A stretch of DNA of 54,108 nucleotides, the filler included, from Bipalium vagum (Eukaryota): assembly GCA_037834085.1 (NCBI GenBank). It is 3 parts of 3 records of this genome, joined end to end, with 100 filler letters (N's around TTAATTAATTAA, not from the genome) between each part and the next. Parts side by side here need not be neighbours in the genome. Positions count along the whole stretch, not along the records: positions 16,001 to 38,070 come from JBBMKC010227543.1; 2 more parts are not named here. One strand, 5' to 3'. Positions within the stretch are counted from its first letter, which is position 1, and every line of letters begins with the position of its first letter. Position numbers and translations under genes: made by a program. This document shows, one piece after another, positions 1 through 54,108 of this stretch. The notes below the pieces were generated by a model that searched no databases, was not told where the DNA came from, and worked only from the letters and a program-made list of their open reading frames with translations.

Positions 1-499
1 GTTTGCACAACAGTTAGGGTTGGCAAATCTTCTCAGGACCTTACCACAGGTTACAAGATAACTGTGTAAGGATTTAGAAATTCTCTTTTAAAAATCCATT
101 GTAAGCTAAAATTTTTACAAATAAAAATATTTGTATTTAAATTGTTTTGTGATTTGTTTTTGTTCCGAACTACAGGCCATAATTCCTTCTGATAAGTCAG
201 TTAGTTCATGTTAAGTGACCCTTCAGCAGTTTGTCGATTTGTTAACGTTTAAATTAAGTCAATTTTAGGGAAGCTTAACAAAGTTATTGTTCCGTCGTCT
301 CTAGGGATTATTTTACTGGATGTTCCTTTATACTGAGACTCTAGTAGCTGCTTTTTAAAGATTTTGTTGATATTCTTTATGTCAGACTGGGATATATTAT
401 TTTTTCCTTTGTGTTTTTGTTGTTTCTTCTAATAATATATTAATTTCTAATCTTGTGTACAGTGTTACTGTCTTAAAAAGACTTAACTATTGAAAACCA

Positions 500-1370
500 A
501 AAAAGGATGCCACAATTGATACGGGCCATTTACGATGGGGAAAAGATCTGAAGAGGGAAAACAAGTTACAATGACAAGCACCGATTTTAGTCACAGATAC
601 GAATCAATGCTAGATCGATGTAATGATTGAAGAAGACTGGAAAATCGTCATGAAAAATGTTGCATATGGTATTAATGTATCTTATGATTCTGTCCATTCA
701 ATGATCCATGGTTTGGGATATAAAATGTATGTACTAAGTAGGCTCCTTGATTGGTAGCGAAAGACTTGAAGTTGAAAAGACTCGAAATCTGTTCTGAGCT
801 TTTGCAAATGTTTGAATCCTGAAATGACTATTTCTTTTCAAATATTGTTACAGGTGATGGAACTTGGATTAATCCAAGAAAAATACAGTAAAGGGGTTGG
901 CGAAATCCATCTTCCCATCAGCAAAAAAGTCTAAAACAAAAAGATCTGGAAAAAGATTATGACGCCATACTCTTGGGATAAAGATGATTTAATCGTTACT
1001 GACTTCCTGGATCATTGCAGAACAATAAGCAACACGTCATACATTACTACTTTGCATAAGCCTACGAACAGCAACAGGAAGAAGAAAAAACAGAAAGAAA
1101 AAGAATTTCATCGAAGTTCATCACAACGACACACGGCTGAACCCTTCGTTATAATTCTTTTTGGAAAAATGGAGTGGTCTGTCTTCCCTCATCCACTATA
1201 CAGTCTTGATTCATCTCCATGAAATTTTATTTGTTTAACCCTATCAAAAGCTTTTTGCATGAACAGCGGCTCGATACTATAGAAGAATTCAAGAGAACTT
1301 TGAAGTCATGATTCAAAAACTTCCATTAATGTTTTTTCAAAAAGGATTTAACAGTTGAATTAAAAGATAC
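500..1370 (+). mobile_element. Decayed mariner transposase
   Basis: NIVTGDGTWI, WDKDDLIVTDFL..TISNTSY, WSVFPHPLYSLDSSP (HPPYSPDLAP). Confidence 0.85.
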
Positions 1371-1399
1371 TTCACTTCATTCTCCACAGTGAACAATCC

Positions 1400-2281
1400 A
1401 GAGTCTACAGTATTAGTTTTCCAGATTTAAAGAAGAAAATTTCGATCTGGGAAGACCGTTAATACTCTGGATGTCCTTCAGATGTTAATGAGACATTGTA
1501 AGGCATTTAATGTAGGAAGATCCACAACTAACATTGAGTAAAATGAAGACTATAACACATTGGAAACAATGACAATATCCCGTCATATAAAGGAAATTTT
1601 TAAGACTATCAAAGCTGAAAATTGGGTCCGGGGGATGAAAAATGAGTGACTACGACAATCCTAAGCTCACAAGACAAAGGGTTTCTTGAGACCAAGCCTT
1701 AGTATCAACAGAAAAATTCAGTTTTAAAGGACAGAAATTGATTTTTTACCGGTTTGGTGGGGAATGACTAGTGTTACCAATTATGAACTGCTAAAAGCTG
1801 ACCAAGCTGTCACCGTGCAACTCTATTGTGATCAAATTAAGCGTCACCATGAAAATCGCCAAGAGAAATTCCTAACATTGGTAATCAGAAAATGGGTCAT
1901 CTGAAACATGATGATGCTAAACCACATGTTACCATGAGGACACCGGAGAAAATAAGCAATATAAATGAGAAATTCCTCCGCACCCAATTTACTGCTCAGA
2001 TTATCATCTTTTCAGATCAATGCAACACTTCTTAGCCAGGAAAAAAGATTTCGTTCCTCTGAAGATGCTAAAAAGAGTTTCGATCACTTTATCAACAGTA
2101 AAACCCAAGGATTTATAAATGAGGAATAGAAAGTCTTCTTTGTAAATTGAGACTTGTCATAGAAAATGAGTGAGACTATCTAAACAAATAAATAAATAAT
2201 AAAATGTTATCTTTATCTTGGTTTTTTACATTGTAAAGTGTAAGTAAAAAACAACAGAACCTATGAACGGACATAATATAT
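1400..2281 (+). mobile_element. Decayed mariner transposon with 3' TIR remnant
   Basis: WVP remnant, WWGMTSVTNYELLK..Q.VT...YCDQ, HDDAKPHV, DYHLFRSMQHFL; ends ...acggacataatata. Confidence 0.85.
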
Positions 2282-2554
2282 AAAACTTTCAAAACTTCTT
2301 TTTAATATTTTTAAAAAATTATTAAAATTTGATTAACAAAAAAAAATCACAAAAAATATAAAAATAAATCAATTAAATATAAAAAAATATAGATAAAATC
2401 ACGAATATCATTGATTATTAAAGAAAAATGTCATAAATCAATTCTATTGAATAAAAATAAATTATTATTATTAAAAATAATATAATAGCAACTCCCATTT
2501 TATAATAATTATTAATTTATTATTATAATATCATCAGCATCGTAATAACAACAG

Positions 2555-4605
2555 ACGGGATTCACCAAAGGAAGCTCCTTTTCACTCTTTAAGAGTATTG
2601 GAGATAACTCTCAGCCAATTAAAGTAAAGGAAGTGATGATAAAATTTTTTATTAGCGCTGAGGGTGATAGTCATATGTAAAATCTGAATTCCAAATGAGC
2701 TCCAAACCCTCACAGGGTTATCATGAATTGAACAGTTCCCTTTTGAACATCACCTCGGTGTCGACGAACAATTCTCCCCTGTTGAGACGATTACAGATCA
2801 ACAAGATCAAGCATCTTTTCCAGTTTAAAAGCAAAATATCTCCACTTGCTAAGGATATAACCAATTACCAAGAATGTCTTGTTAGTTGATTTCTTTAAGA
2901 TAATAATTAATTAATTATATAATTTATTATTAAAAATTAAAAATTAAATTTTTTTATTAAAATTATTTGTTTAAGTGGATTTATTATAATTTTATTTTCT
3001 GTGATTTATATTTAATATATAATTATTTTTTGACATAATTATAATGATGAAAATGATTAAAATCAATATATGTATATTGGTTACATAATTAAAACAAATT
3101 AATTTTTATAATAATATATTATTTTTAATATTTCGCAAAAATATTATTCCAACTATTTTTACTTGAGACCAAATATTAAAACAAAATTTTCGGTTACAAT
3201 TTTAAATAAAATAAATAATATTCTAATTCATTTATAAAATATAAGTTATTTATTGTTTTAATTAAAGTTTCATTCTGAAATGTAATTTCCTTTGGATTTG
3301 TTTGATCTCGATTTTTGTATTAATGTAACATTGCCAGCAAAATTCCCGAATTAAAAGGATTTTATAAGTAGTATAAAAAGTAAATAAAAAGGCCCCACTC
3401 AAGTTTATATATTGATTGAAGAAAAAAAATAACGAAATGAATAAAAGTTTACTCAGAAGACATTTAATAATCAAGAAAAGAATTGATCTTCAATATTTAA
3501 CTCATCTGCCTAACAATGTTACACTACGAAAGACGAGGTGATATAAGCTGTAAGATAGGGTGGACTGTAATACCATATGCTTAGGACCTCTGACAAGTTT
3601 GAGAATAAATAGTTTTCATGAAGAAAATGCTTTATTCTGAAAGGATAGAGATAAAACAGTGTTAGGAAGAAGGAAGACAATTCGGTGAAGAGTATTTTGT
3701 TTTTACTCAGAATTCATAAGGGCTTTTACAAATCATTTTTCTTTTTACGAGTCCTTATTCAATTCTATTTGATTAAACACACTTAACCTACGATCTTTTG
3801 CAATGCTTTGGACTCAAATTTCTTCATTTCTATTATATCCAGGTCTTGATATTAAATGGAGGTACATTGATAATATTCACTGGTCATATGATACCAGGAA
3901 ATATATCGAAATATTAGTGTTCAAAGAACACTTCAGGGTGCAAGGTCGAACTGATTCGCACTGGAAACCATAAAAGGGTTTTTTATAAAGAAGAATTAAA
4001 AATAAAAAAAAGATGACCAAATTTCAAGAAAGTGCTGGTGATCATAATGACAGTCAAATCAAATTCATTCTCCACTATGAAGACGTCCACCTGTCAAGAT
4101 CCTGATGGTCTTTGACACTAGTTCCCACTATCAACTTATATTATCTTAATAACAAAAGATTTTCACTTTAATTAATGAAAATAAATCGATTTATCAATGT
4201 AATTAAAATAACAAAAAATATCAGATTAATTAATCAATTTTTTTATATATATTTAAAAAAAGAGAAATGAAAATATTTTTTATATTTGGAAAAAATAAAT
4301 ATTAAATTTTCATTTTTATACAATTCAAACAAAATAAATAATAATACTTGATTTTGATAATATTTTTTTTTCATAAAAATATTTTTCAAAAGGAAATTCA
4401 ATTATTCAGAAAATCTGTTTTTGAACTGATTTCTCCTCCGTATTTTATGACAACTTGTTGAGAGAGGATGGAAAACTTCCTCGTTTTATTACTGTTTTAA
4501 ATGAGATCATTACGTCAAGAAATGTTATGTAAGAAATCATAAAATTAACAATGATAAATAAAGTAATACGTACCATTAATAAGTTTTAATACAATAATAA
4601 TAAAG

Positions 4606-4638
<33 letters not shown>

Positions 4639-7600
4639 TAATATTACTAATACTAATTATCAGAAAAAAGTATAACTGTTAGCATCGATTTCAACAAAAT
4701 CAGTAATAGTTTGAACAATATATTTTGAATGTCTTTCTCAAACAATAATATTAAAACAAATTTTCCATTCTTCATTAATCAATATATTTTGTCATTAAAT
4801 ATCAAAATTCATTTCAATAAAAATTCTTTTAAAATAAATATTAAAATTAAATTAATTAAAATTTAAATTAGGCGCAATATAAAAATTTAAAAATTAGAAA
4901 TCTGTTTAAACACTCACAATAACAATGAGTTTTTAAAAGTGTTAGTGATTGCATTATCTACAGACATAACAAGGACATTTCAAGAACGTATTTCGATAAC
5001 GGCTTTCGAATGTTTTCAAATTTCCAACCTCAATTTTTGATATTTAAACAAACTCATTGATACCAAGTTTTTAAAAATAACTTTGTTAATTATTTTTTTA
5101 AAGAAAATATTTTAAAAAGATTTTAAAGTTCTTGCCTAATGAACATCGATAAAAAAATGGTGTTCTTCTTGTTAGTCATGGATGAAACTCCAGATATTAA
5201 AGGTACGGTCCAAAAAAAGAGTCGACAAAGTAATGAATGTAACGGAAGAACTTCTCAGGAAACAACAGAAAACAATATTAAAGATGGGGACTTGAATGCC
5301 TGGAAGATCATAAACTTGATTTAAAAAATTTAACTGGCATTGTTATAAACGGTGCACCTTCAATGGTCAACAAGAATAATGGAGCTGTAACATTAATTCG
5401 AAAACATTAATTCATAATTTAAAACAAATGACATTCAGAATTATAACAGCCATGAGAACAACTTTTCTTTGCGAATTATTTTTTTTTCCAAATATTTAAA
5501 ATACAAAAATTTGTAAAAAACAACAGATGAGAATTTAAACAATCAACCCTATTGCTATTTTTCTAATCGACCGGTTAGTATAATAATTTTGGCAAGCAAA
5601 AGTGAAAACAATTTTCACCTTGAATACCATTTTATTGATTGAAATATTAATTTTAAATAACTTTTTCTATTGATTTTATCTAATACTTTTTTTTATAAAT
5701 AATTATAATAATTGCATGAAATGAGGGTTGAGGCACACTTCAACTTTTTGAAATTTTATTTGGTCCAGTAATGGTTTCCGGTTGGACAATGCTTAAAATT
5801 AAAATTTTTAGTTACCTTTTTTCAATTTTTAATTTATAAATTAAATTTAAATTACAATTAAACGTTTAGAATTATTTTAATAATATCCTTACAATAATTA
5901 TATTACATAAAAATAATAAATTGCTAATAAGTATTTGTTTTAATAATAGAAAATTAATAAATTAAAAATGTTAAAATTAGAATAATAACAATCAATAATA
6001 ATTATTAAATTATAATCATACGAGGAATAATAAAAGAAAATAATAATAGAAATGAAAAATAATAATTGATAACTGATACTTATTAATAATTAAAAATTCT
6101 TTTATATATTAATGGTAATTAATTATAATAACATTTATGATTTATTATTATGATTAATTATTTTTTCTTATTTTTAAAAGATTAATATAATAAAAATCTT
6201 ATTTTTCCAAATTATGTTAAAAACAAAGTAACATTATTATTTTTTTTATTACTAATATTTATTTCGTTATCTTTTTAATTTTTTAATTCTGATTTATCAA
6301 AAATTAATAATTTAATGAAAAACTTTAATTAACATTTAACGAAAAAATAAAATAATTGATTCTAATTAATATAAACTATTTCCGGTTCAAATTCCAAGGT
6401 TTTTAAAATAATAAATTATTTTATTTAATTTTTCACCGGCCCTACTTCAAGTACGAATAATAACGAGAACGTCGTGAAGCAATAAAATTTAATATTAAAA
6501 AAAGGGAATCGTTTTTTAATGGAAACTCATTGAAAAAATCCAGCTAATTTAAATTTTATTAATAATAAATAATAATATAAACAAACATATAGTAAATACG
6601 AATATTCGTTAAATACGGACATTTATTATAGGAAATATACATTGAATATCAAAGTAATTAGATGGATAGGTATATGAACAGGGACATGGCCCCTCCAACC
6701 TCCGAACTGTTATCGTCGAATGGCTGACATTATCAGACTGATCTAAGGTTGAAAAAATTTCGCAATATTCAATGCTGAATTACATGGGTAAAATTCCCCA
6801 ATACGAAAATGCCTCCGTGACCCATTTTCTCTCAAGTGATATACGAAAATGAAATGGGAAATGTGAATTAACAGGTTTAGTGCAAAGTGATATACCGAAT
6901 GAAACTGAATTTTATGCTTCACTTTGTGATCTCTCCAACATAAAATGTTGCAGTCGATTTTATCAACTCAATGAACATTATAAGGAAGAAATGAGGGATC
7001 TTCGTACTAATATTTTTCGTGGTTTCACTGGAGGTTTTCCCTAACCACAGTCAACGTTGGTCTAACTTGTCAATATCAACATTTGCTGCGCTCTAATGGT
7101 CATTCACAAAGTGGTCGTAAAAAATCTACAAAAAATTAGATGAAAATTTGTTAAATTCTGTAAAAAAATTTTAGTTACTATTTTGGTGCAAAAAATTTTT
7201 TCATGGTCAGCTATAGAAATAATTTTGGAAAACATTTTCGGCTTAATTTATCAAAAATTTGTTCAGCTTTTACTTTTCATTGAACATATACCAAAATTAT
7301 TGGGTAGACAAGAACGCACTTGTCGATTTTTTACAAAGAGACATTTAAATTCAATTTAACTGTATTTTAAATAAAATAGTCATTGTTTAAATAATATTAT
7401 AAAATAATCGATGGATTCAAATTTCTATCCGAAGATTACTTATCTAGATTGATTTTTTTTGGTTAGTAGCTTTCAGTTTTTAATATGGAAGATTGGAACG
7501 CCCATTTGAGGCATATTTTTCAACGGAAAAAATGAATCACAAGGTGAAGGGTATGTGGAGGATGCACTAAGATTCAATGTCTAAAGTTGTTTGAGAATTT

Positions 7601-10600
7601 TGGTGATTTTTCATTCAAAGGTAAGCAACGATCTAGTCGTCCACTATATGTCAATGACAACGAAATCAAAGACTTAACCATTGAGGATCGCCACAAAACA
7701 ACGCTTGTCATTGCAAAGAAACTTGGTGCAATATTTGTAACTATCGAAATTTATATCAATTTTTGCATATAAATTTAAGAGGTTTTATGAGTTTTGAATT
7801 TTTATGCTTCCCGGAAGAAGATAACAGGTTCTTGATAACAAATAACCATTCATAATTTGACACGAAAATGTTTTTCATATAGTCTCATGTTTTCTGTTTC
7901 CTCAGAGAATCGGCAATTACCTTCAGCCAATCCAATAGTTTGGAAATTATTTATATATTCTTCTAAAAGAAGTACAGGGAAACAGATTTAGGATATTATT
8001 TTTTTTGTTTCTCCACAATTGATTTCAACTGGTCATTATTTATCTGAGTAATTTATTCTCTATTGCTTTTGCTCTGCAATCTCAAAAACTTGAAATCAGA
8101 AAAATCAATATTAAGGATTTTTATATAATACAAGGAGTCAATTAATAAGCTGTACAACTTTAGGAGTGAATAGCAAAAGAACTCTTCAATGTGGTCTATA
8201 ATTCTTTAATATGAAATCAAAGACACGATATTTATTTATTTTCGAAATGTTCTTCCTTAGCTTCTTTGAAATGATGTAATCTACCGGGAACAGAAAAATA
8301 AACTTTTTCACTAAATTTTTTTCGATTGGCATTTTGGTAAATGGGTCAATAATTCCTTGTTTCAAATCTTGCAGTAAAAGAATTGGTAGTGAAAAACTAT
8401 CTTCTTAATATGCGCTCACACAAAAAAGTCCGGTGATCTTGGTGGTCAATCAATAGCTCTTCTTCAACTAATCACTTTCCAGTAAAATGTTGCCATAGGT
8501 AGTCTCGAATTGCTAAAGACCAATGGGCAGGAGCGTCATCTTGCATAAAGACCATTGAGGAAGCTGTGGGTAATTGATTTAAACCAGATAAAAAATAAGC
8601 TTGCAAAATATCCATGTTATTTGGGGAAGAAATAGTGTCCAATCAAACCACCAGCATAAACACAGCCCAGATCATTCAAATTGATCGACCTCTTTACTCT
8701 CAGATAAGGACTGTCTAATGACTAATAAGCGCTATTGTGTCTGTTCACACAGTCGTCGATATGAAATTTAGCTTCGTCGTTCCACAGAAAAAGCCTTAAA
8801 GATTTGTATATTTGTTATTTTTCCACTTGCCTCTCAAAACAATCTTCTGTCAACGTTTCATTATTAGGTTGAAATATTATTGAATAAGAACAGTCATAAA
8901 ATTGAGATTAAAAATTTTCATTTTTTATTGGCCAAATTAATTCGACAGGATATCTTGACTGCTTGCAAACGTCTACGTCCTTAAGATTCAAATTTATAGA
9001 CGATATTATGGAGCAGAAATCTCTGAACAACAAAACCTGCCTGTGTAAAGTTTAAAGAAAGAAAAATCACAAAAGGAAACTGCACAAAATTATCATATGC
9101 AGTCAATTCTACGATTGCGATTTTGAGGTAATTAAAAGAGTAAATGAAAACCAAAAATATTATTCATGTTCCCTAGCTAAATATACACGGAGTACATATT
9201 AATAATTGATCTGTTCACTGTGATATTCCAATATCATAATCCCTCTGAATTCTCGGAGTACTCAGATCTCAGATTGTTTCATCTTCGTTTGATGATTTTT
9301 CTCGAACTCCTTGATGTCACTGAATCTTTACCCTTCCAAATCTGTTCAATTAACATCAAACACTCCGTTTCTAATCGAGTGCCTTAATCAACTCTTTACT
9401 TCGATGCCATTTGGTTCTTCCCATTAATGATGCAACAGATCTTTGTGTTTTGGATAATATCGTCGTAGGAAAAAGAATTTCCATTTCCATTTCCACCTCC
9501 ATTTCCAATTTCTTTTCAAACTTTGATACAAAGAAATAATTATTAAAAACGAGGGCAATTATGAGTTATGGAACAAAATAAATAATAACATCTTCCAAGG
9601 TTGAGGCAAAGCGAAACAATTTTTGTTTGAATGGATAATCAGAGTTTCTGAGAACGACTACCATAATTGCAAATGTGCGAAACTCCTTTATGGGGAAAAG
9701 TATCATATTATTTATTTTCAGATAAAATTGGGCAGAAATATACGATTGTGGGTAAAATGAGAATATCGCCAACTTTCCCAACTAAGATTATTGATATTTG
9801 ATTTCAGATTCTGAGTAATTTTCCTGAAATTAAGGGATTAGAAAAAATAATGGGAAAAATAATTTATTTCTCCCTGGTTTCTGAAATTTTGTAAAAACAG
9901 CCCACCCTTCGAAAAGTGTTTACAAAAGTTTGGTGTTGATAATTTCGGTCGTCAAATGGGAATTGAACCGGGGTCTTCTTCTGTGGACGAAGTGTTCCAG
10001 ATTTCTTACCTTTTTCCTCAACTGCCATTAAAACCAAAACAACAGATCTGGCTTTTGTAACGGTTTTAACCTGGATTCGAAGAAATGATTTCTTATTTAA
10101 GGGGTTAAAATATTTTTTACAGGTACAATGATTTTCTTTCTTTACTTTTTATAAAGTTTATTCCACTCATGTTATCTTCGTCGTTTTCCGATGAAAACAT
10201 TGAATTTATTCCAAGTCATTTTATAAGGGATGTCGTTTTTCAAAGTAGTCTTTCTTCATTACCTACAATACTCCCCCACCTCTGTTAGACTTTCAATACC
10301 ATTTTTCAAGACTCATATAAATCCATCTTGACCTCAAAAATCACTATGTTATCTATCCAAGAGGTGTTGAAGGCTGAAGAGTTTATTAAAATTGGATGTG
10401 GACATATAGCAAAAATGGTGGATAAAGAATGTTGTTCCACCTTTGTTTTGTAATCTCATTTTTGTTGCAGGTAACCTTGGATTTCCCAGTCGGTTTGACA
10501 GCTCCCTTCTTCATATCGGAGATAGTTTTTATTTTAAAAAAATTTATCAGTTTAGTGACAGTTCAACATTAAAGAGAAAGTGTTTTTGTTCTTGAATGCC

Positions 10601-13440
10601 AATATTTTAGTATTTTAGCTTTGTAGTGAGTCTTCGGTTATTATTCAATCAGGAAAACATTCAAAAGACTTTGAGAATAACAGAGACTCATTTTCTAAGT
10701 GCGATAAAACAAGAAAAGTCAATGAGAAGCCCGTAAATTCAATTTACAGATTTTCTTTTGTTGAGAGTTGTCATTTTTATTAGTTCGCCTACGGAGGCAA
10801 TGTCATCCTGGTTCACAATAGCTTGCAAATTAATAACGGTTGTTGAGAAAACATCCGGTCTGACTTTGGTGCGAATTATTTTCATCAAAAATATTTTCCA
10901 ATACTCCAATTTATTGGATGATTTTGTCAATTAAATAATCTTTAAGACACACTAAAAGTTAATCATTGTTTAAATAATACCAAAGCTTGAATCATGAATC
11001 AAACTGAGCAGTTCAAAAGACACGTTAACGAGTTTTATAAAATCCACAAGAAGAAAGGAAAATAAATCACCATAGGTTATTTTATGGCTAAAAAGTATGA
11101 CTACTATATTATCCGAACCATTGAGATTGATTAAAATCATGAATTGACGCTTGTACTTGGCCGGAAAGCAAAGATAATGACAAATAATCATGTCAACATG
11201 TTTGATAACAGAAGTGAAATTTCTTATATACGGGTACTCCAAAATTCAATTGTCATTAAAAATACATTGTAAAAATGTTGGGATCGACGGCATGAATCCG
11301 ATGAAGACAGAAAAGTAAAATTCCTTTATTTAATGATTATCAGATGTCCCTCAAAAATATGATGTGCCAGTCTAAATAATCCTTTACTTGGTTCATCGTG
11401 AGTTATAGATGAGTCTTATTTTCCTTTGTCACATATAAATAATGATGGATTCTTTACATGCGATGTCATAAAGTCCTCCAAATATAGAACTCATAGAAAG
11501 CTTAGCTGAGTCTATTTGAAGTAGAGTTGTTTATGTCCAAAAATATGGTGTTGTTGAATGTCAATGACTTAATAAAGCATAAATGATGTATATTTTCTAC
11601 ATCTTTCCATTCTTTATGTACATTTTTGAAGGGAGTTATGCCTCTTCAAATGCACCCGTCATTCTAAAAAAATTCTTTTTAATTTTTCCAAATTTAATGT
11701 TTCAACAATTGATAATGTAAAAATAAACAGGTACTCCAAAGCATTCGACTCCTCAATAATATTATTTAGCTTCTTTCTATTAACGAGAATCACAGTGAAG
11801 ATTAGAAGAAATATAATTAAATTAACAAATTTAAGGAGAAAGAAAACAGTAAAAAAAGAAATATTTTCTTCATTTTTCAGACTTCAGTGATTCTACATTC
11901 ATTTTCAATTTTATTATTAATATTTTTCTGATTATTTTTATCATTTTCCATAGATGTTATCAGAACCAAAGCAACTTTGCTGATTTATAATTTAAATACC
12001 GTGTTCAACACTAAGAAGAAGAAACTTAGAAATTCACTGGGGCTTTTTTATAGAGAATCATAGATATAGATTTGACAAAATTTAGAAATATTTTTTTAGC
12101 TCGGTGTTATTCAGATGCAAATCTTGATAAGACAGGTGAGAAAATGACGAGAAATAATATGATAATATGTTTGAAAGTAGTTAGAAATGATGAATATAAA
12201 TGATGAATTTACCATATGGCAGAGTTAAGTTGTCAAATATCAGGTTGAGAACAAGTAATTTCATATTTGTAAGCTTGTTTAATTAATATTTAATTAATTT
12301 GCAATTATTGAATTTATTTATGGATTTATAAATGTATTGATCTGTAAATATTTATTCAATTTATTCTAATAACTTCAAAATTTACAGCCTAAAATTATGG
12401 ATTTCACAAAGTCGCGGAACTGCGAACTCTTTCAGTTTAAGAGCGATTTCAACGAAATTGTTTCGATCAAGACCTTTTGAGCAATTTATCCAAATGATTT
12501 AAATTGGTTTAAATAGTTTTCAGAAGGTAATTTTAATTTGGAGGATCAACCAAGATTGGGAGTCCCAATTGTAGTGGATAATGACATGTGCGAGAAAATA
12601 TCAAATCAATTATGTATAAACCAAGTGTTTATCAAACTGAACAATGTAAAACAAGCAATTTGGAAAAAGATTTCTTCACCATATTAAAAGAAAATTACAT
12701 CATTTGGCTACGAAATCCTTCTATGTTAAACGTCTTAGATCTTGAAACTTTCATTTCTGATACCAAATTAAACTGGTTAAAGTTTTTTTTTATCGATAAA
12801 CCCAAGGAATTTTATGAACACAGAATTAAGATATTGACCTAAAAATGGTAAAATATTATTTATCACCATACATCATTTAATAAAAATATTACTTCATATT
12901 TTACAAGTCCTCGTTATTACTTATTTACCCTTACTTATTATGGTGACCTATTACCCTTATTAATTATATTATATACATTAACCTTATTACGAATTTACAC
13001 TTAAAATTCCTTTTATAAATAGTGACAAAATCAGACAAAAGAACAAATATTGAAAGCAAAAAAATCAAAAGTATTATTTGGAAGAAATTAATTCAAAAAA
13101 TGAAAGTTAAACATTTTTAGTAATTTTTTCAGAAGGTACCCACATAAAAATAAATCAAATATAAAATAAAAACATTCTCTAAGTTCATCTTTTAAGTTTT
13201 TTATCTCTTCGGTAATTCTACAATGCCTTCTCTGGGACGTTGCGCTCCTTCTGAAACGAAAGCTGCTTTCCCAAAAAGAGAAAATCACTTTTGTAATCAA
13301 TCCTAAATGGATTTTCCTCTACTTATTTTCCACTGACCAATTTCACTCAATTTCTTCAAAGTTAAGTTAATCTTCTTCTTATTCATCTTCAATTCTTCAC
13401 ATATATTTTTTCTAATTCATTGAAATTTTGATATCCGAGG
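2555..13440 (-). CDS. Probable large multi-exon gene (or pseudogene), unresolved; includes a winged-helix-like segment
   Basis: GC-richer islands bounded by GT/AG at about 2555-2890, 3265-4140, 6660-7130, 9180-10075, 10150-11800 and 13100-13440; minus-strand ORFs of 63-90 aa. Splicing across GTCAGT..TTTAG near 13305-13340 gives KNICEELKMNKKKINLTLKKLSEIGLITK (wHTH-like). Some islands also parse on the + strand. Confidence 0.3.
2629..2692 (+). ncRNA. Candidate box C/D snoRNA
   Basis: GGAA/TTCC terminal stem, box C GTGATGA (2633), D' CTGA (2658), C'-like TGATAG (2665), D CTGA (2684); no target recognised. Confidence 0.3.
5050..5470 (+). mobile_element. hAT (Buster/Charlie/GTF2IRD2-like) transposase fragment
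   Basis: FLLVMDETPDI (DES/TDI motif) followed by LTGIVINGAPSMV..NNGAV (TDGAPSM motif). Confidence 0.65.
7298..7937 (+). mobile_element. Internally deleted mariner with degenerate TIR pair
   Basis: 5' TATTGGGTAGACAAGAACGCACTTGTCGATT versus 3' reverse complement TATTGGATTGGCTGAAGGTAATTGCCGATT; GDFSFKGKQRSSRP..DNEIK HTH linker. Confidence 0.75.
8129..9000 (-). mobile_element. Decayed IS630-Tc1-mariner element (Tc3/rosa-like)
   Basis: LWNDEAKFHIDDCVNRHN, FMQDDAPAHW..IRDYL..HF, RSPDFF; TACAAGGAGT terminal remnant at 8129. Confidence 0.8.
12390..12900 (+). mobile_element. Decayed, internally deleted mariner
   Basis: WFK*FSEGNFNLEDQPRLG; C-terminal FFIDKPKEFYEHRIKILT*KW. Confidence 0.75.
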
Positions 13441-13799
13441 CTTTTTATAGATTTTATTTATTTATATTTTAATTTGTTTAACTGTACAAATTTATTAATT
13501 CTTACTTTTCAGGTGTTTTTATTGAAAAGTTAAAACTTATTTTGGCAAACTTTAAGGGAACGATACTAACTTTTAATGGGACCATGTTTTATTTAAAATT
13601 AAATCATATTAAAAGTAGCCAAATTTTTTATTAAGTATCATTACTATTATTTTTTATTTTTACAAGGGTTGAGTTCTAAGTCCTGTATAGAGTCATAAAA
13701 ATAAGGCAAAAATACTAAAATATATTCAGGCCTCTATAAAGAAATTCATGTCAAAAATAGAATAGAATTTATTTTAGACTAAATTTTAATAAAAAATGA

Positions 13800-14113
13800 T
13801 TAGTATTTGCTTCAATTTTTCATTATGATTGGCTGGTATTGCCAGAATGAAACTTCTGATACCAACGTTACACCTTACATTCGTTGAGAATTGGCTCACC
13901 ACAAACGTCGTTGATGTTTCGAGTGGTTTGAGCTGTACTTGTACTCATAGAAGAAAATATTGCGGAAATCGCATTTCGACATAAAAAAAAACAAACAATA
14001 CATTTCAAACAACTATTTATAAGATAAGCGTACAAATGACAAATAACATTTTGATTTAAACTTGACCTAAATAGAAAACATCAAAAACCTGCATTTATAT
14101 TGCATCAGCCTAA
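13800..14113 (-). mobile_element. Mariner 5' end (TIR plus transposase N-terminus)
   Basis: TIR TATTAGGCTGATGCAATATAAATGCAGGTTTT; MSKCDFRNIFFYEYK...AQTTRNINDVCGE..LNE. Confidence 0.75.
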
Positions 14114-14569
14114 TAGTAGCTTAAACAAATTCTAAAAAATCAAAGTTACAATAAGATAGGCCGAGCGAAAATCAAGAGTATCTACTTAAATAAATAAATG
14201 GTTTTTTAAAGAAATACTGCATAATATTTATTAGTGATTGTGACATCACTATCACTAATAAATATCACTATCACACCACAAAATTAAGAGTTTTTAATAA
14301 GTTTTATTTGCACGACAGTTTCTTTTATTGTTTTCGAATCTGCAGCTTGATTTTTCGATATTAAAACAAACTTGATTTCTTTCTGAAAATATTAATTATT
14401 GGTTATTTAACGATTTTAAGTATTTAATTAATTATTCTACTCGCTTGTAATATTTTAGAAGTTCTTTAACATTAAACTTTTATTTTTAAAAGTTTTATTA
14501 ATAATAATTTAATATCCGAAAAAAATGCATTAATTTTAAATTACATTTACACTGAAAATTATTCTGATA

Positions 14570-14960
14570 AACCAATACGTAAAATTGACTATTATATCTG
14601 CACCATCTGTGGACAACACAAGGCCCAAAAGTCAGGGAGTGTTAAGTATCTGACGGTTAATCTTGGGTTTTGTTAACTACAGACTTTTAAAATCATGAGG
14701 AAATCAATAGTCCCTTTTTTATTGTGCGTCGTAAGAAAATGAAAAGCTAAGAAGAGATAATTAACTGGCTTGGAAAATAAAAAGAAGTTTTTCTACAACA
14801 GGAAACAAGAATTAAGAAAATCGGTTGCATCTTTCATTCATTTCCCAGATGTCCCAGATCTTGCACCATGTGGGTGTCACCTGTCGCTTTGGCTCTATTG
14901 AAAAAGGTCTTTTATGGAAAACGGAACTTTTGAGATGACATGATAATTTCCTCTAAAGCT
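14570..14960 (+). mobile_element. Mariner C-terminal fragment
   Basis: HFPDVPDLAPCGCHL resembles HPPYSPDLAPSDYHL. Confidence 0.55.
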
Positions 14961-15900
14961 TTCTAAATCAAATCTCTTCGTACGGAGACAAAACTGTATC
15001 CTTCTTTTATATACTGTATTAATTATACATTTGGCGAACGGAGTCTGGAGATAAATCACCATTGTTATGGGAGAAAAGAAATTTTGCTCAATTTTATCTG
15101 CTTGCCAGTCTCTGAAATCATATATCGAGCAGACCTGGACATGATGTAAATTTGTCTGTTTATTATGCATCGAATGTCATATTTATATTTGAATAGGGCA
15201 TTAAGAGGATTAGTGATCCTACGTCCAAGTGGCTCTTGTAAATTCCAAACGCGAAATTTACTTCAGTTGTAAGTAATGCGGGGGGATAAAAATTTAAATA
15301 TTTCAGAATTTTCAATATAATTTTGTTTAGATTGTCTGCAAAATTGTTAAGGTTCAACNNNNNNNNNNNNNNNNNNNNNNNNNNNNNNNNNNNNNNNNNN
15401 NNNNNNNNNNNNNNNNNNNNNNNNNNNNNNNNNNNNNNNNNNNNNNNNNNNNNNNNNNNNNNNNNNNNNNNNNNNNNNNNNNNNNNNNNNNNNNNNNNTA
15501 CTGTTATTATTAATTTCAATTTTATTTTTATTATTATTATCATTAATAATAATAATATTATTTTTATTTTATTATATATTAATGTAATTATTAGGACAAC
15601 CAAAAAATGCAAAAGTCTTAGAAAAAAGTAAAAACATTTTAAAGAATAATGCAAACAACTGCAAATTATTCAACAATGTAATTACTTTGCAAAAATTGAA
15701 AACCTGTTTAGAAATTTTTTTTATTAAAAATTAGATATGGATTACAAAACTTTATTCAATTTAACAGGTATCGGTATTATTCAATAGGTCAAAATATTAG
15801 GGTGAGTCATAATAACTCGCGTGTTTTACAAATTTTCTTTACATAGAAATATTATAAGTATATTAACTTTTAAATATCTAATTAATGTTTAATTTATATG

Positions 15901-16000
15901 NNNNNNNNNNNNNNNNNNNNNNNNNNNNNNNNNNNNNNNNNNNNTTAATTAATTAANNNNNNNNNNNNNNNNNNNNNNNNNNNNNNNNNNNNNNNNNNNN
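15901..16000. other. Artificial scaffold linker N44-TTAATTAATTAA-N44
   Basis: An identical construct occurs at 38071-38170; the 12-mer has stop codons in all six frames. Confidence 0.95.
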
Positions 16001-16050
16001 GCAATACTAACGTTGATTGTTAATATTTTTTTAATTCTTAAAAATTTTTG

Positions 16051-16140
16051 TTTTGAAGTTTATTATTCCATTTTGAAGTTTATTATTCTCATTTTGAAAT
16101 TAAAAAGGTATTATTCTCATTTTGAAATTAAAAAGGTATA
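16051..16140. repeat. Degenerate 20-28 bp tandem repeat
   Basis: ttttgaagtttattattc(c/tc)a twice, then ttttgaaattaaaaaggtat twice. Confidence 0.7.
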
Positions 16141-16492
16141 TAAAAATTTGAAAAGGAAATATCAAAACTTAAAAACATTGACTCCTTATATAATAACTCA
16201 ATAAATTTTAAATCCACTTTGCTTCATAATAATAACTTAAGAAAAGATACTGAAATATTTATTGTATAACCCAATACAAATCGTTTTCAAAGCACCATCC
16301 ATATAAGAGAAGTATGATGAAAAGGCATTCTAAAATAAATTAGTTTTCCAATTAAAGTGATAGTAGTTTTTTAGATAAATTTAAACGAAAATGAAATCAC
16401 AGCCTAAATTAGATAAAGCGCTTTAGATAAAACGATATCACAAAATAATTTCCTCGGTAAATTGAAAGCAATGTCAACCAATATTGAAGATG

Positions 16493-16696
16493 TTAAGATT
16501 TGGAATACAAATGTTTCCGGCTGCATAAATTGTTTAAATCGATATTAAGAGAGTCAAGGTCGTTCCACGTTGCACCAACTTTTAAATTCGATGTATGGGA
16601 TTGTTGTGATTTCGGTAATGAGTTAGAGGTTGGTAATGTGGTTTTTGGTATTGTGGAATTGATCGAAACAGGTTGAATTGTGTTTTCAAATATTTT
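16493..16696 (-). CDS. CLINT1: CLINT1 terminal exon
   Basis: ttttttccag acceptor, phase 0; KIFENT...KVGATWNDLDSLNIDLNNL...SKS*. Confidence 0.8.
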   Translation of the reverse strand, partial: KIFENTIQPVSINSTIPKTTLPTSNSLPKSQQSHTSNLKVGATWNDLDSLNIDLNNLCSRKHLYSKS

Positions 16697-19600
16697 CTGG
16701 AAAAAACGAGGTGAGTATAAAATATTTAATTAAAAATCATTATCATAATAATAATTATTAAATAAATGATCTGAAGTTCACTTTAAGATAAAAACAAAAG
16801 TTTTCAGGTCAATCCAATAAAATTAAATAATACAATATTAAATATATATCTAAACAAAGTAGAATATCAATATGATTTTGTCAATCGATTTTGAAAGATA
16901 AATTAGCATTTCGATCTATTCAGAAGCACTTAAATTTTTTGCAAAAATAGGTGTGTGTTATTGTCACCTCAAGAAATACTTTTTTATGGAAGATTCTTTG
17001 ATGGAAACTCATATTACTAGTTATGAAACATGGGTGTGCATGTGCCATGCATAAACAAGTCGCCAAGAAAGTGTTTTGTGTTCAAAAGTGAGCAGAAAAT
17101 AAAAATAATCGTCAAAACAATTCCAGAATCATTATCACACGTTGAACTTTTTTGTGATTTTCACAGTTCAGTTCATTATGAATTTCTTTTTGCCGGTTCA
17201 ACAGTAAATAAAGAATATTATTTGCCAATCAGGTGTCATTTGAGGTAAGTAATTCATAAGATTGACCAGATTTTTGGATAAAAAATACATGGATTTTGCA
17301 CCACAATAAAGCAATAGACCTGTTGCCTTCAAACTTAGTGATTTTTTTGTCAAAAATCAAACGAAAATTATTCATTAAGTACCATTTTTTCCCTCTGCTG
17401 AGGTTATCATTTCGTGGTCATGGTTTCAGTCAGTAGAAGAAATTCAAGAAAATTTGTAACGAGTTCTAAAGGCTATTTCAAAATGGAATCTAAAAGGTAC
17501 TTCAACGATTACAAAAAAAAGATGGAATAAAAGTGTTGCAGTAACTTGGGACTAGTTTGAAAAAGACAACATGAATTTTGATAATTAGATAAGCATTTTG
17601 AGTTTCATTTTAAAACTCTTTCATGTTCCTTTTGGTTGACTGTAAAACACACATTTGAAATTATTAAAAATATTTTGACAAACATTTTTTTAACTAAAGC
17701 TTGTTCTCCATAATCGATATGTGAGCATTTATAGCACTTGTTTTCAGAATTCCTGCAATAAGTGATAGTCATATGATCATTATCTATTTCAGGTACCTAT
17801 CAGAATGTGTTTTCCTTGAACTGGAAAATTTCCACTAGTAATATTAAGTTATTCTGAATTTTCGATTTATGTATATATTAATAAAGATCTGCCACCTGGA
17901 AGGTAATTTTAAAATTCTAACAAGTGTAGATTTTTGTTGTTATTTGCAAAGAATTCTGTCCAGCGAATATGAATTCTTTTATTTAAGTAGAAGATTCTGC
18001 ATCCATACGAAAAATTAATAAAAATCTAAGAGTTAGATCGGGCGAAGATGTTAGATCATATAAAATCAAATAATTTAACGAATCACCGGATTTTTGTGTG
18101 ATTTGGCGTTATTTTCAACTAAAAATGTTCGCTAAATATTGGTTTCTTCAGCTTCACACATTCATTTAATTTCTCCAGATAAAACCAGTAAAACCCAGAA
18201 TTAATGGTTTGGGTTCTTCGCTAACTATTGGAAAAAATTACACATTGGTTTTTGTTTGTTGTTGTTTTTAGTAAACATTATCAGATTTTATAACTCTCAC
18301 ATATTTCAATAATTTAGGTGTATTCAGAGATTGATTCAAAACATTTGTTAATTAAATAAAAATCAACAATATAAAAAACTAACAAAATCCGGTTTGAAAT
18401 CGTCATTTCTTGCACACTGGAACTGTTTGCTGTCAGAGCTGCTTATGAAGCCTGAATCAAAATCGTTCCAACTACGGAGATTTCCAAACTCTGCGTCAAG
18501 GTCACTTAAAAAAATTTTTTCGAAGTGAACAATTAAAACCTAACACTTACATATCTGTAACAGGACTAGAATCAACAGTGAGCAAAAGATCAAAATTCAT
18601 CCTTGATGTATTTGTTTTCGGATATTCAACAATTGGTTCAGAAAAATCGATAATAGGCACTTCCTATTTTGTTAAAAATATCAGAAATTTATTGAAAATT
18701 TAATTGTTTGCTAACAAAAAAATACGACAGAAAACTAAAATCAAGTGTAAATATTTATACTAAGTAATGGAAAACACCACGAATGTCTTCAACCTGACAT
18801 TAATTAGGTGTGATTATTATATATTTAATACTCTTCTTGAAGGTAGACATAATTTTTGTACACTAAAGTACTTTATTGTATTCAGAGAAGCTTACCTTCA
18901 TGTTGTTAGTGAAAAAATAAAAAATTGGAAATTATTTCACTCTACGGTGGCTTCAAAGGAAGAATAAAATAAGATCAGGTTTTACGTATTCGTTTAGATA
19001 AATTGTTAAGATTATATTAACTATCATACTGCTTAAATTTTATTATTCGTAAGAAACCTAATAATTATCTCAGGATAATTTTTAGGTTCTCTAATGAAAA
19101 CAAACAAATAAAAAAAGGTAATAAGTTTAGTTTTCAATGCCAAAAATATTAGGTCGACACATAATTAATTTGGTTTTTTATGGAAAACTTTAAATAACAA
19201 AAGAAGTCACAGAACAAATATATTAACTTAATACATAAGCACTATTGTTTTCTACGTCACTTAAAGTAAATGTAGATGGAAAATGTGATTCAAGGTATAT
19301 AAAAATAAACAACACAATATTATTGATTTTTTCACACCACTTTCTTTAAATATATAATAATCACTTATACAAATCACTGAAGTTGAATCAAACTATGATC
19401 ACTTTTAATTACTTAATCAGGTTTTCAAAAATCGGTAATTCAAATAAATTTCACATAAAAAATATAATAATTTAATAATTGATGATTATGAACCCATCAC
19501 TAAAGTTGAAATAAACTATGATCACTAGGACCGAATTTATATAACTTCATATTTCTTAAGTTTTGATTCTATAAAATTTTTTGAAAATCAATTTTTAATT

Positions 19601-22600
19601 TGAGTCATATTGAAAATTATTTAGTCAGAAGATTTTAATGTCATAATTTCTTTAAATTTTCATAATTATTTTAAAAAAATTAAAGAATTACAAATTATGC
19701 CAAAAATAAAATCAAGTACATTAAATCATTTAAAGAATGGTTAACGAATTTGACAAGGAAGTATATTTTAAGCGATGGAGATTACAATATATGAAACAAA
19801 AAAAGAAAATTCTGAAAAATGATTCAACATATTTGCAGCCCAAAATATAGCGTGGAATCGAAAATCATGGGTAACCTAAACTAATTTTATTAAGAAATAG
19901 GTAATCAAAACATGGTCTATCACAATTTTCAATCGATTTATGCGAGTGTTTTATTTTGATAAATGTTTCACCTGGAAAATTGAGCAACGTAAGATTTTGA
20001 AAATTTTTAAATAAATTAGATCAACCAAACAACTCCCGATAAAAAAGACAAAAACAGTGATTTATTTCAAATAAAGGATATGGTGTTGTTATTAAACGGG
20101 GAAGTTTTTCTAAAATGTTTGTCTCTCCTCTGGATATGATTTTTTTCCAGGTATTATGGGTGTTAATGATAGTCCTAGTCGCTTTTCCCATAATTGAATT
20201 AATTTCTGCTATTTTAAATCCTAATGCCCCGAATGTTTGGTAGTTTGATGGGATCCACGAACCCTAGGCTCCGATTATAAATGTTTTGATATCATAGTAC
20301 CATGTTCTTCCGAGTTTGAATTCGGCTTCGTCCAATAAAATCTGATATTTTTGTTAGTTTGCCTCGTCATTACCCTTGATAGAGATCTCTGACTCAAAGG
20401 GGACTTTGACGTCTATAAATAGGTATCTTTTAAGCCTTTTATTGGCTAAGAGTCTATCAGGAATTAAGATTTGACCTAAAAAATTCCTTTCTTTTCAACG
20501 TGCATTTCCCATTCCTTTTAAGTGTGGATAACAAATCAATTACGATAACGCGTACATCATTGTCTTTGTCGTACAGTAGGCATTATGTAGAGGCAGCTGC
20601 ATAAGGCTTGTCTCTTCATTCTCATAAGAATTTCTAAAGTTGCCGTGTTTTTTCAATTTTTTATTGGTTGGTAAATCATTAGTGCGATACTTCTGAATAA
20701 AGTACCACTCGTCTGTACTGCACATCTGTCCGTTCATCAGTTTTTTATTAAGGCGACCATTTAGGACAAAAGTTTTTACCAGTATTCCTGCGCTGCACAA
20801 GTTAGCCAAATTCTCAAACATTTTTTCCTCGATTTCCTCATGTAAGAATGGACATAGCAGGTGAGTTGCGAAATTGTCAAACATTGTGATTTTATTTCTA
20901 GCTTTGATGATTGTAATGATTCCACTGTTGTTGTCCAGTTGAAAGACTATTTTGATATTGTGGTACTTATCAAAATAATGTATATCCATGCTAATCTTGG
21001 ACCACCAGGATCTTTGATGGCCTCATTGTGTGTTTTGTTTAAACAGTCAATGCCAATTTATATTATCGTTGTGTTTGACTGAGATTTTAAGGAATTCAAG
21101 ATGAAATTCAGCATTTGTTTATCTGAGGTGTTCAGCATCCGATGAGCTTGTATGATTGACTGGGTTAAATATTCATCGAATGTTGATATACAACCCAGTC
21201 CACCATATTCTACTGGACAGTATAAATATCCAATTGGAGACGACGTTGAGTGTGAAAGTAATTCACGTAGATGCTTCCTAAGAATGAAATATAGAGAGTA
21301 ATGTGTACCTTCACTATTAGTCGTAGTTTAGGAGCAATTTAAATATGATATCGCTGTCTTAAGTTGCGGAACGCAAAGATTAGTTTCGAATGAAGGCCGT
21401 ATAGGCTTTTACGGCCTGTCAGGGATATTTTTTGCGCAACAGATTCGTGACTGATTCATAGGTATTATGAGGGTTTCGTTCACTTTTAAATCCCCAAGTA
21501 TCTGTACTATTCTCCATCCTTAGTATTAGGTATAGGGCTTCCGTTGATGTTTATCTGTCCGATCTTCTTAGAGAGATTTAAGAACGCGCATTTAAAGGCG
21601 TGGGCTGTCATCCCTGACCACAAGATAACATTAATCACATCGTTCAACATGTGTTGCAGATCTCCAATCTTGTTGGCAACAATAGCTAAGTTATCTGAGT
21701 AAGCAAATACTGCAAATTCCAACTGAGGGAATTTTCTGTAGTTTTCCGTCAAAACCGTATTTATCGTTATATTAAATAAAAACCTAGATAATGGACAGCC
21801 GTGTTTTACTCCTCTCTTAATTGCTATAGAGCCTGTAGAAATGGTCTCGCAGAAAACTTTGGTTATATACTTATATACAAACTTCCGTATGCATCTGCAA
21901 TATCAATGAAATAAATAAAAAGATCCTCCTTTTTTATTTAGCTTCCTCGATTTTCAGAGTCAGAATGAAGTTGTGTTAGGAATAGCCTTCAAACTGCTCT
22001 AATGATTTTTATTTTTTGTGCATCAACTTCTCTTCCCAAACTCAGTCCTCTAACTGTTTGCACAAAATTGACGTATAGAGCTTGCAGCTGGTATTTAGAA
22101 GAGCAATCGGACGTCATGTATTGACTTTCTAGTAGTCGTTTTTGTTCTGCTTTGGAATTAATTTTGTTGAATATTCTCTCGACAGGTCTGGTATCTTTCG
22201 TTCAAGCATTATTGACTATAAAAATGTTCGTAGATCAGGAGCTCTGGGTCAGTAATCACGATCTTGTTATATATGATCCCATGTGGGTCAGGGGAAGATT
22301 TTTTGTTTCTGCTTTTCAGAGTTTGTAGGATGTCATCTGCAGTTTCAGCTTGCTTGATTATTGGAGCAATCCGGACGACCAGTTAGGCGGCTCTGGGATT
22401 GTCGATTTTTTTTTAAAGTCCACCTTTATGTTATCCAGAGTTGGACATGTCCTAATTTCTGGCTCATCGATGTTTCATATTATCTCCATCGCTCATTTCA
22501 TGTTGTTGTTGAACATTACTTTGAGATTTTATGGTTTAGCGTTCCGTGTAAGCCTTAGGTCAGGTTTGGTCCGTTTTATAGTTTTCTTAGGTGTTGAGAT

Positions 22601-25600
22601 AGGAGCAGTGAATAGCTCCTGACTCATTTTGCTGGTCGAAGTTTGTTGCTTCGTGGCATCTAGCGATTCGAACACCTGATCTTCTTCACCTATGATAATA
22701 TTGTTGATTCCGTTTTCCTGATTAATGTTTTGTGAGTATGTTGTGAATTTCGTTGGAGAATAGGGTATGAAGTTTCCCTTTTGTGTTTTTGAAGTTAAGA
22801 TGGTCTTCGAAATTTTGCCCGTTATCCATCGTGATATTTACAGCCTTGTATTTTCCGTTTCTTCTTTTGTCAATATCAAATCTGACTTTAAGACTAGTTT
22901 TGAATCTGATATTTTTGTTAGGGATCCTGCAGTTAATACCTGTTTTGTGGCAAAATATTGTGGAATTGTCTTCTAATTTTAAAAAAGCATAATTGCTCTT
23001 TTCTCTACTATTCACTATGGTCTCTACAATTTTTCTTTGGATGATGTTCATCTTTTTACTTCTTTCAGTTACAGCTTGATGGATTTGTTTGGGCATTTGC
23101 GGTTTACATTGACGAAGGAATATATCTTGAATAATAATTTAAAAATTTCTGATATAAAAAATTTATACAGAAAAAACGTTTGAGAATCAATCGATGAAAC
23201 TACAAATGTTGAAGTTCTCGAAAAAACAAATAATTTATCAATCTTATCTGATACATCAATGCTATTGTTTTGGCTAAATATATTGTAGTTTGTAACAGAC
23301 GCAGTGCCAAATAAGATAAAAGCAGCAAATTGCTTAAGCTGATTTTAGAAAAATAAGATTCACTTAACACGCATTTTTCACGATTTTCATAGACCATTCG
23401 AAAATACAAGGAAGTATTTTCCGAAAGTAGACTGCTTAATTAGCAGCACAAAGAAATTATTTTCCAAATTTCACTATAGAATAGAAAAATTAAAGAATTT
23501 GTTCCAACTTTAAAGCTTCTACTGAAACCAGACATAGGTAAATGTTGACGTGGTTAGACGCAACTGTTTATTTTGCGAACTTTTCAATTTTAAAAGAAAT
23601 GATTTTTGAATTTGCAGGTGAAGAGTCAATTCTGCTTAAACATGCACAAAACATTTGAAATTAGATGGTATTTGTGAGTATTTCTTATACCTTAGAACAA
23701 ATTTTGCACGCTTACAGATAACAATGATAACTTTTGAAAAAAAGGCAACATTGTTTGTTGATTCGGTACATTCTATCAGAAATATGGAGAAAGCAATATG
23801 TCAAGGATAAGGGGAAGAAGGCTGTGCAATATTCAATAAATTTAGGTTGACTTTCAATAATTTGAATTTAATTTTATATGGTTATATTCTGAATTGTTAA
23901 AGTTATATAAATTCGAGCCCCAATAATTACTATTAATAACATAATTGGTTTAATAGAAATCGATGTCGAATGGAAAAGTATTTTTATTTTAATTTTATTT
24001 AAATTGATGTGACCAAGGTAATGATTGATTATAATAAATTATCGGATAATAGAAAATATTTTTCAATAGCTAAAAATAGAAATTTAATCTTTCACACTAG
24101 ATTTCGTTAAAGAAAAAAAAATCGTTAAAAAAAGTCAAGACTCAGAAAAACATTAATATCAAAAAGAATTATATTAGTAAAATTTTAATAGAAAGAATGT
24201 CAAAAATTTTTTTATCCATTTACATACTAAGTAAAATGTAACAAACTCTACTATATAAACTTTTTCATATCGAAAAAGTGTGGTCACAAAACAAGCATGC
24301 AATTTTTATTTTGAAGATAAATTTTATCTAAAACTCAAAAAATTGGCATTTATTGAGACTGTAGAAAATCCAGTCAAGTCACCATATAACATTAAAAATT
24401 CTGATTATATGAACATACGATCATTAACTGCAACAATGATTCCATTTTTGTTTCTAATGAAATGAAATAATTGATCGTTTTACATGTCTAATAAATTACG
24501 AAATTGATTATTTTTTATTGAATTTACAAAAATTTAGATTTTATAAAATTTTAATATTATTGATTATAATATCAAAGTTAAATAGCTTTATAAAATTAAT
24601 CAATATTTACATAATATTATAAAACTGAAAAATAAATAAATCAATTGTATTTATAATTTTCAAATCTCAAATGAAACGTATTCTTGTAATTCTTTAATAT
24701 TTATTTCATTAAAAATGTCTAAAGAATTAATATAGTTAAAAGAATTTCTTTTAAAGCAATGAAAATATTATCAAAATTAAGCAAAAAGCTTATTAAGAGA
24801 CTTCCTTGTTTACTATAATAATGTATAATTAATTTGATTTAAACAATTTAACAAAAATCAAATCGAAATATTAAAGAAAATTAAAAGTATGAAAAATAAT
24901 TCAGTAATAATTAAGATTACGAGATGATTCTTCATCAAGTTTTAAGAACTGCCGGGAAAAAATTGTCATGTAAACTGTAGTCACATAATCAAAACAAAAA
25001 ATCATTGACAATAATCTTAATTATTATAGCAATTAAAAACAATCTAATGAATTAATAATTAATAAATTTTTCCTTTCATTTGAACAAAATTTAAATAAAA
25101 TAAATACAAATTAAATATAGAAATCGATAATTTATTTTTATTAACTTTCATCATTATTATGTCAATATACTCTGTTCAAATATAAAGATGATCTATTTTG
25201 GTTAGACTTATTATTTATTAATTATCATAAGAAATTAGATTATTGATCAAATTGATTAAAAATATTTATCAATTGAAAATAATATTGATTTACGGTTATA
25301 ACTTCTTTGATTTCTTTAACCACCTTTTCTACCTTTTGTGATTCTACTGATAGAGTCTGTTTTGGTTTCTGAATATTTTTAGGTTGTTCCTTTTTTATTT
25401 CGAAAGTGCTAGCGATTTCATCATCCATCGGAGGTCTATGAATTATCAATTAAGCACAAAGATCAAAGATAATCTGTGTAGATTTTCTAAATTCATTAAT
25501 ATCAAAATAAAACCAAGAATCACTGATTCTTATCACAATATTATTTATTCTGAAACCTATACCTGGTTCCATACATATATTTAAATAACTAATCATCGTG

Positions 25601-28600
25601 CATTAGTTATATTTCTGGGTTTAAATAATTTTTGAAATTAAATAGACAAATATTAATTATCTTTCAAAATACTTTTTGAAAATAAAGACTTTTAAATGTT
25701 TCAATTTTAAATCATTTTAGATTAGTCTTTTTTAAAAAAAATCCATTTTTTAAATTCAACTCGGTAACGAACTTTTACTGAATATAATTGTGGATTTGAA
25801 CATGGGTTTACGCTGTAAACGTTTCTGCAAGTTATAAGAGATTTTTATTGCTTTTACTGATTAAAAAAATAAAATTCTTTTGATAAAATTCATAGGATTT
25901 CCGATAAAATCAATATTTTTTTTTGAGAAATATTATTTAAAATTAGTCTAAAATCTCAAATAAATATTAGTCTCTACAGATGACAAAAAATAAAAAATTA
26001 ATGTTCCTGGTCGATATTAATGCGTCATGAAGTCGTAATAATTCTAGCTTCAATAAATACAATAATTAACAAAAATTATTCATAGGAAAACCATTCTTTA
26101 TAATGTAACTATTATTTTAATTTAATGAAGTAATACATTTTTAATTTTTTGTAATTGTACATAACTATAATTAAATAAATTAACTTTCAACACTATGTTT
26201 CAGACAATAAATAACTCTACAATCCTCTGCAGGAAGAAATTAAAATGTGAAATTTTTCTCTAAAGCCTTGCATTAATAGTTTTATTTCCATTTTCTGTGA
26301 AATTTTAAAAATTAAATGACTATCAAAATATTATTCTAAATAATAATAAGGTTTTAGTTTACTATTTTATAATTGTATTTGACAAAGAAATTCTATTAAA
26401 ATGCGCAGAAAATTTCTCTCTTCCATTTATTTTTGAAAATTATTTTGAATAAACTTTTGAAATTAACTTTCCTTTACTTCTGATTTCTGAATGTCAAGCA
26501 ACAAATCTTACACTAGTTGCATACCTAATTAGAGTGAGAAAATTTTATATTTTCATACTGAATTATAGTTTTTTGTCCAATCATACTTTCAAAGAAACTA
26601 TACAACCTATCTTAGGAATGATAAATTATTTATTTAATTAATTATTTAATGCAAAGTGCAAAGCACATACGATGTAAAAATAGATGAAGCATTAGAGATT
26701 TCCATGTAGCAATATTTTAGTAACATAAAATGTGAAAATAAAATTTTCATAGAACTTTTATTTGTAAAAGTTTTAAAATAACATTTTATAAATTAAAAAA
26801 ATTCCATTGAACTGACTTAAATGAACATAGTAAATTTGATGATGATTAAATAATAAATAGTTGATCAAAAATGATTTCGATTCACAAAAGAACAGTAACA
26901 GAACAAGAAGTTTGCTTGAAAACAATGTGCAAGATATTATATATTTTCAATTTTAACGATACAGCTTTTCATTATTAAAACAATAAAAATTCAATTGTTC
27001 TGCATGAAATAAGAATAATCGATTGAAGATTGTCAGATGATCATTTACATGTTAAATGATTTTTTCGATTATCTCACACTTTCTATATAAGTGGTTGTGA
27101 CATATTTATTGATTTCAGATATTTATAATGTCTTTAATTTTTTGTTTAATTAGAGTTGATTTGTCAGTTATTATTTTAGGAATCCACAGAATTATTTTAT
27201 AAACATCACAAAAAATGAATGTACTTCAGAAAAAAATAAAAAAAACATTAATGAGAATAAAAAATGTATTATAATCATCTACTATTAATAAATTTTAAAA
27301 CGAATTTTAAACAAAAATGCGAAGATGTGAAAAATTAGCTTAGTGTTATAACTAAAAAATATTTCCAATGTTTTTCGATAATAAATAATAAAGTTAATTA
27401 AATTTTATAATAAAATTACATTTAATTAAATAAATTTAATAATTTGTCATAATTTTGTTATCAACATTTTTATTAAAATATTTTCTCTATTTATTAAGAG
27501 AATTTATTTTATCTCTCAATTAAAAAAATTTCTATAATGAATGCAAAAATAAAACCAATGTAACAGATTTTTATTTTCAACATATAAAGTTTTAGTTTTT
27601 CATTTTCTATGAATAACATACAAGAATTTATAATTTTATTTTATTTAAACAATTAGAAGTTAACTTTGCATCTCAAAGTAAAAATTTTTTTTAACATTTT
27701 CTTATTTTTTAAAATAATTTTTACAAATTAAAACCAGAATTTGCATTAAATTAAAATTTTTTCTCAATCTATTTAAAAAGACATCCCAGAATTTTAATGA
27801 ATTAGACACAAAAATCTGACATAAGCTAGAAATACATTTTACAAAAATAGACACACCAAAGAGCACTTTGTGAAATTGTAGGGAAAATTTAATGTTTATC
27901 TATCTTTATATTTTCAATCTAAAAATAATCTGAAGAAAGATTTGTTTTAATCAAAACAACAACTATAAAGGACAACTTTATTTATTGATTAAGTGAATTT
28001 TAATAAATTATTTTAAATCTAAATTAAGATGATAACTTACAAAGTTGCAAATGAGAACAATAATAAATACCTTCTTGTAAAAATGTTCTTTATAGTGGTC
28101 ATTCAAAATCAAAATAAAAATATTAGTTAATTGTTGATTAAGTTGAAAGAAATGTATTTTAATAAAAAAAGAAATTTAAGATATTTGTTTTTTATTCATC
28201 TGTTATTGAAAAATAAATATACAGATCAACATTAAATCGGTACGTTTCTGATTCTGAATTTTTAGTGATGGTATCAGAATGACAATATATTTCCGAAAAT
28301 TTTTATTCATCTACATCTTTCATACATTTATCAAAAAATAATATAGAGAAATTAATGAGTTTGATTGATTTCCTTTGATAAATGAAAATAACTATTAAAG
28401 TCATTACAATTTTATTATCATTTTTATAGACAGTACAATTTATTTACGATATATAAATTGATTAAAACGTTATCATTGATTGACAATATCGAAAACCACT
28501 TAATAGATTTGTGAAATATTCAGTTGTCAAATGAGAAGAGAAAGTTCTCAGCAAATGAAAAATAACCGATAACGATTTTAATTAAAAATATATAAAGGAA

Positions 28601-31600
28601 AACACATTTTATTTTTTTGATTCTCAAGTAATATTTAGCTTCTGATATTCGAATTGAATTGAAGTGAAGAAACAATGAAATTAAGAAACGAATATATCAA
28701 ACCTACATTTCAAAATTATCATGAGTTTCGGTTGGAGGAGGACCTGATATGTTATGTGTAAAAGTGCTTACGAAATTGATAAAGGTTTCGCCAATCACAT
28801 AAGGTATTGATTTTGAATCCGGATGCCAATCGTCAATATCACCAAGGCTTTGTGGATTGGAGTTTTTTGAGTCAAATGAGCTAACTCCTGTCACAGTTTC
28901 TGAACGATAACATCTCGCTTTAAATGTTTTAGCACGCTGTCTTTCTTCAGTAAGCCTCTGAAAGTCATTAAGCAACTCACAAATATCGTTGGCTTTCTTG
29001 CGAACTGGGAAAACATAATAAAATAAAAAAATTCAAAATTTTTCCTCTTATCATTGTTATTTATATAAAGTCATAACATATTTCGAATTAGTTAGTTAAT
29101 TCCCATCTCTGTGAATATTATATTGTGTTGAAAATGACGATTTAATAAACGTTATTTCCATTTATTAAAATAATTTTTTAAAATATATATTTTTTGTAAA
29201 AATACGTTCATTGTTCATAATGCTCGTATGTAATCAACAATATCCGTTTATGGATTTTTTTAAAATTTTACTAATTAGTGTTCACTATTTGCAGATTTGA
29301 CAGTATTTGTTTATACAATATTTTTCACGCGCTTTAATTCAAAATTATTCAAACAAAAGTGAATGTAATATATCATCTTTGTCAATTAAAGTGTCTTAAT
29401 TTCAGGTAAATAAATATAATTTGCGATACGCTTTAATTTTTCTTTATCTTCAAAAGAAAAAAGCAACTGAGATTTACATTATTATTATAGAAACCTATGA
29501 TGACAAACTTCCATGAAAAAAAGGAAAAGTTTGGTCGATAGATTTAAAAATGGAAATTTTAATAGGGAGGACAGCGAACATCTAAGTCAATCGAAACATT
29601 TCGAAGATACAGATTTGCAAGCATTGTTAGATGAAAACGACAAACAAACTCAACAACTTGCAGATACCTTACATGTTAGCCAAAAAGCAGTTTCTGATCG
29701 ATTCAAAAAGAAGGAGAAGAATACAATATTTATTGAATGAGTGAAATAAAGAAAGATGAAAAAAATTGTGAAGCGCAGATTAAAATCGTTTTAGATTCGT
29801 ATTGTAACGGAAGAACAAAAATGGATATATTTTGATAATTCAAAGGTCAACAGTCACCATTGATTGCAAAACGCAACATTCGTGGAGAGAAGGGTTTACT
29901 GTGCATATGGTTGGTTCAGAAGAATGTGCAACAACAATACTACGAGCTTTTGTAACCAAGTCAGACGATAATTGTAACCGTTATCAACAACAATTTGCTA
30001 AGTTAATTGGTGCATTAAAAGAAAGATGAAGTGACTGGATTAAAAGACCTGTGAAAGTCGTTTTTCTCCAGATAACGCTTGACATCATTTTTCAAAACCG
30101 GCAAAAGATAGTTGGTTGTCTTACCTAACCCTCCACATTCCAAAGACATTGCTCCATATCATTATTAGTTGTTTAGATCAATGGTGCATTGCCTTTCTTA
30201 ACAGCACTTCCACAACTCCAAGTATGTGAAAAATCGAATTGATGAGTGATTAGTATTGAAACAAGAAAGGTTTTTTTACGGTAATCACAAACTAATCACA
30301 AAGTTGTAGAAAGCGATGGAAATTATTATTAAAAAAAACTTTTTAAAATAAAAGTTTTGGCACTTAAAAAATCATTATCAACTTGTTCATTTAATATAAT
30401 CATAATAAAACTATCTATCTTTCCAAATTTGCTAACGAGAAAGACAACCAGACTAAAACGTTCATTATTATTACCATAATTAGTAAGTCAAGACTAAATG
30501 TGCCTAACTGTTTGAATTCTTGTCTCAACGCGGAATTTGAATGAAACATAACAGTATTGATTATTGTTCATAACGGATAGTGTAAAATGAAAATTGAGAT
30601 GTAACCGATATTAACACTGGGTCTCCTATTGTGAAGATACATCTCCATTCTAAAGTTTCATTTTCTTATCATGGAAAATATAGAATAGACAGGAACGCGA
30701 GATGATATGAACAAAATTTAACCAAAAGTCAACACGAATTTATTAGGTAATCCCGTATCAAAAAATAAAAAATATTTTATACAATTAATAGATAATAATA
30801 AACATCCTTGAAAAAAATTGTTTGACTATCAAAAAAGTCTTTAGAAAATCTAAATAGAATAACTTCAACAAATAGATCAGATTTAAGAGACACTCGTCAG
30901 AATAATGCAAGGCTTCATACTACCAAAAGATTACAGAAAATTTCAAATATGATTGTTTTTGATAGATTATCCAGCTTTCAGTCTCAACTGTCTTCCTCAT
31001 ATTTCATTCTTCGGCAAATTAAAAATTTTTTTAAAGCCATATTTCAACATTTTTCAAACAGACTAGAAAAAGTAAGCACCAGAAAGTATGATGTATAATT
31101 TTACTAAAATGATTTTACAAGCTAGAAAGAACATCGGACTAAATGATCTGAAGAGAATGTGGATATGATGAAGGATTCTGATAATAGTTACGAGTTCATA
31201 TATACAAAGTTTCATTGTTGTGATTGATTAATTTAAAATATTTATTGAGGTTTGTGCATTATTTATTAATTCAACTTTTGGACATGCCTCTGAGCCTTAA
31301 ACCAAACTGTAAGCATATTAAAATTTCATTTACGCTAACACACTATTTGAATTGAAAATAGGAGTAAAATAGTCAACTTTTCATTAGAACTGAGAGATTT
31401 GAACGAATTTATATATAACTGGATAAAATAATTTTTAATTTTTAGATACCGATATATATAACTGTATACTATCATTTAAAATTTTTTAATCATTTTCAAT
31501 TGGTAAAAAAATTCCATCTACAAGACCGGCACGAATTTGATTGCTTAATAAAAAACTTGTGTAGCAATACTCATTCAATATTGATTTTATTAACAATCCG

Positions 31601-32439
31601 AATGATATCCATAGGTTTATTTTAAATTTATTCAAATTTCTCAAATTGATGTCTATTTCACAAAAACGTTAAGATATTCTTTTATTTAAGAAATCAATAA
31701 AAACTATAACTAAGTAAGAAAAAATGAAAAATATTTTTATTACAAAACATTGAGTGTATGAATCAATCTTAATTTGTAAAGGTTGCTTAATAATAAACAG
31801 AATTTTAAATGGTGAGTTAAAATTAATTATAAAAGGGAATTAAGTGAATATGACTCATTTTGTAAAAAAAATTAAAAATGGTGATTACTTGAAATGTCTG
31901 TTATTCCATTTTGATCATTAAATGATTTTAACTTTGCAATATCCTTCAAATGTGATTTACAACTAATTATGACACAATCAGATCCATTAACAATTAAATA
32001 GGCCAAAAGTACCAATCCCTATAGTTAAAAATATTAATAGATGTGTCGCTATTAACATTCAATTACTTTATATATTCTTCTACTATTGATAGGACGCTCA
32101 GAAAATATCCGATACCACAAGAATGTCATAATATCATGAAAATCAGAAGATGAAAAAGTCTCCTCAGCAATTTCTTTCATTATTTGACCATTAGGACCCC
32201 ATTTGTCATCGTTGGTTGCTTCTTTAACTTTAGCTTCACTTTCAGAAAGGTTTAAAAATTTATTGGATCTGAATAATTTACCGAAAGACTAACATAAAAT
32301 CAGAACTTTTTATAATCATTATAATATTAACATTACTATTTTCAATAATAACTAATAATTAATTATGATAATAAAAATAATAATCAGCTTACAACTTATT
32401 TGCAATTTCTTTTCCAACAGTGATGGCGTTAGTTAACAT
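16493..32439 (-). CDS. CLINT1: Clathrin interactor 1 / epsinR (ENTH-domain adaptor), 8 coding exons, about 418 aa
   Basis: Exons 32439-32393, 32268-32067, 32018-31889, 29004-28707, 25435-25294, 18663-18551, 18504-18384, 16696-16493. All introns are GT-AG with consistent phases (1257 nt, ends TAA). Protein MLTNAITVGKEIANKLSNKFLNLSESEAKVKEATNDDKWGPNGQIMKEIAEETF...RRIYKGLVLLAYLIVNGS...IRKKANDICELLNDFQRLTEERQRAK matches the epsinR ENTH domain. C-terminal GATWNDLDSLNIDLNNL matches the epsinR TWSD..NISLDNL motif. Confidence 0.9.
16950..17640 (+). mobile_element. Decayed mariner in CLINT1 intron 7
   Basis: ETWV, FCDFHSSVHYEFL..GSTVNKEYYL, WILHHNKA, RWNKSV. Confidence 0.8.
18384..18663 (-). CDS. CLINT1: CLINT1 exons 6-7 (46-nt intron 18505-18550)
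   Basis: EVPIIDFSE...NFDLLL...DLDAEFGNLRSWNDFDSGF; acidic DF/DLL motifs typical of epsinR; GTAAGT donor and TTTTAAG acceptor. Confidence 0.8.
20060..23130 (-). mobile_element. Decayed non-LTR retrotransposon, RLE-endonuclease type (NeSL/Utopia/R2-like), with N-terminal cold-shock domain
   Basis: In order across stops and frameshifts: CSD; region -1 (MFNNNMK*AMEII); SPDPHGIIY; RPIALLNTSCKLY; FIDIADAYGSL; GVKHGCPLS; FAYSDNL; YRYLG; YLYCPVEYGGLG; WYFIQKYRTNDLPTN; degenerate CCHC knuckle; PD...IDVKVPFE...KY...IIGALGSWDP (restriction-like endonuclease). Lies in CLINT1 intron 5 in the same orientation. Confidence 0.9.
22722..23096 (-). CDS. Y-box-type cold-shock domain at the N-terminus of the retrotransposon ORF
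   Basis: NIIQRKIVETI..SNYAFL..STIFCHKTGI..IPNKNIR..VRFDI..AVNITMDNG aligns by eye with YB-1 KVIATKVLGTV..NGYGFI..EDVFVHQTAI..NPRKYLR..VEFDV..AANVTGPGG (RNP1 and RNP2 motifs). Confidence 0.75.
   Translation of the reverse strand: MPKQIHQAVTERSKKMNIIQRKIVETIVNSREKSNYAFLKLEDNSTIFCHKTGINCRIPNKNIRFKTSLKVRFDIDKRRNGKYKAVNITMDNGQNFEDHLNFKNTKGKLHTLFSNEIHNILTKH
23180..23990 (+). mobile_element. Decayed hAT-like transposase (CGGBP/DUF659-type)
   Basis: TDAVPNKIKAANCL, IHLTRIFHDFHR, RKYFPKVDCLISSTKKLF, (RWG)TWLDATVYFAN and a DVE(R) dimerisation remnant. Confidence 0.7.
25294..25435 (-). CDS. CLINT1: CLINT1 exon 5
   Basis: catag acceptor, GTAAAT donor; phases 2 and 0 match the neighbouring exons; PPMDDEIASTFEIKKEQ. 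Confidence 0.75.
28707..29004 (-). CDS. CLINT1: CLINT1 exon 4 (end of ENTH domain plus linker)
   Basis: ttttcccag acceptor, GTAGGT donor; (I)RKKANDICELLNDFQRLTEERQRAK; overlaps track ORF 28703-28975. Confidence 0.9.
29190..30398 (+). mobile_element. Near-full-length decayed mariner (Mos1-like) in CLINT1 intron 3
   Basis: RFKNGNFNRED..FEDTDLQALLDENDKQTQQLADTLHVSQKAVSDR; RIVTEEQKWIYFDN; RYQQQ; HPPHSKDIAP; LFRSMVH. Confidence 0.88.
30520..31200 (+). mobile_element. Heavily decayed mariner-like remnant
   Basis: QNNARLHT (HDNARPH motif) plus downstream LFxxLK- and KC..G.Y-like remnants. Confidence 0.5.
31889..32439 (-). CDS. CLINT1: CLINT1 exons 1-3 (ENTH domain N-terminal part)
   Basis: ATG at 32439; introns 32269-32392 (124 nt) and 32019-32066 (48 nt); EATNDDKWGP and YKGLVLLAYLIVNGS motifs. 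Confidence 0.92.
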
Positions 32440-33249
32440 TACAATATTAATTGACAAGTAAAAAAATATATTAAATAAATAAAATATAGTTAAAAATATT
32501 TAAATATTTTGGAAAAGAACTAAATAAAATAAAACGAAATTAGATATGAATTAGTTAAAATAAACAATATTATCTTTCTAATAAAACTAATAGATTTTTT
32601 TTATTGTAATTCAAAAACTCTGAATAATTTTTATGAGTAAAATTATTTAAGAGATTTTTAAGTTTATTTATTATAAATATTTAGATTACTAAAAGAAATT
32701 TAATTTTTAAAAATCATAATTATTACTTGAATTACCTGTAAAAAAAATTTGGATCATTTTTTTTGACCGACTCGGTCAAAAACATATTTGATACTATTGA
32801 CCGCTCAAAAAGAGACTTGAGGCGAATCACAAAAAATAACAAAACCAAATAAATAAAAAATCGATTCGCAGTTTCTCGATTGAATATTTTAGCGTTACAT
32901 TCATTTATTTACATATATAATTCCAAGAGATCACCATAATTTTCCCCCAAATCGATTTATTTTGTGTGTGAGCACCAGTGGTTGACACTTCGATGAACAT
33001 AAATTTCATCTTTAAACATTGAGATGAGAACATTGGTTCTTCCATTTTTATTGAATTTTTCAAGAAAAAATCTCACATTTCTTCTTCATTTTTGCATAGA
33101 AATTAATAACCACAGATTTTGAAACCCTAGTGTCTTCAGGAATTGACTTTTATGATCTGCCAGGGCCCATCGCTTTTAGCTTCACAGCTATGACCAGAAC
33201 GTAAACAAGTTATCTTTATTTTATCAATTGAATCAAAACTCCCACAATA

Positions 33250-34068
33250 AAACCTTATTCGCACCCAAAATGGAATCAAAAAGATCGAAATAAGACTTTA
33301 TTAAAACGCAACAACCATACAAAATCTCAATCCGTCAAATAATCAAGTGTCTAGATATCACGTAATTTACTGATCCAATATCAATAAAAATATCACAATA
33401 AGTCACCTTTCCTTAATAAAAATGTTAAGTTCCTAAGAGATGGGATAAGTTGATGTTAAAAGTGGAGCTTGATATTACTTAGGTCTTAACGGTTGAAGGT
33501 TGCTTACAAAGGTGTTCCGTTAAATTTATTTAAAATGACTAAGAAAACGATTCGACGTTCAATACTTTTATTTTGATTCAAAATAAAGCTTTTAATATTA
33601 CAAATGGTGATATCGATTCTGAAATGCTGCCTTGAAATTGATATTATTTATAAGAAAAGTTGAAAAGAATGCATCCAGCATTGATCAATAGAAAATGCTC
33701 AATTCTATTGCATGACAATGCCCGTCCACACATAGCGAAGCAAACCATGAATAAGCTGAAAGCCTAAATTATGAGTATTTGTCCGATTTTTCGCCAACTG
33801 ATTTTCATTTATTCAAACATTTACAAATTTATTTGAATGAAAAAAAATTTCAGAACGAAGAGGTGCTAAAAATGAAATTTTTACAGTTCATTGCCTCCAG
33901 GTTTACCGAATTACATAGCATAGGAATGGAAAATTTACCAATTCATTGGCAAAAGTATGTAAACACTAATGGTTCTTATTTTAATCAATAAATCTTTTGT
34001 TTCGGCTGACTTATCCTGTTTTAAAAATGAATGTACAAAAACTTGCAAAAATTTCTGAACAACTTAAT
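33250..34068 (+). mobile_element. Decayed mariner with 3' TIR
   Basis: ILLHDNARPHIAKQT, SDFSPTDFHLFKHLQ..L, IGMENLPIHWQKYVNTNGSYF; ends ...ctgaacaacttaata. Confidence 0.88.
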
Positions 34069-36039
34069 ATTATAATATTTAAAATAATAATTATTTAAAA
34101 TTTAATTATAAATACTGTATTTAAAATTTTTTATTCAGTTTTACACTACTAATATCGACTTGCTAATAGTGGAACTAGAATTAATTTAATTAATAGAATT
34201 ATAAATTAAATTGAAATGACACTGTATCATTTTTGTATCTTTTTAAAATTTTCATTGTTTCCAACTTTTGATAATACGTGCTTAGTTTCCTAATAGTTAT
34301 TTTTTATATTTTTAATACATTTTCTTAATTAGGTAAACTATACAAATGGTAACCAGACTATTTTTGTTTTTAAAATATAAATATGGTTTTCACTTAAATG
34401 TTTGTTTGAATATAAGACAATAAAATTAACCTAATGAAATATAAATAAAAAGTAAAATTTCTTTACTCCAAAGACATTTACTGCCATGATTAAAATATTT
34501 TAATTAAAATTTAAAGTTAAAAATAGATGCTCAAACAAACTTGTTTAAATAGAATTATTTTTATTTTATCAACAAATTATAACAATTAATTAAATTGAGA
34601 ATCAAATTATATTTATTTTTCATTATTTTCTGAATAAAATAAAATTTTATATTGTCTTTTACATGACAATCCAATTTTATCTGTATATTAAAGTATTATA
34701 ATATAAAGTATTTAAAAATTTTATTTATTAATTTTATGTTTATTTTATAAATTTCCATTTATGACTATTGAAATAAAAATTCTATTCCAATTCTATTTAT
34801 TGATATTTAGAGATGACATTTACATATCATTGTCGGCTGAGTCGCCAATCTTTCCAAAAGAATTAATTTTAATAAGGATTTTATTTTTTTATTTTTTGTT
34901 CATTACTTTGGGCTTTAAATCTAAACTTTCTTTGGTAGGTCATGTACATTATATTAGTAATAATAAAGAATTTTATCTTCATTTAAAATAAAATATCTTC
35001 TTGGTCTGATTTATAAGATTTTTCAAAAGTAAAATTATAATTGATTTTTAAGTGATTCAAAAATAAAATTTAAATTATTCATAAAAAATTATTCCAAAAA
35101 AATCAGTTTTCATTTCAAAAAATAATATTATTTTTGAGGTCTGAAATCAAATTGAAGTGAATTAAAGTATCCTTAATGTTCTGGATTTTTAACCAATCAC
35201 AAATAATGAAAATATTTTTTTAAACAAGCTTTGGTAAACATATCAATTTTACTTCGTAAATATTTCCACATAATTATAAAAAGTTATTTTCACCTATTTT
35301 AATTCTAGTGCTAATTATGAATTAATTTCCCAATTTCCGACTGCCTGTAAAAGGGAAAATTAGAAATTAAAACAATTTATAATAACATTTAAACAATATT
35401 ACGTTTATATTTCTATTCTTATGGTACGAAAAATGATATATTTCTATTATAAAAGTTATTCTATTGCTAAAATCTGTTTTGTTAGTCAAGCTTGCTAGTA
35501 TTATATCAGTCTGAAAACAATTATAAGAGACATAAGTATATCGTAGAATAAACAATATAAATCCAGAAATAAAGCTCATTGATACGCTAAAGCAATCAAA
35601 ACACATCACCCCTTAATTCATATATTCAGTCAATTATTATGGAATCTTAACTTTTGGCAGTATTGTTTTAAAATATCCGAAGCTTTTTGAGTAAAATAGT
35701 TTCGGTTGAATTAACAACTAAAAGTCAACATAACCGTTATATTTCTTACAAGGAAAATCTTTTTTATACTTTGCCATTAAAGTACAATAATAATATCAAT
35801 ATAGAAAAAAAATAATGAGAAATACATTTGATGACAAGGGAAATAGGAGCTATCTTCGGATATTTTAATTATAAAACAAAAAGATTTTATCAATTTTTTC
35901 AATAATATTTGGGGTTAAACTTGTTATTGGTATTTGCAACTGATATTTAACTTTTATATTTATTCATTAACTAAATTTATATATTAATTAATAATTAATT
36001 CTTATATAATTGTGTTTTTATATTTTAATTAATTTTATG

Positions 36040-37500
36040 TACAGTGTAATCCAAATTGTTTGATCACGGTATTCAAACCCAAAATTCAACCATTATTACT
36101 CTTAATATGATTCACTAAATAAACCTGATCAACGGTCCATATTTTCCATATTCTATTGTATTTGGAACGAAGTTTAACGTTTAACAATCAACAATTTAAT
36201 AATATATATAACAATATAATATATATTTCGTTAAGTTGTACCTATGTTTGCCGGATTCCCACTGCAGCAGATTCAAGTATAGGGTGACCCATATATAGAT
36301 ACCGCACAGTCCAACCTTTACATTTGGTAAACCAGCAAACATAAACATAAGTACACTTTTAGAACGAATAACATTTATATTCAAGAACATTTTTAAACAA
36401 AATTTAAACAGAAAGTGGTCCTTTTTCGGAACAAATGCGTATTTTTTGTCGAAAGTGTTTAAACAAGGTTTTCCCAGACTCAGCTGCAATTTCCTTAGAG
36501 ATGTGTGTCCAGATTCGTTTCATTTTTGGTATACTGTCAACTGGTTTTTTCAGCATGTGATATCTGTGCTTACAAAATGCTCAAAAATTTTCAATTTGAC
36601 GTAATCGTGGCACATTCGACAGGTTCTGTTCTTTAGAAACAAAGTTGACGCCCTCTTCCCTGAGTTTGGCCGTCACAATGTTACAATAATGCGGAGTTGC
36701 CAGATCAGGACAAAATAAAATTGGCCTTTGGACATCCAACTTTTGTAAAAACAGCAAAAGACGCTTTTCAATACATTTTCTTAGATAAATTTCACCATTA
36801 ACAGTACCATTAGTCACAAACGGCTCTGAAACAGATCCATCTTCTGCCAACGCTTGCCAGATCAGAACGCCTTTTTCAAATTTACCGGTTTGAACTACAC
36901 GTTCTTCAACTGGTGTCTCCGCTTCATCATCCGACAAATAATATTGGTTACCAGGCACTTGGGTCTGATCTAGTGCCACATATGTTTAGTCATCCAAAAC
37001 AAAGAAGTAATTCTTGCCACTTGGAAGACTATCCTTGTAAAGCTTAGCTGATCACTTAATTGATCGCTATATCTGATCTTTATTATACTTATGCTTCCTC
37101 TGTTTATTTCTGCTACGCAATCCAACCGCTTCTTTCACTCTCCGATAGGTAATACGACTCAGATACAATTGCTTTGATGACACGCGCTCTGACAGTTCGC
37201 GTGCTTAAACATTTTTCTTTTGTGTTTACAACTGGTTTACGACCTGGTATTGACTTGTAATCTTTTACTCCACTCTTCAGAAAGCGTTATATCACATTCC
37301 GGATTGTTCTCTCTTTAATATTTTGCTGCCGAAAGTGGTTAACCGTAGTCAGTTTATTTTGTGAATTTTCTTGGAAAAAAGCAATAATTGCATTGGCGTT
37401 AAATTCGTGTTGCCGTCTCTTCATCTAGAGGATTATCACTAAATAAGTTATTCAATAAAAAGATCAATAATACGATTTCAAAAATGTTTTTGTTTTAGTT
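36040..37500 (-). mobile_element. Tc1-superfamily DD37E (ITmD37E-like) transposon, decayed
   Basis: LDD*TYV, KFEKGVLIWQAL, GTVNGEIYL, CPDLATPHY...NVPRLRQIENF with exactly 37 residues between the second D and the E; TACAGTG terminus at 36040. Confidence 0.85.
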
Positions 37501-37678
37501 ACTGTGTAGCCTAATCTTTCATACAATTGTTAGAAGTGGCGGCATCTATATATGGGCCACTTTTTAATATTCAAATTGATTATGGTACATGGAGTTAATG
37601 GTGTGAAAAAACAGAAAAACCAAAATTTGAGAATTCTTTCTGTTACTATATGCCATAGTTGAAAATTTCAAATTATTT

Positions 37679-37947
37679 ATAAGGGGTGTCAATAAATAAC
37701 CGGAATTTTTCGAAGAAATAATTAAGAAGAAAAAACTAAAGTCAATAATATTTATTATAAGAATTAAAATTTTTTGTAATAAGTATTGCCTATCAGTTAC
37801 CACTATTTTCTCCCATCTTTCAGGTAAGCTACGGATTCCATTTTGAAAAAATTCCTGAATTTTTGAGGAGATCCAAGATTCAAGCCATTTTATGTTGACA
37901 TCATAAGAACGAAACTATTGGTCATCTAGACTATGCGACATGGACTA
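37679..37947 (-). mobile_element. Mariner 3' end
   Basis: SMSHSLDDQ*FRSYD..KWLESWI...FFQNGIRSLPERWEKIV; TIR-like aattccggttatttattgacaccccttata. Confidence 0.85.
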
Positions 37948-38070
37948 TATTTTATTTTGTATTTTAAAAAAATTATACAAATATTAGGGTGTTCCATAAG
38001 TCTTTAGACACTTAATGACATCATTTTCTTAGTCACATATCTTTGTTACCTAATAATTTTTTCTTATCAA

Positions 38071-38170
38071 NNNNNNNNNNNNNNNNNNNNNNNNNNNNNN
38101 NNNNNNNNNNNNNNTTAATTAATTAANNNNNNNNNNNNNNNNNNNNNNNNNNNNNNNNNNNNNNNNNNNN
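38071..38170. other. Artificial scaffold linker N44-TTAATTAATTAA-N44
   Basis: Same construct as 15901-16000. Confidence 0.95.
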
Positions 38171-39061
38171 TTATCTGTAATTTTATTTTGCTTTTTTAAT
38201 TTATTTAAAATTTTTAAAATTAAATGATCAAGATTATCATGTCCTGCCTTTTTAGCTGTTAAATATTTGCTTAATGTAACAAACTGATCATAAGTAATTT
38301 TTGGTTTATAAATTCTATAACCTTCACCTGATTTTTCTATTTCATCAAGTTGACTTATTCGGTTTCTAATATTTTTAACATAATTTGAGTAATTGCTCCT
38401 TTAACATAGTTTTTTAGATATACATAATTACTCAAATCTTTTAAACTATAATCTCTTTTCCACTTATTATTAAAAATTTTACTATAATCTTCACCTTCAA
38501 TTAATGATTTTAAACCTTCTGATAGTCGTTCTGACATTGGTTCATTTTGTTTTTTAAAATTAATTTCATTACCAATTGTAAATAACTCAAAAGACATTTT
38601 ATTTATTGTTAAAGTATTATTTTTTATTGAAGGTAATAATGTTGGTGGTAATTCTTGATTAATACAAAAATAGTTTACAAAATTAAAATCTTCATATTGT
38701 GTTGGTTGATCATTTTTTTTATTAAAAATATTATCAGTTGTTTCATCAATTAAATTCTCAGTTTTAATTTTCTCTCTTTTTTCACGTTTTTCCAATAGTT
38801 TTTTATTAGCATTTTCTAAATCTTTTATTTTTTCAGAAGTTTTAGTTTCAATAACTTTGTTCTCATCTTTCATATCAGCTTGTCTAGGCTTATCGATTGC
38901 ATCAGTAACAGGTTTATGAAAATTTTTTAAATCTCGTTGTATTCTATTTTGTAATTTCCACTGATTAATTATTTTATTATTATATTCATTTTCTACTACT
39001 ATTAATTTTTTAATATTTCAATTTCATTTTTACTATCAATTAAATTTTGTTTTGGATCCAT
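38171..39061 (-). pseudogene. Polinton-type conserved accessory protein, frameshifted
   Basis: QRDLKNFHKPVTDAI (F/xKP[IV]T motif), LSEGLKSLI..YSLKDLSNY ([TS]xGLxxLI..YxxxDLxxY) and, after a frameshift, KSGEG..LTAKKAGHDN..ILKILNKLKKQNKI (AG[NH]..I..IL..L). These motifs are recalled from Maverick ORFs. Confidence 0.55.
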
Positions 39062-39149
39062 TTTTTTAAAAAATAAATTAAAAATAAAAAAGTATAAAAA
39101 ATCAAAAATAAAAAATAATAAAATTATTATTTTTATTTTAAAAAAAGGA

Positions 39150-39827
39150 ATAATCAAGAATATTTTCAAAAATGTTATAATAATTATGATCCTGAACTTT
39201 CATCGATAAATAATGTAAAAGTTATAAGAAATTCTATATTTATAAATGTTTTACCCGAAATTTATGAACCACTTGATTCTTCAATTGATCTAACAAAATT
39301 GAATTTTATTGGAAATTTATATTATGAAGTAAGAGAAAATTTCAAATTTCAAATGGTAAATAATTTTTTTTCATTTGAAACATTTATTTCATTGTATAAT
39401 TATTTTAATGTAAATACAAATGAATGTATTTATTCTTTAATTAGAAATTTATATTTTGAAGAATTAGAAAATGTTACACAACAACAAAATAAAATTTTAC
39501 AAGAAAATTTATATAAAAAAAGAAGATCAAAAGGATAGAAAAATTGTAATAAATGTAATATGCTTACAAATCCAAATAATTTTTATAAAGGAAGAAATTA
39601 TTGTAAAGCATGTCATAATAATATTTGTGTTCAACTGAAAAACAGTGAAACATATCAACCATTTGTTACATGTGATATTATAACTAACTCAGTTATGAAT
39701 ACTTATTTTAAACAATGTAATTATTGTATGGAATCATTTTCATTATCTAATTTTGAAGCTTAAAGAAAGAAATGTAAATTTTGTAGAAATAATGATAAAA
39801 GAAAAAATAGAAATAATGAAAAATAAA
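39150..39827 (+). pseudogene. Virus-like ORF with repeated CxxC zinc ribbons, disrupted
   Basis: KNCNKCN..NFYKGRNYCKACH and KQCNYC..FEA*RKKCKFCR; spans track ORFs 39299-39538 and 39560-39763. Confidence 0.5.
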
Positions 39828-41199
39828 TTTTAAAATTGTGGTGGGATAAATATATATTTTTTCATCAACATAAAATCTTTACAAATAAAGAATTTACAAA
39901 AAGTATCAATTACAGAAATTGAGTTTTCAATTATTATTTCTTCTAAAAATTCTATATTATCTTAAATATTTTCAATTGTTAAATTTTCTAAATTTTCAGT
40001 AATAAGTTTAAAATATGATATTATGTTTATTTTGTCAGCACCAATCAACTCAAATTCAAAGCCGCAAAGGAGCCGGAGCTGCTACAGCAAGAGCAAAAGC
40101 TTATGGGGTATGATTCTCCAAAGCTCATAATTGACAATTAATAAACATTTTGATTTTGAAAATTTGCGTGAAAAAGCCTTTTTAGGCTTACTTTCTGTTA
40201 TATTTTGACTCTTTCATGTGTTATTTTATATTTTATAAAAAATAAAAATATTTAAACTATATATTCGTTTTTAAATTAATATAAATAAATAAAATAATAA
40301 TAATATAAATTGTGGGTTAAAGTTAATTTAAACTTAACCCACAAAATTGGTAAAAATAATTATAATGAGTAATAATGAATATGTAAAATAAAACTTCTTA
40401 AAAATACATTAATATGAAAAAATATTAATATGAGGGAGGCTATATTTAGTAAGTTCTATAATATAAGAAATTTCCTAAAATAGAAAAAAACCCCATATTA
40501 TTCTATTAATGGAAAATTTTATTTTCCACCAATCAAGAGATCAGGAATGTGAAAATCAGTAGTATATAAGCTCTTGGTTTTATCATTCAAATCCCAATTA
40601 ACATCGCTCCAACAAGTTAAGCTGGTAAAAGGTAATAAATACGTTTCGGCTATTTAAATCCTACATCGATCTCTTTTGAGATAATTCTAAATAATTAAAT
40701 AATCATTAACGTATTCAGAGCAAATACTCTGCAATAAGTTTTTTTATTATATTCTCTCGTTTCTGTTTTTTGTTTTCTTTTCAATTCAATTCTAGGCGAT
40801 AAAAGACGTATTTTAAACATCACGGCTTCTTCGGTTATCATAATACCAAGAAGATTTTAATTAATTAATATTATAATTGTGATAAGATAGATTTGTATTT
40901 GTTTTACAAAATATATTTTTGTAACAAAAATTCGTGTCATCTTAGTTGATTTAATTAGACTCAGCTCCTATCTTAGAACACCTATTTGTTACACTAACTT
41001 TGACCTAGTTGACCCATTAGATCTCGCAGTAAGCGTCGAACCAAAACCTTACAATTTGTATTTTAAAATATATTTTTCTTTCTGAATCATAAGTAATTGC
41101 CTAATTCATTTCATGATAACCAGCTGTTTCTTGTGTTGCATCAAAATGAAAAAATAAATATTACTTTGTTAAAATTTTCCTTCTTTATTTTTAATATAA

Positions 41200-41460
41200 C
41201 ATTTGTAATTATTGAATGGAGGTTTTTATTGTTTATTAAGAATTGGACAATTCTTATAACCACATTTGTGTTGATATGATTTAATATGATTTATTCTTCA
41301 TTACAAATATCACAAACGTTTTTATTTCTATAAGATTTACAATTAGTTGTTTTACATGTATTTTGAAATCCTATTAAACAATCATGACAATATTTTCTTG
41401 ATTTTAAAAAGGCTGCTATTTTTATAATTGAAATAAAATGATGATTCGGTTAAAATTCCG
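41200..41460 (-). pseudogene. Fragment resembling the Cys-rich N-terminus of Polinton protein-primed DNA polymerase B
   Basis: NHHFISIIKIAAFLKSRKYCHDCLIGF...CDIC...HKCGYKNCP resembles HF.VI....AF....YC..C..G[FY]...H.CG...C. Confidence 0.5.
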
Positions 41461-41799
41461 TTCTAAAACCCCCAGGGTCACTTTTGTTTATCTATTCTAA
41501 ATAGATAATTATGTAACTAAGGAATAATTTTAAATAATTTACGAAAATTTAGTAAAATTAAGTAAATTTAGGATAAATACGTAAAATTACAATAAAATAT
41601 ATGTTTGATAAAATCTATGAAGTAAATATTTGTAAATTTTATTAATAAAGTGCAGTGATTTTAAATAACTAAAATTAAATATACAAATTAACATTAATTT
41701 GTTGTTCATAAAAGAAATCAATGATTATTTCAATGTTTCAATATCATCTAGTTAATTCAGTTACGGTTAGTTTACACTAAAAATTAATTAAACACTAAA

Positions 41800-42780
41800 T
41801 TAATTGTTCCAACAGTTAATGTTTTAGATTCTTTGCTATTTAATATAATGGTTTTTAGATCTTATTTAATTGATGGAAATGAAACAAACATAAAATTCGT
41901 AAATACCTGTTTAGAAAATTGAAAATTTTGAAATGTTTTTCTGGGAATCTGTTCTTTACTATAAACATCTTCAGTATCATTCAATAATGAATTAACACAC
42001 TATTCCTTTTCTTTACTTTATTGTCAACAATCTCCTCACTACTTGGACTGAGATCGGTTTCCATATTAAATCTCGTGACCTTCATCACATATGATATTGA
42101 CATCAAATATTTTCTGAGATATTTTAGTTTTCCCAATAAGTCCTCAGTAATCACTTGTTTCAAGTTCTCTATATATTTGGCAAGTAAATTTTTTGAATAA
42201 CAAACTTTTGACTTTACCATGGTCTTCATCGTCTTCATCACGACTATAAAGAGAAAAGAAGTAATTATGAGTCACTTTAAATCCAAAAATTAATTAGCGA
42301 TTATTAATATTTCTTTTTACAGAATTATTGTTATTGTCATCATTGTTTTTTTGCATATTTATTTTAGTAAGATATTTTTCACTTGAGATAAAATCAAGCA
42401 CTCATGATAATATTAGTATTGCAGGGGGAACTAAAAAAGTATTTATTTTGTAACATTCTTTCGTTTGATTGACATAGGGAAATTTCTATTTGGAAAACAT
42501 CGAAGACTTTCTTTTTAGATAACGTTAGAAAAATTCTAATGGAAAACAAGGGTACAAAATTATTTAGAGCAATAAATAGCAACCAAAAGCTTCTTTTTCC
42601 AATTATATTCTTTCATGACAGAATTTTTAATTGTTTTTATCAAGCTTGTTTGAAGGATTCAAGTGCAAACATAATGATCCATTGCTTACGCATTGGTAAA
42701 TATCTTCCTGGTTATATATTTATTAATATTACACGTAACCTCATGTTTTTAAAAAAACATCTTGGACTCATCATTTAATT
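41800..42780 (-). CDS. Exons of an unidentified spliced gene
   Basis: Polypyrimidine-TAG acceptor near 42245; 49-nt and 48-nt GT-AG introns give RDEDDEDHENLKQVITEDLLGKLKYLRKYL...DNKMFIVKNRFPEKHFKIFNFLN. Confidence 0.45.
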
Positions 42781-43133
42781 ATTTTTTTATTATTGTTTTT
42801 TTATTTGTATTATTTGATTATTGGAACATTATTGACTGATTTGAACCTAGGTAATTATAGCAAATACTTATAAAATCAACAAAGTTATTAATATATTTAA
42901 AATCATCTCATTGATGGTCATTTGATTGGACAAATTGAATTATTAAAGAAACTACTCATATAACTAGATATCGAGTCAGATTTAAGCGCTTGTTCATATT
43001 GAAATATAATTTCTTTATTTACCATTTTTAAACTCAAAATTTGGAAAATCTTTTTTTTAAAAAATAATAAAAATTGTTGTATTAAGAAAAATGTATTTAA
43101 AAAAATATTTATTTCTAATTTTTTACAAATTTT

Positions 43134-43940
43134 TTAATCACTATTGAAATAATCATCATTTATTATGTCAAAGAAGCCGATTCTGTCTTCAGCAGAGAAC
43201 TGTGTACATTTTAAAATTAATGATGCAGCATCTTTTGGACAATTTTCCATCTTTAAAAAAGCGCCTTTTTTATTGTCTTCTTTTTTTTCGTAAACATTTG
43301 CTTTTTCCAAACAAACGTACATTAGGCAACCGAAAGTGTAAACTAAGCTTGGTATAATTTTAACAGGATTTTTATCATTCGATTCCGGGCTTTTGTAGAT
43401 TAGAGTCCCAATTCCATTCAATATTTCCTCGGGATCATTTGATAAATCATAAACCATGTCTTCATAATCAATAAGCTTTATTTCCAAAGTCTCTTTATTT
43501 ACCATTATATTTTCCGGCTTGATATCCAAGTGATAATACCCGGCCTCTACCAATTCATACATGCCCAGCAGGACCTGTCTTAAAATATCCATCATGGATT
43601 CATTATCGTCTACTATTTCATTATAATCATAAAGATCCATCCAATCCCCATCCAAGAACTCAATGACAACTGTGAACCAGTTTTCATTTTCGTGAAAGTT
43701 TTTCAATTTTGGAACGAAATCAAAGTCACACAACCATTCTAAGAAATACAATTCCTTTGGAAAAACGCAGTCCGTGTCTTCGTCTCTAACAAATCTTCTG
43801 CCTTTGTTAGTTTTTAAAAATGTCTTTAGTAAAACCTTTTCCGAATTTTCATCAAAGGCTTGATAAATGCACTTTGACTTGCCAGATTGAATCAGTGTGA
43901 AATTATTATAAAACCTAGAGAGCTCAATTGGATATTCCAT
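43134..43940 (-). CDS. Intronless Ser/Thr protein kinase, PIM-like, 268 aa
   Basis: VLLK (catalytic Lys), PKE (helix C), MDLYDY, HLDIKPENI catalytic loop, LIDYE (DFG position), GTLIYKSPE, terminal DRI; intact ORF. Confidence 0.88.
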   Translation of the reverse strand: MEYPIELSRFYNNFTLIQSGKSKCIYQAFDENSEKVLLKTFLKTNKGRRFVRDEDTDCVFPKELYFLEWLCDFDFVPKLKNFHENENWFTVVIEFLDGDWMDLYDYNEIVDDNESMMDILRQVLLGMYELVEAGYYHLDIKPENIMVNKETLEIKLIDYEDMVYDLSNDPEEILNGIGTLIYKSPESNDKNPVKIIPSLVYTFGCLMYVCLEKANVYEKKEDNKKGAFLKMENCPKDAASLILKCTQFSAEDRIGFFDIINDDYFNSD

Positions 43941-44025
43941 TTATTTTATATATTTTTTATTTTATCCTTTCGTAAATTTAATTATTTAAACAAAAAAATA
44001 ATAAATTAAATTAAATTAAATTTGA

Positions 44026-44208
44026 TTAGTTCAAATTAATTTGTAAAATGATTTTTAAAATATTTTTGTCAAAAATATTTTTAATTTGATATTTTAAATT
44101 GATTTTAATATTCATTGGTTTAAAATGACTTATAAAAGTATCTAAAGTACCATCAAATTTTTTCATTAAAATATATTCATAATGTTTTAAAAAATATTTA
44201 TGGTTCAT
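44026..44208 (-). pseudogene. Possible second kinase fragment (hinge region)
   Basis: YILMKKFDGTLDTFI resembles kinase subdomain V (YIxME..DGTL); the rest is very AT-rich and unrecognisable. Confidence 0.3.
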
Positions 44209-44457
44209 ATTTTATTTAATATTATTTTATTTAAATATTTATTGGTTTAAAATTATATTTAAAATGCAGTTTAAAACAGTTAATATTTTTTAATAAAATA
44301 TTTTTAACTCATTTCTTAACATATATTTTTATATAATAATAATATATTATTTTAGAATATTTTTAATTCAATTTTTATAAAAATTAAAAATTTTGAAAAC
44401 TTAATTTTTTTAATCTAAAATTAAAATTTATTTTCAATATTTTTAGAAATATATATA

Positions 44458-44676
44458 CAGTCCCCACCAAAAGTAAAAAAGCTTAGTTTATCTTTTAGTT
44501 ATTTATTCTTTAGATATTTATTTTTTTATTGATAAATTTTGATTAATGATTGTGAACTTATTTCTAATGTCGTTAACGTCCTTTACATTTGTACTTAATA
44601 AATATTAATGACTAGAATCATATAAATGGTTTTTTCTAGAATTTTAAGAGTGGCCAAAGACTTTTGACGGGGATTG
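44458..44676. mobile_element. Tc1-like MITE (219 bp)
   Basis: TIRs CAGTCCCCACCAAAAGT and reverse complement CAATCCCCGTCAAAAGT (14/17), flanked by TA on both sides within TA runs; non-coding interior. Confidence 0.75.
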
Positions 44677-44994
44677 TATATATATAAATCACATCAAATC
44701 AATTTTAATTTTGGTCTTTAAAATTTTTTCATTTTCTGCAACTAACATAATGCCTGCACAGAACCTTCACTGTTTTAGGCTGATAAATTGATCGAACAAA
44801 CTTGTTAAGTCTCAATGAAAAAAAATTCTCTAATTTTCTTTTAAAATGATATGAATAAGTGATAATCAGATGGTAGGGGCGAACTAAGACCGCAACATAT
44901 ATTTGTGAAACTTTAGAACAGTTTGGAAAAGTTTTAGATTATTTTTAGATTGATTATGCTCAAAATGTTCTTAATAAATTTTTAATTTTGGCAG

Positions 44995-45400
44995 TTCTTT
45001 CTCAGATGGAGAGGCAATCACGGAAACTTTGGACAAAGTAGGTTCAATATTATTTCCGGCGGTACACGAAGTGCTGCAAATTTCAGCCTGTTCAGAAACA
45101 CGGGTACCAGAAGGATCACATATAACCACACCATCGCTCAAGAACTACAGTACATGTCAAGTTTAAAAGATATCCTCGATTTGTTTCATAGAGTGAAAGA
45201 TTTCATGAAATTTCAATGTTACATTGTTTACGGACTAATGATAAACTGGGCATTAGCCATGTTGGGACAGTATGTTCGTCTCCAGACTTTCATAAAAAGA
45301 GAAATTCTAAAGAAAACTCACACCATATTCTTCTCATTCTATTGAATCATCCATCAAGAAAGGTTTTGGGAAACAATGTAGATAAACAGTGTTAAGAGCG
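44995..45400. CDS. Exon-like island, strand unresolved
   Basis: GC-richer, long open frames on both strands, candidate splice sites on both strands. Confidence 0.3.
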
Positions 45401-47099
45401 AAAATTTTATTTGGACAAGTAATAAAATAATTCCTATTTTCTTTTGCTATGATTGTAAAAAATGTTTTTCAAAAAGTATCTTAATAAAATATACACAGTT
45501 CAAAAAACACTTCAAAGAAATCGATAATAAAAATTCCCAAAACATAAATGTGAAATATTTTATTTGTTTTTTTTGAATAAAAAAATCATTAAATGTTTAA
45601 TCTGTAAAGATAATTTTGATTTTAATTGATAAAAATAGCAAAAAAATTAATCAATATAATAGGAAAATATTTCGCAATTTTGGAAAAAGGGGAGAAATGC
45701 AGGTGGTCAACATGTCTAAGAGAAATAAGAAGGAATAGAAACAATCAAAATGTAGAAATAGTTTCAGATGATAAAAAATTCAATTATGTGCTTCTAAATG
45801 AATATTTGAGAAAAGTAAAATGTTTTCTGAAGGTTTAGCAGCTTGTCATATGAACAGATCTACAAAAATATTTGATAAATTTAATTATGTAGGCTTTATT
45901 GCATTCGAATATTCTAAGAGACACGGAATCTGTATTTGTAGAGATAATTCTAGATAATAATGAAACTATTGAAGATATGGAATATAAATTAAATATTTTA
46001 TAAACCACGATGTATTATTTTAAATTAAAGATGAAATGTCTAATCAAATTTTCATTGAATTTTATGCCATAAAATCTATACTATAGATTTATAGTTATTT
46101 AAAATATATTTAATATTAAACCTTTATTAATTGCACTAATAAAACTTTAATAATGGTCAAATGATTTCATCAATGTAGCACGCCAAATTCAAGCAAGGCA
46201 AATAAAAATAATTTAATAATACAAAAATCAATTGTAAATTAAATTAATAACAAATCAATACCCTCACAATATTACATGAAAAAAATCAATAAGAAAATAA
46301 ATTCAAACGATTCTTAAGATCTGAACATGTCAGATTAGGTCCCTTGACACTCTTCCCGGTTTCTCGATTTACGTAACAGTTACATAACCCGATCATTTTA
46401 CCACCTGACGTCTGACAACATTATTTGTGGCTCCATTCTATCGTGAGATTTTTTTCCATTTTTATATTTATTTTATATTTAATCTAAATGAAGCTTATTA
46501 TCGTTGTAAAAATCTTTGAAATTCTAAATCATGAGTTTTGTTTTTGTTTACTCTTGAGGTTGACGGACAATTTATTTTTTTCCTTTTTTCATGCTCAATG
46601 TTCTTGGAAAATAAAAGGTAACGCAAATTAAACAAAGATAATTTTACTTAATAACACCATTAAAGAAAAAAAGAAAATTATCTGTTCGAACGACAGCTTC
46701 ATCCTTTAGTGAATGAATGCTTTCTAAAATGCACCTTGTTCTGGTTAATTTTCGTGGAATCCATAGCCATCATTCTGCTGACTTCTTCAAGGACCGGCTG
46801 CAGTGTAGGTTGTACTGATTCCATAGAATTAGACACTTCAGTTTATGCTAATTGTGTTTACATCATAGCAAATGAGCCATGAAATGGATGATGTGACCGA
46901 TACGGTTGGAATAGTTTGGTAAATAGTTTCATTTGTGAAGATAAGTGCTACTCACATTTTAAGAGCCATAATTATCATAATTTCAGCATTACTGAATTAG
47001 TTTTTGAAATAAAATAATTTTTATTAAATTGTTTTAATCAATGATAATGTATTGTCTTATATTAATTTTCACTTTGCCATTCGTTTATCATGTAATCTG

Positions 47100-47650
47100 T
47101 AATTTATGAAGTAATCGATTTACAAAAAAAATGTTTCAGGTGGGATTCACGCAAATGAGAAGAAATAAGACAGACCAAATTCAATAATAGACCGAAAAAA
47201 CAAGATATGTATTGTTAAAATATGTTTTGAAAATTCCACAAATAAGTTCTCTCAAATTCCAGAGTACATCCCTTCAATTTAAAGAACTATTGTTTCATCA
47301 AAACTATTAAAAATCAGTCACATAAAGCANNNNNNNNNNNNNNNNNNNNNNNNNNNNNNNNNNNNNNNNNNNNNNNNNNNNNNNNNNNNNNNNNNNNNNN
47401 NNNNNNNNNNNNNNNNNNNNNNNNNNNNNCAAATTCCAGAGTACATCCCTTCAATTTAAAGAACTATTGTTTCATCAAAACTATTAAAAATCAGTCACAT
47501 AAAGCAAGTCATAAAACTCGACTCCCTACAATAGAACCTATAATTACTGAAATAAATCGACAAAAAGACTTGACTTTGCTAAAGCTCATATTGATAAACC
47601 TTTAGAATTCTTGTGTAATGTTCTATTTACTGATGAAAAACATATGGTGT
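47100..47650 (+). mobile_element. Tc1 transposase fragment spanning a gap
   Basis: EPIITEINRQKRLDFAKAHIDKPLEFLCNVLFTDEK. Confidence 0.8.
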
Positions 47651-47757
47651 CTCACTAATTTATATAAAACTTTGTCAGCTTCTATAAATTGTCATTTTTT
47701 CTCAAATACCCAAAAAACTTTCAGTAAACAGAAGGAAGTAATAAGATTTTAAATATA

Positions 47758-49198
47758 CAATCAACCTTCAAAAATCCAAACACTTCATAGATCTGAAAAA
47801 TTTTATTTATTTCCTGAATTTTTGAACGGTTACCGAAAAAATTGATTCATTAATTCGACACTTCAGGTCCGCAATCGGAAAACTCTTTTTTGAATTAAAT
47901 TTCTAATAATTTTTAGAAGTTTCAGATTAATGTTATTTAAATATGAAGCCTGTTTATAATTTTAATTTATTTAAATTTAATATCCATATGGACAGAAAAA
48001 GAACAGAAATTACTATTCATCAAAAGGTAAAAATTTGTGCAATAAAGGAGTCAAGGAAAAATTCGCTGAGTGAATTGTCACAACTTATCAGAAGAGAATT
48101 AAACCTGGACCTCAGAATTTCTACGTTATGGGAAATTTGAAAAATAAAAAGAAATGGGAAAATTTTGAAAGCTCAAACACTTTCTCGAGCCAAACTCTGA
48201 AAATTCATTCTCTGCTTGAGAATTCATTGATGTAATGAATATCTCTAATGTATGCGATAAATGGTTACGTGACTAATGAAATTATCATTACAAAAGCAAA
48301 GTAATTTGGACAAAAACTAAATGTTGATGACTTGCAATTCGTCAGAGGATAGCTCTATAGATTCAAAAATCGATTGAACCTGAAATTAAAAGTTCAGAAG
48401 AAATTGAAAATGGAGATGTAAATTCAATGAATGATGTTAATGCTTCATCCAATAGAAAAAAACTGGTTAAAACATTGGCAGGAATGGATCCAAATTTTAT
48501 ACTTATTATGGTTGAAACGGAACTTTTTTCAAGTATTTCCTACAAAAGCGATTTCATCAAGTGAAAAAATCTGAATAAAACAATCTAAAGTTATAATAGC
48601 CATAGTTTCATGTTCAAATAATAGTGGAACAAGTAAAACATTTTTCGTTATTGGACATTGCAAGAAACCAAGATGTTTTAAAGGATTTAATGTTGCAAGA
48701 TANNNNNNNNNNNNNNNNNNNNNNNNNNNNNNNNNNNNNNNNNNNNNNNNNNNNNNNNNNNNNNNNNNNNNNNNNNNNNNNNNNNNNNNNNNNNNNNNNN
48801 NNGGAACAAGTAAAACATTTTTCGTTATTGGACATTGCAAGAAACCAAGATGTTTTAAAGGATTTAATGTTGCAAGATACTGTAATTACCACGCAAATTT
48901 GAAAGCATAGATGACAACCGATTTGTTTAATTTTTTTATGCAGCATCTTGATGATGAACTGAGAAAATTCAAAAAGATATATTATCTGCTTCTTAATAAC
49001 GCTCCAAGTCATAGTCTGAAGAAATTTTTTCAGAGCAGTGAAGTTATAATGCTTCCAAAGAACTCAACTGCAGATCTTCACACCATGGACGTAGATATAA
49101 TAAAAAATTTAAAACTTTATTACAGAAAAAAAGCACTGCGAGACGACAACTCCTAAACCAATTCTGAGACGAACTCAATTATTTCAGGCAAGTAGATA
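47758..49198 (+). mobile_element. Decayed pogo/Tigger transposon
   Basis: TA-CAATCAACCTTC terminus; MDRKRTEITIHQKVKI (psq HTH), G*LYRFKNR (CENP-B HTH), IGHCKKPRCFK, MTTDLF, LLLNNAPSH, LPKNSTADLHTMDVDIIKNLKLYYRK (DDE_1). Confidence 0.88.
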
Positions 49199-49634
49199 TG
49201 ACGACGCAGAAGGCTTTAACAAGTGAACCCAGAGAGCTTGGGAACCCCTAGGTGACCTGAGAAGGACCTAGAGGGTGATCCGGAGACCCCCTGTCGCTCT
49301 TAAAAGAGACCGTTTTATTTTACTCTTGAATCTTTTTTTTACTCTTTTCTTTTATTGGAACAGTAGTAGTATTTATTTTTTATTTTATCATTATTCTTGG
49401 TGACATTTTTATTTATTGGACTCATTAATTATTGGGTGATTTATAGAAGTGGTTTGTAGTTGTGATTATTATTTTCCCTGTGTGATTGTGTTTTATCTAA
49501 ATAAAGTTTTATGATAGAAGTTTTGATTCAGTTCTTAAGGAGCGGTGTTTTGATTCGAATAAGGTTTGAAAAAGGAACGAACATAAAATTTTTATAGAAG
49601 TGAGGAGTCACGAGCACACGATTACACGTTACTA
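49199..49634 (+). mobile_element. Possible solo LTR truncating the pogo element
   Basis: Abrupt switch at TG to GC-rich U3-like sequence, TATA-like CTTAAAAG, T-rich tract, AATAAA near 49500, end near CGTTAC; no clear target-site duplication. Confidence 0.4.
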
Positions 49635-50143
49635 TGTCTTAGTATAACAGTAACAATTTTATTAAAATTTTTCTTTGTAAATAATTTATTCTCAACTGAT
49701 TTTTATCTTTTGAATTATCAAATATTTATCCCTAAAATAATTTTTCATTTTGAGCTCATCATTATACGATATGATGTACCTTATTTTTTGTAAAATAAAT
49801 TTTCGTTTAAATATTAGTCATTTTTATATTTATAATACTAGATATGCACTCAAAAAGTAATGGATTATGACAGAACATAAATATTTTTATATATTCAAAT
49901 GCTGAAATAGAAATAAAGATTACACTATTTAATTTAAAAAAATTTTTTTATTTATATTTTTCTGTATGAAGTTAAAAATATGTTTTAAATGAAAGTTATC
50001 AAAAAAAATTATATCTATTTAAATATTAAAACTAAAACAATTATTCATTTTGTTTTAGTACATAAAAACGATATTACCAAATATCTAATTAATTGAAATT
50101 CTTAAATTTATATTAAGAATTTTGTACCTCTGATTTGAAAAAC

Positions 50144-51109
50144 ATGACCACCAAGGATTCCAGCTTTACCAAATTTACAGAAATTGCACTTGTAGTGCTG
50201 TTCTATTGGGTAACATCGATTTCAATGACCTTTGGAAACAAATATTTGGTGGGAAATAAATTCAGCAATATTTCAGAGGATATAACCATTTTCGTGACTT
50301 GGGCCCAATGTGCAATAACCATAATAATAGTTCTGATTATTTATGTTCTACAACGGTTTATTTGTAGAATAAAAGACGTAACCTTGCCAGAAATAAAGTC
50401 ATCTATTTTTTCTAACGTTAACATGATTATTTTGATGTTATCCTTTTCCATTATGTTGTTCTTGAACAATTTGACGCTGAAATATGTCGGAATATCCTTT
50501 TTTCAAGTGGCCCGGTCTCTGACATTGGTCTTTACTGTCATTCTCACTCGTCTTTTGCTTCACCAAAGCCAATCGAAACTGACGGTGATGTGTTGCATGG
50601 TTATTATAAGTGGATTTGTTATGGGTATCGATCAGGAAAAGTTAACCGGCAACCTGTCAGTCATCGGTATGGTCTGCGGCGTCATTAGCAGCGCTTTCGT
50701 AGCCCTGACGGGAATCTTCATGAAACGTGTTTTGGATGTGATTGAGAACAGTTACTCTCTAGTGTTCTACATGAATCTAGGTAGTACCGTTCTGTTCTTG
50801 CCACTGCTTCTGATTTTCAACCAGTTCCAGATCATCTACTATTTAAAAATTCACGACAAATGGTTCTTGATCAGCCTGATTGCTACCGGGATCTTGGGAT
50901 TCCTCATCAATCTTGCCAGTAATATGGAAGTCAACTACACCTCCCCCACAACGCACCAAATCAGTAACAATGCCAAATCCGTTCTCCAAACGATTTTGGC
51001 CGTCGTCATCTTCTCGGAAGTCAAACCTCTCTTTTGGTGGTGCTCCAATCTCTTGGTCGTTTTGGGCGCCGTTGCCTACACGATATTCAAATACAGAGAA
51101 AACAAATAG
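50144..51109 (+). CDS. SLC35C1: GDP-fucose transporter 1 (SLC35 nucleotide-sugar transporter), intronless, 321 aa
   Basis: IALVVLFYWVTSISMTFGNKYL, NNLTLKYVGISFFQVARSLT, GFVMGIDQE, TSPTTHQISNNAKSVLQTILAV and FWWCSN match SLC35C1 signature segments; multiple hydrophobic helices; first ATG at 50144 (the track ORF starts at an upstream TTG). Confidence 0.92.
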   Translation: MTTKDSSFTKFTEIALVVLFYWVTSISMTFGNKYLVGNKFSNISEDITIFVTWAQCAITIIIVLIIYVLQRFICRIKDVTLPEIKSSIFSNVNMIILMLSFSIMLFLNNLTLKYVGISFFQVARSLTLVFTVILTRLLLHQSQSKLTVMCCMVIISGFVMGIDQEKLTGNLSVIGMVCGVISSAFVALTGIFMKRVLDVIENSYSLVFYMNLGSTVLFLPLLLIFNQFQIIYYLKIHDKWFLISLIATGILGFLINLASNMEVNYTSPTTHQISNNAKSVLQTILAVVIFSEVKPLFWWCSNLLVVLGAVAYTIFKYRENK

Positions 51110-51499
51110 TGATCCTTTTATCTTTTTCTCAGACTCTGTAGAGGGAAGCGGGTTTAGATTTGATAACATAAATTTTGTCTTTGTAATCATTTAAATTGTG
51201 CTAAAAAATTTTTCAAATTGAAAATTTTATTATTTCTTTGCTTGTTGCATTTAAATGATTAACTTTTTATTGATCAATTAATCATTAAATTAAATTTGAA
51301 AGAGAATTAAAAATTTAGGGTTTGTTCCAGTTTGTATTTAAAAAATCTACTCACTTTGGAATTTGTATCAATGAAGATATTTCATGATTTTTTAATAACA
51401 GATTTCATCATTTTTTATGTGAAAAGGTTCACATATGAAGTTGTGTTATAACTTCCATCATTTCAACTTCTATTTAAAGTAACTCTTTCACTGTCTATT

Positions 51500-52604
51500 G
51501 TCTTATAAGATTGACTTGTTCTAGCCAGAGAGTTCAAATACAGAGAAACCAAAGTCTGTTCTGTTTTCAGGGTCAGGAAGGGTGAAGGTTTGTGTTTGAA
51601 GACCGTGATACATGGTTGTTTTCGAAATTGGTATTGAATATCTTATTTTCTTCAATTGATTATTTATTAAAGTAGATATCAATCCGAAAAAGTTTCACGT
51701 TATTAAATTCAATGTTCTCATGCTCCTTCGTTGTTTGCTTCCTTTGTATTATTTAATTTAATAAATCAATTTTTAAATAATTAATCAATATTAATTTAAT
51801 TATCAATCAGAATTAAAATTTTAGATTTATTTTAAAAATGTTCTCAAGCCTGAGCTTTTGCCAATAGGTTATTTGAAGAAAACTATCTAATGCAAGATTA
51901 ATTAACTCTTCAAACTTATTGGTTTATTGCACTTTTGTTGATATCTTTTCATATTTAAATAAGCATTTTATATAATTTTTACCTAATAATCTGATAAATA
52001 ATTACCTAAATCCATTAATTTATTTAAATTTGTGAACAATTTAGACAAGCTTTCAAGATCAGAAATTCCGATCATTCTGCTAAATGAATTCAAACCTTGT
52101 AGCAACGCTGTGAAAGCGACAAGGTCAGTTTTCTAATTACACAGTGATCACTTATTAGGATTTTGTTGCTTCTACAAGCCGGGATTTTGACATTGAAAAA
52201 AAACATTCTTATTTTCTGTTTGCCGACGTCTCTGGGTCTATAAGAAGTTTGATTTTAACTGGGTTATTGAATTTTAAAGTATGTTCTTAAAAATACTGGA
52301 AATTATATAATTATAAAAAAACTTTATATGTTTCATGTTTCTTTATATTTCTATTATCGATTTCATAATTGTTCTAATGTGAAAAAGTCTATTATATATT
52401 TGTTTGAAATCTTGACATCATCAATATTATTAATCAATAGGAAAGAATCGATTTTGCTTTATGACAAGATAATATCTTTTTCATGTTGATAGGAAGATTT
52501 AAATTTTAAAAATATAATCATATTGGAAATGGTGTCAGAATCTCATTGAAAAATATTTTCTCGTCATATTTTATTGTCAGACCAGTCCAGAAATAAAGTT
52601 CTAA

Positions 52605-52635
<31 letters not shown>

Positions 52636-53330
52636 TCAGTTATAAATAAACTGTTAAGAGGCCTATAGCAAAAGAATACAGAGAATTCCAGCACTCTGGT
52701 TCACAATAAAAGCCTTCCAAAGTTAATTTTTGCACTTCAAAATTTATTGGATCTTCATAATTGTTAAATTCCCACTGGTCACTGATATCATTACAGCTTT
52801 CCTTAAATCAATAAATGAAAAGTTACTTTTGACCAATTTATAGTAATAAAATATTACTTTGACCCCAATTTTGCCAATGTTTATATCACGATTATATATC
52901 TCAGTGACAATTAAAGATATTTAAGAAGTGTCAGCATAAGTCAAGATCTCATTATATAATTAGGATATTATTTAATAATAATAATAATAATATATTAAAA
53001 TATTATTTTATTAATTTTGATGAAAAGATTTCCATCTTCGATTTTTGATATTTTGGGGAGAAGTATGGAAGGATTTCTTTAATAATTCAGAAATAATATT
53101 TTATTTTAATAATATTTTCAATTAATTTTCGTGGAGGATTTTGGTCACGGACAAAGAAATGGTTACTCATATTTGTTGAAACATGGAAAGCATGCGTGTT
53201 TTCGATCGTTTATTCCCTTTCACCAAGAAACAGCAAAACCCGTTTCTTATTTTTTGTTTTGTATAATCCAAATCTTTTTATTATTACTTTCAACACGAGG
53301 GACCGGATGAAAATCGATGCTTAGAAATTA
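51500..53330 (-). CDS. Exons of an unidentified spliced gene convergent with SLC35C1
   Basis: Spliced frames IYNRDINIGKIGVK|ESCNDISDQWEFNNYEDPINFEVQKLTLEGFYCEPECWNSLYSFAIGLLT and ...KSRL|KTDLVAFTALLQGLNSFSRMIG... with short GT-AG introns. Confidence 0.45.
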
Positions 53331-54040
53331 TTTTCCTTTCACTTTATGTGTAATAGACAATGATGATGATGTTTAGTACAATTTATACAAATTGCCTTTA
53401 ATTCTCTGATTAACATAACCGGTGACACCAGGATGTTTTATATCATTTATAATTATTAATTTTTTGTTTAAATAAATAAATAAATATTTTTATAATAAAT
53501 ATGTTTATAAATATTTTGTGTAAATAAATAAATTATTAATATTTTAACTTTCATTAAGTAATTTTACATTATTTTTTGTACATTTAAATTTATGGTTCTT
53601 TATGTTGTGCTTCAAATTTTAATAATATTATTAATATTAAAATTAGTAATAATGATAATGAGGAACAATTTTGGGATACATAAAAGAATCCACAAACGTT
53701 TATTAAAAATAAGAATTCAAATCTGGACATTTTTGTTTGAATTTAACTAAAAATCAATAGATTTAAAATATATGTTTATATTTCATTGGCTTACAACTTT
53801 TTTCTTTCGTTAAAATCAAAGCACAATGTATAGTAAAATAAAATTATCATTAAATTGGCAGAGGTTACCAGAAATGGGTATGGAAAAGGTTATGAACTCA
53901 GATTAAAGGCCTAGAAGATTATTTTTTATTTTTCTGTAAATTAAAACAAATTATTTATTATTAAAATATGAATAGGAAATGTTTTTCTGAATCTAATTGA
54001 CAAATAATCGATATTTAAACTGTAAGAATAAAATAATAAT

Positions 54041-54041
<1 letters not shown>

Positions 54042-54108
<67 letters not shown>
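54042..54108. repeat. (AAT)n microsatellite
   Basis: Pure taa/aat run to the window end; shorter copies at about 4606-4636 and 52606-52633. Confidence 0.95.

Follow-up and report, generated by a model that had tools for sequence, protein, structure and literature searches.

A decayed retrotransposon on the minus strand

The window, the whole stretch of 54,108 nucleotides of Bipalium vagum DNA that was analysed, contains on the minus strand, from 20041 to about 23110, a degraded copy of an old non-LTR retrotransposon, which is present in many copies and encodes a reverse transcriptase (RT), a CCHC zinc knuckle and a restriction-like endonuclease (RLE). The limits of the copy (20041-23110) were set by homology with 30-40 other copies, between which the flanks differ. 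It is truncated at the 5' end about 15 nt upstream of the ATG of ORF1, full-length copies having about 178 nt more of 5'UTR, and is further damaged by two internal deletions and by several frameshifts and stop codons. Its 3' end, ...CACTGTTTTTGTCTTTTTT, is found at 20041-20059, within a short 3'UTR (20041-20110, minus strand) with a T-rich tail (TGTTTTTGTCTTTTTT); poly(A) is absent from the 3' end of the element. The same end point was seen in 21 copies with unrelated flanks, and the 5' ends are variable between copies. The copies thus combine a fixed 3' end with variable 5' truncation and have no LTRs. We obtained 52 candidate copies of the 5' part and 939 of the whole element, a difference expected given the 5' truncation. 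The stretch coding for a cold-shock domain (CSD) in ORF1 is present in at least 41 genomic copies, with 71-90% identity. As judged from the diverse flanks among the copies compared, the insertion sites are not sequence-specific. No RNA runs with the element were found.

The ORF2 remnant (20111-22565, minus strand), delimited by tblastn searches of the copies with L025 and with the intact ORF2 of a sister family (L066), comprises an N-terminal extension, the RT, a thumb, the CCHC knuckle and the RLE. The RT extension and fingers start at about 22585 on the minus strand. The RT core (SSPDPHG ... FAYSDNLAIV ... YLGI; 21400-22298, minus strand) was placed with PF00078 and motif coordinates; PF00078 matched the window at 21510-21902 (E 3.4e-12) and the sister ORF2 with an E value of 5.9e-31. 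The RT of the window is short of about 75-90 bp near 21864-21877, all other copies breaking at query positions 1273-1287 with about 90 bp extra in the subject. Before the endonuclease, at 20573-20647 (minus strand), a degenerate CCHC knuckle reads HGNFRNSYENEETSLMQLPLHNAYC; in its place sister copies have CRNCYGKEETALHALCNC, the intact form, which is present in L025. The RLE itself, of the PD-(D/E)xK type, was recognised at 20213-20467 (minus strand) by the motifs LIPDRLL, YLFIDVKVPFE, QKY and IIGA*GSW. The C-terminal frames of 15 copies end with ..ARAETNI*; in the window copy TTA has taken the place of the ancestral ORF2 stop, at 20111-20113.

The best PDB matches of the sister ORF2 are R2 proteins, and its C-terminus aligns with the R2 knuckle and endonuclease (9nl3, 9dou; E 7e-9) over C..C..H..C, PD, D-V-x-V and K-Y. 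Pfam detected no endonuclease/exonuclease/phosphatase (APE) domain in the sister ORF2. Zinc finger (ZF) and Myb domains gave no match in the sister ORF2 or in its first 215 residues, and ZF, Myb and Ulp1 (PF02902) gave none in the scanned protein pieces of the CSD family or in the sister ORF2. We conclude that the element is an RLE-type (R2-supergroup) non-LTR retrotransposon. The PF00078 match and the R2-type alignment of the CCHC and RLE bear out the first-pass annotation, which had assigned an element of this type to the minus strand. The features that it had listed (CSD, linker, RT, degenerate CCHC and RLE) are all present close to where it had placed them, and the N-terminal modules that it had described for such elements (usually ZF and/or Myb, in some NeSL Ulp1) are indeed without a match in the proteins scanned.

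A cold-shock domain in ORF1

The ORF1 remnant extends over 22566-23096 (minus strand), from an ATG at 23094-23096 to an internal deletion that cuts it off. Relative to sister copies, it lacks 21 bp after codon 4, and an insertion of 1 nt near 22775 shifts its frame. An intact ORF of 124 codons (22725-23096, minus strand) encloses the CSD (VETIVNSREKSNYAF ... AVNITMDNG; 22818-23027, minus strand), in which RNP1-like Y-A-F and RNP2-like F-C-H residues are kept, and a Ser/Thr/Lys-rich linker occupies 22566-22817 (minus strand). A natural, stop-free ORF1 of 231 residues, at L008:1466-2158, consists of the CSD and a basic tail and ends at a TGA.

Several searches identify the domain. PF00313, with which the first-pass annotation had proposed to scan the window translation, was matched by five of the six sister copies scanned, all of them natural sequences (best E 1.6e-6); the window's own CSD alone fell below the Pfam thresholds. 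In the PDB, a profile built from sister copies matched no chains other than those of cold-shock and Y-box proteins (E 1e-3), and all five significant matches in a search of 1.84 billion proteins were CSD proteins. Residues Y36, F38, F48 and H50 are invariant among the aligned copies. Moreover, the CSDs of diverged sister elements reach or exceed the Pfam cut-off of 27 bits, with scores of 27-36 bits (36.3 for C201211, 34.6 for C160080 and 28.5 for C200513), and are related to ORF1 of the window family (E 1e-6 for C201211, for example). An AlphaFold2 model placed five strands in the expected order, at low confidence (mean pLDDT 49.5). With this model, Foldseek returned no PDB match at E <= 0.001; the OB proteins IF1, S1, Unr CSD and Csp were confined to its weak rows. 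Judged from the profile and residue matches, the domain in ORF1 is a real cold-shock domain.

The arrangement recurs in this genome, where six or more diverged sister elements have a CSD upstream of an RT, with strand and frame alike for both. The CSD and RT matches agree in strand and frame on all six sister contigs (C201211, C160080, C200513, C207204, C199027 and C195757; chance, (1/3)^6), where the open-frame lengths fit adjacency of the two. Frames of 278-475 residues around the CSD are separate from RT frames of 752-992 residues. The stop codons of these six elements were inferred from coordinates and open-frame lengths.

That the window's own CSD fails in Pfam, and that BLAST homology on the 5' side at first seemed to end inside the ORF, could suggest that a retrocopy of a host Y-box gene, or an open frame arisen by chance, abuts a single insertion. 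However, the apparent 5' break is the 21-bp deletion; homology reaches the ATG, and among other copies it extends for another 178 nt in the upstream direction. In addition, the CSD is collinear with the RT on six contigs of the family (C96631, C97628, C122457, C239535, C89336 and C241996), and the host's canonical CSD loci are absent from the 146 genome matches to the element's ORF1, so any capture of a host Y-box would be old. Copy number, collinearity with the RT, upstream homology and occurrence in diverged sister families refute the retrocopy or chance frame, to which we assign a negligible probability. Since at least 41 copies carry the CSD, six contigs have it collinear with the RT and at least six diverged sister elements share it, the domain belongs to the element. 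In line with what the first-pass annotation had proposed, it is a conserved module of the retrotransposon lineage and not an abutting retrocopy.

The boundary between ORF1 and ORF2

In the first-pass annotation the CSD and RT of the window were collinear, interrupted by nothing other than decay, and the CSD was the start of one continuous CSD-RT-RLE ORF. The collinearity stands, but decay frameshifts alone do not account for it. A multiple alignment of 13 copies revealed at 22553-22572 (about 22563, minus strand) the junction (GGACCAAACC|TGACCTAAGG) of a deletion of about 380 bp, which fuses the tail of ORF1 (..STPKKTIKRTKP) in frame to about codon 70 of ORF2 (..DLRLTRN). The lost segment comprises the end of ORF1, the TGA stop with its context and the first 70 or so codons of ORF2; C122457, C241996 and C97628 carry 381-392 bp extra at this site. 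Thus, the window has a single CSD-RT frame because of an in-frame deletion specific to this copy. The continuous ORF was not upheld in the undeleted copies, which have an ORF1 of 231 residues, a TGA (in seven of seven) and ORF2 in the same frame; ORF2 was read on after the TGA in the frame of ORF1 in L017 and L002.

It could still be argued that the lineage encodes CSD, RT and RLE in one uninterrupted ORF, the CSD forming the nucleic-acid-binding N-terminus of the RT-RLE protein and replacing zinc fingers and Myb in target or primer binding. The window frame is continuous across the junction, L012 is deleted in the same region, and the sister ORF2 has no N-terminal ZF or Myb domain. The deletions of the window and L012 differ, however, and each is copy-specific, the in-frame TGA is also found in the sister family L066, and the CSD and RT frames of the sister elements are separate. 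A target-binding role of the CSD finds no support, the insertion sites not being specific. We regard a single continuous ORF as very unlikely.

The context of the stop is conserved. TGA-CGN-TCN-GGG is common to the window family, L066, C201429 and C192171; TGA-CGG-TCC is found in the metagenome relative L071 and TGA-CTA-G in the relative L072. UGA-CGG and UGA-CUA are classical readthrough contexts of plant viruses and alphaviruses. Two relatives have other contexts (UGA-UGG and UGA-CAA), and the exact TGACGNTCNGGG motif occurs in none of the six sister elements with CSD and RT. L066, L069, L070 and L071 each have exactly one internal stop, always TGA, and both ORFs share a frame in these four and in the window family. 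In all relatives that could be read, a single in-frame TGA marks the boundary; they include metagenome elements with an upstream ORF that encodes an Ulp1 protease or is without a match in Pfam. In L066 (z -2.99) and L002 (z -2.08) the UGA is followed, at a distance of 9-14 nt, by the start of a stem-loop; stem-loops downstream of the UGA in L071, L069, L070, L072 and L017 were not significant. A single in-frame stop with a conserved, candidate leaky context lies between the two ORFs.

Two separate proteins could also be made, with no fusion: ORF1 would end at the UGA and ORF2 would be translated by termination-reinitiation or from another internal start, the shared frame and the stop context being incidental or serving reinitiation. 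Termination-reinitiation or internal starts have been proposed for L1 and SART1, and reinitiation is common in bicistronic LINEs. An ATG occurs four codons after the stop in the window family (TGA CGT TCT GGG AAA ATG) and 14 codons after it in L066, and in L072 the Ulp1 and RT ORFs also overlap in an ATGA stop/start, in a different frame. Against this, the frame is shared in all six sister contigs as well as in the window family, L066, L069, L070 and L071, and the stop is always TGA, followed by C in five of the six lineages read as DNA. Moreover, L070 has no in-frame ATG in the roughly 120 codons read after its TGA, and in L071 the SVDTL peptide, conserved with the window family, precedes the first Met. 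AUG is not required for translation of R2 proteins (PMC13580325). On balance, we consider two separate proteins unlikely, though a good deal less so than a single continuous ORF. The in-frame UGA is probably leaky, as its context suggests, and a CSD-RT-RLE fusion plausibly arises through stop-codon readthrough only.

Proposed layout and expression of the intact element

CSD proteins such as YB-1 are RNA chaperones that package mRNPs and bind by stacking on aromatic RNP1/RNP2 residues. The intact element would have a 5'UTR of about 178 nt, followed by an ORF1 of about 231 residues with a CSD at the N-terminus and a tail rich in Ser/Thr and Lys/Arg, then one UGA in frame, embedded in UGA-CGU-UCU-GGG, and an ORF2 of some 940-960 residues, as estimated from the 943-residue sister ORF2, that would contain the RT N-terminal extension, RT, thumb, CCHC and RLE; a 3'UTR of about 60 nt with a T-rich end would complete it. 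Most ribosomes would terminate at the UGA and release the CSD protein, which may coat and chaperone the element's RNA in the manner of L1 ORF1p or retroviral Gag/NC. A minority would read through the leaky UGA, and the resulting CSD-RT-RLE fusion would perform target-primed reverse transcription at non-specific sites. On our reading, then, the element would produce a Gag-like CSD protein together with a readthrough CSD-RT-RLE fusion. We consider it likely that the window element is a dead, 5'-truncated and internally deleted non-LTR retrotransposon copy from a NeSL-like branch of the RLE (R2-supergroup) LINEs, with an intact form in which a CSD ORF1 and ORF2 are separated by a UGA and joined by readthrough.

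Comparison with known systems

NeSL and Utopia elements (Malik & Eickbush 2000; Kojima & Jurka 2015, PMC4640811) likewise have an RT followed by one CCHC knuckle and an RLE. The published elements encode one protein with one to three N-terminal zinc fingers and/or an Ulp1 protease, some with RNase H, and are mostly site-specific, inserting in SL1 or U2 genes (PMC4640811). In contrast, the window family encodes its CSD upstream, in an ORF distinct from that of the RT, has an in-frame UGA between the ORFs and inserts non-specifically, with no ZF, Myb or Ulp1 match in the sister ORF2 and family ORF1 proteins scanned in this genome. In the RT tree the window family falls inside a clade of 30 rows (support 99) with most Ulp1-bearing proteins, and apart from the rows named for ZF, Myb or R2. 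We infer the name NeSL-like for this clade, because the tree contains no named NeSL (NeSL-1) or Utopia reference. Ulp1 is present in the relatives L071, which is a close one from a metagenome and has it in the upstream ORF, and L072.

Among solved structures, those of R2 proteins (9nl3, 9dou, 8gh6) come closest to the sister ORF2 (E 1e-48), with a match that covers the RT and, separately, the CCHC-RLE region with the PD..D and K residues. R2, however, is a single-ORF element that targets 28S rDNA and encodes ZF and Myb domains at the N-terminus of its protein; the window family shows none of these features. R2 proper was rejected on the lack of ZF and Myb in the sister ORF2, the diverse flanks and the separate tree position.

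No CSD was found in the 120 closest database RTs, and an exhaustive search of 1.84 billion proteins returned no CSD-RT protein. In agreement with the first-pass annotation, which knew of no such architecture, we found no paper describing a CSD in RLE-type retrotransposons. The combination of CSD ORF1, in-frame UGA and RT-RLE ORF2 thus appears undescribed in the literature that we found for RLE-type non-LTR retrotransposons, as a variant of a known element type.

The CSD profile matched nothing in the PDB other than the CSD of YB-1 (5yts, 6lms) and bacterial Csp (3a0j), at E 1e-3. The Y/F positions of RNP1 and F/H positions of RNP2 are also kept in the element CSD, and its loop between strands 3 and 4 is Y-box-like in length, with no gap relative to YB-1 and a 3-residue gap relative to bacterial Csp. 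Nevertheless, identity is about 25-30%, the tail is unrelated and a non-aromatic residue stands where YB-1 has W65. With 22.4 bits for bacterial Csp and 22.2 bits for YB-1, the profile does not separate Y-box from Csp.

Readthrough of the gag-pol type is known at the UAG of MuLV and, as type II, at the UGA-CGG or UGA-CUA of tobraviruses and alphaviruses. There, as here, one in-frame stop separates the ORF of a structural protein that binds nucleic acid from that of the polymerase, UGA-CGN or UGA-CUA-G forms the context, and in some lineages a stem-loop follows a few nucleotides downstream. The present case differs in being a non-LTR retrotransposon whose readthrough is predicted from sequence.

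We found no report of a cold-shock OB barrel in any LINE ORF1. LINE ORF1 proteins (L1 ORF1p and types reportedly built on RRM, CCHC, PHD or esterase domains; Khazina & Weichenrieder 2009) are likewise encoded by a small upstream ORF and have a single-strand nucleic-acid-binding domain with a basic tail, and by analogy the CSD ORF1 may package and chaperone its own transcript. Unlike them, the window family has as its binding domain a predicted cold-shock OB barrel, and its ORF1 and ORF2 share one frame with a single UGA between them.

Anatomy of the window copy

The window is AT-rich (GC content of 18-37% per 1-kb step), and six-frame translation revealed a single decayed retroelement copy on its minus strand, from 20041 to about 23110. 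In order along that strand are an intact ORF of 124 aa (22725-23096), a Ser/Thr/Lys-rich stretch, the RT motifs SSPDPHG, RPIALLNT, FAYSDNLAIV and YLGI, the thumb region, a degenerate CCHC knuckle and, last, the RLE motifs IPD, IDVKVPFE, QKY and GSW. The RT matched Pfam at 21510-21902 (E 3.4e-12). Because of this match and the order of the translated features, the anatomy given in the first-pass annotation, with a cold-shock domain (CSD), linker, RT, knuckle and RLE collinear on the minus strand, is right. At 21864-21877, about 75-90 bp of the RT are missing relative to the other copies, all of whose matches break at query positions 1273-1287, with about 90 bp in between where both sides matched. 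Elsewhere in the window, an ORF at 36581-36979 had been guessed to be a transposase fragment; Pfam gave no support, and the guess was rejected.

Identity of the cold-shock domain

The CSD stretch (22818-23027) is present at least 41 times, at 71-90% identity, in the genome that the window comes from, whose eukaryotic assembly totals 440 Mb in 272,664 contigs. A Pfam scan of the window's own CSD ORF returned no significant CSD match. Five other natural, stop-free copies, which together with that of the window make up the alignment A1, match the Pfam CSD family PF00313 (best E 1.6e-6), so that the domain assignment made at first pass holds in the sister copies, with the window's own copy below significance. 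When a profile of A1 was run against all PDB sequences, eight chains were recovered, every one a cold-shock or Y-box protein. An exhaustive HMMER search over 1.84 billion representative proteins gave five significant matches, all to canonical CSD proteins and none with an RT; a word-indexed protein search with ORF1 gave no match. An RNP1-like Y-A-F and an RNP2-like F-C-H are invariant among the aligned copies, and these residues align to Y72/F74 and F85/H87 of YB-1; no aromatic residue aligns with W65. An AlphaFold2 model of the CSD has five beta-strands in the expected order, at low confidence (pLDDT 49.5), and a Foldseek search with this low-confidence model found no significant match. We regard the sequence evidence as sufficient for identification of the domain as a CSD.

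The CSD is part of the element

Six contigs of the genome (C96631, C97628, C122457, C239535, C89336 and C241996) show collinear matches to the CSD and the RT. Homology among the copies passes through the ATG and, in most of them, goes on upstream for another 178 nt or so until it reaches a shared 5' end, CGTCGACGAAGTTATATCGAC; the window copy begins about 15 nt upstream of the ATG. With the 5' part there were 52 candidates, versus 939 with the whole element, the usual pattern of 5' truncation in LINEs. We conclude that the CSD is part of the element. The alternative raised in the first-pass annotation, an independent Y-box retrocopy that merely abuts this insertion, is refuted by the collinear contigs, the homology through the ATG and the multi-copy 5' part.

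All copies have a common 3' end (...CACTGTTTTTGTTTTTTTT) and unrelated flanks, and therefore the element lacks both a poly(A) and site specificity; the latter was rejected on the unrelated 3' flanks of the copies. In four copies (L008:1132-1236, L009:1198-1283, L012:1237-1289 and L007:807-867), the 5' end is immediately preceded by a stretch of about 100 bp (..AAATTTAAAAATCGAGAGATATTTGAAGAAATGAACAGTGAAC..), 94-96% identical, which L006, L022 and L002 lack. This stretch represents either a longer variant of the 5'UTR or a repeat that hosts the insertion. No intact copy of the window's family was found, the longest natural frames being of 231-369 aa.

A TGA separates ORF1 and ORF2 in undeleted copies

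Thirteen copies were aligned from the ATG onward. Some 380 bp are absent from the window copy (junction 22553-22572, GGACCAAACC/TGACCTAAGG), and other, distinct deletions affect the same region in L012, L007 and L005. The original arrangement is found in eight undeleted copies (L008, L006, L009, L010, L002, L017, L023 and L022). Among these, L008 has a natural uninterrupted ORF1 of 231 aa, which starts with MPKQSY, continues through the CSD and a basic tail to ITGNQT, and ends at a stop. This stop is TGA in all of the copies that retain the site (7/7). In L017 and L002 the frame continues directly past it (...NQT-stop-RSGKMFRKKLNENRAPSVDTLRNIKPYNQINSH...), and the sequence that follows can be aligned to the N-terminus of the intact ORF2 of a sister element. 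The end of ORF1, the TGA and about 70 codons of ORF2 were lost in the window deletion, and the joined frame runs across the junction because ORF1 and ORF2 share the same frame. The single continuous CSD-RT ORF proposed from the window sequence is thus the outcome of the deletion in this copy, the undeleted copies showing a TGA between the two ORFs. For first-pass reading this is a caution, as one decayed copy can mimic a domain fusion through an in-frame deletion. The internally deleted copy L005 (1464-2209) has a total length of about 750 bp; in it the CSD ORF (to ..STPRK) runs directly into the final ~70 codons of the endonuclease region, followed by the 3' end.

Sister elements in the genome

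A protein search with L025, a natural 369-aa fragment with RT, thumb and knuckle, detected many diverged relatives, 44-52% identical, whose open frames span 750-1050 aa. One sister element, L066 (contig C208602), has an intact ORF2 of 943 aa (RVT_1, E 5.9e-31), in which a scan gave no match to ZF, Myb or Ulp1. Among proteins of solved structure it is most similar to R2 proteins (E 1e-48), whose knuckle and endonuclease align to the C-terminus of the L066 ORF2. An ORF1 truncated by the contig end precedes this ORF2 in frame; what remains of it is the basic tail, after which comes TGA CGG TCC GGG. Word depth of the L066 contig (1-3057) was about 297 in the run that holds L066 best; when contigs of four runs were compared, L066 also appeared as short, low-depth, 100%-identical contigs in runs labelled as three other organisms. 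This distribution could reflect a young multi-copy family common to close relatives, or mislabelled or contaminated samples. None of the RNA runs searched holds the L066 element.

Sister CSDs were sought by a genome-wide PF00313 scan and a protein scan with ORF1. A CSD lies upstream of an RT match on C201211, C160080, C200513, C207204, C199027 and C195757, and the two agree in strand and frame in 6/6 cases (chance, (1/3)^6). They occupy separate open frames whose lengths fit adjacency (for example, 291 + 968 aa and 475 + 992 aa); the stop codons on these six contigs were deduced from coordinates, frames and open-frame lengths. Several sister CSDs score above the Pfam gathering score. Identity among the relatives of ORF1 falls from 90% to about 25%, and in many of them the frame is intact; therefore, the CSD has been kept through a long diversification of the elements. 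The PF00313 scan also returned seven strong canonical CSD matches (66-89 bits) on C108060, C210096, C153993, C39035, C95369 and C18597; C153993 has two of these, separated by 300 bp. These are presumably host genes of the Y-box, Lin28 or Unr type, and none of them is among the 146 matches to the element ORF1.

The in-frame UGA at the ORF1/ORF2 boundary

The sequence TGACGNTCNGGG occurs 139 times in the genome, versus 86 for the control. It matches at the predicted ORF1/ORF2 boundary in the window's family (C97628, C122457, C217744 and C155537), in L066, in C201429 (from a family with an ORF1 53% identical) and in C192171 (from a family with an RT 48% identical); the six sister contigs with CSD and RT (C201211 and the others) are not among the exact matches listed. 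TGA-CGN-TCN sites lie at L066:181-192 and, on the minus strand, at L017:4362-4373 and L002:1198-1209.

Four external relatives, from databases or metagenomes, have a TGA after an upstream ORF. In L069, an ORF of 540 aa without a Pfam match precedes TGA TGG (1883-1888), and the RT ORF follows in frame. In L070, the upstream ORF, of at least 676 aa and also without a Pfam match, precedes TGA CAA (2031-2036), and an in-frame ATG is absent from the approximately 120 codons read downstream. The upstream ORF of L071 (951 aa) has a Ulp1 protease and precedes TGA CGG TCC (3209-3220); after the TGA, and ahead of the first Met, ..SSVDTL.. matches ..APSVDTL.. of the window's family. In L072, a 408-aa ORF without a Pfam match precedes TGA CTA G (1845-1853), with a Ulp1 ORF then in frame. 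L066, L069, L070 and L071 have one internal stop each in 1019-2070 codons, always TGA. UGA-CGG and UGA-CUA are classical leaky contexts.

Downstream of the UGA, L066 has a GC-rich stem-loop with a stem of about 19 bp (190-268; z -2.99), and L002, of the window's family, one with a 12-bp AUGUUCCGCAAA/UUUGCGGAAUAU stem (1120-1195, minus strand; z -2.08). Both stems begin 9-14 nt past the UGA, and their sequences are unrelated. Downstream RNA structure was not significant in L071, L069, L070, L072 or L017. R2 proteins are translated without a required AUG (PMC13580325). The main rival to readthrough is termination at the UGA followed by reinitiation there. Given the single TGA, its contexts, the known leakiness of UGA-CGG and UGA-CUA, the stems and the AUG independence of R2, we favour programmed readthrough as the probable role of the boundary UGA within our overall model. 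With a leaky UGA, the CSD protein would be made in abundance and a CSD-RT-RLE fusion less often. Between its upstream ORF and its RT-RLE ORF, each relative that could be read has a single in-frame TGA, which has the look of programmed readthrough conserved across a LINE clade.

External relatives and classification

None of the 120 nearest database RT relatives has a CSD, by precomputed Pfam or by our own HMM with filters off. L069, the closest external relative, has in its ORF1 (263-1882, residues 150-242) a CSD-like stretch, VGIRILFDIVKRKGK..ATNI, part of which (..VGIRILFDIVKRKGKSTLSATNIRHANNSLFE..) resembles the last two strands of the element CSD. Its assignment as a CSD was rejected: hhalign was not significant (E 0.05) and the Atlas features search gave noise (0.83). 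A single-sequence AlphaFold model of this ORF1 was poor (pLDDT 50.7), and a word-indexed protein search with it matched only itself.

In a FastTree tree of 65 RT proteins, the families of this genome form one clade (support 99), sister to the protein P0001 (support 100). The two are nested in a wider clade (support 99), to which most of the Ulp1-bearing proteins belong and from which the proteins named ZF, Myb or R2 stand apart. This suggests that the element belongs to a NeSL-like branch, a label inferred from the tree because named NeSL/Utopia references are absent from it.

Comparison with known RLE elements

The usual description of RLE LINEs (R2, NeSL/Utopia, R4 and HERO), now under development as gene-insertion tools, is of elements with one ORF, whose zinc fingers and Myb domains locate the target. 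Full-text literature searches, outside subscription journals and Repbase, found no CSD-bearing LINE and no readthrough in non-LTR elements; the first-pass annotation likewise knew of no description of such an architecture. It is an evenly balanced prospect that the whole NeSL-like RLE LINE clade has a retrovirus-like expression, in which a Gag-like ORF would be followed by a programmed-readthrough UGA and an RT-RLE 'Pol', the module being a CSD protein here and Ulp1 or a protein without a Pfam match in relatives. The UGA-CGN context, recurring in frame in distant relatives, is a possible recoding signal and makes programmed readthrough testable in a non-LTR retrotransposon. The two-ORF layout also accounts for gene callers splitting such elements into two 'genes'.

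Published NeSL/Utopia elements are described as coding for a single protein that has zinc fingers and/or Ulp1 at its N-terminus, or RNase H (PMC4640811), and R2 has ZF and Myb domains (PMC7650587, PMC13580325). If our model is true, the CSD protein would represent a class of LINE ORF1p not recognised before, adding a cold-shock OB fold to the ORF1 domain repertoire of RRM, CCHC, PHD and esterase. A conserved, separate ORF for a putative RNA chaperone would place the ORF1/ORF2 division, similar to that of Gag and Pol, also on an early LINE branch.
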